DNA of 59,922 nucleotides, filler included. It is 6 parts of 6 records of this genome, joined end to end, with 100 filler letters (N's around TTAATTAATTAA, not from the genome) between each part and the next. Parts side by side here need not be neighbours in the genome. Positions count along the whole stretch, not along the records: positions 51,140 to 59,922 come from SRR31156797_34009; 5 more parts are not named here. One strand, given 5' to 3'. This document shows, in pieces, positions 1 to 59,922 of this stretch (its first letter is position 1; the number at the start of each line of letters is the position of its first letter). A model generated the notes under the pieces. That model did no database searches. It saw nothing but the letters and a program-made list of their open reading frames with translations, and was not told the origin of the DNA. Both the position numbers and the translations under genes were made by a program.

Positions 1-7
1 CAATGGC

Positions 8-1456
8 GTGGATGCTTTGGAGATCATCAAACACGAATATGTATCAGCCGCATTGCTGGATGAAATGATGGATGGATTGGACGGTCTGGCTGTACTGATC
101 AAGATCCGTGAACTTCGTCCCGGAATGCCTGCGATCATGATCACCAAGAACGAGGAAGAATCTCTAATGGAAGATGCCATTGGAAAAGAGATCTCCGATT
201 ATCTAACAAAGCCTATCAATCCCTCTCAGGTTTTACTCTCCCTTAAAAAGAACCTTGATTCTGCCGATATCGCCCGCGAGGCCAAGGCAAAGGAATTCAT
301 GTCCTTCTATCAAAAGATCACGATGGAACTTTTTGATGGTATCACATCCATGGGACGCTGGGCATATATTCATGACCGCATTGCCTTTTGGCAGATCGAA
401 TTTTCCAAGAATACCCAATATGACCTTGAGCATTTTTTGAATGAACTGCAGGAATCAGCAAATAAGGAATTCCAGCGCTTGGTCACAGATAATTATATCG
501 ATTGGGTAAAACAGGCACCCGATATTCCCATGTCACCACAGGTGCTTGATAAATATGTAGCTCCTTTGCTGAAACAGAATAAAAAGACACTATTTGTTCT
601 GGTCGACTGCCTTCGCTATGATCATTGGCTGGCGGTTGCGCCGCTTTTTTATAATCAATTCGATGTTGAATTAGATTCGCATTTAAGTATTTTACCGACT
701 GCAACACCCTACAGCAGGAACGCAATTTTTGCCGGGATGTATCCCGATGCCATCAATGTAAAATATCCCGATGTATACGCTCATCCCGATAGCGAAGAAA
801 GCATGAATCGCTATGAAGATAAACTCATCACGGATTATCTAAAAAAAGAAAAACTGCATCTTAAGAATGGACACTCATTTCATAAAGTTTCAGATTCAAA
901 ATTCGGTGATAATCTTGCCAAACGCTTTTCGGATATCAAGAATAATGATCTGATCGTTCTGGTGGCAAACTTTGTTGATATTTTGGCTCACAAACGCTCA
1001 ACCTCCGATCTGCTGATGGAGATCGTGCCCGATGAATCCGGCTATCGAAACGTTGTGCGCAACTGGATGGAAGGATCTTATCTCCGCCGTATTATCGAAT
1101 TGGCGGGTGAGTCCGGTTATGAAATTGTGATCACATCGGATCACGGCAGTATTCGCGTGGGCAAAGGCGCCGTGGTTAAAGCGGACAGAGATTCCACTGA
1201 TAGTGTTCGATATAAAAGCGGTAGAAATTTGGTGGTTTCAAGCAAATCAGCGCTCTATGTCAAAGACACCGCCCGTTATCGTTTACCGCAAACCCAGCTG
1301 ACCGGCACCTATATTTTTGCAAAGGATGATCATTTCTTCCTTTATCCCAATAACATGAAAAAATACGAGAAAGTATATCCGGGGACATTTCAACATGGTG
1401 GTATTTCCATGGACGAAATGATCCTTCCGGTAGCTAAACTAAGTCCAAAACGATGA
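8..1456 (+). CDS. porX: PorX-like response regulator (receiver + PglZ/alkaline-phosphatase-like domain), probably 5'-truncated
   Basis: Receiver motifs LLDEMM, MITK, YLTKP; PglZ-type motifs VDCLRYDHW, PTATPYSRNAIFAG, TSDHG, FQHGGIS; directly upstream of tsaE as in FCB bacteria. Confidence 0.8.
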   Translation: MDALEIIKHEYVSAALLDEMMDGLDGLAVLIKIRELRPGMPAIMITKNEEESLMEDAIGKEISDYLTKPINPSQVLLSLKKNLDSADIAREAKAKEFMSFYQKITMELFDGITSMGRWAYIHDRIAFWQIEFSKNTQYDLEHFLNELQESANKEFQRLVTDNYIDWVKQAPDIPMSPQVLDKYVAPLLKQNKKTLFVLVDCLRYDHWLAVAPLFYNQFDVELDSHLSILPTATPYSRNAIFAGMYPDAINVKYPDVYAHPDSEESMNRYEDKLITDYLKKEKLHLKNGHSFHKVSDSKFGDNLAKRFSDIKNNDLIVLVANFVDILAHKRSTSDLLMEIVPDESGYRNVVRNWMEGSYLRRIIELAGESGYEIVITSDHGSIRVGKGAVVKADRDSTDSVRYKSGRNLVVSSKSALYVKDTARYRLPQTQLTGTYIFAKDDHFFLYPNNMKKYEKVYPGTFQHGGISMDEMILPVAKLSPKR

Positions 1457-1896
1457 ACAAACACATTTACACCGTTAAGACAAATTCACCCCAAGAAACG
1501 GTCGATTTTGGCCGGGTTTTTGCTTCGCAGTTAAAGCCAAACGATCTCATCACCCTTTACGGAGATTTGGCGGCAGGAAAAACGACCTTTACCAAAGGCG
1601 TATGCGAATATTTAAATGCGGATCAACCCGCAACTTCACCGACCTTTACGCTGATCAATGAATACTACGGCGATATGCCGATCTTCCATTTCGATTGCTA
1701 TCGTATCAAACACCCCGATGAGATCATCATGTTGGGTTTTGAGGAATATCTTGAAAAGGACGGTGTTGCTCTAATCGAATGGCCCGAGCAGATCGCAGTA
1801 CATATTCCCGAAGACAGTATAGAATTACATATAAAATATATTGATGAAAAAACCCGGGAGATCGAGATCCGGACTCCCCGGCGCATGGAGATATAA
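1453..1896 (+). CDS. tsaE: tRNA t6A biosynthesis ATPase TsaE
   Basis: GDLAAGKTTF, SPTFTLINEY, HFDCYR, IEWP motifs; ATGA overlap with upstream gene. Confidence 0.95.
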   Translation: MNKHIYTVKTNSPQETVDFGRVFASQLKPNDLITLYGDLAAGKTTFTKGVCEYLNADQPATSPTFTLINEYYGDMPIFHFDCYRIKHPDEIIMLGFEEYLEKDGVALIEWPEQIAVHIPEDSIELHIKYIDEKTREIEIRTPRRMEI

Positions 1897-2544
1897 ATGA
1901 TCCTTTCAATGGAAACATCATCCGTTATTTGCGGTGCATCCCTTCATGAGAACGGTGAATGCATTGCTGAAACATATCTGAAAGAACCGCGGGTGCATGC
2001 GGAAAAGCTGGTCGGCCTGGTAGGAAAAATGTTCGAAGAGCAAAAGATCCGGATCCAAAAGGTGAAAGCGGTCATCGTATCCGCCGGCCCGGGATCATTT
2101 ACCGGTTTGCGCATCGGCATGAGCTTTGCAAAAGGACTTGTGTATCCCCATAATATTCCACTGGCGGGCGTTAACACCATGAAGGCGTTCATGGCGGGAA
2201 CCTTGAAAGATGTAGATCGCGACAAGAATCCCTTATGGATCATCCGTTCACACAAAGATTATATTTATACCGCTGAACATAAGGATCCCATCGATGAGAT
2301 AGAGATCCGCTACGGCCAGATCAAAGATATTGTGGAATGGCATCCACATGCCGGACAGATCGTCTGTAATGATAAGTTAGATGAGGTCACAGATATTCCG
2401 GTTATAGAAAAAGATATTCTGCCGTCCATGATCGGCAATTATTATATTCGCCATATGAATAATTCGGCTGTTACGGATTACGATAGCCTGGTGCTGGAAT
2501 ATGGCATGGACTATAAACCCAAAGAATGGAAACCGGGATCATGA
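1897..2544 (+). CDS. tsaB: tRNA t6A biosynthesis protein TsaB
   Basis: ILSMETS start, HAEKL, GPGSFTGLRIG. Confidence 0.95.
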   Translation: MILSMETSSVICGASLHENGECIAETYLKEPRVHAEKLVGLVGKMFEEQKIRIQKVKAVIVSAGPGSFTGLRIGMSFAKGLVYPHNIPLAGVNTMKAFMAGTLKDVDRDKNPLWIIRSHKDYIYTAEHKDPIDEIEIRYGQIKDIVEWHPHAGQIVCNDKLDEVTDIPVIEKDILPSMIGNYYIRHMNNSAVTDYDSLVLEYGMDYKPKEWKPGS

Positions 2545-2987
2545 TCAAGATCCGGGGGATGAATGCAGATGATGTCCCGGAGGTCATGACGATCGAAAGG
2601 GCAAGCTTTAACGAACCCTGGGCAGAAGCTCATTTCTATTTTGAACTTTACACCAAAACCTCTATTGATTGGGTTGTGGTAGAAGATGATCACGTGATCG
2701 GCTATCTGTGTTTTTGGAGCATAGCAGATGAATTGCATATCAACAATATAGCGGTTCACGAGGATAAACGGCGATTGGGCGTTGCACAGAAACTCTTGGA
2801 TAAATTGACAAGATATGCAAAAAAGAACAAAGCGGTTATGATGACATTGGAAGTGAATGAGCATAACGAAAAAGCTAAGAACTTCTATAAAAAGAACGGA
2901 TTTGAACAGGCCGGCATCAGGCCGAAATATTATCAAAGTGAAGGGGCAGATGCCCTGATCCTGACAAAACAACTGGAGACGAAGTGA
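2541..2987 (+). CDS. rimI: Ribosomal-protein-alanine N-acetyltransferase RimI
   Basis: GNAT motifs ELHINNIAV, RRLGVA, LEV, FYKKNGF, RPKYY, EGADA; ATG 2541 overlaps the tsaB stop (ATGA). Confidence 0.9.
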   Translation: MIKIRGMNADDVPEVMTIERASFNEPWAEAHFYFELYTKTSIDWVVVEDDHVIGYLCFWSIADELHINNIAVHEDKRRLGVAQKLLDKLTRYAKKNKAVMMTLEVNEHNEKAKNFYKKNGFEQAGIRPKYYQSEGADALILTKQLETK

Positions 2988-3748
2988 ACATTCTTTTGGT
3001 AAATGATGACGGTATAAATGCTCCCGGAATTCAAAAACTTTATAAGGCTATAGAAGGTCTTGGCGATATTACAGTGGTGGCGCCCGATGGTGAACGCTCG
3101 GCAGTATCACATGCCCTTACTCTTGACAAACCTTTACCTGTTCGACAAGTTGACACCGGTACATTTACAGGAACAGCTGTCAACGGAACTCCTGCAGATT
3201 GTGTAAAACTGGCTTTTACCGAGGTTATGCCGGCAAAACCCGACCTTGTTCTTTCGGGGATAAATCTGGGTTGCAATACCGGGCTGAATGTGATCTATTC
3301 CGGAACCGTAGGCGGAGCAGCCGAAGCGGTGTTCAACGGTATTCCGGGAGTAGCGTTAAGCCTGGACACTTACACCAACCCCAATTGGGATCCGGTACTT
3401 CCATTTGTAAGGGAGTTAGTTGAAACGGTGATTGAAAAAGGTCTTCCTAAGGATGTGCTGCTGAATGTGAATATCCCGAATGTTGAATATGAGGATGATA
3501 TCAAAGATGTTATGATAACAGAACAAGGCATGGCGCACTGGCAAGAGGATTTCGATAAACGTATCGACCCCAAAGGACGCACCTACTACTGGATGACAGG
3601 CAAAAAGCGTGAAATGAAAGAAGCTGAAACAATTGATGATACTGCGATAAAAAACAACTATATTTCGGTGACGCCGGTACAGTTCGATCTGACGGCATAT
3701 AAAAAACTGGAAGAGATAAAAAAACTGGGACTTAAATATAAAAAGTAA
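2984..3748 (+). CDS. surE: 5'/3'-nucleotidase SurE
   Basis: ILLVNDDGINAPG, GTPADCV, SGINLG-N, YSGTVG. Confidence 0.95.
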   Translation: MNILLVNDDGINAPGIQKLYKAIEGLGDITVVAPDGERSAVSHALTLDKPLPVRQVDTGTFTGTAVNGTPADCVKLAFTEVMPAKPDLVLSGINLGCNTGLNVIYSGTVGGAAEAVFNGIPGVALSLDTYTNPNWDPVLPFVRELVETVIEKGLPKDVLLNVNIPNVEYEDDIKDVMITEQGMAHWQEDFDKRIDPKGRTYYWMTGKKREMKEAETIDDTAIKNNYISVTPVQFDLTAYKKLEEIKKLGLKYKK

Positions 3749-6134
3749 AGTATCTATCTTCAGACATCTTGCCCTTCTTCTGATTTTGGGATTTGGGTTT
3801 GCCCTGGCCGCCGACAGAGCGGAGGTAGACGCGGGTATCCAACAATTTCAGCGCGGCGCTTATGAAAAAGCACTGGAAACTTTCAGATACATATACGATT
3901 CAGAGCCTTTGAACTCAAATGTATTTTCAGCTCTGTCTTTATTCATGATCGTGAAATGCGACTTCGAACTTGGAAACTACGATTATGTGGTGAGTGACAG
4001 TCGACAGTTTGAACGAACATTTTCAGATAGTCGTTATCTTGCTGACGTGATGTTCGAACGCGGGAAAGCTCTGGCAATGAAAGAACAGTATTTTGCTGCC
4101 ATGCTTTCGGCCATTAGAGTTCTTTCGATCTCAGATGATGAAGAATTAAAAGAAGATGTCATGACCTTTACATCAGACGTATCACGCTATTATCTGCAGC
4201 CGGATGATCTTGAAATGCTTTCTTCCCTGGTTGTAGGAGAAGAATCTCTGAAATATTTAAAACTGATCTGGGCCGAAAGAAATATTATTCTTGGGAATTA
4301 TTCTGCTGCCGAGAATCTCTTACATGACGTAAAGTCAGAATTAGACAATACCTATTGTTCAAACAAATATAAAGAACTGAACAAATATCTGACAAAAAGC
4401 AAAAGAAGCGAAGCCCCCGAGATCAATATTGCTGTGGTGTTGCCTTTGACCGGCCGCTATTCCGATACGGGAAATCAATTGCTTGACGGTATCAAATATG
4501 CTTTTGAATCTACACGTAATCAGATCAAAAAACGTGTAAACATAATTATCGTAGATACGGAAAGCAATGTTCGAAGCGGCTTGAGTAATTTGAAAGAGCT
4601 TTTGGATATGCAGAATGTTTCTGCTGTGATCGGCCCGCTTACCAGCGATATGGCAGTTTCCATGGCACCGCTTTGCGAATATGCAGGCGTGCCCTTGATA
4701 GCCCCAACAGCAACCGCAGATGATCTGATCGATATGGGGAATTCGATATTTCAGTTAAATCCCGAACAGCAACAAAGGGCCATGGCGATAGCGGATTATG
4801 CCACCGATCAGTTAGGACACCGACATATTGCTGTTGTAGCACCTACTACGGCATACGGTATTGAAATAACGAATGCTTTTACAGAAACAGTTGAAAAAAA
4901 TGGCGCTCAGGTTGTTTATAATGTTTGGTATAACGGGACTCCTGCAAACATTAACGATAAAATGGCAGAATTGAAAGATGACGCAGAATACCTGCCGCCG
5001 TATTTCAATTATCTTGATGGCTTCAAAGAAGCAAAAGAAGCCGGGTATTTCGAAATTGACACAACAAATTATGAGATCGACAGCTTGGAAGTGGCGGTCC
5101 TTGACAGCATGTTTTTGGACTCGTTAAGCTTTGACAGTCTATTTGTCGATTCGCTATATGCCGTTACTCTGGAAGATACCCTTCCACCTCCGGACACAAC
5201 CTTTATTCTGGAAGAGCTTTGGCCGGATGATCCAACGATCTATGAGGTCTTGCTTTTTGGAAATTGGTTTGATACAACGCGTGTTCCTACAGATACATTG
5301 TTTGCAAGATTAAGATCTCGCGCCAAGAATTGGTTGTCCTCAGAGATCACCATTGAGGAAAAATATAATACTGTTATTACGGACAGCATTTGTATCCTTT
5401 TAGACGAAGATGATACCGACCCCTGGAAAATGGAAATATCATATTTGCTAAAAGAGTTGGATAGCATCCGCATAGATTCAGCCTACCTTGGAGATTATTA
5501 TTTTTCACCGATACTTATCGATACGGTTTTACTTGAACCCTATATTAACTACGAATTGATCGATTCTTTGAAAACCGTATTGGCCGAAATGGATTCAATT
5601 GATGCCCTCTGGTTATTGAATGAAACTGACAGTTTTCTTATTCCTTTTATCTTTCCATATGAAGACTATGGAATTGATGCCGTCTACTTCCCGGTCCCAC
5701 AAAACCACATTCAGTACATTGCACCACAATGGGCAAAACACCGTTTCCCTGCACGTCTTTTAGGAGACGGGAATTGGTATAACACCAGTCTGCTTAAACG
5801 ATACAGGTCCAATATCGACAGCATGATCATTGCCAGTGATTATTATTGGGATTCCAAGGATATCGACCTGAGACGATATTCGAAATATTTTACTCAAAAG
5901 ACCGATAAGCAGGCCAATCGCATAAATATTTATGGCTATGAAAGCATGAAACTGGTCATGGAGATCATTGAGAATGGCGGCAATACATCTTCCGAGATCA
6001 GTAATAAACTGAACACACTCGATGGTCGTTACGGCATAATCAGGCGTATTGAATTTACTCCGGACAAACCACGTAGCAGCTCCGGTGTAAGGCTTATATC
6101 GTATTATAAAGGCAAGTTAAAGCCCATCAATTAA
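3738..6134 (+). CDS. Exported TPR + periplasmic-binding-protein type 1 (LppC/LpoA-like) protein with acidic insertion
   Basis: TPR-like N-terminus; IAVVLPLTGRYS, AVIGPLTS, VPLIAPTAT, YGYESM PBP1 motifs; a complete signal peptide appears only if started at ATA 3738 (track start is TTG 3786). Confidence 0.75.
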   Translation: MKSKVSIFRHLALLLILGFGFALAADRAEVDAGIQQFQRGAYEKALETFRYIYDSEPLNSNVFSALSLFMIVKCDFELGNYDYVVSDSRQFERTFSDSRYLADVMFERGKALAMKEQYFAAMLSAIRVLSISDDEELKEDVMTFTSDVSRYYLQPDDLEMLSSLVVGEESLKYLKLIWAERNIILGNYSAAENLLHDVKSELDNTYCSNKYKELNKYLTKSKRSEAPEINIAVVLPLTGRYSDTGNQLLDGIKYAFESTRNQIKKRVNIIIVDTESNVRSGLSNLKELLDMQNVSAVIGPLTSDMAVSMAPLCEYAGVPLIAPTATADDLIDMGNSIFQLNPEQQQRAMAIADYATDQLGHRHIAVVAPTTAYGIEITNAFTETVEKNGAQVVYNVWYNGTPANINDKMAELKDDAEYLPPYFNYLDGFKEAKEAGYFEIDTTNYEIDSLEVAVLDSMFLDSLSFDSLFVDSLYAVTLEDTLPPPDTTFILEELWPDDPTIYEVLLFGNWFDTTRVPTDTLFARLRSRAKNWLSSEITIEEKYNTVITDSICILLDEDDTDPWKMEISYLLKELDSIRIDSAYLGDYYFSPILIDTVLLEPYINYELIDSLKTVLAEMDSIDALWLLNETDSFLIPFIFPYEDYGIDAVYFPVPQNHIQYIAPQWAKHRFPARLLGDGNWYNTSLLKRYRSNIDSMIIASDYYWDSKDIDLRRYSKYFTQKTDKQANRINIYGYESMKLVMEIIENGGNTSSEISNKLNTLDGRYGIIRRIEFTPDKPRSSSGVRLISYYKGKLKPIN

Positions 6135-6160
6135 CGCTTAATGTTTATGGTTTAACGTTT

Positions 6161-6201
6161 AATAAAGCTCAACCCCTCTACCGTTTCGGGGTTGATTTAT
6201 T
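6161..6201. terminator. Probable bidirectional intrinsic terminator
   Basis: TCAACCCC/GGGGTTGA stem flanked by AATAAA/TTTATT between convergent genes. Confidence 0.55.
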
Positions 6202-6326
6202 ATTGGGGAAGTTTTTCAATTTTGAATATTCAGCAGATAGTTTAAAAGTGACTTATTCATTTTATAATAAAGAACCCTATGTGGATTTAATATTAAACGC
6301 TTAAACTCTAAACCCTTAAACTGTCT

Positions 6327-6713
6327 TCAACATTTCAACGCTTCAACAATAAAGGGTCTATCCCCATCCAACAGATCATAGCTTGAAATATCTTCAGGTT
6401 TGACCCAAGCCATATTTCCGAATTGCAAATTTTGGATCGGGTTGTCAAAAGCGAGGATCTTGAAAAAATGTAAGTGAAAGTGGGCTTCAGCAGTATAGGC
6501 AAAATCATATTCGTGGATCTTTTTGATCTGGTTTACGATGATCCCTAATTCTTCATTCAATTCACGAATGATGGCATCTTCCGGGCTTTCATTCTTCTCT
6601 ACTTTGCCGCCGGGGAATTCCCATTTAAGAGGGAACCGCTTTGAATTATGATGACGTTGACACAACAGAACGTATCCGTCTTGCTCAATAATACCGGCAA
6701 CAACATGTAGCAT
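6327..6713 (-). CDS. mutT: MutT/NudG-like Nudix hydrolase
   Basis: Nudix box WEFPGGKVEKNESPEDAIIRELNEELG; ATG overlaps the plsY stop (TAATG). Confidence 0.85.
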   Translation of the reverse strand: MLHVVAGIIEQDGYVLLCQRHHNSKRFPLKWEFPGGKVEKNESPEDAIIRELNEELGIIVNQIKKIHEYDFAYTAEAHFHLHFFKILAFDNPIQNLQFGNMAWVKPEDISSYDLLDGDRPFIVEALKC

Positions 6714-7336
6714 TAGAAATCCTTTTTGTTCTCTCCGCGAATGATCTTGGCAATATTTTCCCTGTGGGTGAAAACGATAAATAAGGGTAGAGCGATACTG
6801 AACCAAAGCATTTGATTTGAAATATCAACATTGAATGCAAAACGCATGATAATATTCGTAATTGGAAAAGCAAAGGAAGCTGAGATCGAGCCAATGCCTG
6901 ATTGTTTTGTTGTTAGAACAACAATTGCAAATACAGCTAAACAGATCAAACCTATCTCCGGCCTGAAGGCCAGAATAATACCGGCGGTTGTTGCAACGGC
7001 CTTTCCTCCACGGAAATTAATGTAGATGGGATAAGTGTGCCCAAGCAAAACAATAGCGGCCAAAATGACGCGAGCTGTTTCAAATTCCAATCCTTCGGTC
7101 ATAAGCCCGGAAAGCCAGAATGTTACGGCGAATCCTTTGAAGGAATCCAGAAGGAAAGTAGCAACACCCGCCTTCCAGCCCAAATTCCGGATCACATTCG
7201 TGGTGCCCACATTACCACTGCCGTGTTTTCGGATATCATAGTTTTTGCCCGCAAAGATCTTCCCCAAGACCCAGGCTGCCGGGAAAGACCCGATCAGATA
7301 GGCAAGCACCATGATCAAAATGTTAGTTAAATTCAT
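6713..7336 (-). CDS. plsY: Acyl-phosphate glycerol-3-phosphate acyltransferase PlsY
   Basis: YLIGSFP, GSGNVGTTN, GHTYP, FRGGKAVAT, HRENI. Confidence 0.95.
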   Translation of the reverse strand: MNLTNILIMVLAYLIGSFPAAWVLGKIFAGKNYDIRKHGSGNVGTTNVIRNLGWKAGVATFLLDSFKGFAVTFWLSGLMTEGLEFETARVILAAIVLLGHTYPIYINFRGGKAVATTAGIILAFRPEIGLICLAVFAIVVLTTKQSGIGSISASFAFPITNIIMRFAFNVDISNQMLWFSIALPLFIVFTHRENIAKIIRGENKKDF

Positions 7337-7354
7337 GTATGACTCCTGTGTGTG

Positions 7355-9250
7355 TTATTTCTTTATTAATGCGGGAAGCTTGCTAATTCCGGATGGTAAG
7401 GCCAGACGATCAATGATCTTATCAAGTGTAGAGGCCGGTGCCGGTGCATCAGGAATTTGTGCTCCCGAAAAACCGACAAATACGATCGCACCCGGTCCGG
7501 CATATGTGCCGATCACAGGTCCGAATTCCCCATAGTAATATGTCGCGTTCGGGAAATGTGTTTTTAGCAACTTCTCGAATTTCTTTGCTTTATCTATACA
7601 ATTGGCATGAATGATCCCTATTTCATCCGGGACCTTGTCACCAAAGAAATTCTTAAACTTTTTGATCGCAGCTTTCCAGCCACGTTTTCCTCTTGGTACA
7701 ACCCCTTCTTTGTCAGTTCTGCCATCAGGTGTGATCGTGATAAGCGGAGACAAACCAAGAAGTTTTAGCACACCTCCCAGATAGGGCTTTAGTCGACCGC
7801 CTTTCACAGCATACTTTACAGTTTCAAGCATAATGATCATCTTGAATTCGCCATGTAAGGATGTAAGGAAGTTTACGATCTCGTGAACGCTGTTCCCCTG
7901 CTTGATCATTCTGGCAGCTTTGATAGCCATGATCTGTTCACCGATGCTTCCGGATTCAGTATTGAAAACAGTGATCTTTTTTGAATCAACCCTGGCAGCA
8001 GCTTTGGTTGCCGCTTGATAGGTACCGCTAACCTTTTCGCTGACATGCAAAGAAATGACATGCTTATAATGGGTCAGAAGAAATCGGTAAAGATTTTCAA
8101 TATCACGTGGCGTTGGCTGAGAGGTTTTGGGAATGATCTTGCCATTTTCAAGCCGATCGTAAAATGTATTGTTGTCGATCGTAACACCGTCAATGAATTC
8201 TTCTTTGCCGAACGTAATGCGCAATGGTACAACGTTGATGTTGTATTTTTCCGCAATGTCATCCGATATGTCGGAAGCAGAATCAACAACTAAAGCAATC
8301 TCCTGGAGAGGTTGGTTTCGATGCTTGACCTGACGTTTCATGTCATCAACTTTTTTCCGGCGGACAGTTCCATGTTGTCCAAGAATACTGAAAACCGTCT
8401 CAGGGGCATTAGTATGAATATGTAATTTCAGGCGTCTTGTGCTTCCGGCAAGAATGAGTGAATCCCCGAGAGGAAGCAGGGTATCACGCAAATGGTTGCG
8501 ATCAAAATGTTTTCCATCGACAATACATTCAGTGCAAAAACGATATTTAACATTCGGATCGTAAGCAATATCATGAGCACCGGCAATGGGCGCCAAGCGT
8601 TCTTTAAAGACCTCAAAGAGCTGTTTAAGGTTGGGGCTTTCGATGAATTCTTCAATACCTTCAAGCATATTGACAAAACCCAAACCACCTGAATCTACAT
8701 ATTTCATTTTGCCTTCCAGCTTCAGTTTTGCCGGAGATTTATCCAGTTCAACCTTACAAGCCAGTAGAGCATGGCGAAGGATGTATACAAAATCATCATG
8801 CGTTTTTGCAAGTTTTTCCCATTCTTCTCCCCATACCCTGATCACAGAAAGTATGGTGCCTTCTTTGGGCTGCGCCATGGCATCGTAGGAATGCCTGGTT
8901 GCAGATACGGCAGCTTTTGCAAATTCTTGTGTGCTGACGTTTTTTCTTTTCCCAAGCTCAGAAGCCAGTCCGTAAAAAAACTGGGCCAATATCGAACCCG
9001 AGTTTCCTCGCGCACCATCAAGTGCCGTATCGGAAACATGCTGGCTCATTTCAGCCAGAGCAAAGTCCGTATTGTTCCGTAGTGAAGTTACGATGGCATG
9101 AAGTGTTGCTGCCATATTGGTGCCCGTGTCGCCATCGGGGACAGGGAATACATTTATCTTATTGAGATAATCTTCGTTCCGGATAAGGCTTTTTGCCGCC
9201 GCAATGACGGCTAGACGGAATCGTCTTCCGTCGAGTGTTGTTATTTTCAT
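7355..9250 (-). CDS. DAK2 (FakA-like) - DegV (FakB-like) fusion protein
   Basis: NVFPVPDGDTGTNM, GARGNSG, EGTILSV, HIHTN followed by DegV motifs VDSASD, KTSQP, SGTYQAA, GGRL, GTYAGPG. Confidence 0.9.
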   Translation of the reverse strand: MKITTLDGRRFRLAVIAAAKSLIRNEDYLNKINVFPVPDGDTGTNMAATLHAIVTSLRNNTDFALAEMSQHVSDTALDGARGNSGSILAQFFYGLASELGKRKNVSTQEFAKAAVSATRHSYDAMAQPKEGTILSVIRVWGEEWEKLAKTHDDFVYILRHALLACKVELDKSPAKLKLEGKMKYVDSGGLGFVNMLEGIEEFIESPNLKQLFEVFKERLAPIAGAHDIAYDPNVKYRFCTECIVDGKHFDRNHLRDTLLPLGDSLILAGSTRRLKLHIHTNAPETVFSILGQHGTVRRKKVDDMKRQVKHRNQPLQEIALVVDSASDISDDIAEKYNINVVPLRITFGKEEFIDGVTIDNNTFYDRLENGKIIPKTSQPTPRDIENLYRFLLTHYKHVISLHVSEKVSGTYQAATKAAARVDSKKITVFNTESGSIGEQIMAIKAARMIKQGNSVHEIVNFLTSLHGEFKMIIMLETVKYAVKGGRLKPYLGGVLKLLGLSPLITITPDGRTDKEGVVPRGKRGWKAAIKKFKNFFGDKVPDEIGIIHANCIDKAKKFEKLLKTHFPNATYYYGEFGPVIGTYAGPGAIVFVGFSGAQIPDAPAPASTLDKIIDRLALPSGISKLPALIKK

Positions 9251-9283
9251 AAAAAAGGTTCCCGCCTGTAAAAAAATGAAAAT

Positions 9284-9383
9284 NNNNNNNNNNNNNNNNN
9301 NNNNNNNNNNNNNNNNNNNNNNNNNNNTTAATTAATTAANNNNNNNNNNNNNNNNNNNNNNNNNNNNNNNNNNNNNNNNNNNN
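9284..9383. other. Contig-join spacer
   Basis: 100 nt of N with central TTAATTAATTAA. Confidence 0.99.
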
Positions 9384-10711
9384 ATCTTTTAAAACGCCTC
9401 GACTTCGTGGTCGAAAGCGACGAGTTCATCCAGATCACCGCCGTAAACAACGGCACGACCCAAAGATCATTGCTCAGCGGCGCCTTCAATGCCGTCACCG
9501 TCGGTCTCACCAACGGCGACCATGCCAGCGACACGACTGCCGTCGACGAAACCTACGTTGCCGGCCGCACCTGTCCGCTGGTGGTCGTTCCGCTGACGAA
9601 AACCAGCTATGCCAACCCCATCGTTGCCTCGGCGGCAGCCGCACTGGTGGAAAAAGGGGGAGATACCACTCTTTCCACCGATCCATTCTCACAAAGCACG
9701 TCAAATCGTGATGGAGAAATCATCATCTATAATGCGGAGCGTTCGGAGGTGATCAAAGCAGCCTTGCTGGCCGGAGCGGATCGCGTCACCCACAACACCT
9801 GGTCTTCGGACCAGATCGACGATTACTGCCAGGACAGCGCCAACGGGCTCGACCGCCGCTTCGGCGCCGGGCAGGTCAATGTCTATCACAGCGATCACAT
9901 CCTTGCCGCCAAGGAGCAGAACAGTATGGAAGACGACCCGGACAGTGAAGGTCTGATCGGCACTCAAGGGTTCGATTTCGATCCCGCTTTTGGTGGCAGT
10001 GAAAGCAGCAACACCACGGCATCGTACTTTTTTACCGCCGATCATGACATGAGCATGCTCTATGCCTCGCTCGTCTGGAATCTCCATATCCATGGCGGCC
10101 TCTTCTACAATTATGACGATACGGCGACGCTGCATGATTTTGATTTGAAACTTTACGATATGACCGATGAAAACAATCCCGTTGAGGTGGCTGTTTCCAC
10201 CAGTTCCATCGACAACACCGAAAACCTGTGGGTTCCCCTCACCCCCGGACACACCTATCGGATGCAGGTAACAGCAGGGTCAGGCCAGGCCGCATGCCTC
10301 TGGGACTATGCCCTGGCCTGGCGGGTCACCACTCCGCCCGACTCCGATGGAGACACCTTGCCCGACGATTGGGAGGTGTACCACGGAATGAATCGTTTTC
10401 TCATGGATTCGGATGGCGACGGTATGGTTGATGACTACGAACACACCTACCATCTGGATCCTGTGGATTCCGGCGATGCGTCGGAGGACCCGGATCTGGA
10501 TGGGTACACGAACCTGGAGGAGTATCAGGGCGGTCGAACCGATCCGCAGGATCCGGATGATTACCCCCAGATTGTTTCTGTAACGGCCGTTTCCATAAGT
10601 GGCATGCTGACTGTTGTGGCGCTTCTATTGGTGTTAAAGCTTGTGTGTGGAAGCAGATGCAGACGTTCCTCCTACCCCGAAACAGGCCTTTCATTGGCAG
10701 GAAAAAGGTAG
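9384..10711 (+). CDS. 5'-truncated subtilase (S8)-like secreted protein with Ca-binding DxDxDG repeats and C-terminal membrane anchor
   Basis: TSYANPIVASAAA (Ser motif), EVIKAALLAGA, FGAGQVN; DSDGDTLPDDWE/DSDGDGMVD/DPDLDGYTNLEEY repeats; hydrophobic tail followed by Arg cluster. Confidence 0.65.
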
Positions 10712-10833
10712 AAGCAACTGCTTTTCACATGGATTAAGCCAGTTCAGGGGAGATTTCTTTCTCCAAAAGATGCGTACTGAATCCGGAAGATAATTGAATT
10801 GACAATTGTAGAAAAGTTTGTATTTTCGCAAAA

Positions 10834-13800
10834 ATGCAAAATCAAACAACCAACATGAACGATTGCCAAAAAAAGATCCAGGGATTACGAGACCAACTGA
10901 AAAAGGTGATGCATAGCGATGCGATCGCCTTTCGCCGCGAACTGGACCGGTTCACGCGGTCGGTAAAAAAAATCCCGGACGAAACAATCGATAAGAAAGT
11001 GGTCAACCTGGAAAGCCGCATCCGTGGCGCTGTTTCGAAAAGAAGATGCCGTCTCGAAAATGTGCCTGGCTACAAAAATCTTTCCCACCTTCCCATCACC
11101 GCCGCCAAGACAAAAATCATCGATACGATCCGCGAACACCCGGTAACCATCATTTCCGGGGAAACCGGTTCAGGGAAGACCACTCAGATCCCGAAATTTT
11201 GCCTGGCGGCCGGCAGGGGCGTTGACGGAAAGATTGCCTGCACCCAGCCACGTCGCATTGCAGCAACCACAGTTGCCGAACGAATTGCGGACGAACTGGG
11301 TGAAAAGCTGGGGCAATCGGTGGGATACAAAATTCGTTTTCAGGATAAAACCTCATCGGACAGCTATATCAAGGTGGTTACCGACGGGATTTTATTGGCG
11401 GAAACCCAGGGCGATCCCTGGTTGAACGAATATGACACGATCATTGTGGACGAAGCCCACGAGCGCAGCCTGAATATCGACTTTGTTCTGGGCATCCTCA
11501 AACGTCTGGTTTTAAAAAGAAAAAACCTCAAACTGATCATCACCTCGGCAACCATCGACACGGAAAAATTTTCCAAAGCCTTTGACGATGCCCCGGTGAT
11601 CGAAGTCTCCGGCCGATTGTATCCGGTGGAGACGCGCTATTTTGTCTCCGATACAGAGGCGGATGACAGTGATGACCGGGCACCGGCAGAGCTGGCGGTC
11701 CAGGCTGTCGACCAGTTGGCCCGGCACCGATCGGGAGGCGATATTCTGGTGTTCATGCCGACGGAGCAGGATATTCGTGAAACCTGTGAAATGCTGGAAG
11801 GAAGGCATTTAAAAGGCACCTCGATCCTGCCTTTGTTTGCCAGGCTCTCTCCCGGTGAGCAGCGCCGCGTTTTCGCTTCTAGCGTGAAACGGAAAATTAT
11901 TGTAGCCACCAATGTGGCGGAAACCTCCATTACCATCCCCGGCATCAAAACTGTCGTTGACACGGGGCTGGCCAGAATTTCCCAGTACATTCCAAGATCC
12001 CGGACCACGGCGTTGCCCGTAGTTCCCATATCCAGAAGCAGTGCAGACCAGCGCAAAGGACGCTGCGGCCGGGTGGAAAACGGTGTTTGCATTCGCCTGT
12101 ACCCCGAAAAGGACTACCTCGATCGCCCCCTTTTTACCCAGCCGGAAATCCTTCGTTCCAATCTGGCCGAGGTTATTTTACGGATGATCGCGTTGAAACT
12201 GGGAGACATTGCCGATTTTCCCTTTATCGATCGACCGGCGGAGAAAAGCATCAGGGACGGATTCAATCTGCTGGTGGAGCTGGGGGCTATCCGACAGATT
12301 GAAGGCAAAGGCGCGGGAAACCGGCGATATGGATTGACGGCAAACGGCCGCATGATGGCGCGTATGCCTATCGACCCGAGGCTTTCACGCATGTTGATTG
12401 AAGCGCGGGAGGAAAATTGTACCGACCTGATTGCAATTATCGCTGCTGCGTTGAGCATTCAGGACGTGCGAGAAAGGCCCATGGAGAAGGAGGCGCTTGC
12501 CGATCAGGCCCACCGCCCGTTTGTGGACCCCTTGTCCGATTTTGTCACGATCCTCAACATCTGGCGAGCACTTCACGAGGGGGCAACGCGTCCCCGCAGC
12601 ACCAGTGAGCTCAGGAAGTTTTGCAAAAAACACTTTCTTTCCTTTCGGCGCATACGGGAATGGCGGGATATTCACAAGCAGATCGCTGCCGTTCTGAAGG
12701 AGCAGCGATTCGACCTTTCCCCGCGGAAAAGGATCGATCCCGGGGGCGTCAGTGACACGGATAAAAACAAAAAAGAGGCGTTTCATCCGCTGTACGGTGC
12801 CATTCACCGGTGCATTCTCAGCGGTTTTCTCTCCAATATTGCCATGCGAAAGGAGAAGGTTTTTTACAGGGCTGCCAAAGAGCGGGAGGTGATGCTCTTT
12901 CCCGGTTCGGGCCTGTTTAAAAATCCGGGACAATGGATTGTTGCGGCGGAGATGGTCGAAACTTCCCGATTGTTTGCTCGAAAAGCGGCGGTGGTGGATG
13001 TGAAGTGGTTGGAGCCTATGGGGGGAGAACTATGCCGCGCCACATGGTCGGACCCCCATTGGGAGAAAAACCGGGGGGAGGTCGTGGCCAAGGAGCAGGT
13101 CTCTTTGTTCGGCCTGCCCATCGTCCAAAACCGGCAGGTGGCCTTCGGCCGCATTGATCCGGAGCAGGCGTCCGATATCTTTATCCGTAGCGCCCTTGTA
13201 GAAGGGGAGGTGCCACAACCACCGGGGTTTATCCGCCACAATCGAAAGCTCGTGGAAGAAGTGAGAGGTATCGAAGACCGTATCCGGCGTCGGGATATTC
13301 TGGTTGATGATGAAGTCCTGGTGGATTTCTATAAGGAACGGGTTTCCGGCATCCATGACATTCGAACGCTCAAGCACCGGATTCGGAAGAAGGGAGGGGA
13401 TCGCTTTCTTCGGCTCAATCGTGACCTTCTGATTCGATACCTGCCCGATGAAACGGTACTTAATCAATTCCCTAATCGATTGGACCTGGGCCATCGAGTC
13501 CTGGATTGTGACTATGTTTTCGAGCCCGGAAAGGAGACGGACGGCGTTACCCTTACCGTACCCGTAGACGCGACAGGGGATGTCCCCAGACAGCAATTGG
13601 AATGGCTGGTGCCGGGCCTTTTGGAAGAGAAAATCACAACCTTGGTCAAAGGGTTGCCCAAAGCCCATCGGGTCAAGCTGGTGCCGGTGGCGGAGACGGT
13701 GCAGTTGATTTTGAAAAAAATGCCACGGGAAAAAGAGAGCCTGCCCACCGCCTTGAGCCGGTTTCTTTTTCAGCAATTGCAGGTCGATATCCCGGCCGTA

Positions 13801-14853
13801 GCCTGGCCCGTTGCCGAACTGCCCGATCACTTGAGAATGCGCGTGGCCATTACAGATCAAAAAGGCCGGGTGGTTGCCAGCGGAAGGGATGAGGCTCTTC
13901 TCGATAAAAACGAAGCCGATCCGGCTCTTCCCGGCGGATTGAACAGGCTCAAGCGAAAATGGGAAAAGGACGGGGTTACCGATTGGGATTTTGGCGACCT
14001 GCCGCAAGTCCTCACCGCCGATGACGGCAACCGGAGCAAATGGCGGCTCTATCCCAGGCTGAAGGTGAACGGGGAAAAGATTTGTCTCCAGTTGTTCAAC
14101 GACGCAAAGGTGGCTGAACAAAACCATATAGAGGGTGTCTCGGCATTGCTTTCCCTTCATTTTACCGAAGATCTCAAATTTTTAAGAAAAGACCTCAAAC
14201 TACCCGCATTGCTCAAACGTCAGACGGTCTATTTCGGCGGATCAACGGTAATCGACAGGCAGCTTTACCAATGCACGATCCGATCGTTGTTCGCTAAAAA
14301 TATTCTTACGTCCAAAGCATACGGAAAACGTGTGGATGAACTGGTGCACCTGCGCGTTCATCAACAGGGACAGGGCCTGCGAACCGCGGTAATCGCTGTA
14401 ATCGAAGCCCACCACGAAGCCCAAATTCGCATTCTTGAGATAGAAAAAAAACGTATCGCCGCGCCAGTGGTGGGACAATTTTTACAAACATTGAAAACAG
14501 AGCTCTCTCGCCTGGTACCGGAAACATTCGTTTTCCTATACGGCACAGAACGCCTGACGCATCTGGTTCGCTACATTCGGACCATTACCATCCGGGTTCA
14601 GCGAGGAATCACCGATCTTGAAAAGGATCGCTCCCGGCAGGCCATGGTCGCCCCCTTCATCGACCAATTGAACCAGATGATGGCGTCCATGGACAAGGCG
14701 ACCACACCGGAAAAACGGTCTGAAATAGAGACCTTCTTCTGGATGATCGAGGAGTATAAGATTTCCGTATTCGCCCAGGAAGTGGGCACTGACGGGCCGA
14801 TATCAGCGAAACGATTGAAGAAAAAAGCCGGTGAAATTGACCGGATGATTTGA
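10834..14853 (+). CDS. hrpA: ATP-dependent RNA helicase HrpA
   Basis: GETGSGKTTQ, DEAHERS, SATID, ATNVAETSITIP, QRKGRCGR; long HrpA C-terminus ending EEYKISVFAQE. Confidence 0.95.
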   Translation: MQNQTTNMNDCQKKIQGLRDQLKKVMHSDAIAFRRELDRFTRSVKKIPDETIDKKVVNLESRIRGAVSKRRCRLENVPGYKNLSHLPITAAKTKIIDTIREHPVTIISGETGSGKTTQIPKFCLAAGRGVDGKIACTQPRRIAATTVAERIADELGEKLGQSVGYKIRFQDKTSSDSYIKVVTDGILLAETQGDPWLNEYDTIIVDEAHERSLNIDFVLGILKRLVLKRKNLKLIITSATIDTEKFSKAFDDAPVIEVSGRLYPVETRYFVSDTEADDSDDRAPAELAVQAVDQLARHRSGGDILVFMPTEQDIRETCEMLEGRHLKGTSILPLFARLSPGEQRRVFASSVKRKIIVATNVAETSITIPGIKTVVDTGLARISQYIPRSRTTALPVVPISRSSADQRKGRCGRVENGVCIRLYPEKDYLDRPLFTQPEILRSNLAEVILRMIALKLGDIADFPFIDRPAEKSIRDGFNLLVELGAIRQIEGKGAGNRRYGLTANGRMMARMPIDPRLSRMLIEAREENCTDLIAIIAAALSIQDVRERPMEKEALADQAHRPFVDPLSDFVTILNIWRALHEGATRPRSTSELRKFCKKHFLSFRRIREWRDIHKQIAAVLKEQRFDLSPRKRIDPGGVSDTDKNKKEAFHPLYGAIHRCILSGFLSNIAMRKEKVFYRAAKEREVMLFPGSGLFKNPGQWIVAAEMVETSRLFARKAAVVDVKWLEPMGGELCRATWSDPHWEKNRGEVVAKEQVSLFGLPIVQNRQVAFGRIDPEQASDIFIRSALVEGEVPQPPGFIRHNRKLVEEVRGIEDRIRRRDILVDDEVLVDFYKERVSGIHDIRTLKHRIRKKGGDRFLRLNRDLLIRYLPDETVLNQFPNRLDLGHRVLDCDYVFEPGKETDGVTLTVPVDATGDVPRQQLEWLVPGLLEEKITTLVKGLPKAHRVKLVPVAETVQLILKKMPREKESLPTALSRFLFQQLQVDIPAVAWPVAELPDHLRMRVAITDQKGRVVASGRDEALLDKNEADPALPGGLNRLKRKWEKDGVTDWDFGDLPQVLTADDGNRSKWRLYPRLKVNGEKICLQLFNDAKVAEQNHIEGVSALLSLHFTEDLKFLRKDLKLPALLKRQTVYFGGSTVIDRQLYQCTIRSLFAKNILTSKAYGKRVDELVHLRVHQQGQGLRTAVIAVIEAHHEAQIRILEIEKKRIAAPVVGQFLQTLKTELSRLVPETFVFLYGTERLTHLVRYIRTITIRVQRGITDLEKDRSRQAMVAPFIDQLNQMMASMDKATTPEKRSEIETFFWMIEEYKISVFAQEVGTDGPISAKRLKKKAGEIDRMI

Positions 14854-14950
14854 AAAACCGGTATGATCAACTTCGATGCACCCACAATTTTGTACAATAA
14901 GAATCTTGACAGATACATTATGAAAAACTAAAGCTTTAGAAAAATCAGTT

Positions 14951-15069
14951 TACGGGCGCTCGGATAAACCGGGCTGAGAATGACCCTTGCTTTATGGTTA
15001 GCGATACATGGAACCATGAATCTGTGGGTCTAACCGTTGAACCTGATCCGGATAATGCCGGCGTAGGGA
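14951..15069 (+). ncRNA. TPP riboswitch aptamer, 3'-truncated by the gap
   Basis: CGGGCGC...GCTGAGA...CCGTTGAACCTGATCCGGATAATGCCGGCGTAGGGA matches the TPP consensus; TTGACA at 14906 upstream. Confidence 0.92.
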
Positions 15070-15169
15070 NNNNNNNNNNNNNNNNNNNNNNNNNNNNNNN
15101 NNNNNNNNNNNNNTTAATTAATTAANNNNNNNNNNNNNNNNNNNNNNNNNNNNNNNNNNNNNNNNNNNN
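15070..15169. other. Contig-join spacer
   Basis: N run with TTAATTAATTAA. Confidence 0.99.
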
Positions 15170-15197
15170 AGCAGTTCGATTCTGTTCCTGGGCACCA
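15170..15197 (+). tRNA. 3' end of a tRNA (Phe-like), truncated by the gap
   Basis: T-arm CAG-TTCGATT-CTG, acceptor strand CCTGGGC-ACCA; anticodon not visible, so identity is inferred. Confidence 0.75.
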
Positions 15198-15208
15198 TTA
15201 AAAGATCC

Positions 15209-15245
15209 AAGGTCTTCAGCCCCGGCTGAAGACCTTTTGATTTTT
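15209..15245 (+). terminator. Intrinsic terminator after tRNA
   Basis: AAGGTCTTCAGCC/GGCTGAAGACCTT inverted repeat followed by T-rich tract. Confidence 0.8.
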
Positions 15246-15593
15246 GGGTTCTCCCAGATTCGTACTATCCCCCCATTATGTCACATATTTCCTCATGATA
15301 CCGGAGTCTTGGTATTGCTTACCTATTGCATGGTTTTATTTGAAGCCGTTTGAGCTTCAATCACAAAGGAGTGGATTCGATAGGGATTGGATGGTGCTGT
15401 TGTGAGAACAAAACTGCTAAGATGAACCTTTCTGCAAACCGGTATTCAATCCACTCCCGGGACGCCATGGGCACATGGCCGGAAGGATCGAAAAATTGCA
15501 GTTCTTCGATTCGTGCACTGTCTTTATCCGCGTTCAGGGCGGAAATCCGGGGTGTTCCGACCCTGATCCGGCCCGGCACCGGGGACAGCCGGA

Positions 15594-17771
15594 TCATTCG
15601 TGGTGCCTCTCCTGAATTTTTATTAATGGTTCCACAAGTTTCGGAAATTCCGTCAGCGCTTTTGTGATGTTCTCTATATCGAAATTTTGTATAAACCGTT
15701 GCAACTCCACGGCATATCGAACTAAGCCTGGAACCTTGTAATCGTTTCCCAACTGCTCTGTACGCTTACTGAATTCCTGAAGCTTCCCCATTCTCATGAC
15801 ACTTTTTAAATCTTTCAGGGCCGGGAGTAATTCTTTCTGCAATATCGAAACAAGTTCCGGAAGATGGACTATATTTTCAACGGCGTTGTCTGTCGCCACG
15901 TCTTCCCCGGGCGGGATAATTTTAACCGGCTTTGCTTTTTTCCTATGGGTTAAATACCGGGACAATCTATACAGAAGACGCTTTTTTTTCACAGGTTTTG
16001 TCAGGTATCCGGCAAAAATGTTTTCCATGGTTTTTGACCGTGTATCGGTTTTTGTAGAAGCGCTCAGGGCAATGACCGGTATATCTTCTGTTTTTGGATT
16101 GTTTTTTAGCAGTTTCGTTGCCTCGTAGCCGTCCATCACCGGCATTCTGATGTCCATGATAATGATATCCGGCTGGTATTCTCCTGCAAGCAGCAGGGCT
16201 TCCTGGCCGTTTACAGCCGTTGACACCTCCAGGTTCACCTCTGTCAGCATTTCACGAAGCAGATTCCTGTTGGATTCGACATCATCCACTATCAGAATTT
16301 TGCCTTTTTCAAAAATTATGTCATCCGTTTCAAGGGATTTTTCCTCTGGGAGGGGGACTTCCGATGATGACACGGGCACATTCCGCAGGGTGAGTTCAAA
16401 GGTGCTTCCCTCTCCTGATTTGCTTGTCAGGCTGAGCCGTCCGTTCATCATCTCTGCCAGTCTTTTGCATATGAAAAGCCCGAGTCCCGTGCCCTCATAT
16501 TTTCTGGCAGCACTACTGTCCAGTTGTTTAAACGATTGAAATATTTTTTCCTGTTCCTTTTCAGGAATGCCGATGCCGGTGTCTTCCACCGCTATGATCA
16601 GGTCCAGGGTGCTCCGGTTATCAGACGTATATATCTTTTTTACTGAAAGCCTGATATATCCTTCGTCCGTAAATTTGACCGCATTGCCGACAAGGTTGAG
16701 CAAAATCTGCCTGAGCTTTATTTCATCAAGTACAAGAGCGGAAGGCAGATCCTTATCCACATCAATGGTAAATAGAAGATTCTTACCCTCCACCTTCATT
16801 TTAAAGATCTGCTCTATCTCATTAAAAATCAGCCGGGGGCTGACCCGCATGGGTTTTACTTTCATAATTCCGGCTTCGATTTTTGAGAGATCAAGAATGT
16901 CATTTATCAGTGTAAGCAGACTCTTTCCCGCAGTTTGAATTGCGGCAAGATATTTTTTATGCTTTTCACCGGAGACAATGGATGACAGCAGTTCACTGAA
17001 TCCTGTGATGGCATTGAGGGGGGTGCGGATTTCATGACTCATGTTTGCGATGAACTCACTTTTGGCGCGGTTGGCGAATTCGGCCTCCTCTTTGGCCTTT
17101 TTCAACTCGGTTTCCGCCAACTTGCGTTTCCGACCGACCCAAAACAGTAAACAGCATATTCCGGCTAGGATGGATACCCAGCATAGGATGGTGAGAACAT
17201 GGAGGCTCTTTTGCATTGCCATCATCTCACTGATATTTTCGCTGACGCGGAATTCAAGCTTATCCATAGTAAGTTCCATCTTGTAAAATAGGGAACGGGC
17301 ATCAAAAATCTCTTTCATACTATCCGCGTTCCGGTTGTTCCAGAGGCTCACCGCCAGCAACCGGAATCGTTTGAGCATTGTCTGGAGTTGCCGCAATTGA
17401 TCTAACAATTCACGATCTTCCGCGGGAAGCCCTGTTATGGTCACAAAATTGCTCCGTCCCTTTATACAGTCGCTGAGGGTCTGTTCCGCACGGTCAAAGA
17501 GTGGCCAGACATCAATTATCCGGATGGTCGAGTCTCCCGAAAGGGCTCTCTCCAACAACAGCTCACCCTTGAGAAAATACATCCTGGCATGAATAAGATT
17601 ATCGTGAATGGGCAGATTCTTTTTTATATGAAATCGCCACCTGGAGTCTCCAAGCATGAGAAGTCCCACTGAAAAAAAACCGATAACAATAACTCCCCAG
17701 ATTGAATACTCAATCTGCACAAAGGGGGGGATTCGTTTCATGCTTTTCATAAGATCGGATATGCGGTTCAT
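15594..17771 (-). CDS. Membrane-bound hybrid histidine kinase (2 TM, periplasmic domain, HisKA, HATPase, REC)
   Basis: [40 protein letters not shown]; start moved to ATG 17771 behind AAGGA. Confidence 0.9.
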
Positions 17772-17799
17772 ATAATCCTTATCCTTATTCAGATCAGGT

Positions 17800-18672
17800 T
17801 CAATGACCCTCGCAAAGCTCTGCAGCCGTAATATTGCCGGGCAGATCCGTGACCCCAAAGGGCCTTACTGTTTCAAAAAACGCTTTTGTTCCGATAAACG
17901 GCTTGAGGTGCAGATTGAACTCCTCAAGAAAAGCCCGGTCTTTCTTTCTAAAACCGAATGCGGAATAACCCCTGACGGATTTTCCATCGATTATCGGATC
18001 CTTAAAAGGCCGTGCGCGTTCAATCGTGGGATCGTTTGCGCTTTCTATGAGATTCTGAATACCGAGACTTGTGAGGGCCAGCGCATCCGCCCGTCCTTTT
18101 CTGACAGCTTCAAGGCCCGTGGGCGTGTCCGGAACACTTAAAATACGGGAATCCGGAATCCCTACAGCCGTTGCATATCCTGCTTCTGCAGTACCTTCTA
18201 TCACGCATAGTACGGCATCCGTATTTTTTGCTATACCTTCATAACTATGGAGGCTTTTGGGGTTTTCCGCTTTGACGAGAAACGCACTTCCTATACTGTC
18301 GTAAGGCTCTGAAAAGGCTATTTGCTTACATCGCCCGGGGAGGATAAACATACCTGCTGTAATCATATCGATGCGCCCTGCTCTGAGGGCTGGAATCAGG
18401 GAGCCAAATTCCACATGCACTCCTTCAATCCTGTTTATTCCCATTTTTGTAAGGATTTTCCTGGCCATTTCAATGGATTCTCCCGTAAGTTTCCCTTCTG
18501 GTGTCACATAGGCGTGGGGAATTTCATTTGCATAACCGACACGAACAGCCCCCTCTTTTTTGATACGTTCAAGGGTGGTTTCAGAAGGAGGCGTACAGGC
18601 TGAGCAAAAAGAGACGCACAAGACAATGACAGCATTTCTCAAGATAAATATGAGATCGGCTGTATGGTTCAT
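17800..18672 (-). CDS. ehuB: Ectoine/hydroxyectoine-type ABC substrate-binding lipoprotein (EhuB family)
   Basis: Lipobox-like [51 protein letters not shown]. Confidence 0.8.
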
Positions 18673-18735
18673 GGTTTCCTCCTTTTTTTGTTCTTATGGC
18701 CATAAATGAATATACGTTATGTATGGTCCAGTTTC

Positions 18736-20793
18736 TCAACGGCCCTGGCTGCCTTCGGAAGAGTGTCCGGTACAGAATTTCTGTAGAATATCCAGTACCG
18801 CTTTCGACTTGACAGGTTTGGAGATGTAGTCGTCCATTCCTGCCTTAAGACATCTTTCACGGTCCCCATTCATGGCCAGGGCGGTCATGGCGATGATGGG
18901 GGAACGGGGGGCAGGTTGCCGATTTCCTGTTGGGGGCTCAGTATCTTGTAAATCCTTTCGAAATTTTTCCTCATGCATGCGTATTCTGTTTGTGGCTTCA
19001 AAACCGTCCATGACCGGCATATGGGCATCCATAAAGATCATGTCGTATTTTTTTTCCTTAAACATCTCCACACCGATCGCGCCGTTTTCGGCAATGTCCA
19101 CCGTGCATCCGTACCTGCGGAGGATGCCGGCGGCCACCATCTGATTCATGGGATTGTCCTCAACCAGAAGGATTTGGGCACATACGGAAGGTTCCTTTTT
19201 TTTCGTATCGGAAGGTTTTATGGGCGATCCCGGGAAGCCGTTTTCAGCGTCCGTCCAGGTCTCCGACAGGCTGCTTAAAAACCGGGAAAAGCGAATGGGT
19301 TTGAGTAAGTTAGCGGCAAAATGCGCCCGGACCGGCCCTTTCCGTTCATTGGGGATCACCCCGTCTGACAGGGATATCAGTACCGTATTCCGGATATCTT
19401 CATCGGCTTTGATTCGTTCCGCCAGTTTGCCGCCGTTCATTTCAGGCATGTGGTAATCCAGTAAGGCCACTCCAAAGGGGCGGCCTTTCTGTTTCGCGGC
19501 CTTCAGCAGTGCCAAGGCCTCCCGACCGGAAGCCGCGCCCATGCCGGTAATTCCATGAAATTCAAGATATTCAAGGGCGATACTGCGGAAAATCTCATTA
19601 TCATCCGCCACAAGGACAGGTACACGGGAAAGTCCGGGCACCGTATCTTTTTTAACGTCTTTTTCCGCTTCACGGATAAGCTCCTGCCGGAACCAGAATT
19701 CCGAACCTTCTCCGGGGGTGCTGTCGACACCGATTTTACCACCCATCATTTCAACGAGTTGCCTGCTGATGGCCAGCCCCAGCCCGGTTCCCCCGAATTC
19801 CCGGGTGGTCGACGCATCGGCCTGGGAGAATTTGTCGAATATGACCTTCTGCCGCTCTTTCGGGATTCCCTGGCCGGTATCGGATACACGGATCTGAATG
19901 CGGCACCGCCCGGCAGTTACTTTTTCGCTGACCGCTTCGATCAGCACATGGCCCCGGTGGGTAAACTTGACCGCATTGCCCGCAAGATTTGTCAGGACTT
20001 GGCGAATACGGATAGGATCCCCAACAAACCGGGTCGGCATATCCGGCGGATAGCGGACAAGGATTTCGATCCCCTTTTCTTTTGCCTGGCTGGCAAAAAG
20101 CAATCCTACCTGTTCGGCGATTTCCAGGAGATTATAGGGCACGGATTCCAGGGAGAGCTTGCCGGCCTGGATCTTGGAAAAATCAAGAATGTCGTTCAGA
20201 ACCGTCAGAAGGGCGCAGGCCGACCCGTTTATGGCTTCGGCATAAGCCTTTTGTTGGGTGGTCAGTTTTGTGGTCAGCAGCAGTTCCGTCATTCCCACGA
20301 CGCCGTTCATGGGAGTGCGGATTTCATGGCTCATATGGGCCAGAAACTCACTCTTGGCCCTGCTGGCGTGCTCGGCTTCTTCTTTGGCTTCCTGAAGTTC
20401 ATTGAACAGCTTTTTCATTTTCATCTGGGTTTGTATACGGGCCAACAGCTCCACCGTATTAAAAGGTTTTGTAATATAATCCGCAGCGCCGGCTTCAAAT
20501 CCCTTGGCAAGATCATCCGTTTCTGTTTTGGCCGTAAGAAAGATAACAGGGATATCCCTGACGGATTTGTCGCTTTTCAGCCTTTTGCAGACTTCATAAC
20601 CATCCATTTCCGGCATCATGATATCAAGAAGAATAAGTTCCGGTTTTTCCCTTTCCAATGAATTCAAGGCCTCAACGCCGCTCATGGTCACGGCCGGGTC
20701 ATATCCGTTTTCGGTCAGAAGATTCCCGATAAATTGAAGACTCTGGGGATTGTCGTCCACGACTAATATAAGAGGCCTTTCGTTATCGTTCAT
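18736..20793 (-). CDS. Cytoplasmic hybrid histidine kinase (REC-HisKA-HATPase-REC-REC)
   Basis: [48 protein letters not shown]. Confidence 0.92.
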
Positions 20794-21130
20794 AACGCTT
20801 CTCCCATATTTTTAATCGTTCTATGGTTATAGGAATTCTGGTTGTGTCCGAAAGAGGGGAGGCGGGGCTTGGGCGATTTGTTTTGACCCGGATTCCGGTT
20901 CTGTCTTAACGGCTTAAAAAAGCCTTGTTAGGGCTGATTTCTCTGGGTTCATCTTAAATCAATTCAAATCAATTATCCATTATTATTTAAGGGGGGCTCC
21001 CTGTCAACCGGCAGTGGCTGGCAGGGCTGGCAGGTGATTGTGAGATAAACGGATGTCCGGCTTTAAAAGAGTCCCGGGATGGGATGGTTGGTGGTGGGAG
21101 GGGGGTGAAGGGCGGGCATGGAGGACCCAT

Positions 21131-21230
21131 NNNNNNNNNNNNNNNNNNNNNNNNNNNNNNNNNNNNNNNNNNNNTTAATTAATTAANNNNNNNNNNNNNN
21201 NNNNNNNNNNNNNNNNNNNNNNNNNNNNNN
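21131..21230. other. Contig-join spacer
   Basis: N run with TTAATTAATTAA. Confidence 0.99.
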
Positions 21231-21842
21231 GAACGACTCTCCCAGAGCCGCAACAGTTGCACTGTGTCAGATACGTGCCTGATGTTCGAGGTATACAATG
21301 CCTTGAGAACGCATAAATGCGTGCATGGCGTAACATTCTTCGTTGTCCAATGCAGCAGAACCAAGCGAAGCTACACCCATGTTACGGTTAACAACCTGGC
21401 CTTTATCGTTCTTTTCTTGGAAAGATTTATCGCGGGATTCTTTAGCAAGCTTGGCGATGCGTTTTTTACACCAGTCCCAGCTTTTCTCTTCCCACTCACC
21501 AGAATACGGTGCGCGGTAGAGGCATTTACCGGTACGCAATTCATTTTCAGTCATCTGAATAGAACTTGCGCCCTTTGCACAGAGAGAACCTTCATTAATG
21601 GGGTGGTCGGGATTTCCTTCCACGTTGATGGCTCTTTTGGTCTCTAAAGAGGTAGTAACCACCAATCCACAACCAACAGAACAATAAGCACAAACAGAAG
21701 TCGTTTGCTTGCTCCATTGAGGCTTCATCTGAGCGAATTTATCGACCGCTGTCCTTTTACATCCAGCACCGAGGCCAGCAAAGGCTACGCCAAGCGCTGC
21801 TGATGAAGACAGCTTTACAAAGTCACGACGATTCAATTTCAT
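21231..21842 (-). CDS. fdnG: Selenocysteine-containing formate dehydrogenase alpha subunit, N-terminal part (runs into the gap)
   Basis: Tat signal NRRDFVK; CAYCSVGC...LCAKG Fe-S motif; EHQARI-TGA-HSATVAALGESF in frame. Confidence 0.93.
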
Positions 21843-21863
21843 TCCGTAATCCTTGATCTGTTA

Positions 21864-22094
21864 TTATCTTCCACGAATTTCACAGCCGAGTACTGTGAGA
21901 AGTCTATAGCCAAAGAGCGCCACAGGAGGCTCATGAAAAGCCATGCCATCGCAAAAAGAAACTGGAGCCCAAGTAAAAACTTGAACACCCAGCGTTTCGG
22001 CATACTTTTCACACGCCTCAAGAGACACCCCAAGCCCCCCGAAAGGGAAATCGGCTGTGCTCTGCGCCGTTATCGGTTTTCCATTGTGTGCCAT
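21864..22094 (-). CDS. Small hypothetical protein upstream of fdh
   Basis: Strong RBS AAGGAGGT before ATG; ends 21 nt before the fdh start. Confidence 0.55.
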   Translation of the reverse strand: MAHNGKPITAQSTADFPFGGLGVSLEACEKYAETLGVQVFTWAPVSFCDGMAFHEPPVALFGYRLLTVLGCEIRGR

Positions 22095-22319
22095 AATGCA
22101 CCTCCTTAGCCTTACTTTTTATACTTCGTGTACAAAAGGCGTAGATAGATAGGGGGAATCCAAGAGAGCGGCAAAAGAAAGTAACTTACACAAGGTTATG
22201 CACCACTTAGGAGCGGCTCTGCTTATAGACTTTGACGATTTCTACAAAATAAAAACGGGACTGCTTATAGCTCCTGAATATTTCGATAGAATCAAAGTCA
22301 TATGGCGGCTCAAAACCAC

Positions 22320-22355
22320 AAAAAAAAGGGTTCCAAGTATCTCACTTGGAACCCT
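22320..22355 (-). terminator. Intrinsic terminator downstream of tRNA fragment
   Basis: 12-bp AGGGTTCCAAGT/ACTTGGAACCCT stem with T8 on the minus strand. Confidence 0.85.
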
Positions 22356-22366
22356 GAACTTTCTTG

Positions 22367-22415
22367 TGGTGGACCAGAAGAAAATCGAACCCACGCCCTC
22401 TTGAATGCCATTTAA
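22367..22415 (-). mobile_element. Degenerate 3' half of tRNA-Ala(GGC): probable att scar of an integrated island
   Basis: Minus strand TTAAATGGCATTCAAGAGG...GGTTCGAT...TGGTCCACCA, no D-arm or 5' acceptor strand upstream. Confidence 0.75.
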
Positions 22416-22767
22416 TCTCATAAAATTTTAGTTGATTGGAATACTTATATTTTTAGACTAAAAACATACAACGACGATATATTTTCAGGCAGTGGTGCAA
22501 AAAGATTTAAATTACACCAGATGTATTCATCGCAAACTCTCGTGTTAAAATTGAACACGAAAAGGTGTCCAAAATAGACTAAAAAAACGCACGCCTCATC
22601 GAAAATCAACGAGCCAACGGCAGTGCCATATTGCTTGTCAGCCACCAAACTCGCCAACTCGAAACGTTCAACTGCCGTACAATTCGAATCAAGACAGCCC
22701 CAATCACCCACTGTCTCGATAGGGCCACCCTCCCCGTAGACCCCCTCCTTTCAGCCACAATGCAAGG

Positions 22768-23229
22768 CTAAAACCCTACTGCTGACAAAATTCTCGCAGA
22801 TGCGACACCACTGGCAATATGCTTACGCGTCCCATCGGACAAATTCAAATTTTCGACAATTTGCAAAGGAGCACTTTCGTAGGCATTCTTCAACATCGTT
22901 TCAAAACTATGTCGAAGACGTTCAAAAGCGGCCTTTACATCAACAAAATCATTTGATTGCCCACGCCAAGGCAGCGTCAGAGATTCTGAGATTCTTCCCA
23001 TTTTATGCGATGGGGTCATAAGCCGATACCATTCAAGTGTCCCATTACCTCGTTCATCTTCGCCTGGGTAACAAAACGAACGCCAAGAAGAGGGTGGCCG
23101 GGCAATGGCAGTGTCAACGACCACGTGAGGAACGGCCAAGTCCACTTCAAACGATTCCAATTCAATAGAATACTTCAGTACAGGACGATGGTTGCCCCTC
23201 TTTTTTTGCACAGTCCATTCAATCTTCAC
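22768..23229 (-). CDS. Hypothetical protein, last gene of sia-AAA-VWA operon
   Basis: AAGGAGG RBS before GTG; 15 nt after the VWA gene stop. Confidence 0.8.
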   Translation of the reverse strand: MKIEWTVQKKRGNHRPVLKYSIELESFEVDLAVPHVVVDTAIARPPSSWRSFCYPGEDERGNGTLEWYRLMTPSHKMGRISESLTLPWRGQSNDFVDVKAAFERLRHSFETMLKNAYESAPLQIVENLNLSDGTRKHIASGVASARILSAVGF

Positions 23230-23244
23230 CTTGCCTCCTTTTTA

Positions 23245-24558
23245 TCAAATAATTTCAATAATATCGCCAAAAGGAGGAACCTTGCCCCCTTGACCAATTT
23301 GCGCCCATAAAACAGGATATTCCGGTTCATTCTCAGGGTAACGCATGCACTCCAAATCTGTCAGATAGACCAAACAAACCGGGTCAATCCCTTCCTGCTC
23401 CACCCATTGAAACGCAGGACGGTAATCTGTTCCTCCACCACCTTCCGGAGCGAGATTTAATGGCAAATCAGCCCGCCCAAAAAAATCCGAGCCGGCAACT
23501 TGCGCATCACAATACACAACATGAATATTAGTATCGAAGGATTCCAGAATGCCGGATACTTCTGCAGCGAACTGATTCATCTCGGATTCGGACACACTAC
23601 CAGAGGTGTCAAAAACCAAAACAACCTCGGGCAGCTTTTGATGTGACAATGACGGAAGAATCACATCCAGATATAAAAAACGTTTATTTGGCGGGGTCCA
23701 ACTATAGTCGTCCCGAGCACGGTCACAAATGTACCGCGAAAGCAATTCCTGCCAATCAAGCTTTGGATTCAACACATCATCCACAAGGCGTGCGAGATTC
23801 CCTGGCAGATCACCAATCTCCCGCGCAGTCTGAGCCGCTTGTGCAAGAGCCAGCTCCCACGATTCATCCGTACCGGATTCGTCAGAGGCTCCACCCTCTA
23901 GTTCCCGCTCGCCGTCACGAACTTCACCACTCCCTCCGGGATCACCAGACTGGTCGTTCCCTGACTCTTCGGCATCATCACCTTCCATGCCTTCTTCCAT
24001 GGAACCATCACCGTCACTTTCACCGGCCCCGGATTCGGACCCTTCTCCCAAATCTTCGCCATCTCCAGCCTTCCCTTCAAGCCCATTCCATTCCACTTCG
24101 CCATCCGACTCTCCTTCTCCGTCCGACAAAAAAGGACGATCTTCTTCTGCCTTATGAGAATGAAGTTCAGCATAGATTTCATCGGCACTCAGACCATGAA
24201 AGGCTGGGGCATCCAAATATTTGGGTGGCAATTGAATACCGGCATCCAACAAAATCCAATTAATTGCGTGGTCACAAGCCATATTCCACAGATCGTGACT
24301 ACGCCCGTTCCGCCGGGTGTGATGCTGACAGGCTGGGTGCATGACCGTATGCGCCATGAGCCCCTGCACCTGCTCATCACGCAGTCCGGCGACATAAGCA
24401 GGATTGTATCCTAGGGTTCGACCATCGGTCCAAGCTGTCGCACAATGCCGATCCTCTTTCGGTTCCATACGCAAACACAACGAACCGAAAAAGGGCTGCT
24501 CCAACAATAAATTTGTACGAGCTTTCAAGAGTTTTTTTCGAGCTGTATTCATGATCAC
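23245..24558 (-). CDS. DUF2201-type metallopeptidase-like + VWA domain protein
   Basis: PFFG, TAWTDG, HTVMH...H, WNMACDHAIN; acidic linker; MIDAS DTSGS, GGGGTD, YLTD. Confidence 0.88.
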   Translation of the reverse strand: MIMNTARKKLLKARTNLLLEQPFFGSLCLRMEPKEDRHCATAWTDGRTLGYNPAYVAGLRDEQVQGLMAHTVMHPACQHHTRRNGRSHDLWNMACDHAINWILLDAGIQLPPKYLDAPAFHGLSADEIYAELHSHKAEEDRPFLSDGEGESDGEVEWNGLEGKAGDGEDLGEGSESGAGESDGDGSMEEGMEGDDAEESGNDQSGDPGGSGEVRDGERELEGGASDESGTDESWELALAQAAQTAREIGDLPGNLARLVDDVLNPKLDWQELLSRYICDRARDDYSWTPPNKRFLYLDVILPSLSHQKLPEVVLVFDTSGSVSESEMNQFAAEVSGILESFDTNIHVVYCDAQVAGSDFFGRADLPLNLAPEGGGGTDYRPAFQWVEQEGIDPVCLVYLTDLECMRYPENEPEYPVLWAQIGQGGKVPPFGDIIEII

Positions 24559-25539
24559 CTAAAAGAGAACATCCGAATTCGCAGTAGCCCAATTCGAAAA
24601 AGCTGGTGTTTCCACGATGCCTCTATGCTTTTTCGCAGCATCCCTGACTAAAAGGACACCAAACTCCGAAGGCAATCTGGAAGCATATGTAACGATGCTC
24701 TCCGCTGTTTCCTCTCCGGCTCTTTTTGCCAAAGCCTCACACAATGCATATAAAGTTGCAGGTTCTTCCGGGACATCTGCCATGCGAGGTTGGTCTATGA
24801 CAACGTCTGGATCAGGTAGTTGCCTGAACATACGAACAAATCCTTCAAACTCAGCAGCCGCACCCGGACCAACTGTTCCCTTTAACAAACTCAACTCCAC
24901 CTCCGGGGCCGGAGCCGCTGCAAGTATACGGGCAGCGAATTCCCATGATCTTGGTGAAGGGAATGCTTTTTCATTCTGTTTGGGATCAAAATTATGCAAA
25001 AGGTTTGGCCTGAACCTGATGAATGAAAGGACTTCTTCAGAGAACCCCTGCCCTTCGGCCCATTCAAGCCAGATGTCCACGTCGACGGAAAAATCAAGGT
25101 GCACGAATCTATTCGCCAGAGCAGAAGGCATACGATGAGTCACTGCACGATCAGTCTCCCGGTTGCCAGCTGCAACCACGGTCCAACCATCTGGCAATGA
25201 ATACTCACCGACCTTACGATCAAGAACCAATTGATAACAGGCAGCCTGCACCAATGGAGGTGCTGCGTTCAATTCATCAAGGAAGAGGACGCCTTCACCT
25301 TCTGTCGGCAAGAATGAAGGGGGACTCCAATGGGCCACATTGTCTTTTACCGATGGCAATCCACGAAGATCCACGGGATCCAACAGTACGGCACGGATAT
25401 CAGTCAATTGACGTTTCATTTCTTCTGCAACCTGTGCGATCACCTGACTTTTACCGACACCAGGAGCTCCCCAGATAAAGACAGGCTGTTTCAAAGAAAT
25501 AAGGGTCTTTAAAGAAGACTTAATTTGCTTTGGATTCAT
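24559..25539 (-). CDS. MoxR/AAA_5-like ATPase
   Basis: WGAPGVGKS, DLRGLP, LFLDELN, AAGNR, ALANRF, SPRSW; start ATG 25539 behind GGGGA. Confidence 0.9.
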   Translation of the reverse strand: MNPKQIKSSLKTLISLKQPVFIWGAPGVGKSQVIAQVAEEMKRQLTDIRAVLLDPVDLRGLPSVKDNVAHWSPPSFLPTEGEGVLFLDELNAAPPLVQAACYQLVLDRKVGEYSLPDGWTVVAAGNRETDRAVTHRMPSALANRFVHLDFSVDVDIWLEWAEGQGFSEEVLSFIRFRPNLLHNFDPKQNEKAFPSPRSWEFAARILAAAPAPEVELSLLKGTVGPGAAAEFEGFVRMFRQLPDPDVVIDQPRMADVPEEPATLYALCEALAKRAGEETAESIVTYASRLPSEFGVLLVRDAAKKHRGIVETPAFSNWATANSDVLF

Positions 25540-25549
25540 ATATTCCCCG

Positions 25550-25936
25550 CTAATTAGCGAATTCGACAAGGTTAAATTTGATCTGTTCAACGTCTCCCAT
25601 AAACTCTTCACCGCACTCCATGGCTGACTCATTTTCTTCATGATATCGCCAGTTCACAACGATATTTCTACCCTTTTCCGCATAGCCATCAAGCATCTCA
25701 AAAAAATCCATAAAAGTTTTAGAAGAGGAAGAGTTAAAATAAATAATCTCCATATCAATCTCGACACGATCGCCATTGATGGAATCAAAGAACCCCTCTA
25801 GCCACTCAAACATCGGACTATAAAAAGCCCAACAATTTTCCGGATAGGATTCTCCTTTGATCTCAAAAGACATCTCATCAGGATCAAAACGAATATGAGG
25901 CGACGAATTGGTCGCCTCAACGCAATATTTCGTCAT
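25550..25936 (-). CDS. siaC: SiaC-family phosphoprotein (DUF1987)
   Basis: IKGESYPEN, YFNSSSSK, VNWRY, GEEF. Confidence 0.9.
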   Translation of the reverse strand: MTKYCVEATNSSPHIRFDPDEMSFEIKGESYPENCWAFYSPMFEWLEGFFDSINGDRVEIDMEIIYFNSSSSKTFMDFFEMLDGYAEKGRNIVVNWRYHEENESAMECGEEFMGDVEQIKFNLVEFAN

Positions 25937-25946
25937 ATCTAATCTC

Positions 25947-26501
25947 CTATTGTGTCACGACTTTCATAGAAAAAAACGAGGTGTCGCCATCCAATGGGAC
26001 AATATCGAAATCCATAGGAGAAGAGGCCTTACGCGCCATCTCGACAAACCCCAGTCCGGCACCTTTATTCGTGACACAATCAGGGCCTTTCCTGCGCTCC
26101 CTGTAATAAACTTTCAACTCACTCTTGCTCATTGAACGAAGTGTCTGAATATATTCTGAAAGCTCTTCACAATCAGCAGAATTCACCTTATTCCCACATG
26201 CCACGAAGAAACGGCCATCTTCCTCACGACCAACGACAATCTGACCATGGGCGATCTCTCCTTGTTGATTCATATTGTCCTCTTGTCGCTCGGATGAATA
26301 CCGTACGATATTTTGCATCTGCTCGACCAAAACAGCAAAAACACGCTGTACCGACCCCATCCCTGCGTCCTCTGCACGCATTTTGGACCGCATGAGTTCG
26401 GCCAACCCTTCCACGATAGACTGCGAGACAGGACCATTAAAATATAAAATCACACCTTCTTGTTCCATTTCTTCGTAATATTTAAATAAATTCGTTCTCA
26501 T
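25947..26501 (-). CDS. siaB: SiaB-family protein kinase
   Basis: VFAVLVEQMQNIVRYS, CGN, GAGLGFVEMARKAS. Confidence 0.9.
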   Translation of the reverse strand: MRTNLFKYYEEMEQEGVILYFNGPVSQSIVEGLAELMRSKMRAEDAGMGSVQRVFAVLVEQMQNIVRYSSERQEDNMNQQGEIAHGQIVVGREEDGRFFVACGNKVNSADCEELSEYIQTLRSMSKSELKVYYRERRKGPDCVTNKGAGLGFVEMARKASSPMDFDIVPLDGDTSFFSMKVVTQ

Positions 26502-27690
26502 TTAAATCTTCCCCTTTGAATTCAAAACCCAGAACAGTCACATCATCCCGACGGGTTTCGCTCCCCTGAAACTTCCCCAATGTCTGCATGAGTTCATGAC
26601 CTTGCCCCGCAATCGGAGCGTCCCACTTTTTTTCTATGAACGACATGAACCGCCGCCGCCCAAAAGAAAATCCTTTTTCAAAACCAACCTGATCAACATA
26701 CCCATCCGAAGTGAGATAGAATCGTGTGCGGCCGGTAAACGGGATAACAACATCCGTAAAAACAAATTCCCGAGGCGACCGGACGTATCCAATGCCACAA
26801 CGCTCTCCTTTGATGCACTTGGCCCCCTCATCTCCCAAAACATACAGAGGAGAATTCGCACCAGCGAAAGTGACGGTATGACCAGAGATATCAACGTGAC
26901 ACAACGCGCAATCCATACCATCGTCGGATTTCGCATCCTGATCGTTCTGCCCAAGGGCATCCTTAATAAGAAGATTCATTCGGCCAAGAATTGCTGCAGG
27001 ACTGACAGTCCCATCCGCCGAGGCTTTTTCCAGCAAAGAAATAACAATAAGTGTCATAAACGCCCCAGGCACGCCGTGTCCGGTGCAATCAATGACCCCA
27101 AGAAAAAAACCTTTCTCCGTGCGTTTCAACCAGTAAGCATCCCCACCCACGGTATCCCGCTGGTCCCAAACAAGAAAATGATTCGGGATATAATCATACA
27201 AATTTACCTGACTAGGAAGAAAAGAAGTCTGTATCAGGCTGGCACAAGCCAAACTTTCTTCAATCTGTCTATGAGCATCCGCAAGATCCGCTATGGCTTT
27301 TTGTAATTTCTGCTCTCGTATAGCAATGGCGTGCCCCATCCTGTGCATGTTTCTTCTGAGTTCAAGAAAGTCATGCCCGTCGGCATCTATATCAGGCAAA
27401 ATAAGTTGGTCATAATTCCCTTGCTGAAGGAGTTGGCATTGCTCATTGAGTTCTTTAATATTTCTTAAAGCAATAACATGGCTCATCCACTTCGAAAAAG
27501 GCACAAGCAGAATTATGGAAAGGACAACCTGTCCAACAAGAAAATTTGTCGTAACCCCGGCACTTTGAGAGTGAACCAAAACAAACATGACAAGTGGGAA
27601 AACAACGACAGGTAAAAACAGCAGGACAATCATCTTGCGCTCCACGCTCCAATTGAACCTTAGCTTGATCCTACTGAATTTAAAATTCAC
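26482..27690 (-). CDS. siaA: SiaA-like membrane PP2C/SpoIIE phosphatase with HAMP-like linker
   Basis: VGGDAYW, DCTGHGVPGAF, DGMD, SDGYVDQ, RRDDVT; GTG 27690 overlaps the upstream TGA. Confidence 0.8.
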   Translation of the reverse strand: MNFKFSRIKLRFNWSVERKMIVLLFLPVVVFPLVMFVLVHSQSAGVTTNFLVGQVVLSIILLVPFSKWMSHVIALRNIKELNEQCQLLQQGNYDQLILPDIDADGHDFLELRRNMHRMGHAIAIREQKLQKAIADLADAHRQIEESLACASLIQTSFLPSQVNLYDYIPNHFLVWDQRDTVGGDAYWLKRTEKGFFLGVIDCTGHGVPGAFMTLIVISLLEKASADGTVSPAAILGRMNLLIKDALGQNDQDAKSDDGMDCALCHVDISGHTVTFAGANSPLYVLGDEGAKCIKGERCGIGYVRSPREFVFTDVVIPFTGRTRFYLTSDGYVDQVGFEKGFSFGRRRFMSFIEKKWDAPIAGQGHELMQTLGKFQGSETRRDDVTVLGFEFKGEDLNENEFI

Positions 27691-28874
27691 TTCCCACCTC
27701 CTTCGCTCTCTCCAGCAAGGAACAAGGGCACCACATTGCAAGAACAACTTGACCGACGATACACTTCAGCTCTATCGCGACCATTTTTTTTGGCTGCGTA
27801 AAGCGCAATATCAGCAAATTTGAGCAATCCATCTAAAGTGTCTTCAGTGTGTTCCATTGAAGCCACTCCCACACTCACAGTCATGGATATCTGGGTATCA
27901 ACCGAATCAACGACGATTTGCCGAACCCCTTCCAGTATACGTTCTGCCACACAACATGCATCGCTCGTTGTGGCATCAGGCAAAAGAACGACAAACTCTT
28001 CACCACCTAATCGCCCCACCACATCCACTTCTCGAACAGAATCAAGAAGAGCACGACTCATGGCGACAAGGGCCTTATCTCCTACATCATGACCATACGC
28101 GTCGTTGACACCCTTGAAGTAGTCTGCATCAACAATCAGTAAGGACAACTTGTTGCTTCGCTTGCTACGAGCGACTTCACGCAACGCCAACTCCATGAAG
28201 TACCCTCGATTCCACAACCCTGTAAGGCTATCTGTTCTCGCCAAACGGCACATCTCTTCCGTCATGTGCTTACGTTCGGTGACATCGGCCAGTATTCCGA
28301 CAACACCACCACACGAGATGACTTCACTCTCTTCACGCATTACGCATGCACTTATTTCCGCCCACAAGACCACACCATCCAGGCCTGACACTTTGGCCTC
28401 CATGCGATGCACATCTCCAGAGACCAAAAGGCTCATATAACGAGAAAAATCAATTTCATGACAAAACAAATCACGAATATTGTTAACGGCTCTCAAGAAA
28501 TTTACAGGACTGGAATACCCAAACATCACCGCCATGGCCGAATTGGCTTCAACTATTTCACCGGCTGAACCACACCTGAATACACCTTCAGTCACATTTT
28601 CAAATATCCCACGATACCTCTCTTCACTGATCTCAAGGTTACGATTGACCTCAGTAAGAGACTGCTGCATCCGATCACCCATTGAAATTAACCGCCTACT
28701 CTGTCGCAAAAGCTTGTCGTACCCTTTCACCAATGCGGTAAATGCGGGATCACTGCTCTGGCCCTGACTTTCGTTTCGTTCAAGCGACTTCATCGCCAGA
28801 TGAAGTACTCGCTCTTCTTTCTGAAAACCTTCTTTTTCCATACTACAATCGTATAATTTGTTTATCACGGTCAT
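27687..28874 (-). CDS. siaD: SiaD-like PAS-GGDEF diguanylate cyclase
   Basis: N-terminal YDKLLRQSRRLISMGDRMQ coil, PAS, DSLTGLWNR, REVD I-site, GGEEF. Confidence 0.8.
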   Translation of the reverse strand: MTVINKLYDCSMEKEGFQKEERVLHLAMKSLERNESQGQSSDPAFTALVKGYDKLLRQSRRLISMGDRMQQSLTEVNRNLEISEERYRGIFENVTEGVFRCGSAGEIVEANSAMAVMFGYSSPVNFLRAVNNIRDLFCHEIDFSRYMSLLVSGDVHRMEAKVSGLDGVVLWAEISACVMREESEVISCGGVVGILADVTERKHMTEEMCRLARTDSLTGLWNRGYFMELALREVARSKRSNKLSLLIVDADYFKGVNDAYGHDVGDKALVAMSRALLDSVREVDVVGRLGGEEFVVLLPDATTSDACCVAERILEGVRQIVVDSVDTQISMTVSVGVASMEHTEDTLDGLLKFADIALYAAKKNGRDRAEVYRRSSCSCNVVPLFLAGESEGGGK

Positions 28875-29422
28875 ATTAATTCACCGGCATAATGATTATG
28901 ACTCCATGTATTATCACCATAAAAAAAACTGCTACCGATGCAACTTTAATCATCTGCTTAGACTCAAGGCGAACTCGCGTCTTTACCCTTTGAAAAACCC
29001 TTAACTGCGTATCATTCTGTACGGTTTCCATACTTCCGTCTGAAATCATTATTTGACACCTCATACAGCCATACTTGCTATCGCAATTAATGATATTGAA
29101 AATCGTTTTCAACGAATATTAAGATGGCCTCCGATTGTCAACCACAAAATCAATAGTCTATTAACGGTACATTCAGTGAAATAGAAATGGGTAGGTAGAG
29201 GTGGGTTTAAGAAACGGAGATTCCTCACTACCGGGCCATAGCAGCGAATTCGCCTTTGTGGCATAGTTGTTCAATCAGTTGCGGACGGGACACCAGGCAG
29301 CGACGAGGGTTTCGTAGTTAAGCTGGAACTACTTGTAGGCCTTAGTTTGAAGCCTAAGGCACATAAGGCCCAATAAAAAAGGACAAAGAAGTAATGGGAT
29401 GGAATTTGCGGGGTTTTGAGGT

Positions 29423-29704
29423 TTAGTTTGATTCCGTTTCTAACTTGAGAAAAACTTCAACGTCGCTAGAGGCTTCATTCTCCCCCGCCGGGTTGTGCTT
29501 CATCTCTCCAGCCCCGAACAATAGCCACTGAGAGCTTATATCCAATTGGGTACACAATAATGCCAAAAGCCCACTTGTGGATTCTGACTCACCACGTTCA
29601 TATCTTCCTAGAGTGTTTTTATGGACACCCAGAATCTCTGCAAACTCATCGCGACCGAGGTTGCCCCTAGCCTCTTTTAATCGTTCATGAATTGAGCTGT
29701 CCAT
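29423..29704 (-). CDS. XRE/cI-like helix-turn-helix regulator, possibly a phage-repressor remnant
   Basis: ERLKEAR, FAEILGVHKNTLGRYERGE, WLLFGAG; GGAGG RBS. Confidence 0.8.
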   Translation of the reverse strand: MDSSIHERLKEARGNLGRDEFAEILGVHKNTLGRYERGESESTSGLLALLCTQLDISSQWLLFGAGEMKHNPAGENEASSDVEVFLKLETESN

Positions 29705-30023
29705 ATTCAGCCTCCAAAGTTGGACAAAAGGTAGACGCCAATTTTAAAATTCATCTTCTTGATATATCTAGCCAAATGTCAAAATATCATCTTTTGGAAC
29801 TTGAACACCAAATTCAGGTTAACCTGGCCCAAAAAATGATACAAAAATATGCTGCGAACAGGCTATAACGTTTTTTTATAACACCAACGCCGTAATTGAC
29901 TGCACGTAGGGGATCAACATCCGACCCTGCATTTGCATCGGACACGAACCGCATATCCGCAACACCACATCGGGGAATTGCTTATCCATGGACAGAGCAG
30001 CCACAAACGCTTAATATAGCACC

Positions 30024-30563
30024 ATGTTCATGTCCGATGTTTGGCTCATCATACCATGCTTCAACGAAAGCAATCGTTTTTCCATGGGGATCACTGGTTA
30101 TTTTATTGAATACGCTCCAAATGGCAGCCTCTATTTGGTGGATGGCGACAGCACCAATGCCCCCCGCATACTCGGCAAATGCGCTCGACTTGGGAACACG
30201 CCGTTTTACAAGTACATCACCAACCGAGTCCTCACCTTCGTCAAGAACCTACTGGTCAAGGCCCCCCCCTCCGGAAACCGTACTTTTTCCCGCGAGATAC
30301 TGGCCCCCCTGCCTGTGAAGCAAAACAGCGACGACTTCATTTCCGACAACCAGACGCTCGGCCAGACCTTCTATATGAAGTCCAAAATCGACGAGGGGAC
30401 ATACTCGACAAGATATGAGAAGGAGTCGTCCTCGATCAACTTCGTTCGCTCATACATCTATGGCATTAGCGTACTCAAATGCTCACTGGTAGCCATGCTT
30501 CACAGGTTGGACGTCTGGGAATCTCCCTTACTGGAACCGTTAGACAAAAGCCGGAACAAATAA
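30024..30563 (+). pseudogene. Degenerate, internally deleted GT2 glycosyltransferase
   Basis: GT2 start IIPCFNE...VDGDS joined directly to C-terminal motifs (YKYITNRVLT, NSDDF, TRY-ESSSINF); central DxD region absent. Confidence 0.6.
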
Positions 30564-30575
30564 TCGGGAGTCTCC

Positions 30576-31685
30576 ATGCGTGTGGCAATCGTACATTACT
30601 GGCTGGTGGGCCGAGGGGGCGGTGAAAAAGTCCTTGAAGCCATCTGCGATATTTATCCCGATGCAGACATCTACACGCATTGCCTAAACAAAAAGTCGTT
30701 GTCTGATGCAATCAAAACACACAAAATCAATACGACCTTCATCAACAAGCTTCCTTTCAGCAAAAAGCTCTACAAACTCTATCTCCCGTTCATGCCGTTG
30801 GCCCTAAAACGGCTGGATCTATCACAATACGACCTCGTCATTTCTTCTGAATCGGGCCCGGCCAAAGGCGTCGTCACCCGCCCTGGAACCCGACACATCT
30901 GCTACTGCCACACACCTATGCGCTATTTATGGGAGCAGCAGGACTTGTACATGAAATCGTACAATGTTCTTATACGTTTCTTCATGGCCCTCCTCTTTCC
31001 CTCTCTGCGGAGATGGGACGTCGCATCTGCCCAATTGCCCGATGCTATCGCCGCCAACTCACATGCAGTGGCCGACAAAATCAAACGCTGGTGGGGTAGA
31101 GATTCTACAGTCATCCACCCACCCGTTGATACAAAATTCTTCAGCAAATTTCTTCGCGACAATCCCGAAGACTACTACTTATTCGCCGGAAGGCTCGTTA
31201 GATACAAACGGGCCGACTTGGCAATCAAGGCGTGTAACAAATTGGGCAAAAAACTTTTTGTAATAGGAGAAGGGGCAGAAGAAAAAGCATTAAAGTCGAT
31301 TGCCGGACCCAACGTCACTTTTACAGGACGTATTACTAAAGAGAATCTTGCAAAGCTCTACTCCGGCTGCAAGGCTCTCCTGTTCCCGGGTGAAGAGGAT
31401 TTCGGCATAGTCCCGGTCGAAGTCTTGTCCACAGGTCGACCGGTCATAGCCTTTCACAAGGGAGGGGCTTTGGACTACGTCAACGACAATACAGGTATAT
31501 TTTTTGACAAAGACGACGTTGATTCTCTGGCGGATGCCATTATGAAATTCGAAACCAAGCAAGGCGAATTCGATCCACGGGCAATATCAAATTCAACGAA
31601 TTCATTCAGTGAGAAGTCTTTTAAGGATGCTGTGATTACGTTGTTTGAAAAGCACAACTGTATTCGTCAGTTAGTAAAAAAATAA
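30576..31685 (+). CDS. GT4 glycosyltransferase (WbaZ-like)
   Basis: VAIVHYWL, GGGEKVL, YCHTPMRY, EEDFGIVPVE. Confidence 0.9.
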   Translation: MRVAIVHYWLVGRGGGEKVLEAICDIYPDADIYTHCLNKKSLSDAIKTHKINTTFINKLPFSKKLYKLYLPFMPLALKRLDLSQYDLVISSESGPAKGVVTRPGTRHICYCHTPMRYLWEQQDLYMKSYNVLIRFFMALLFPSLRRWDVASAQLPDAIAANSHAVADKIKRWWGRDSTVIHPPVDTKFFSKFLRDNPEDYYLFAGRLVRYKRADLAIKACNKLGKKLFVIGEGAEEKALKSIAGPNVTFTGRITKENLAKLYSGCKALLFPGEEDFGIVPVEVLSTGRPVIAFHKGGALDYVNDNTGIFFDKDDVDSLADAIMKFETKQGEFDPRAISNSTNSFSEKSFKDAVITLFEKHNCIRQLVKK

Positions 31686-33349
31686 TCCGTAACAGTATAC
31701 TCCGGCTCCTGGCCGTGAACGACGTTTAGGGGAACTCCACTCACGGGAGTAAATGGAGCTACCCAATCTCCTGTTTTTAAGATCGAATACGCCACAACCT
31801 CCACAGTGCCTTCAGGCAGCCAAGCCGCCGGAACGAACAGTTCCCACTCCCTGTCATTGGCTTTGGATACACCTACGACTTTGCTATTGACCACTATCAA
31901 GACAGTTTGCTCAACTCCACCCTGCTGCACTTCTCCTCGCAGAAGAAATCCATTCACCCGACCCTCGGCAGCGGTACTCATACCTTCGGATCGGAACGAA
32001 CCAATCGGAATGCTGTCCACAGAGTATTCATCAAATGGCTTGATTCCTTTATAGATGGACAAACGCTTCTCAACAAACAACGGGAGCAATTTCATCAGAT
32101 ATGCAGTATCCGGGAATATCTGTTGCAAGCCCGCATCGTCGGTAAGGGTAAACAGCCCTACCCTGGCTCGCTCAAAGCCAGCTTGACGGTTAAAGACCAC
32201 AATGGACGCCAGAATTGAGGACAAGAAAAAAACAGCACAGCAAGTGACAAGAAATCGCCTGCCCATTCTTAAAAAAACGTCTCGTTCGTCTACTCTTTCC
32301 CAAGCCATGGCAAACAATGCACCAAGCGCCATCCAATATGGCGTTGAAAAGGTGGCGTAGCGGCTCTCAAGCCCCTGCTGGATGCCAAAATCGCACCGAG
32401 CCAAGGCCGTGACCCCGGCGGACATAAGCGAAAAGAGAGCCACGCATAGCCAGGGCAACGCATTGCTAAACCGCTCGCCGCCCTCCTTCCACTCGCGCCA
32501 GGCCAACAAAAACATCAACGGCAAGGACAGACCTCCCACCATGATGGCCAGAGGGTAAAGATTCTTGTCACTTGAAATGGAACCACCCATGTAGGCAAGA
32601 AAATATCCGGCGAACCTGGACGGGGAAGACAGTCCGCTCAAAATCGAAGGATGATGCCCCGGCGACTCGAAACCCACAAAATATCCACTCCATGCAGCCA
32701 CAGTCATGGCACCCCAAAGAACCATCGGTACCCAAATGCCGTTTGTCCTTTTGGCTTGCACAAAAATGATCGGTGCAAGACAAAACCAATAAAACAGGCC
32801 ATTGGCAAAACTGAATGACGGCAGAATGCCGACAACTCCCAACAGCAACAAACGGGATACTGTAGGCGGTCCGCTCGTAGCGACGAGCGCACCGAGCCAA
32901 ACGCCAAGGGGTAAAATCAGCACCGAACTGTTGGCCCCTAAGGAAAATGCCTCCCATTGCACAATGGAAAAGACCAACATAGAAAACACAAGAAAAACGA
33001 ACTGAGGCGTCCGTTCATGAGAGGTCCGGGCATACAAGGCGACGGAAGCCCACCACGTTCCTGCAGCCAACAGAATGTTCAACCCGTACTCGGCGAACCG
33101 GTTGAGCTTAAAGATAGGCATAAGCAGGAAGCCAAAAACACGGGCTGCCAAATTGCGCTGCTCATTTTGTTGCGCGGCAAGGTCGCTCAGTGAAAAAGTC
33201 CCGGCTTTCATCTTGGCGAGGGATTTTCCCCAAATGATCCATTCATCCCAGTGCAGGACATCCACGCTAAAAGAAAAAACCCACACCGCGAGAAAAATGG
33301 GGGGGATTATCCAAGCCCAGATCGGACACCGTTCAGGAAGACGGATCAT
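31667..33349 (-). CDS. Multi-pass membrane protein, possible GT-C-fold transferase
   Basis: Many TM segments, WDEW, QQNEQR, SRYAT motifs, soluble C-terminal domain. Confidence 0.6.
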   Translation of the reverse strand: MIRLPERCPIWAWIIPPIFLAVWVFSFSVDVLHWDEWIIWGKSLAKMKAGTFSLSDLAAQQNEQRNLAARVFGFLLMPIFKLNRFAEYGLNILLAAGTWWASVALYARTSHERTPQFVFLVFSMLVFSIVQWEAFSLGANSSVLILPLGVWLGALVATSGPPTVSRLLLLGVVGILPSFSFANGLFYWFCLAPIIFVQAKRTNGIWVPMVLWGAMTVAAWSGYFVGFESPGHHPSILSGLSSPSRFAGYFLAYMGGSISSDKNLYPLAIMVGGLSLPLMFLLAWREWKEGGERFSNALPWLCVALFSLMSAGVTALARCDFGIQQGLESRYATFSTPYWMALGALFAMAWERVDERDVFLRMGRRFLVTCCAVFFLSSILASIVVFNRQAGFERARVGLFTLTDDAGLQQIFPDTAYLMKLLPLFVEKRLSIYKGIKPFDEYSVDSIPIGSFRSEGMSTAAEGRVNGFLLRGEVQQGGVEQTVLIVVNSKVVGVSKANDREWELFVPAAWLPEGTVEVVAYSILKTGDWVAPFTPVSGVPLNVVHGQEPEYTVTDYFFTN

Positions 33350-34242
33350 CGCCCCTCCCTCATATCGTCATAGAGCCCCATCAGAGTACGCCCCTCAATC
33401 GGCGTCTGCCCCCTCAACCACGTAATGAAATTCCGTAGCTTAGCAACGAATGCCAAAACCGATCCCTCGGTAGGGAAGTGAGGGCTTGCTCCCGGCAGCA
33501 ATTCGGAGGAGTGAAAAAACATGGTCAGTACACGCCCGCCCCTTTTCTGATGGAGGGTAGCAGCCCGCCGCATGACAGCCAAAGAGTGCCAGACCGGCTG
33601 GATGCCCATAGCCCCAACATGGGAAAAATATTTGGTGATCCCCATCGTCTTTGCCGGACCAACCGTTGCCGGAAAAATCGGCACCACGGTCAAAGGCACT
33701 TCGAGCATCGCCTGCTCATTATCGAGCCAATAGGGATCTGCGGACGAATCGAAATATCTGTCTCCGGCCGGAGTCCGTTTCAGGGGGACCACGCTAGCAT
33801 CCACCAGAAATCCGGCTATACGAAGAGCGTCACGGACGGTATCCGAAAAATCCCAGCGGCCCATGCGAAACGACGTCGGGGTGACACCGACATTGTCTTC
33901 AATAGCCCGGACAAGTGACGCCAATTTGGCCTGAACCATTTCGGACGACATGGATGACGAATCAAGCGGGTCGCCGTCATCGTATGGTGGCGTGTTCCAG
34001 GGATGCAGATGCGCGCCAATCTCGGCCCCGATTTCATCTTTCCACCGACGCAAACATGTTGCGCATTCGGCGTCAACGGCCACAGGATAATCAACCAACA
34101 GTGTCAACGGAATATCAAAATCGCGCGTCAGCCATTCAAGCATATCCAGCCGAAAAACATTGGACACACCGGCTCCGCTTCTGGGGTATTGGCCGGAAAA
34201 CAGACCTTCTTCTTCAACATCAAGGGTAATGGCAATTTTCAC
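33346..34242 (-). CDS. Polysaccharide deacetylase family protein (WalW-like)
   Basis: ITLDVEEEG, EIGAHLHPWNTPP, SFRMGRW, FHSSEL; start likely GTG 34242. Confidence 0.85.
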   Translation of the reverse strand: MKIAITLDVEEEGLFSGQYPRSGAGVSNVFRLDMLEWLTRDFDIPLTLLVDYPVAVDAECATCLRRWKDEIGAEIGAHLHPWNTPPYDDGDPLDSSSMSSEMVQAKLASLVRAIEDNVGVTPTSFRMGRWDFSDTVRDALRIAGFLVDASVVPLKRTPAGDRYFDSSADPYWLDNEQAMLEVPLTVVPIFPATVGPAKTMGITKYFSHVGAMGIQPVWHSLAVMRRAATLHQKRGGRVLTMFFHSSELLPGASPHFPTEGSVLAFVAKLRNFITWLRGQTPIEGRTLMGLYDDMREGR

Positions 34243-34257
34243 GAGGCTTCCAAGCGG

Positions 34258-34272
34258 GCACAAGCCGTGCCA
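34258..34272 (-). promoter_or_regulatory. Sigma-54 (-24/-12) promoter
   Basis: TGGCACGGCTTGTGC, GG-N10-GC spacing, just upstream of the deacetylase gene. Confidence 0.6.
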
Positions 34273-34428
34273 CATAAAGTTTATCTGTTAAGAAGAACAA
34301 AACATATATAACTTCTGGTTGCAAGGCCAGCTCCGCTACCGTAGAGTACCATATTTATTGATCGACACGGCTAAAAACACCGCCCCCCCCCAATACTATC
34401 AACATAATAACAACACGACAAAGTCACC

Positions 34429-35643
34429 ATGAGCAAACGAAGCCAGATATCCCCAGCCGTCATAGCCAAAATGTTTATGACACACGCCAGACACCCCTGG
34501 ATCGCCAAGAAACTTCTGGCACTCCAGGCTGAGAAATGGTTCTTTAATCTCCTGCATCCCAACAGGGGGAACGGATATGCCAAGAAGATCCGCCAGTTCA
34601 GCGTGCGCATCACCGACGTCTGCAACCTTCGCTGCATCATGTGCGGCCAATGGGGAGAAAACGGTTTTCTACACGGGAAGAAGCTCGCAGAACTCAAGAA
34701 AGCCGAAGTTTCGCCCGCCCGCTACATCGAACTTCTCGACGACCTTGTGGCCAACGGCCATGAGCCTAATGTCTACCTCTGGGGTGGCGAACCCATGCTC
34801 TACGAAGGCACATTGGACATCATCGAACACGCGGCCAAACTCGGTCTGCCACCGTCCATCGCAACCAACGGCACCAGGATGACCGACGCCATCGACTGTT
34901 TCACTGAGTCGCCGCTGTTCCTGCTCCAGGTGTCCATCGACGGCCACAACGCGGAGCTGCACAACGGCATTCGACGTGGTCCCAAAGATCTTGACGTGTT
35001 CGGCACTATCATGGACGGCTTGTCCAACATGCGCGACGCCCGCGAACGCAAGGGCACCGACCTGCCCATCATCGCGTCCCTGACCACGATTTCCCGCGAG
35101 AACCATGAACATCTGGTAGACATCTACGACAGCCTCGCCCCCATGGTGGATTTTCTCGTCTTCTACCCTTCATGGTGGATAGACGAAGAGAGTGCTCTGG
35201 CTCACGAGCAAGATTTCGCACGCCGTTTCGGCCAGAAGCCTACTCTGCACCGGGGTTGGATCGGTGGCTGGAAGCCTGAAAGCTACGCCCTTATCGACTC
35301 CCAGATGCGAGCCATCAAACGTCGTTCGGCCCGCCTGGGCACCCCGCCCGCAGTGTTCATCCCAAACATCTGCGGCGTGGACAACCTCAAGGAATACTAC
35401 ACCAACCACTCCAACAATTTCGGATTTAACGAGTGCATCTCCATCCATCAGGCCGTGGAGATCGACAGCAACGGTGATATGTCCCCTTGCCGAGACTACC
35501 ACGACTACGTGATCGGCAACATCAAGGACCACACCGTCACTGAACTATGGAATTCGGAACGGTTCAGAACATTCCGCTCCAGCTTACACAAAGACGGCCT
35601 CATGCCCGCCTGCACTCGCTGTTGCGGCCTGATGGGATATTGA
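34429..35643 (+). CDS. Radical SAM / SPASM-domain protein
   Basis: CNLRCIMC, WGGEP, TNGT, VSIDG; C-terminal C...GDMSPC...IGNI...CTRCC. Confidence 0.92.
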   Translation: MSKRSQISPAVIAKMFMTHARHPWIAKKLLALQAEKWFFNLLHPNRGNGYAKKIRQFSVRITDVCNLRCIMCGQWGENGFLHGKKLAELKKAEVSPARYIELLDDLVANGHEPNVYLWGGEPMLYEGTLDIIEHAAKLGLPPSIATNGTRMTDAIDCFTESPLFLLQVSIDGHNAELHNGIRRGPKDLDVFGTIMDGLSNMRDARERKGTDLPIIASLTTISRENHEHLVDIYDSLAPMVDFLVFYPSWWIDEESALAHEQDFARRFGQKPTLHRGWIGGWKPESYALIDSQMRAIKRRSARLGTPPAVFIPNICGVDNLKEYYTNHSNNFGFNECISIHQAVEIDSNGDMSPCRDYHDYVIGNIKDHTVTELWNSERFRTFRSSLHKDGLMPACTRCCGLMGY

Positions 35644-35657
35644 TCACGAGGAGTCCG

Positions 35658-36752
35658 ATGGCAACACAGTCACCTGGCTTGCGGGTCGCCTTCGTCCTGC
35701 AGGATCTCGAATTCGGCGGAACCCAGCGACAAACCATAGAGCTTGTCACCCGCATGGACAGAACCCGATTCGACACGGAACTCTGGGCATTGCGCTCAGA
35801 AGGCGGTTTCATTTCCCGTATCCAGTCTTCGGACGTGCCACTGCGCATTCTTTCGTCCGGCAATACGGTGGGCCTCAAATCCCTGTGCAACCTGTGGCGC
35901 GCCATACGAAATTTCAGACCGGATGTCATCGTCCCCCTCACGGTAGTCCCCAACATCTGGTGCCGCATATTCGGCAGACTCGCATCAGTCCCTCTCATCC
36001 TCGGCACGTGCCGAGGCGGAGCCTCTATCGTGCGCCAACACGAACGATTCCTCTGGAGACTAGCTCACCATCACGTATGCAACGCGAGCCAACTTCGCGA
36101 AACCCTGATCAGCGATCTTGACGTACCCTCGTCGCAAGTGACACTCATTGAAAATGGCATCTCCTCTGACGACTGGACCGACAACACTTTTTCCAAAGAA
36201 GGAAAAAATATCCTGTGTGTCGGCAGGCTCGTGGAAGACAAGGACCATGGCACCCTGCTGCGGGCCTTTGCCAGAACAATGCAGGACCACCAGGATGCCC
36301 GACTAACCATTGTCGGCGACGGCCATCTGAAACAGAACCATCGTCAGTTGGCAACATTATTGGGTATTGCCGATGCCGTCACCTTCATGCCGGGGCAAAC
36401 AGACCTGACATCGCTCTATGCAGCCTGCGACATTTTCGCACTCTCTTCATCCACCGAAGCCTCGCCCAACGTACTCATGGAAGCAGCAGCCGCAGGAAAG
36501 CCCGTTGTCGCGACCAACGTCGGCGGCATCCCTCGTCTGATCCTAGATCAAAAGACCGGCCTGCTTATAGACAGACAATCCCCGGAGGCCATGGGACAAG
36601 CCCTATCCAAACTGCTGACGGACACTCATCTGCGCCGAGAAATGGGACAGGCGGCTCGGGGTCACATCAAAAAATCCTTCGGCATGAAAAAAATGGTCAG
36701 AAGCTACGAAACACTTCTGCAATCACTTGCCGCCCGACAAGTGGAGGAGTAA
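35658..36752 (+). CDS. GT4 glycosyltransferase
   Basis: GGTQRQ, VGRL--DKDH, EASPNVLMEA, ATNVGGI; GAGGAG RBS before ATG 35658. Confidence 0.9.
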   Translation: MATQSPGLRVAFVLQDLEFGGTQRQTIELVTRMDRTRFDTELWALRSEGGFISRIQSSDVPLRILSSGNTVGLKSLCNLWRAIRNFRPDVIVPLTVVPNIWCRIFGRLASVPLILGTCRGGASIVRQHERFLWRLAHHHVCNASQLRETLISDLDVPSSQVTLIENGISSDDWTDNTFSKEGKNILCVGRLVEDKDHGTLLRAFARTMQDHQDARLTIVGDGHLKQNHRQLATLLGIADAVTFMPGQTDLTSLYAACDIFALSSSTEASPNVLMEAAAAGKPVVATNVGGIPRLILDQKTGLLIDRQSPEAMGQALSKLLTDTHLRREMGQAARGHIKKSFGMKKMVRSYETLLQSLAARQVEE

Positions 36753-36754
36753 TC

Positions 36755-37789
36755 ATGGCACGAATCCTTTATGGCGTGATGGGCGATTCCGGCGGACATA
36801 TCAACCGATCGCTGGCCGTGGCTCGCGAACTGCCGGAGCACGACTTCCTTTTCGTGGGCGGCGGTCAGGTCAAGGAAACCCTGAGACACGGATATGATTA
36901 CTCACCACTCCCCATGATCTCCACTGTGGTAAAAGACAACAACGTCGCCGTACTGGCTACCATAGCCAACTTCTGCAGGATCATAACCGGCTACATGGAA
37001 ATCATCAACAACCTGTGCAGGGTCATCGAAAAATTCAAGCCCGACCTTGCCATCACGGACTATGAATTTTTCCTGCCAAAAGCGGCCCGCAGATGCGGTA
37101 TCAAATGCGTCAGCCTCGACCACCAGCATATCATCACGCACAGCAGACACACTCCTCCCATAAAAGAAACCCTGAGCCGACTGACAACCACGGCTTTGAT
37201 CCGTCACCTGTTCAGCGATGCCGACGAATTCATCGTCAGTTCTTTTTTTGACCTGCCGCCCGCAGACAGCACAACCATCATTCCGCCCATCATTCACAGA
37301 GACATCCTGAATGTCACGCCCAGCGACGGCGAGCATGTGGTCGTCTACCTACGCACGGGCATCAACTCAAAACTTCGAAGCAACCTTGAAGCCATCGGAC
37401 GCGAGTGTCGCATCTACGGCATGGGCAAAGGCACCAGACAGGGAAACCTGATTTTCAAAGGGCCATCAAGGTTCGAATTTCTCCATGACGTCGCTTCAAG
37501 CAGATACATTATCTGCAACGGTGGACACACCTTGACTAGCGAAGCCCTCCAATTGGGTAAACCGGTCTTCGCGCTCCCTGCCACGCTTTTTTATGAGCAG
37601 TATATCAACTCATATTTCCTGAAAAAATTAGGGTATGGCGACTTTGCCAATGCCCATGAGAATCACGATGAGGCTTTACGTCGCTTCGATGATCATCAAA
37701 ACAAATACAAAAAGACTTTGGCGGGAAAGGACTTCTTCGGCAACAATCTGATAGCCAACACCATCAGATCACTTGTGGCTTCATGCTGA
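36755..37789 (+). CDS. MJ1255/VC2487-like GT-B glycosyltransferase
   Basis: ILYGVMGDSGGHINRS, ITDYEF, DHQH, CNGGHTLTSEA, EQYINS; GGAGGAG RBS; the track ORF is over-extended. Confidence 0.85.
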   Translation: MARILYGVMGDSGGHINRSLAVARELPEHDFLFVGGGQVKETLRHGYDYSPLPMISTVVKDNNVAVLATIANFCRIITGYMEIINNLCRVIEKFKPDLAITDYEFFLPKAARRCGIKCVSLDHQHIITHSRHTPPIKETLSRLTTTALIRHLFSDADEFIVSSFFDLPPADSTTIIPPIIHRDILNVTPSDGEHVVVYLRTGINSKLRSNLEAIGRECRIYGMGKGTRQGNLIFKGPSRFEFLHDVASSRYIICNGGHTLTSEALQLGKPVFALPATLFYEQYINSYFLKKLGYGDFANAHENHDEALRRFDDHQNKYKKTLAGKDFFGNNLIANTIRSLVASC

Positions 37790-38078
37790 CGCGCTTGGCC
37801 TTGAGGGACAACCTGGAACCACTCATGGTCGTCAGGATTCCGGCCGCGAAATTCCGACCTAACGCCTTTCCGATAAAACTTCTTCCCTTGTAGTGGCTAG
37901 CGTTGACGTTCACGCCGTCAACTTCGCCCAGGAAGTGATAGATATCCTTTGACCCCATAAATCCGATAACTTCGGCATGACCAGCTACTTTTCGACCTTT
38001 TTGCTCGACGTGGATGATAATGTCGGCAATAAGATATCGAGTTCGCCATATGCCGGTAAAATCAAAATTTTTCATCAT
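37764..38078 (-). CDS. Small beta-rich hypothetical protein
   Basis: GGAG RBS before ATG 38078; FTGIWRT start. Confidence 0.55.
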   Translation of the reverse strand: MMKNFDFTGIWRTRYLIADIIIHVEQKGRKVAGHAEVIGFMGSKDIYHFLGEVDGVNVNASHYKGRSFIGKALGRNFAAGILTTMSGSRLSLKAKRVSMKPQVI

Positions 38079-39482
38079 CGTCTCCGCTCGTTCCTGTTCC
38101 TGTTGTGCTGGACAAAAAAACTCGCAACTTGCCAAGCAGGTGCTGTACGGAGTAGTAATAGTAAGGGTCAACACCAGTTGACCAAACAGGATATTAAAAA
38201 ATCCGCCACAAACAATCAAGTTACAGACAAAAAAACGCAAGCCCACCAGATGAGCACCACGTCCCCCCTTCAAACAAGCCCCTCTTTCACTCCCAAAATC
38301 ATTCGTGGACATGGCAGGATTGCTCAAACCGTGCCTACGGGCCGCCTTGCTCTTGGTCTAAAGAAAACTCTCGCTTGCAGCATGGCTCTCGCAATTTTCT
38401 TATTGTTCCCGACCACCGGCCATTGTGCGCCGACCATTACCCAAATAAATCAAACATTCATAACAACCAGTGATGGCAGTCGAGCACTACTCCTCACGTG
38501 CACGATCCGAATGGACCACACCACAACCAGTCCGGCACTTGAAGTCAAACTGCTTGATGACACGGGGAAAAAGCTATCAAGGCGTACGAGCTACGGAGGA
38601 AGGAATTACGACACGGCCACGCTCTCCAAATTGAGTTTTCTTGCGGCTACTGCGGCCGTAAGCTCTCCCACCCCCAGCCGAGCAAAACCGAAAGCGGAAC
38701 GAGTTTACCAGCTTCTCCTGCCCTGTCCGACGGAAGATACCATCAAGCTAGATGTCTCTTTGCTCACCGACGTTCCCCCTCTCAATAACTCGGCAGAATC
38801 TCTTCAAAAGCCCACTATCAGGGCAGGATCGGGTTCCATTAAAACTGACGGGCTCTTCCTGTTGAAATCCTTTGCCCCATTCACCTATGCCGAAACTGTC
38901 AAATCATTCCCCCAGAAACATAGGCCGGGACCTTCCCACGAGCTATCAACACAACTTCCCGCAACGCAATCGTCCAGCTCAACCTTGCCAGCACCGCAGC
39001 CCAAAACGGCCAGCCATTTTGACAAGTCATACAAGCAGCTAAAAAGGTACGGCATTGTCCCATATTGGGAATTGCTCACATTTGGCTGGACTGTTGAGGA
39101 TGTGGCTAAAAAACTTGCGAAACAAACGCTTAACTCGTATACTGATAATTCTTTGGTTGCCTCTGCCTGCACAGGCAATATCTGCGACTACAGACTAAAA
39201 AACAAACCAAAAAAATCCAAAGAGGTAGGGTTCTTGTTCATGGATGAAAGACTTTATGCCATGACTGTCGACATCTCTACCAAAAGCATGGTTGAACGAC
39301 GAAGTCTGGTGCAGGCACTTGCGACCTTATATGGCGGTACTGTTTGGAGCAGAAGTCGTGGTCCCGAAATGGGCAACGACGTCAGCAGGCTTGAGTATAT
39401 GGCCGAGACCTCTGGCTTTTCATTGAAAACCACAGGCAATAAGCTACGAATCTTTGCCGCCGACGCGAACAACTATAATTGA
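37977..39482 (+). CDS. Hypothetical, probably exported protein (true start likely downstream, ~38250-38382)
   Basis: Long ORF with signal-like segment MALAIFLLFPTTGHCA; ends 22 nt before the PKS. Confidence 0.6.
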   Translation: MTSYFSTFLLDVDDNVGNKISSSPYAGKIKIFHHRLRSFLFLLCWTKKLATCQAGAVRSSNSKGQHQLTKQDIKKSATNNQVTDKKTQAHQMSTTSPLQTSPSFTPKIIRGHGRIAQTVPTGRLALGLKKTLACSMALAIFLLFPTTGHCAPTITQINQTFITTSDGSRALLLTCTIRMDHTTTSPALEVKLLDDTGKKLSRRTSYGGRNYDTATLSKLSFLAATAAVSSPTPSRAKPKAERVYQLLLPCPTEDTIKLDVSLLTDVPPLNNSAESLQKPTIRAGSGSIKTDGLFLLKSFAPFTYAETVKSFPQKHRPGPSHELSTQLPATQSSSSTLPAPQPKTASHFDKSYKQLKRYGIVPYWELLTFGWTVEDVAKKLAKQTLNSYTDNSLVASACTGNICDYRLKNKPKKSKEVGFLFMDERLYAMTVDISTKSMVERRSLVQALATLYGGTVWSRSRGPEMGNDVSRLEYMAETSGFSLKTTGNKLRIFAADANNYN

Positions 39483-39504
39483 TTTTTAACATATTCGGAC
39501 ACTA

Positions 39505-42500
39505 ATGATCTCCCTGTTACACCTTACCCCCCTCGCCGTTGATAAAGCGCTTGCTAAAGCTCCTATCGGCGACTCCACGTTTATATTTGATCAATCCTTC
39601 CTCGCCCCCGACGCCGTGCAGGCATCACAATTGCGTGAAGCGACTGAGGTTTTCCTTCGTTCAACGCAACTGCTAGCTCCTGAATTTAAAAACGCGGCAA
39701 AGGCGCTGGAAGGCGCACGTGTCTGGGTAGAGATTCTGCCTTCTGAATTGCTGAATATTCAGGCCACGCTTGAAAGCCTGCGTAATTTTTCCGCCTTGGA
39801 CATCGTCCCGGTCACCGGGAGTCACGCTTTCGCCAAGGCATGGTTTGCCGACAATGCCGAGGCATCCATAGCCTTGAAAGGCGTAGAGTCTTCCGGCCTT
39901 GTCAGTGCAGATTCCATACAGATTCTGTATTCCGCAGTGGAAAAGGATGCAGAAAACGCTTCCATATTCATCTGGGGCGGACTAGGGACACCCGAGGCTG
40001 CAGCAGCTTTCATTGGATCAGGTGCTGCCGGGATTGTCTTCGAGAGCGTCCACTGGCTCACCGATGCCATGGGACTGGATGATGCCGCCAAGGTAAAAGT
40101 TCGAAAACTCAGAGACGACACGACTGTCGTTGTCGGTTCATCAACCGGCATGCCCTGGCGCTTCTTTGACAAGGGCAACTCCAAAGCAGTCCGCCAACTG
40201 ACCGCTACTGCCAACAGCCTCTGCGACAAAAATCCGGACGAAGCTGGTAGGCAACTAACTCGTGCAGCAATGGCTATGACGATTGAACCGTTATCCAGTA
40301 CCTTCTCCGCCACAGAACTCATTCCACTCGGTCCCGAGGCTGCCTTTGCCAAACGCTTTGAAGAAAAGTACGGCTCCTCCATGTCTGCTTTTGCGAAATT
40401 CGCAGCGGACGTTCGCCGACTGCTTGCAGCATCTCCCGACATCTTGAAACGCTTTGATACCAACTCCACAACAAAGGCCCTTGGCGTCAGGTACCCCGTC
40501 ATCCAGGGAGGAATGACCTGGATTACCGACAATTTCGCCTTTGCCCGCGAAGTGGAGAGGTCCGGCGCATTACCGACCATCACCGTGGGAATGCGCAACA
40601 CCAAATATTTGGAGCAGGATTTCGGAGCAATCCGGGAAGAGATGGGGGACCGCCCCTATGCCGTCAACGCCCTGCTGCTCGATGAGAATCCGTACCGCGA
40701 CGAGCAGCTCGCTTGGATCGAAAAGATCAGGCCGCCGTTCGTCACCATCGCGGCCGGAGACCCCGCATACGTCAAGCGATTCGCCAAGCTCGGCATTCAC
40801 GTAATCTACCTCGCCGCTACTGTCGGCCTGTTGAAGCTCGCTGTAAAGGCAGGTGCCGATTTTGTGGTTCTGGAAGGCAACGAAGCCGGAGGACATGTCG
40901 GCAAGAACTCCACTCTCACGCTTTCCCAAGCAGCATTGGCCCTTCGGCAGGAGACTCCAGACTTTTTTGCCAAGACCAAAATCATCATCGCTGGTGGCAT
41001 ATACGACAGGAAAACCGCGTACCGTGCCGCCATGCTCGGAGCAGACGGCGTACAGATGGGCACGGCCTATCTCGCGACTAGAGAGATCCTGGAAACCGGA
41101 GCACTACGCCAGCAGTATCAAGAGCTGATCGTAGACGCCAAGCCGGGGGGAACCGTGCTGTCCGGCGAAAGCATCGGACTTCGAGTGCGCTCGCTCAGGA
41201 CACCCAAGCTCGACGACATCTGCACCTTGGAACGCAACTTTGTCGCAAAAAACGTGGACGAATCCAAACGCCGTCTTGAGCTCGAAAAAATCAGCATCGG
41301 CACCCTGTTCGTCGCGGCAAGGGGCATCAATCAAACCGATAATTCGACACTAAACGACGATCATTGCCTGCGCGAAGGCCAGTTCATGAGCGGTGCTGTT
41401 GCGGGTAATATTTCGGATGTCGTGTCCCTTGACAAACTACATACAGACGTTGCTGCGGCCCCTTTGACATTCCCTGAATTTTCGAAAGCCGAAAATTCCA
41501 CTGCCGCCAAGTCCAACGACGAACACGAACGTATCGCCATCACAGGCATGGCCGCAGTCAACTCACTGGGCAACACCTACCAGAAGATGTTCGACGCTTC
41601 CATCAACATGGAAAGCGGCGTCGGTCGGGTTCCCGCTAATCGTTGGGACCATTCCAAACACCTTGCATCCAACGCCCGCGTACCCAATGTGTATACCGAC
41701 ATCGGGGCGTTCATTGATATCGAGATCACCCGCAAGGACATCAACGTTTCCCCACAAAATTTTCGGACCATGGCCGAATCAACACGCCTGACGCTTCTTT
41801 TGGCAAAGCAGGCGTTGGAAGAATCCGGCCTATTGAAGTCAGATATCGAAAGGCCACGAATCGCCGTCATCACTTCGCAGAACTCCGCTGAAACGGCGAG
41901 CACATTCAAGGACCAGCTCATCCATGTTTATGCTGAGGAACTGGTCGATAATCTAGCAAAATCCATCCCCATGACCGCTGAACAGCGAACAGCAGCCATC
42001 AAGGACATGCGTGACTCGGGCATGAAACCGGATGACACGACACTCATCGGCCGTCTCAACTGCACCGCTGCAGGGTACATCTGCAACCAGTACGCTCTCA
42101 ACGGCCCAAGCTATTCCGTCGGAGCCGCCTGCGCATCAAGCCTTATCGCCCTGCATTGCGCTTTGATGATGCTCCGACAAGGCATCATTGATGCGGCCAT
42201 CGTCGGCGGGGGCGAAGAAGTCCTCACTCCCGGCCACTACTATGAATTCTGCGCCATCGGCTCTCTGGCGGGCATGACGGGGGTCAAACGAAAACCGACG
42301 GAATACAGCCGCCCCTTTGACAAGACCAGGGACGGGTTCGTTCTCGGCGAAGGCGGTTCTATGCTGGTCATTGAACGGGAATCCGTAGCCCGAGCACGCG
42401 GCGCGAAAACTCACGCCTACATCAATGGCATTGGAGCCTGCACCAACCATGACGGCATTGTCGAGTCCGTCTCCGCCTCCCAACAGATAGCCCTCAACGC

Positions 42501-44310
42501 TTCATTCAGCGATGTCCCCTACGGCCCGGATGAAGTCGATCTGGTCGAGTGCCACGGCACCAGCACCAATCAGGGAGACCAGGAGGAAGTGCACGCCCTA
42601 ACCGCAATCTTCCCTGAAAACAGTGGGACAGTCCTTTCATCTTTTAAATCACAAATCGGGCACACTCTTGGAGCTTCGGGCATTACCAGCCTTATCAGGG
42701 GTGTCAACGCCATGAAGAACGGCGTGCTCCCAGCCACCCTGAATTACGAAACCCCAGATCCTGAAGTCGGCATTGAAAAAGCAGGATTTCGGGTGCTAAC
42801 AAAACCGGAGCCGTGGCCTTCCCCCGAAGGACGTCCCCGCCGCATGCAGGTGAACGCCTTCGGATTTGGCGGGGCAAGCTTTGTCGTTCACTTGGAAGGA
42901 ACCGAGGCTGACAGGGAGAACGTTTGGAGTGACGATGGGTGGGAACCCACCACTCAAACCGTAGTGCAGGAAAACAAATTAGTAGCATACCCTGTCAAAG
43001 GCGCATTCGGTTCCGCACGGGTGGCCACAGCAAGAAAAGTCAGAAGTGAAGTGGAATTTCTACTCGGCGAATTGAAAGGCAAGGAGACTATTTCCAACGG
43101 TTTCCTGAACAAACTCGCAAGCAAAGGCGTTTTCCTCGCACAAAAAACATCCAGTCCGTCCGGTCTGGCCTGGATTTTTTCCGGCCAGGGCGGTTGGTAC
43201 ACAGGCATGGGCAAGGAGCTCTATGCCTCAGTGCCTGGCATCAAGGAAACCTTAGATTTCCTCAACGAATGTGCCGACTTTGACCTGCTTGACCTCATGT
43301 TCAACGCAGGTCCAAAAAAGTTCCAAAACACCAGATGGCAACAACCCGCACTATTCGCCCTAGAATACTCCATAGCCAAACACTTATTGGATTCCGGCAT
43401 GAGCCCGGATGCCGTGGCCGGACACAGTCTCGGCGAATTCACGGCGCTGTGCGTTGCGGGGGTACTGTCTGCCGAAGACGCATTCTCAGTCGTCTGTAGT
43501 CGCGGCCGCCTCATGGACGAGGCCGCGGAAATGGTCGACGATCCAGGCGGCATGGTTGCCACCAATGCGCCGTTGGACATCCTCACCAGAAAAACAAAAC
43601 GCTTCCCCAAAACGATTATCACCAATTACAATTCTCCCAGTCAAACAGTTCTCGGCGGCCCTGTGGGGCTGCTTGACGACCTTGTGATCGAGCTTAAGGA
43701 TCAAGGTTTCCTCGCCGTACGACTCAAGGTCAGCATGGCTTTCCATTCCGGCATCATGGCCAGTGTCCACGATGCTTTCGAAGCCGAGCTTGACAGCGTC
43801 ACCTTCAATAAACCGACGATCCCCGTGATTTCCAACGTGAGCGGCGAAGTACATGAAGGTTCACCGGCTGCCATCAAGAGCACCATGATCAAACACATGG
43901 AATCTCCGGTGCTCTGGACCCAGAACACATATACGCTCTGGGAAGAACTGCAGATCCGCTCCTTCCTTGAAATCGGGCCTTCGGATACCTTGAGTACTTT
44001 TATCGGCGACACTCTCCCCAAGGCCGAATGCCAGTCCACATGCCGAGAGGACATGGAACAGGGCCAACTTCTGGACAGCACGGCATGGCTGTGCGCAAGG
44101 GGATACGGCGATATTTCGGACGGGCCGATCATCGAACTAAATGGGGCAGAGCCAACAGCTCTTGCCGTCGCACCGGCGACTCGCGTCGCCACAGGCAGCG
44201 GGTCCATCCTTGACCAAGTAATTCAGATCATCATGGATTCCACAGGCTATGAGCGAGACGAGATTGACCCGTCCATGGACATCCGCCAGGATCTCAACAT
44301 CCGCTCCAGC
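39505..44310 (+). CDS. Type I PKS/FAS: FabK/NMO-like enoyl reductase region - KS - AT - ACP (3'-truncated)
   Basis: EGNEAGGH, AGGI, GVQMGTAYL; KS AACASS, ECHGT, IGHTLG; AT GQG, GHSLG, AFHS; ACP start TGYE...DLNIRSS. Confidence 0.92.
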
Positions 44311-44410
44311 NNNNNNNNNNNNNNNNNNNNNNNNNNNNNNNNNNNNNNNNNNNNTTAATTAATTAANNNNNNNNNNNNNNNNNNNNNNNNNNNNNNNNNN
44401 NNNNNNNNNN
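44311..44410. other. Contig-join spacer
   Basis: N run with TTAATTAATTAA. Confidence 0.99.
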
Positions 44411-44631
44411 CCCTGTTCGATCGGCAGCACCCTGCGGAAATCGCGGCCATGATGAAAGCCGCCGGCCCTGAAAGATGCCTGCTGTTTTCCGACTTCGGCC
44501 AGATAGTCAACCCTCCGTCGGTGGAAGGGTACAAGATGTTTCTGGCTAGCCTGCTGGCCGTGGGCATGAATCCCGATGACCTGAAAAAAGCAGCCGCGGA
44601 AAATCCGGCCAGGCTGCTTGGCCTGGATTGA
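44411..44631 (+). CDS. C-terminus of amidohydrolase-fold protein (DUF6282-like)
   Basis: GPERCLLFSDFGQ, ENPARLLGL. Confidence 0.7.
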
Positions 44632-44692
44632 TGACGGCCTGTTCAAACAGGCCTTGAGAAATAAACTTGAAGTCAACACAGGAGGGTAAAAG

Positions 44693-45493
44693 ATGAAATT
44701 GCGTTTGTTGGACTATGGCGCCCTGACCGCCGACCTTGGCTGGACCATGGAAGCGGCCGGGGTTTCAACCCACAGCGACAACGCCCCGGAATCGCCGCGC
44801 CGTGATTTCCAGATGGTGGGCGCGCTGATCGAACACCCCAAAAACGGCCTGATCCTGTACGAAGCCGGCCCGGCCCCCAACTGGCAGGAACTATGGCCCG
44901 ACCCGGTCAAGGAGGTTTTCGGCATCACCAGGTATACTGAAGAAAACCGGCTGGACAACCTGTTGAAAGCAGCCGGGTACACCGTTAACGACGTCAACGC
45001 CGTTATCATCGGACATGCTCACCTGGACCATGCCGGAGGCCTGGAGTTTTTCCGGGGCCTGGACGTCCCGATCTATTGCCATGAACAGGAAATAAAATAC
45101 GCCTTCTACGCCATTGCCACCAAACACGACTTTGGCGCTTACCTGCCTCACTACATTGACGCTTCCTTTAATTGGAAACCTGTTTACGGCGACGAGGCCG
45201 AACTGTTTGAAGGCATAACCGTGTACAACACTCCCGGACATACGCCTGGCATGCTTTCTCTGAAAGCGGACCTGGGTAACGGCGAATCCTACCTGTTTAC
45301 TTCGGATACCATGTTTTTCAAGGAAAACTGGGAAAACGAGCAGCCTTTGGGCTGGCTGGTCCGGGACATGGCCGGCTGGTATAAAAGTCTGGATAAGTTA
45401 AAAAGAATAGCCGCATTGAACGACTGTAAAGTCGTGTTGGGGCACGACAAGGATGTATTCGACGAACACGCAAAAAGAGGAGTGATCGGATAG
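44693..45493 (+). CDS. N-acyl-homoserine-lactonase family metallo-beta-lactamase
   Basis: HAHLDHAGG, TPGHTPG, LFTSD, LGHD; GGAGG RBS. Confidence 0.85.
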   Translation: MKLRLLDYGALTADLGWTMEAAGVSTHSDNAPESPRRDFQMVGALIEHPKNGLILYEAGPAPNWQELWPDPVKEVFGITRYTEENRLDNLLKAAGYTVNDVNAVIIGHAHLDHAGGLEFFRGLDVPIYCHEQEIKYAFYAIATKHDFGAYLPHYIDASFNWKPVYGDEAELFEGITVYNTPGHTPGMLSLKADLGNGESYLFTSDTMFFKENWENEQPLGWLVRDMAGWYKSLDKLKRIAALNDCKVVLGHDKDVFDEHAKRGVIG

Positions 45494-45576
45494 CGGCGGG
45501 GAACATGCGAGATTACGTTTGCCTGGAAAACTGTTAAGGAATCCATACGCCGCCCGGAACCCCGCCGGGCGGTTTC

Positions 45577-47292
45577 TTAATGGATTTCGGAAGATGCAAC
45601 AACCCGGTTGCGCCCCAGGTTCTTGGCTTTGTATAACGCTTGATCCGCCCGTTTCAGAATATCTTCTATTTTCGCATCGTTGTCCCGGATGTTGGCCGCC
45701 CCGATACTGACCTGGAAATGAAATGATATGTCATCCGTTGAAACAACGACCTCTGATAATTTTTTCCTTAAACGTTCCGCGACCATAAAGGCTTTTTTTT
45801 CATCCGTTTCAACCAATAGAGCAGCAAACTCCTCTCCCCCCATTCTGCCGAATATATCATTTTCGCGCAGAATACCCAGGCATGTTTCAGTAAGCACTTG
45901 CAAGGCCGCGTCCCCGCTTTGGTGCCCATAAGAATCATTGACGTTTTTAAAGTGATCTATGTCGATCATCAAAACAGACACAGGATGACTGTAGCGCCGG
46001 CTGCGAATCAATTCCGCGTCCGCCTTTTCCATAAAACTTCGGCGATTGTTTGCACCCGTCAATGGATCAGTGGAGGCCAATTTTAATATCTCTTCCTCCA
46101 TATTCATTCGCTCTGTTGTATCTCTGAGAGTTTCAATGGCGCCGACAACGTCTCCTTGCGAATCGTAAAGCCTGGAGGCCGCGCCTGAAAGGTAGAGCCC
46201 GCATTCTCCCAATGATGGATGAAAGGTCTCTGAAGACTCCAGCCATCCCTCCTTGTTCCTCGCATAACCCAAGCGGGCTTCCAATTCTCTGTCCGGCTTC
46301 AAAACCAAGTCAATCAATACCGGTCTTCTCTCCCCATAAAACAGCAGGCCGTGTTCATAGTTTCCTTTTCCCACCATCTGCTCGGCGGGAACGCCGGTCA
46401 GTCTTTCAATCGCCAGATTCCAATATAGAATTTTCCCTTCATTATCAATAACCCAGGTTGGGTCAGGCAAAAAATTGATAATGTCCTTTAGCTTTCTTTC
46501 AGAATTGCGCAATGCGTCTTCAGCCTTCTTGCGCGCCGTAATATTCCGGACATATTCTACAACCCCGACGACCTTGCCATTTGCATTAATAATCGGGAAA
46601 GCCGAAAGCTCCACCCAGCCCTGAGCGCCCATTGCCCCTCCACGAGGCGCCGTTTTTACAGCACTACGGCCGGTTGTCAAGGCCTTATGGGCCGCGCAGT
46701 CATCACAGATGGAGTCCCGGTCATGGTAGACCTGATAGCACTTTCGGCCTCGATACGGTTTATCGGGAGTGTACCATTTTTCCATGGCCAGGTTGATTTT
46801 AATTATGTTCATATCCATATCGAGGACTGTGATGCCGTCCTGGATGGTGTCAAAAATATTATGAAAAAACAGTTCGGATTCCCATAAAGCTTCTTCCGCC
46901 TGATTGCGTTCCGTTTCATCAATATAGACGGCAACGATTTCGCCTGAAGAAATCCTGGAAACAAAATTGTCCCGCCATCCGGAAATTCGCTCATCCTTAT
47001 AAAGCGCTATAGGGAAATGCTCTGATTGCCCGGTTTTCCACACCCGGTAAAACACCTCGAGAAGCCCCAGATCCCTGACGCCCGGGAACACCTCGATTAC
47101 GTCTTTACCGATCAAATCATCTTTTTTTACTTGTTCTATCCGTTCGACGGCGCTGTTTACATATTTGAATCTGAAAACTTTACCATCTTCATCCACGTCA
47201 TAAACGGCAATCCCGTGGCTTATGCAGTCCCCTATTTCCGAAAACCACTCGAGCCGCTGCTCGAGTTCTTCATAAGTCGGCTTGTTATCCAT
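45577..47292 (-). CDS. Multi-PAS diguanylate cyclase
   Basis: Three PAS domains, DPLTGANNRR, REND I-site, GGEEF. Confidence 0.92.
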   Translation of the reverse strand: MDNKPTYEELEQRLEWFSEIGDCISHGIAVYDVDEDGKVFRFKYVNSAVERIEQVKKDDLIGKDVIEVFPGVRDLGLLEVFYRVWKTGQSEHFPIALYKDERISGWRDNFVSRISSGEIVAVYIDETERNQAEEALWESELFFHNIFDTIQDGITVLDMDMNIIKINLAMEKWYTPDKPYRGRKCYQVYHDRDSICDDCAAHKALTTGRSAVKTAPRGGAMGAQGWVELSAFPIINANGKVVGVVEYVRNITARKKAEDALRNSERKLKDIINFLPDPTWVIDNEGKILYWNLAIERLTGVPAEQMVGKGNYEHGLLFYGERRPVLIDLVLKPDRELEARLGYARNKEGWLESSETFHPSLGECGLYLSGAASRLYDSQGDVVGAIETLRDTTERMNMEEEILKLASTDPLTGANNRRSFMEKADAELIRSRRYSHPVSVLMIDIDHFKNVNDSYGHQSGDAALQVLTETCLGILRENDIFGRMGGEEFAALLVETDEKKAFMVAERLRKKLSEVVVSTDDISFHFQVSIGAANIRDNDAKIEDILKRADQALYKAKNLGRNRVVASSEIH

Positions 47293-47719
47293 ACTTTTAA
47301 TAATTTTCCAGATACGAAATCTTTTCGCGGCGACCGCCGCTATATCCAGGTTTTAAATTTGGCGGAGGCAATGAGAAGAAATGAGGGCTATTTATTCCCC
47401 GCCGAGGTATTTTCGTCATCCTTGGTGAAAATTTTAAATCATTTTCTCAATAAATTTTAATCTTGCGCATCCACTTTGTCAAACCGCGGGCTTGCCGATA
47501 TGCACATCCAATGACAAATTCCATGAACCGGGCGCATATTTGAAGACGCACGCCGAACACATGGCCAGGCGGCATCCGGAAAAATAGATTAAGAGGAACT
47601 TCCGGAAGCGCCTTGAGCTTATCAGCTATCTGTAATATGCTGGCGCCTGGATCGTTACTTGGATTTGACAACATCGTCCAAACCCTTTTTTAAAAAACCG
47701 GAGGGCGATTATCCGAACC

Positions 47720-48715
47720 ATGAAATTCGAGGCCGCAACTACAGGGTCCGGCGCCAGGCACCTTTTTAATCTGCTTGTGGATAAAGAATATCCACTGGAG
47801 GATATAGAACGAATTTCAGGAATCAGCCGACAGGATCTATTCAATCCGGATATAAGAATTCCAATGGACGGCGTTATGCAGCTTGCGGAAATCGCCTTCA
47901 GGATTACCGGCGATTCCGCACTCGGCCTGCACCTGGCCGAAGAAAAGAGAAATACGCCATACCATTTCATTACCAATTTTGCCCTGAGTTGCGATACGCT
48001 GGAAGAAGCTTTCAACCAGTGGGTTCGATACGCCCGATTGGAATCAGACGCCAGCCGGATTGAACTCCGTAAAGAAGGGCGGGATTCCGTGCTGACCTAT
48101 ATCGACATCTCGCCTTACCAGGCCGTCTGGCTGCGCGAACTATACATGGCGACCATCATGGTCAATTGCCGTAAATTTGTATGCAACGACTTCAACCCCT
48201 TGGAAGTAAGGTTCATGCATGCGGCGCCTTCCTACATACAGGAATACAAGAGAATCTTTAAGGCGCCGGTTTATTTTGGCGCGGATGAAAACGCGATCAA
48301 GTTCAGTTGGAAGGACATGAACCTTGCCTTGCCGACCAGGAACCCCATGCTTAAAGCCGTTATGCAAAAACAGGCCGACATAGCCATGGAGCAAAATATT
48401 GGCATTCAAAGCCCCAAAGATCGGGTAATGGCCTGGATAATCGAATTACTGCCCAGGGGAATGGCTGATCTGAAAACCATTGCCGCGGCCATGAACATGG
48501 AACGCCGGAGCCTTCAACGAAGCCTTAAAATGGAAGATTCCTCATTTTCAGCTTTACTTGAACAGGCACGGCGCCGACTTTCCCTGGAATATTTAAAGAA
48601 GGGTTTAAGCGTCAAGGAAGTGGCCGACCTTCTTGATTATTCGGAGTCCAGCGCTTTCCAACACGCCTTTAAAAGGTGGTTCGGGCAAAGCCCGGGCCAA
48701 TATCGAAGACAATAA
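47720..48715 (+). CDS. AraC-family regulator (OruR/Arabinose_bd_2 type)
   Basis: C-terminal RSLQRSL...LDYSESSAFQHAFKRWFGQSPGQYR. Confidence 0.9.
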   Translation: MKFEAATTGSGARHLFNLLVDKEYPLEDIERISGISRQDLFNPDIRIPMDGVMQLAEIAFRITGDSALGLHLAEEKRNTPYHFITNFALSCDTLEEAFNQWVRYARLESDASRIELRKEGRDSVLTYIDISPYQAVWLRELYMATIMVNCRKFVCNDFNPLEVRFMHAAPSYIQEYKRIFKAPVYFGADENAIKFSWKDMNLALPTRNPMLKAVMQKQADIAMEQNIGIQSPKDRVMAWIIELLPRGMADLKTIAAAMNMERRSLQRSLKMEDSSFSALLEQARRRLSLEYLKKGLSVKEVADLLDYSESSAFQHAFKRWFGQSPGQYRRQ

Positions 48716-48848
48716 ATCCCCTCACATAATTTTACCGCCGTTGTCGCCTAAAATCACTTTATTATGTTTTCATATCATTGGTGCGGTTCGGATTTTGTTC
48801 TATAAAATATAATGAAAGCATAATCATATCCAAGGAAAGGGAATCGTT

Positions 48849-49469
48849 ATGTGGAAAAAAATCATTAACCGGTACACTTTGCTTTACCTTTCCGCCGTCA
48901 TCATCGGCCTGGTCGGCTCCCGCTTTACCTTGCTCCCGGTGGTGGATTACCTGGGCGTATCCAGCGGCGAAGGCGAAATCCATAACGGCCCCTGGGTTAC
49001 AGGCTTGAAAAAAGGGGCAAAGGATCAAAGCTTCATCCAAAAGGCGATTATTTCAAAAATAGGCATCGGCAACCTGACCAAGGAAGAGTCCCTTGTCTGG
49101 AATGCATTTAATGATTCAAGCGGACAACGGCTTCACTCCGAAAATGACTACGAAGTCTTTTTTCCGGGCCCACTGCCGGTGAAAGATACCGGCTTTTGGA
49201 GTTTGACCCTGTACAACAAGGACTATTTTCTGACAAAAAATCCCATCAACCGCTATTCTTTGGGGTGCAAGGACAGCCTTAAAAAGAATGAGGACGGTTC
49301 CTTTAAAATCCTTGTATCTTCCAGAAAGCCGAAGGATGCAACGAACTGGCTCCCCGCGCCGGAAAACGATTTTTTCACTTTAAACGTCCGCTGTTATATT
49401 CCAAAAGACAATATGATTCGCGACCCGAAAAACGTTCCCATGCCCGTGATTCGGCTGATCTCAGGGTAG
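48849..49469 (+). CDS. DUF1214 domain protein
   Basis: FWSLTLYN, NPINRYS, NEDGSF, NWLPAP, RCYIP. Confidence 0.85.
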   Translation: MWKKIINRYTLLYLSAVIIGLVGSRFTLLPVVDYLGVSSGEGEIHNGPWVTGLKKGAKDQSFIQKAIISKIGIGNLTKEESLVWNAFNDSSGQRLHSENDYEVFFPGPLPVKDTGFWSLTLYNKDYFLTKNPINRYSLGCKDSLKKNEDGSFKILVSSRKPKDATNWLPAPENDFFTLNVRCYIPKDNMIRDPKNVPMPVIRLISG

Positions 49470-49494
49470 AAAAAGCAAACCGGGGAGAATAAAA

Positions 49495-50061
49495 ATGAGA
49501 CGTAAATTATTTCTGCATATGTTTATTTGGATTTTAATTCTGGTTGTAAGCTGGACCGCAGGTACGGGGATTTTAATCTATAAGCTGCCCAACCTTATCA
49601 TGAACAAGCTTTCCAATCTTCAAATTGAGCGGGCCGGCGCCCTGGACAAGTGGGTTCACAAACGTTCCACGGTCGACCACAATTTCCGGGACGTCGTGCG
49701 GCCCAATGTGGACACCATCTATTCCTCCATATTCGCCGACCTGGCGGAAGGCCCCTATGTCCTTGAGATCCCGCCGATCGGTAAGTATTGGAGCTTCGGG
49801 TTCTATGCCGACAACACAACCAACTTTCAAATCATCTCCATCAGAACCCATGGAAAAAACAAACTGGTCAAGGCGATACTTGTTCCCGAAGGGTATAACG
49901 GCGACACACAAGGATTGGAGGTTGTCGAATCGCCCAGCAATCTTGTCTGGATTATCGCCAGGTTCAGAATAGAAGGGAAACACGACGAACCCCGAATCCG
50001 CGCCATTCAGGACAGGACAAGATTTACTCCCCTTTCGGATTATAGCAGCACAGTGCAATAA
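49495..50061 (+). CDS. DUF1254 domain protein
   Basis: VVRPNVDTIYS, DLAEGP, YWS, SPSNLVWIIAR. Confidence 0.85.
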   Translation: MRRKLFLHMFIWILILVVSWTAGTGILIYKLPNLIMNKLSNLQIERAGALDKWVHKRSTVDHNFRDVVRPNVDTIYSSIFADLAEGPYVLEIPPIGKYWSFGFYADNTTNFQIISIRTHGKNKLVKAILVPEGYNGDTQGLEVVESPSNLVWIIARFRIEGKHDEPRIRAIQDRTRFTPLSDYSSTVQ

Positions 50062-50119
50062 ATTTATGTTTTAGGACAGTGAACGGCGAGCTGAGGCAGG
50101 AGGTTGGAAATATTTTTAC

Positions 50120-50557
50120 CTAGGATTCAATTCGATCGATGGTCTTGATTATTTTCGCGGGATTGCCGACTGCAATCACATTGGGCGGGATATCCTTTAT
50201 AACAACGGAACCGGCGCCGATAACCGAATTGTCGCCTATACTCACATTGCGCAGCACAATGGTCCCGACTCCCAAATATACATTGTTTCCGATGACAACA
50301 CTACCTTCGCCGTCATCTTCCGGGTTGATATGCATGGCCGACCGGTCATGGGATACAAGGATGCAGCCGAAAGTGATTGTGCAATTGTCTCCAATAATGA
50401 TTTGGCCGCGCCTGACATCGAATTTTGCCCTCAGGCTGATCATGCAGTCCTTGCCTATTTTCACTCCCGCGGCTCTTAAATAGGCGTTGCGTCCTCCTCT
50501 GAGGGCGTTGCCCAAATAATGAATGGATTTCCGGATTATCAAACTGATTATTTTCAT
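50120..50557 (-). CDS. Hexapeptide-repeat (LbH) acyltransferase
   Basis: IGNNVYLG, IGDNSVIGAGSVV, AVGNPAK. Confidence 0.9.
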   Translation of the reverse strand: MKIISLIIRKSIHYLGNALRGGRNAYLRAAGVKIGKDCMISLRAKFDVRRGQIIIGDNCTITFGCILVSHDRSAMHINPEDDGEGSVVIGNNVYLGVGTIVLRNVSIGDNSVIGAGSVVIKDIPPNVIAVGNPAKIIKTIDRIES

Positions 50558-50662
50558 TCCGCCGCCCTTGAGATTTTATGTGCGCATCACTTGGCCAGGG
50601 TGTGATTATCCGGCGCCCGCCGGCTTTTTTAAATCGGCCGGCAGGCGCATAATAAAATATAT

Positions 50663-51039
50663 TTACTGCGACTTCTTTGTGTTTAAGGCTTTTTCGTAAA
50701 ATTCCTTTTCAAAGGTTATGATTTTTGTCCATCCGCCTTCCTCCAGGATTACGACGACAATGGGCGCGCCCGTGTCGTCATCCTCGCCCAAAAGGCGGGA
50801 AACGCCGTCCCTGGTTTTAAAATGAGTAAAACCGTGCATCTTCATTCTTTCCAATGCTTCAGCGGCTGATGAACCTTCAAAAATAAAAGCCTGTCCGGTT
50901 AATTTATCATCTTCGTAAATGCAACCGGCGCCGATCATGGGATCAAGTCCTTCTACTTCATAAACTTCCGCGGTAAGTCCCAATATCATGTCATTATTGT
51001 GATGAGGTTCGCCGATCAGGGCCTTTACTTCCGATTTGG
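50663..51039 (-). CDS. Hypothetical protein, 5'-truncated by the gap
   Basis: Frame open to the contig edge; KSEVKALIGEP resembles a BamE/SmpA-like motif. Confidence 0.5.
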
Positions 51040-51139
51040 NNNNNNNNNNNNNNNNNNNNNNNNNNNNNNNNNNNNNNNNNNNNTTAATTAATTAANNNNN
51101 NNNNNNNNNNNNNNNNNNNNNNNNNNNNNNNNNNNNNNN
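51040..51139. other. Contig-join spacer
   Basis: N run with TTAATTAATTAA. Confidence 0.99.
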
Positions 51140-52605
51140 TAGTCGATGGGCGGTTCATCTACCACCATGTAATTATCGTTAACCACGTACATGTAGTAGT
51201 TGGTATGGAGGCGATCCAATTGGGATGCTTCCTCAACTTTTGCCATCTCCCCTATAGCTTCTATGGTCATTTTCATTGCGTCTTTATCGCTGACTTTTTC
51301 CTCTTTCCTGCTTTTCGCCAGCATCTTCTTTTTTTTCACCGCCGCCTGTAGGTTTGTGGTGAAGTCCTTCAGCGTGGAAGTTCCATTTGGGTAAACTGTC
51401 TTAACGAACCGTTTAGTAATGAACTCGATGAAAATGTGCAGGTTCTCTTTACTCTCTACGATAAGCTCACACCGCTCAATCAGCTCTTTTTTCTTGTCAG
51501 TATCCATCTGTTCAATCTGATCGTTAATGAAGTGCGCATTGTTCTGCACTACGATGATCAGGTCAAACATGTCAGACTCATCAAACTCGTACTTGAAGAT
51601 AACTCCGCTCTCCACCAACTTCTTGAATGCAGGTTCAATCTGTTCTTTTTTCTTGGAGACCGCTGTGTGCTCATGCAACTGAAGGTAAGCAACCAACTGT
51701 GAATAGGGGATGTTCAGATATGGTTTCCCGTTGGAGTGGATTCCATAGAGTCGGAGCTTCAGGAACTCATAAAGCCTCTGTGCAGTAGGATGTATCTTCA
51801 AGGAGTTGAAGATCTGCATATCAAGATAGCTGTGTCCCTTCTCCAGCAAATTATGAAAGTGAAGAAAGTTGAAATTGATATGCCAGTCCTGAACCCCTTT
51901 TTCATTGGTGAATTCAATGAAGTTGATCAGCTTAAAATCATCTGTCCGAACCGCCTCCTGACCAAGAAAAAGAGTTGACTCCATCTGAAGAGTCGTTCCA
52001 GCCATCGCCTTCAGAACACTTTTCATTCTTCTAGGATCTGATTTAAACATCTTTCGTGAATAACGGCGAAACTTACTGTATACAATGGTCGCTTCAGGGG
52101 CTTCTGAAACATGCTTCAACGCCTGAATCAGATGGACCTGCTGAATATTCTTCGGAATATCCTCAATCTCCATCTCCTTCCCTTTGTTCTTCTTCCGGAA
52201 ATCTGCACCATTCGCTGTGATGTAGTTTGCATTGAGTATAGCAATATCGGAGTTGATCATCTCCCTAAGAATGGGCTTCACGTTCTTGAAGAAGTAGTGG
52301 AAGAAATACTCAAGCTGTGCGGTCACTGTTCTATCCATCATACCCAGCTTCCGCACACGGAACTCTGCGACAACCTGATAGATTATATTGTTGAAGACGT
52401 ACTTGTGAGCGGATTTGACAACCTGCTCTGCTGGGATCTTCAAATTTTTATTATCCGTGGCAAAAAGCGGCAAACTCATCAAGTTCTTATCTGAGGCAAA
52501 CACCCCCAAGAAAGCTTCGACAACTTTATCTTTGAACTCTTTCACCTTTTTGACAACGGCCATAGAGAGACTCCTGATGTAGTTAATAAACGCATTATCA
52601 CTCAT
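51140..52605 (-). CDS. Plasmid-type replication initiator (RepA/RPA-like winged-helix)
   Basis: NLMSLPLFA, AQRLYEFLK, IPYSQLVAYLQL, QIEPAFKKLVESGVI; adjacent iteron array; last codon TAN at the gap. Confidence 0.75.
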
Positions 52606-52609
52606 GGAG

Positions 52610-53090
52610 TTTCATCTGTCAACACAAATTCTTCATCTGGGCGCACAAAATCTGCATTTCGGCGCACAGTTTACTACAGGTGACAATGGTTCTCCCTATA
52701 TACTAGGTATTACCTATGTATTACAAATCTGTGCTCGCTGAAGAAAAATGCATTATTTTCTTTCAGTGTATGGATTTAGCCATATTCAGAAAAACAGAGG
52801 CTTGAGTAAAACCCCAGTAGAACCTTCTTTAAGACGCACAGTTTTCTCTTTGCCTTTCTTCAGGGAGCACAGTTTCCAGAGATGATCTTCTTCAGAGCGC
52901 ACACATTTGTATGACACTCCTACGGATCTGCTCAAAACAGGCTTAAAAGTGCTTACTGGAGAAGATAAAGTGCGCTCTGGAGAAAAAATTGAGCTCTTTA
53001 CCGAAGAATTTGTGTTGGAATTCAGATTAAGTGTGCGCTCTAGAGAATATCACTGTGCGCTTTGCAGAAGCCACTGTGCTCTCTGAAGAA
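52610..53090. repeat. Iteron arrays (17-mer, consensus TTCTTCAGAGCGCACAG) in both orientations
   Basis: Forward copies 52825, 52856, 52888; related 21-nt-spaced copies 52610, 52631, 52652; reverse copies 52729, 52947, 52968, (52989, 53010 weak), 53031, 53053, 53074. Confidence 0.85.
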
Positions 53091-53262
53091 AGGTGATAAA
53101 CTTAACTCGTTACAACAAAAGAATTAAAGCACGCATACATGTCTGTAAATTTACTATAATCCATAACACCATAGGTTATAAAGATTGGTATGAATTTGTA
53201 AATTCTGTATTATGCATAAGAACTCCTGAAATGTGGATAACCTGTTAACAACATGTGTATGA
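53091..53262. promoter_or_regulatory. AT-rich unwinding region and DnaA boxes of the replication origin
   Basis: Perfect TGTGGATAA at 53232-53240; one-mismatch TGTGTATGA at 53254-53262. Confidence 0.7.
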
Positions 53263-53265
53263 ATG

Positions 53266-54981
53266 TCAAACAGTAATACGTCCACTTCCTTCTACCCTTC
53301 TCACCTCTCTCCCTACTATAGCAGGACAATTCTTTACTGTCACTGTATTTCCTTGCTGTGTACGGACAAGGTAGATACCTTTCTTGTCTCCATTCATAAC
53401 AGCAATGTAGCTGAAATCAGGAAATGATATCTCTGCGGAAAGGGTCAGTAAATCCCCGGATTGACTGAGAACTATACCTGATACATCTGATATTACTTTT
53501 GATTGATCAGAATAGGAATTGAAAGAATCTATCCTACTCTTTCCTCCTGAAGGTCCCTCAGAGGTATCACAAGCTCTCAGGCGGTATACATAGCTCTTTC
53601 CTATCTCTGCATCTGAATCGGTAAAAATAGGCTCCACCATTCCATTCTCTGAGTTCACTCCTGTGATCCACTCAATCAAATCATCTTCTGACCAATTATC
53701 ATTGGAGAGAGGCAGAGAAGAAGGGTCTGATACTTCTTTCCGGTAGACCTTGTACTTGTTCACATGTGGAGATCCCATGGCAAGAGGTTGAACTGTGATC
53801 TTAGTCAGTTCCCCCAAAATATTAAATTCAGGATATTTGACAACAGCAATCATCGACGGAGTCGGAATATACTTTAATTTATCACCGAAAAGGGTCAGGA
53901 GCGAGAAGTTTGCTAGGTCAAGAGAATTATTGGCCTGCTGTAGCGCAAGGCCGAGGCCGTCAAGAGCCACATAAGCCCCAAGTGGTTTTCCCACCAATTC
54001 AGAAATCCAATAGTACCTCCATGCCCGAAGACCTGAAAAGGGATAAGAAGAATTGCCCATCATACCAGAAATTGAGCTTGTCATCGCGGCTAACTGCGAC
54101 CGAGAGGAGTTGAAGACCGAAGCCAGAGCTCCCAGCCGTGAATCGAAATTGGATGTGTCATATCCGGGTTCATCCGATATATCTTCAGAATCAGGGAAGC
54201 TTGAAAAATAGTTCAGCTCTCCCTGTGCTGTACTTATCCCTTGATTACACTGGGTGATATATCCCTGAAGAGTCGGGATCTGGTTAACAGGGAGTTGTTC
54301 TTCAAGTCCCTGAATCCTCTGGAATACTTTCCCTTCCCCGGCGTCCACAGACTCCAGTAGAGAGATCGTAGCCTCTATATGGGTACGGAGGGCGGTAAAC
54401 TTACTGATAATCATCTGAAGGGGCGTCAGGAGGGCGCTACGCTCTGGATTCTGGTAATAGTCGGGGTGAATTAACTGCGGGAGGGCAGGAGGCAATGGAG
54501 AGGTCTGTTCCGCTCTTTTCGCCAGAATAGCCGCTCCTGCGTCTCTGGCGGCATTCATTGGGACACAGATACCCCCGGCAGTATTATTGTTCGGTGTGTT
54601 CGTGGTGAGCCATACAGAGCCTTTGTTCATCTCCATAGCAGGTACACCTGACTGAGGGTCCGGTGGGTATATCCCATCCGAGCCATCCCCAGTACGAGAC
54701 ACACATTGTGTGAACTCGCTCTTCCACGCGGCATCTGCCCCTATTGAGGCCATGCTCGGCTTGGCAGTATCGAAGGAAGTTGCGAGATAGGCTATCCGAT
54801 AGAAGTATTGAAAGATTGTGATAATTCCGGGGTCATCGGCTCCAGTGCCGAAGAGAAACTCATTCCCAAGGTCGCGGTATTCTCCAGCTTCTACCTTTGC
54901 CTTCCGGACTCCGTCGATGGAGTTCAGGGCATTGGCCCGGTCATCTCTGGCTTTGCCTATCTTATCTTCAATTGTTTTCAT
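53266..54981 (-). CDS. Hypothetical protein: helical N-terminal region + FN3-like beta domain (possible virion protein)
   Basis: 571-aa ORF with AAGGA RBS; YKVYRK...FTDSDAEIGKSYVYRLRACD FN3-like pattern. Confidence 0.6.
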   Translation of the reverse strand: MKTIEDKIGKARDDRANALNSIDGVRKAKVEAGEYRDLGNEFLFGTGADDPGIITIFQYFYRIAYLATSFDTAKPSMASIGADAAWKSEFTQCVSRTGDGSDGIYPPDPQSGVPAMEMNKGSVWLTTNTPNNNTAGGICVPMNAARDAGAAILAKRAEQTSPLPPALPQLIHPDYYQNPERSALLTPLQMIISKFTALRTHIEATISLLESVDAGEGKVFQRIQGLEEQLPVNQIPTLQGYITQCNQGISTAQGELNYFSSFPDSEDISDEPGYDTSNFDSRLGALASVFNSSRSQLAAMTSSISGMMGNSSYPFSGLRAWRYYWISELVGKPLGAYVALDGLGLALQQANNSLDLANFSLLTLFGDKLKYIPTPSMIAVVKYPEFNILGELTKITVQPLAMGSPHVNKYKVYRKEVSDPSSLPLSNDNWSEDDLIEWITGVNSENGMVEPIFTDSDAEIGKSYVYRLRACDTSEGPSGGKSRIDSFNSYSDQSKVISDVSGIVLSQSGDLLTLSAEISFPDFSYIAVMNGDKKGIYLVRTQQGNTVTVKNCPAIVGREVRRVEGSGRITV

Positions 54982-54993
54982 TTAGAGATCCTT

Positions 54994-55227
54994 TCAACCG
55001 TCATACCGAACATCAGTTATGAAGGGGGATACCTTAAGGGTGGAATAAGGGGGAATCATCTCAACCGGAGAGCCGGGTAAGAATGAGAGAGTCCAGTCAT
55101 CAATATTCACACTTTCTGGTATGAGGTCTTCGCTTCTATCTGTCTGCGTGTCATAGAGCCCGAGCGGAATTTCAAACTGCCGCCGGGGGCCTCCAAAGCT
55201 TTGTACTGCCATCAGGTTCATAGTCAT
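54994..55227 (-). CDS. Small hypothetical protein
   Basis: Co-oriented, 12 nt from the next gene; start uncertain. Confidence 0.55.
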   Translation of the reverse strand: MTMNLMAVQSFGGPRRQFEIPLGLYDTQTDRSEDLIPESVNIDDWTLSFLPGSPVEMIPPYSTLKVSPFITDVRYDG

Positions 55228-55242
55228 TTTTCAGGACTCAAC

Positions 55243-55275
55243 AAAAAACCCCTCACCAGCAGGTCCAGCGAGGGG
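55243..55275 (-). terminator. Intrinsic terminator after the helicase gene
   Basis: CCCCTCGCTGG/CTGGTGAGGGG stem + T6 on the minus strand. Confidence 0.7.
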
Positions 55276-55331
55276 CGAAGGAGTATAACAGATAGGATAA
55301 AGGCATCCTGCCCACCTATATGTTTTTATAG

Positions 55332-57434
55332 TTATAGATTCTCCTGCCGGGCGTACCAGTCTGCGACATGCACGGCTTCCGTCATTGGGTTGAAGTACAG
55401 TGACTTCTTGGGTATCCACAGGGCCCTACCCCGGATCTCAAGCTGAACAGCTTTCTCTGTTGCATTGAGGAGGCGGGAGGGGAAGATCTGCCGCCCACCT
55501 GTTGTCTTCGATGCAAATGCGGAAATTCTCCGAGCAACGGACTTTCCGGACTCAGTGACTTCAAGTTTCCCTTCTTCATGAGCCGCGATGACTTCATCAG
55601 GAGAAAGGTACTCGTGGCCGGGAACGATTGAAGAAGCTGGGTTCTGACCGTTGTAGAGAAAGACCAGCTTGTTCTTCGCCCGGGTGATTCCAACGTACAG
55701 ACAGAACTTCTCCCAGAGAATCTCCTGCTCTGAATTAGTAAAGCTGTAGAACTTCTTAGTATCCAGAACGGTATACGGCAGAGTCATACCCTTGGACTTA
55801 TGGATTGTCAGGAGAGTAACCGCTTCCTTGTTGGGGTCCTGATCCACATCAAAATTGGTTTTCAGGAATTCCGGGAAGCTCAAGATGTCTCCGGAGAAGC
55901 CCTCAGCCATCTGAGTCAGCATACGGATGAAATCCCAGCGCTCTTCGGTTATGGACTGACCTTCTGCATTCATCCGTGTAGTCTTCATAAACTCGGTATC
56001 ATCGAGGTGCAGGGTTTGTGCAAAAACTCCGAAGTCCCGGACATTCTCAGCTATCAGACGTTTGACTTCGAGGAGTTGAGTGATGAGGCCGTAGAACTCA
56101 CCTTTTCGTTTCTGGCCGATGCCTTGTATATGGGTGTCACTAAGATATTGGAACATGGCCTCAAGCGATCCATCGAACTCCCGGAAGACCAGATTCACGA
56201 TCTTGGTATTGATTCCGACAGGGAGGGGCTTCACGAACTCAACCCAGTCTTCTCTGGAGTTCGCACGAATCAGTGCAAGTGCGGAAATGATGAAGCGAAT
56301 CTCCTTCCGGTTCATCAGACTTTCTCCCCGGTTGGTAGCCGGGATGTTGTGGCTGGTCAGGGTGGAGAAGTACTCCATGAGCTCACGGTTGGTCCGGGCA
56401 AGGATATACATGTCCTTGTAGGGAACACCCGCCCGGTACCACTGCTGGATATGTGCCAGTGCGGTATTCAAATGGTTACCGGTGCTGACCTCTGTGAAGG
56501 TTATCGGCTCTGAGAGCTGTTCAGTCTCTGTGATAATTTTGTACTCATCCGGAATGGTCATCTCTGCTACCACATCGTTGGCAGAGTTGCTGATGGTGGG
56601 ACCGAACCGGAAGGTCTTATTCAACTGATATATTTCACAGTTTCTGAACTCAGCAAAAGCGATGAGGTTATCAGGGTCACACCCCGTGAAGCCGTATAGG
56701 TTCTGCTGAATGTCCCCTACCCCCATGAAGTGATGGTGTTCGTTCAGCAGGAGCCGCAGGATGTTGAAAACATACTTGGAAGTATCCTGTGCCTCATCGA
56801 GGATGATGTACTTGAAGTGCGCACCGTAGTGCATGGCAATCCGGGGATATTTCCTGAAGAGGTCCTCAGTCATTTTCAGCAGGTCATCGAAGGTGTACAG
56901 ACTCTTCCGGTCCATATACTCAAGAACATCCTTCAGAACTGTCTTGTAGTCATTGTTCACAAGATCTGAGAAGTTCTTGTCATGCCGGGCGTCGGAGTAC
57001 GCTTCCATGATGATCTGAAGGTCAGCCTTCTTGAACTCTCCAGAGATTTTATCCCGGTCATAGAAAATTTTGCTGGTGTACTTCAACAGGCCCTCGACTT
57101 CTTGAGTACTCATGATCTTCAGTTTTGAATTATCGATACGAAACACGTGTGCCTGCTCCCGGATAATACGGTAAGCGTAGGCATGAAAGGTGGATACGGT
57201 GAGCCGATCAAAGGTCTCTTTCCCGAGGGCTTCCACCAGCTTATCTCTGATTTCCTGAGTAGCTGTTCTACTGAAACTGAATAAGGTAATCTGCTCCGGG
57301 GCTACTCCCTTCTCTTTGATGAGGTAGGTGATTCTGTGGATAAGGGTGAAAGACTTTCCTGATCCTGCACTAGCTAAGCAAAGTACATTCGGATCCTCTG
57401 TTGTCTTCATCCTATCCTGCTGTTCTGTCAACAT
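55332..57434 (-). CDS. UvrD/PcrA/Rep superfamily-1 DNA helicase
   Basis: ASAGSGKS, DEAQD, VGDIQQNLYGF, TFRFG, LARTN, TIHKSKG, LYVGITRAK; GAGGAG RBS. Confidence 0.93.
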   Translation of the reverse strand: MLTEQQDRMKTTEDPNVLCLASAGSGKSFTLIHRITYLIKEKGVAPEQITLFSFSRTATQEIRDKLVEALGKETFDRLTVSTFHAYAYRIIREQAHVFRIDNSKLKIMSTQEVEGLLKYTSKIFYDRDKISGEFKKADLQIIMEAYSDARHDKNFSDLVNNDYKTVLKDVLEYMDRKSLYTFDDLLKMTEDLFRKYPRIAMHYGAHFKYIILDEAQDTSKYVFNILRLLLNEHHHFMGVGDIQQNLYGFTGCDPDNLIAFAEFRNCEIYQLNKTFRFGPTISNSANDVVAEMTIPDEYKIITETEQLSEPITFTEVSTGNHLNTALAHIQQWYRAGVPYKDMYILARTNRELMEYFSTLTSHNIPATNRGESLMNRKEIRFIISALALIRANSREDWVEFVKPLPVGINTKIVNLVFREFDGSLEAMFQYLSDTHIQGIGQKRKGEFYGLITQLLEVKRLIAENVRDFGVFAQTLHLDDTEFMKTTRMNAEGQSITEERWDFIRMLTQMAEGFSGDILSFPEFLKTNFDVDQDPNKEAVTLLTIHKSKGMTLPYTVLDTKKFYSFTNSEQEILWEKFCLYVGITRAKNKLVFLYNGQNPASSIVPGHEYLSPDEVIAAHEEGKLEVTESGKSVARRISAFASKTTGGRQIFPSRLLNATEKAVQLEIRGRALWIPKKSLYFNPMTEAVHVADWYARQENL

Positions 57435-57509
57435 AAAATACTCCTCTTAGTTATAACAACTGGATAGTTATAAAAGCTTTATAGATAAAGAATTTATATA
57501 GAATTTAAA

Positions 57510-57858
57510 CTCTCACTTTGAGGCTCACTGCACAGAGCTTCCATACTTTCCAGCACCTTTTTTCCAAAGGAGAGGGAAGCATTTTACGCTCTTTGCAGTC
57601 AGTCCCAAACGAGAGATGCTCACTCGTCAGCATCGACAGCACACATGAGTATGAACAAGGAAGAACTCATGATTGCCCAAGTATATTGACGCTTCCTGCC
57701 CGTCGATGCTCTGCGCATCTAGGCATTCGTTCCACGTCCCGGATTCACCCCCTCAGGTTGCTCAGGGTGCAGGCTTTTCCGGTAATCCGATTTCCTGTAT
57801 ACGTTCAGCGCCACCGCCACTTCAATCCACACGCCGAACGGCAGAGTATCTACTCTGC
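57510..57858 (-). ncRNA. Candidate ~350-nt multi-domain structured non-coding element
   Basis: Five consecutive stem domains in a GC-richer island between AT-rich flanks; some mismatches become G-U pairs on the minus strand. Confidence 0.5.
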
Positions 57859-58023
57859 ATTATTGATAGTCATTTTTTAGACAGACCCTGATAACGGGCT
57901 TGTAACAGGTAAGTACTCAGTACTGGCATTTTTTAGAGAAAAAAGTTTCAAAAAGTTTCTGATGAAAGAAATTTCTCCAAAAATTCTCTCAAATGCGTAC
58001 TCCATAGCTTAAGGAGTGAATGA

Positions 58024-59922
58024 ATGCTACGAATAGACAGAGTGGTTCTACGGAACTTCGGGTCCATCCTCTATGAAGACGTCAGCTTAGATGCCCCGAT
58101 TACGGCGTTTGCCGGGACTGGAGATAATGGTGATGGGAAGTCAACCGTTTTCAAAGGGGTGGAGCTGAACCTCTTCGATACTTTCAAGGGAACGATAAAA
58201 GACTATATCCGGTGGGGTGAGAAATCATTTGACAATGAGGTCTACTTCACATGGAACGGCCTCAAAGGACTGTCAAAGGTGCATGGCACCAAATCCAAGA
58301 ATGATCGATATCTGGAGCTTGGGGATGAGGTTATCACAGAATCCTCGGAAGTCCTCAAGAAACTGAAGTCCCTGTGGGACCCCAAAATGTTTGAGGCTTC
58401 CTCGATTATGCGAGAGGGACAGGCAGACGTAGTTACAACCAGTCCTGCTCAGCGGCGGGACCTTTTGAAAGGAGTCTACGATCTTAACTTTGATGAGGAG
58501 GTTGTAGAGCTTGAACATGAACTGGAGGAGCATAAGGAGCGTTTGAGCAACGTCGAGACTCAAATATCAGCGCTGGAGCTGAAGGAGTACCCTACCCCTT
58601 CAATACCAGTTTGTCCCCAAGAGCTCGTGGGAAAGACGGTCGAGGAAATGGAGCAACAGAAGATCGGCCATCAGCATGTTCTGGATAACTACGATCTGGC
58701 AATGTCGTCATACAGTCAGGCTCTCTCAAACCTGCACAGCTTAGACCAGATGCAAAAGAATGCGGAAAGCAATCTGAGCCGTACCAATGTAGATATTAAG
58801 AACCTGCATGCCCGGCGTCAGACAACCCTAGAAGATCAGTCGAGAGTAGTAGATGTGGAGGTTGAACTTGAGCCTCTCAAGGAGCAGGTAGAACAGAAGC
58901 AGGCTCTTGTACAGGGAATGATTCTCCCCAGAGTGGCCCCTCAAATGCTTCAGCCTTGTGACCGGTCAGAACAGACCCGGGTTTTGCAGGTAACCACGTA
59001 TCTCGAAGGGAAGCTCAGTCAAATGGAGGAAGCTCTCGCTTCAGCCCAAAAAGGGATTTGTCCTACTTGCGGGCAGACCCTTCCAGAAGTTGATACGGCA
59101 GGGTTGAAAAAAGAGTATCAGGACACAGCTCAAAATCTTTCAGAGGCGGAAAACGCGTTACGTGAAGTAAGTAAGGAGATTGCAGATTATGATGAGGAAG
59201 TTCAGAAAAGGCAAGCCGAGATTCAAGCCTACAACGATCAGGTCAATGCATACAATCGAGCCAACAATGAGCTTGAGATTGCCCGAAACAACCTCTCCTT
59301 CCAGAGGGATGCTCTTACTGCTCAGCAGAGTCAAAGACGGGAGCACCTCCAGAATACACTGGACCAGATCGATAGTGACCTCACTTTACGCCATAAAGAG
59401 GTCGAATCCCTTCAGCAGGAGGTAAAGAACGCCCAACAGGCATTCACAACAGCTCAGTCTTCCCTCCCCCCTAAACCGGAAGTGGATGAAACCGCACAGC
59501 AAAATGCACTTCAAATGGTGCAAATACTGAATGACCAGATCAGCTCCCTGCAAAGATATCACTCTCAGGTAGAGTCAGTAAGGCAGATCCAAGATCAGAA
59601 TGAACAGCTTAAGCAAAAGGATGCAGAACTGCTGGACTCGCATAAGCGCACAAGGGACGATGTGCAAGCTCAGGTGAATGGCTATGAAGAGGCGATTAAG
59701 ACTCTGAAGACTCACCTCCCCCAGTACATCCTACACCGGCTGACGAAACAGCTTGAGGATATCGCCAGTGACATGCTGGATGCCACCTACGGACACCAAC
59801 GGATCAAGTTCAAACCTACCAAAGCCTCACTGAAGCTTGTTTATGGGGAGCAGGATCAGGATGTCCAGCTAGCGTCCGGATTTGAAAAGGCCATTTTCTC
59901 TCTCGCTTTTAAGGTGGCCCTG
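58024..59922 (+). CDS. SbcC/Rad50 (T4 gp46-like) ATPase, runs off the window end; absent from the ORF track
   Basis: MLRIDRVVLRNFGS, Walker A GDNGDGKST, coiled coil, zinc hook CPTCG at 59059, signature ASGFEK at 59872, all in frame; AAGGAG RBS. Confidence 0.92.
   Translation, partial: MLRIDRVVLRNFGSILYEDVSLDAPITAFAGTGDNGDGKSTVFKGVELNLFDTFKGTIKDYIRWGEKSFDNEVYFTWNGLKGLSKVHGTKSKNDRYLELGDEVITESSEVLKKLKSLWDPKMFEASSIMREGQADVVTTSPAQRRDLLKGVYDLNFDEEVVELEHELEEHKERLSNVETQISALELKEYPTPSIPVCPQELVGKTVEEMEQQKIGHQHVLDNYDLAMSSYSQALSNLHSLDQMQKNAESNLSRTNVDIKNLHARRQTTLEDQSRVVDVEVELEPLKEQVEQKQALVQGMILPRVAPQMLQPCDRSEQTRVLQVTTYLEGKLSQMEEALASAQKGICPTCGQTLPEVDTAGLKKEYQDTAQNLSEAENALREVSKEIADYDEEVQKRQAEIQAYNDQVNAYNRANNELEIARNNLSFQRDALTAQQSQRREHLQNTLDQIDSDLTLRHKEVESLQQEVKNAQQAFTTAQSSLPPKPEVDETAQQNALQMVQILNDQISSLQRYHSQVESVRQIQDQNEQLKQKDAELLDSHKRTRDDVQAQVNGYEEAIKTLKTHLPQYILHRLTKQLEDIASDMLDATYGHQRIKFKPTKASLKLVYGEQDQDVQLASGFEKAIFSLAFKVAL

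What the first reader, a model, noticed from the sequence alone, without database searches (positions are those of the whole stretch)
57510..57858. Large, densely base-paired non-coding element between divergent helicase and SbcC genes
Seen: five back-to-back domains. (1) 57510-57615 long rod CTCTC..TTTG..ACTGCA-AGAGC / GCTCT-TGCAGT..CAAA..GAGAG with inner GCTTCC/GGAAGC. (2) AGATGC/GCATCT enclosing AGCATCGAC/GTCGATGCT and CATGAGT/ACTCATG. (3) CGGATT/AATCCG enclosing CACCC/GGGTG. (4) CGTTCAGCG/CGCCGAACG. (5) GCAGAGTA/TACTCTGC. Some mismatches become G-U on the minus strand and both flanks are very AT-rich. I find no tRNA, tmRNA, RNase P or group II domain V hallmarks. Inference: an undescribed element-encoded ncRNA, a leader regulating the helicase, or a primer-RNA/single-strand origin acting with UvrD and the hairpin-processing SbcCD complex.
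Basis: partly seen in the sequence, partly recalled or inferred. Interest (0 to 1): 0.75.

Follow-up and report, generated by a model that had tools for sequence, protein, structure and literature searches.

The report
Orphan long hairpin between helicase and SbcC genes
A non-coding stretch between two DNA-processing genes of a foreign, plasmid-like island holds one exceptionally stable 107-base hairpin, but the rest folds little better than chance, nothing like it was found elsewhere, and its function stays open.

Summary
The block 57510-57858 is 52% G+C between flanks of 20% and 33%. It matches no Rfam family and no tRNA or tmRNA.

The whole block folds better than shuffles: z -4.1 on the + strand, -4.7 on the - strand. 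Almost all of that comes from domain 1, a 107-nt rod at 57510-57616. Its z is about -6 on both strands, and it is the most stable of 2939 110-nt windows on the - strand. The remaining 244 nt give z -1.7 and -1.4. Only the end hairpins at 57800-57860 stand out there.

The overlapping 120-aa ORF shows no coding signal and has no real relatives.

I found no homologue of the element, and the flanking genes are very rare, so covariation could not be tested. No RNA run is listed.

My best reading, at moderate to low confidence, is an orphan transcribed RNA locus of an integrated plasmid-like island, with the strand unresolved. A type I toxin-antitoxin-like layout is the most concrete lead. Rivals are a helicase leader, a single-strand DNA signal and a functionless relic.

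The parts
57510..57616 (.). Domain 1: 107-nt imperfect rod hairpin. It has 35 pairs on the + strand and 39 on the - strand, a symmetric 8x8 internal loop and several 1x1 mismatches. It lies 75 nt upstream of the helicase start codon.
   Evidence: z -6.29 (+) and -6.04 (-), 0 of 200 shuffles as stable. (DNA parameters): z -5.28 and -4.84; rank 1 of 2939 (-) and 6 of 2939 (+) among 110-nt windows; pair counts.
57614..57722 (.). Domain 2: nested helices AGATGC/GCATCT, AGCATCGAC/GTCGATGCT and CATGAGT/ACTCATG. The GATGC/GCATC words occur twice each, so local hairpins can form instead of the nested fold.
   Evidence: I10, I12, I16, I17; z -2.24 (+) and -0.80 (-). The full-length - strand MFE uses a local hairpin rather than the outer nested helix.
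57741..57790 (.). Domain 3: CGGATT/AATCCG stem enclosing CACCC/GGGTG.
   Evidence: z -0.79 (+) and -1.68 (-). Not distinguishable from chance.
57803..57858 (.). Domains 4 and 5: CGTTCAGCG/CGCCGAACG stem, then the perfect 8-bp hairpin GCAGAGTA/TACTCTGC (57841-57858). On the + strand the hairpin is followed by a T-rich tail.
   Evidence: z -4.37 (+) and -2.95 (-). (I18). One search lists 57841-57858 as terminator-like on the + strand (2 such sites found in the region; 0.6 expected from shuffles).
57435..57509 (.). Left AT-rich flank (20% G+C). It holds direct repeats (TAGTTATAA.. twice, ATA[A/T]AGAATTT twice), small palindromes, the helicase ribosome-binding site, and a weak -10-like TAGAAT at 57499-57504 facing the rod.
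   Evidence: (D2, D4, I2). Promoter matches are at chance level (1 found, 1.1 expected).
57859..58023 (.). Right AT-rich flank (33% G+C). It holds a tandem AAAAAGTTTC repeat, an inverted repeat and the ribosome-binding site of the Rad50/SbcC-like gene.
   Evidence: (D1, D3, D5, I14).
57620..57718 (-). 32-aa ATG ORF inside domain 2 (MRRASTGRKRQYTWAIMSSSLFILMCAVDADE). It has a basic N-terminus, a hydrophobic core and an acidic C-terminus. Its start codon lies in a GAUGC/GCAUC stem, and its stop codon lies in the loop of a terminator-like hairpin (57634-57615). This is a lead only.
   Evidence: 13 of 374 ATG ORFs of 20-60 aa in the window are as hydrophobic, about 0.08 expected per 350 nt. Against: no Pfam hit, no atlas recognition (best score 0.76), no coding signal, no good Shine-Dalgarno.
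57518..57880 (+). 120-aa TTG ORF spanning the block. Judged not to be a gene.
   Evidence: no family; 2 hits in 1.84 billion proteins, both to tandem-repeat junk (BLASTP E 52); codon score -0.073 per codon, against an in-frame mean of +0.150; no third-position G+C bias.
55332..57434 (-). UvrD/PcrA-type superfamily 1 helicase, 700 aa. A member of a very rare subfamily.
   Evidence: PF00580, PF13361. (phrog_1967, E 4.5e-79). (PADLOC RTasHel 9.8e-52, GajB 7.4e-48); only 9 full-length relatives at 30-53% identity among 5.8 billion clusters.
58024..59922 (+). Rad50/SbcC-like coiled-coil ATPase with a zinc-hook-like CxxC. It is cut off by the window end at 633 aa.
   Evidence: phrog_77, 3e-27. (Rad50 models, below their cut-offs). 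(Rad50_zn_hook 3.8e-4, below cut-off). (LmuB 4.4e-13); only 4 distant relatives, each about 715 aa.

Best explanation
The block is a non-coding, orphan locus of a horizontally acquired, plasmid-like island. Most likely it is transcribed as its own structured RNA, not translated into the 120-aa ORF.

The flanking AT-rich segments carry the operators, promoters and ribosome-binding sites of the two divergent genes. The block is closed at both ends by hairpins that face outward and are followed by U-rich sequence. On the - strand this is the 107-nt rod followed by UUUAAAUUCU. On the + strand it is the 8-bp hairpin followed by AUUAUUGAU. These would end a transcript of about 350 nt and shield the neighbouring promoters.

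The single most concrete mechanism I commit to (about 0.2-0.25 on its own) is a type I toxin-antitoxin-like maintenance module:
- A - strand mRNA starts in the right flank and has a folded 5' part.
- It carries the 32-aa basic/hydrophobic/acidic ORF, whose start codon is buried in a stem.
- Its 3' end is formed by the small hairpin and/or the rod.
- A + strand antisense RNA starts at the base of the rod (-10-like TAGAAT at 57499-57504) and pairs with that 3' region.

Shown: the structure statistics, the lack of coding signal, the orphan status and the island context. Inferred: transcription, strand, RNA ends, translation of the small ORF and any toxicity.
For: Non-coding:
- The codon score of every frame lies in the off-frame range.
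- No family or real homologue for the 120-aa ORF.

A discrete unit:
- 52% G+C block between 20% and 33% flanks.
- The flanks carry repeats, palindromes and the neighbours' ribosome-binding sites.

Structure:
- Rod z about -6, top-ranked hairpin of the 60-kb window.
- End hairpins z -4.4 (+) and -3.0 (-).
- Terminator-like sites at 57841-57858 (+) and 57634-57615 (-).
- The - strand folds 23 kcal/mol lower and has 11 G-U pairs against 5.
- The + strand folds are better defined: the MFE structure makes up 0.78, 0.64 and 0.14 of the ensemble for D4-5, D3 and D2, against 0.13, 0.42 and 0.005 on the - strand.

Small ORF:
- It is the most hydrophobic small ORF of the region.
- About 0.08 such ORFs are expected by chance in 350 nt.
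- Its stop codon sits in the loop of the terminator-like hairpin.

Context suited to a maintenance or regulatory RNA:
- Identity with the nearest genome ends at about 44.3 kb, beside tRNA-His.
- An array of about 10 copies of a roughly 20-bp repeat lies in front of a 505-aa ORF. The atlas places that ORF near replication-initiator clusters (RPA/Rep3_N) at score 0.92-0.93, which is a lead only.
Against: - No transcript evidence: no RNA run is listed.
- Promoter-like matches are at chance level (1 found, 1.1 expected). My looser scan found only 8-9 of 12 matches.
- Without the rod the block is not significantly structured: z -1.7 and -1.4.
- The strand asymmetry is largely compositional, with G 108 against C 73 on the - strand. 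The shuffle z-scores are alike on both strands.
- The U-tracts after both end hairpins are poor.
- The small ORF has no Shine-Dalgarno at a proper distance, no Pfam toxin family, no atlas recognition and no codon signal. It was picked after the fact.
- The + strand antisense RNA has no terminator after the rod.
- No homologue exists to show conservation.
Confidence: 0.4

Rival explanations
1. Cis-acting leader or attenuator of the helicase operon. A - strand transcript starts in the right flank and runs through the block. It either stops at the rod plus U-rich tract, 75 nt before the helicase start, or reads through into helicase, a 77-aa ORF, a 571-aa ORF and the Rep-like gene. The duplicated GAUGC/GCAUC words would allow alternative folds.
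For: - Same strand and immediate proximity to the helicase.
- The - strand rod is the most stable 110-nt hairpin of the window and is followed by UUUAAAUUCU.
- A second terminator-like hairpin at 57634-57615 competes with the nested domain 2 helices.
- From recall, not from a call: satellite phage P4 controls its primase-helicase operon through a processed leader RNA.
Against: - The 75-nt spacer has operator-like repeats and palindromes of its own. That suggests the helicase has its own promoter there.
- No ligand- or protein-binding motif of any Rfam leader was found.
- The helicase relative in L005 has only a 54-nt upstream gap and no such leader.
- The body of the leader is not significantly structured.
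Confidence: 0.15
2. DNA-level signal that acts in single-stranded DNA: a priming or single-strand initiation site, a single-strand origin, or an Frpo-like single-strand promoter. The rod would form when the island's replicon is unwound or transferred, and would recruit a primase, the helicase or RNA polymerase.
For: - The rod is as exceptional with DNA parameters: z -5.3 and -4.8.
- It is equally significant on both strands, as expected for a palindrome in DNA.
- It sits beside a helicase in an island with a putative iteron origin and Rep.
- A TTGGGA-16-TAAAAT match lies on one arm, with the -10-like hexamer in the 8x8 internal loop.
- Frpo elements are described as folded ssDNA that mimics a duplex promoter (PMC11541004, passages read).
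Against: - That promoter match is 9 of 12 and at chance level.
- No similarity to anything in 72,556 plasmid or 50,697 phage records.
- No relaxase, SSB or anti-defence gene was seen among the island ORFs that were scanned.
- The Rep-like gene with its repeat array points to theta-type replication, not rolling-circle, and that putative origin is 4.5 kb away.
- The CS-6-like hexamer of ssoA origins (a recalled motif) is absent.
Confidence: 0.2
3. No dedicated function. The block would be a decayed remnant of foreign DNA that contains a palindromic duplication or a single stray MITE-like insertion. It was picked out because it is the most foldable spot in 60 kb.
For: - The next-best windows score -3.9 against -4.5 for the rod.
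- The other 244 nt fold at chance level.
- The element is a singleton wherever I could look.
- The neighbouring genes are themselves near-orphans.
Against: - The outer arms are about 80-85% alike (my count on the two arm sequences printed), while the 8x8 internal loop shares nothing. The inner stem pairs again. This looks maintained rather than like a uniformly decaying palindrome.
- No second copy, target-site duplication or multi-copy family was found: none in the window, none in the nearest genome G001, and 0 real matches in 401 genomes of the class.
- The block keeps gene-like G+C inside an otherwise 20-33% G+C spacer.
Confidence: 0.2

Closest known systems
Type I toxin-antitoxin loci of plasmids and prophages (hok/sok-like and Fst-like classes; general knowledge, recalled)
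   Same: - A few hundred nucleotides of non-annotated, folded sequence on a plasmid-like element.
- A small ORF with a charged end and a hydrophobic core.
- A start codon inside a stem, and a hairpin right after the stop.
- Room for an antisense RNA from the opposite edge.
   Different: - No match to any Pfam toxin family.
- A weak hydrophobic segment of 17 residues with three serines.
- No convincing Shine-Dalgarno.
- No promoter or terminator for the antitoxin.
- A 107-nt rod is not a usual part of such loci.
- Nothing has been tested experimentally.
Frpo/ssi single-strand DNA promoters and priming signals of conjugative plasmids (PMC11541004, passages read; Masai and Arai 1997 seen only as a reference there)
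   Same: A long imperfect hairpin in a mobile-element intergenic region, upstream of ORFs. Promoter-like hexamers lie on one arm, and the -10-like hexamer falls in an unpaired bubble.
   Different: - No sequence similarity to any plasmid record.
- The hexamer match is at chance level.
- No oriT, relaxase, SSB or anti-defence context was seen.
- The rod is 107 nt, whereas known Frpo regions are about 300 nt (recalled).
Intrinsic terminators or insulating hairpins between transcription units
   Same: Hairpins at both ends of the block, each followed in the outward direction by U-rich sequence.
   Different: The rod is far longer than a usual terminator stem. Its base is weak and the U-tracts are interrupted. 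The flanking genes diverge, so there is no upstream gene to terminate unless the block itself is transcribed.
Large structured ncRNAs of mobile elements held in Rfam (for example GOLLD, ROOL, HEARO and 6S-like rods; names recalled)
   Same: Located on a mobile element, sized in the hundreds of nucleotides, with rod-like helices.
   Different: No Rfam model matches, even at E up to 10. No multi-domain fold beyond chance. No family of homologues.

Membership tests
Any Rfam 15 family (4227 models) | Covariance-model score at or above the family's gathering score | tested here: not met
   0 matches in the whole window; 8 matches at E 0.68-9.1, scoring 11-20 bits against cut-offs of 40-230 bits.
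tRNA / tmRNA | ARAGORN-detectable cloverleaf or tag-peptide RNA | tested here: not met
   the only gene found is tRNA-His at 44132-44225.
Protein-coding gene (120-aa ORF 57518-57880) | Codon usage like the genome's genes, and homologues or a family match | tested here: not met
   score -0.073 per codon, below all but 0.9% of in-frame chunks; no family; only 2 spurious hits in 1.84 billion proteins.
Type I toxin-antitoxin | Small ORF (under 60 aa) with a membrane-type hydrophobic segment | tested here: inconclusive
   the 32-aa ORF has a best 15-residue Kyte-Doolittle mean of 2.01, which 13 of 374 comparable ORFs in the window reach. The segment is short.
Type I toxin-antitoxin | Similarity to a described toxin family | tested here: not met
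   0 Pfam families at E up to 10 for the 32-aa ORF; best atlas score 0.76, low recognition.
Type I toxin-antitoxin | Antisense RNA that pairs with the toxin mRNA; toxicity when expressed | not testable with these tools
   No RNA run is listed. This needs experiments.
Frpo/ssi single-strand promoter | Sequence similarity to known Frpo/ssi elements | tested here: not met
   no blastn match in 72,556 plasmid records. These include F-like plasmids, although the reference elements themselves were not on hand.
Frpo/ssi single-strand promoter | -35 and -10 hexamers rebuilt in the stem; location in a leading region beside oriT with SSB or anti-defence genes | tested here: inconclusive
   TTGGGA-16-TAAAAT on one arm, 9 of 12, at chance level; no relaxase or SSB among the scanned ORFs. 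The island runs past the window end.
Retron msr-msd or DRT ncRNA | Adjacent reverse transcriptase gene | tested here: not met
   no RT domain in any ORF scanned between 34.4 kb and the window end. The helicase's best PADLOC hit is the RT-associated helicase model 'RTasHel', but no RT is in view. DNA beyond 59922 was not seen.
Rolling-circle single-strand origin (ssoA type) | Conserved CS-6-like hexamer in a terminal loop (motif recalled) and a rolling-circle Rep nearby | tested here: not met
   the hexamer is absent on both strands of 57435-58023. The nearby Rep-like ORF is preceded by an iteron-like array.
MITE / repeated palindromic element | Multiple copies in the genome, terminal inverted repeats, target-site duplication | tested here: not met
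   No second copy in the window, in the nearest genome G001 or 40 other relatives, or in 401 genomes of the class, where only 7 matches of 23-36 nt at chance level were found. The window's own assembly is not held.

The most novel reading that the evidence does not exclude
The block is the first seen member of an undescribed class of mobile-element RNA or ssDNA element. In this reading the 107-nt rod, with its 8x8 bubble, is a dedicated loading or priming platform for the rare UvrD-type helicase next to it, or a partner of the SbcC-like hairpin-processing ATPase. The element would thus work physically with the two flanking DNA-processing enzymes rather than merely regulate them.
Probability: 0.08. 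Interest if true: 0.7.

Novelty: new member of a known kind. Interest (0 to 1): 0.3.

Why it matters
If transcribed, this would be an orphan regulatory or maintenance RNA in a plasmid-like island whose genes are themselves almost unique in public data. The helicase has 9 full-length relatives, the SbcC-like protein has 4, and the 571-aa protein has none. It would be a small entry point into how such a rare replicon is controlled.

As it stands, it is a single sequence with one strong hairpin. It does not open a long-standing question, and conservation cannot support it. The practical value of this check is to cut the claim from 'large five-domain ncRNA' down to 'one exceptional rod hairpin in a non-coding block'.

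Tried and rejected
Homologue hunt for the element. All searches came back empty.
- blastn against 41 relatives.
- Plasmid and phage records.
- blastn and nhmmer against 164 fetched loci.
- The rest of the window.
- Earlier findings of this scan.
- 401 genomes of the class: 7 matches of 23-36 nt at per-genome E 0.001-0.009, which is the number expected by chance.

Anchoring on the neighbouring genes.
- Helicase as a single protein in genome contigs and viral contigs: nothing.
- Helicase alignment A1 in metagenome contigs and genome contigs: 80 loci each. The tool chose the generic Walker A and DExx patterns, so only L005 (33% identity) belongs to the subfamily.
- L005 has a 54-nt upstream gap, other neighbours and no element.
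- P0001, P0002, P0003 and the 571-aa protein in viral contigs: nothing.
- SbcC-like protein in viral contigs and in 201 genomes of the family: nothing.
- A1 profile in 401 genomes of the class: nothing at E 1e-70.
- tblastn of the helicase against phages and plasmids: only hits at 30% identity or less.
Covariation therefore remains untested.

Expression. No RNA holder is listed, and the only holder is the likely source run. Laying its contigs showed one contig across the stretch, with no variant, joint or inversion.

Ideas dropped.
- Invertible promoter. The flanking inverted repeat I1 is only 78% complementary in AT-rich DNA. No recombinase is near and no inverted form was seen.
- Integron attC, IS200/IS605 ends, REP elements and a protelomerase site. 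Judged by eye from recalled consensus, the rod's ends do not fit. This was not tested by a tool.
- Strand call from G-U counts. The 11 against 5 difference is explained largely by G content.

PDB sequence searches of the three unknown or partial neighbours gave nothing.

Full report
**What is there**

The 589-nt spacer lies between a UvrD-type helicase (55332-57434, - strand) and a Rad50/SbcC-like ATPase (58024 to the window end, + strand). It has three parts:
- a 75-nt left flank of 20% G+C;
- a 349-nt block (57510-57858) of 51.9% G+C;
- a 165-nt right flank of 33% G+C.

ARAGORN finds no tRNA or tmRNA here. Rfam 15 gives no match at gathering score anywhere in the window. In a permissive scan of 57300-58150 it gives only 8 noise-level matches, at 11-20 bits against cut-offs of 40-230 bits.

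**Is it more than chance?**

The whole block folds better than dinucleotide shuffles: z -4.12 on the + strand and -4.67 on the - strand, with 0 of 100 shuffles as stable. Taken apart, the signal is very uneven (200 shuffles each).

| Part | z (+) | z (-) | Shuffles as stable (+, -) |
|---|---|---|---|
| D1 rod, 57510-57616 | -6.29 | -6.04 | 0, 0 of 200 |
| D2, 57614-57722 | -2.24 | -0.80 | 4, 35 of 200 |
| D3, 57738-57792 | -0.79 | -1.68 | 37, 14 of 200 |
| D4+D5, 57800-57860 | -4.37 | -2.95 | 0, 3 of 200 |
| Block without the rod, 57617-57860 | -1.68 | -1.36 | 13, 16 of 200 |

I also compared the block with the window's own sequence, regressing MFE on G+C.
- Among 2939 windows of 110 nt, the rod ranks 1st on the - strand and 6th on the + strand.
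- Among 596 windows of 350 nt, the block ranks 8th on the - strand but only 128th on the + strand.
- With DNA parameters the rod is as exceptional: z -5.3 and -4.8.

What is solid is one long rod hairpin plus the terminal hairpins, not a five-domain architecture.

**Coding or not**

The 120-aa TTG ORF (57518-57880) covers the block almost exactly, so I tested it directly.
- It has no Pfam, NCBIfam, PADLOC or PHROG match.
- A read-every-protein search of 1.84 billion representatives gave 2 hits. The better one, a tandem-repeat protein, has nothing real in common with the ORF (BLASTP E 52). The other matches in 11 separate stretches and was not examined further.
- I trained a codon-usage log-likelihood on 24 long ORFs of the window. 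In-frame 120-codon chunks average +0.150 per codon and off-frame chunks average -0.200. The ORF scores -0.073, lower than all but 0.9% of in-frame chunks.
- No frame of either strand does better than -0.045.
- There is no third-position G+C bias.

The block is non-coding by these tests.

**Context**

Identity with the nearest held genome (99%) ends at about 44.3 kb, next to tRNA-His. Nothing beyond that point matches it. The finding therefore lies in a strain-specific island.

Downstream of the helicase, on the same strand, lie a 77-aa ORF, a 571-aa ORF with no detectable relative and a 660-nt gap. That gap holds about ten copies of a roughly 20-bp repeat in two orientations (folds). After it comes a 505-aa ORF that the protein atlas places near replication-initiator clusters (RPA/Rep3_N) at score 0.92-0.93, which is only a lead. 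This looks like an integrated iteron-type replicon.

The helicase is best matched by a phage helicase family (phrog_1967, E 4.5e-79) and the ATPase by phage SbcC-like proteins (phrog_77, E 3e-27). In PADLOC the helicase hits the RT-associated helicase model and GajB models, and the ATPase hits LmuB weakly. No reverse transcriptase, GajA or LmuA is in view.

**Relatives**

I found none for the element.
- No match in 41 relatives.
- No match in 72,556 plasmid and 50,697 phage records.
- No match in 164 fetched loci or in the rest of the window.
- No match in this scan's earlier findings.
- In 401 genomes of the class, only 7 short matches at chance level.

The neighbours are very rare.
- The helicase has 9 full-length relatives at 30-53% identity among 5.8 billion clusters.
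- The ATPase has 4 distant relatives.
- Neither was found in 201 or 401 related genomes or in viral contigs.

The only subfamily locus I could read is L005, at 33% identity. It has a 54-nt upstream gap, no element and unrelated neighbours. The pairing of the two genes, and of either gene with the element, is thus unsupported elsewhere. Covariation could not be tested.

**Expression**

No RNA run is listed. The single holder is the likely source DNA run. Its contig crosses the stretch without variant, joint or inversion.

**Reading the anatomy**

Both flanks carry repeats, small palindromes and the strong ribosome-binding sites of the neighbouring genes. They look like the neighbours' own control regions.

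The block is closed by hairpins that face outward.
- On the - strand the rod is followed by UUUAAAUUCU.
- On the + strand the 8-bp hairpin 57841-57858 is followed by AUUAUUGAU. The scan lists this site as terminator-like (2 sites found, 0.6 expected).

A weak -10-like TAGAAT at 57499-57504 would start a + strand RNA at the first base of the rod. All promoter matches, however, are at chance level.

The strand is unresolved.
- The - strand folds lower and has more G-U pairs, 11 against 5. It is also the G-rich strand.
- The + strand folds are better defined in the ensemble.

**The small ORF lead**

On the - strand, domain 2 holds a 32-aa ATG ORF with a basic N-terminus, a hydrophobic core and an acidic C-terminus. 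Its start codon sits in a GAUGC/GCAUC stem. Its stop codon sits in the loop of a terminator-like hairpin at 57634-57615. ORFs this hydrophobic are 13 of 374 in the window, so about 0.08 are expected per 350 nt.

This is the layout of a type I toxin mRNA, and the island is plasmid-like. Against it:
- the ORF has no Pfam toxin match;
- it has no atlas recognition;
- it has no codon signal;
- it has no proper Shine-Dalgarno;
- I picked it after the fact.

**Verdict**

I put about 0.4 on 'a transcribed, orphan RNA locus of the island'. Within that, the type I toxin-antitoxin-like layout is the single most concrete mechanism, at about 0.2-0.25 on its own. The rivals are:
- a helicase leader or attenuator, 0.15;
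- a signal acting in single-stranded DNA (ssi-, sso- or Frpo-like; Frpo as described in PMC11541004, passages read), 0.2;
- a functionless relic or stray palindrome, 0.2.

It belongs to no known family that I could test. It is best filed as a new, single-copy member of a known kind: a hairpin-bearing non-coding locus on a mobile element. Interest is modest unless transcripts or conserved relatives turn up.

Noticed in passing
window 52606-53100: About ten copies of a roughly 20-bp repeat (core like TTCTTCAG.G.GCACAG). About six lie in one orientation and four to five in the other. The array fills the gap in front of the 505-aa ORF (51088-52605, - strand). It folds at z -3.5 and -4.6 because of the inverted array. 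This looks like an iteron origin next to a replication initiator. The atlas places the ORF near RPA/Rep3_N clusters at 0.92-0.93, which is a lead only.
   Followed up: partly
window 44132-44410: Identity (99%) with the nearest held genome ends at about 44311, beside tRNA-His (44132-44225, - strand). That genome has two further 84% copies of the last 100 nt. Everything from there to the window end is strain-specific island DNA.
   Followed up: partly
window 21600-22400, - strand: A region with few long ORFs that holds several of the most stable windows of the - strand. Ranks 1-4 of 596 at 350 nt (starts 22210, 22310, 21710, 22110). Ranks 3-6 of 2939 at 110 nt (starts 22290, 22310, 22270, 21910). 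No Rfam match.
   Followed up: no
window 53266-54981, - strand: A 571-aa ORF in the helicase operon with no relative at E 1e-5 in the 5.8-billion-cluster search. It also has no Pfam, PHROG, PADLOC, NCBIfam or PDB match.
   Followed up: partly
window 9284-9383, 15070-15169, 21131-21230, 44311-44410, 51040-51139: Five pairs of 44-base N stretches (withheld sequence). One pair cuts the 3' end of the 505-aa ORF, and one lies at the island boundary.
   Followed up: no
L005 4950-7672: In the only readable locus of a helicase-subfamily relative, the helicase is followed a few genes later by a TnpB-like protein (OrfB_IS605 and Cas12f1-like TNB domains) and a PIF1-type helicase.
   Followed up: no
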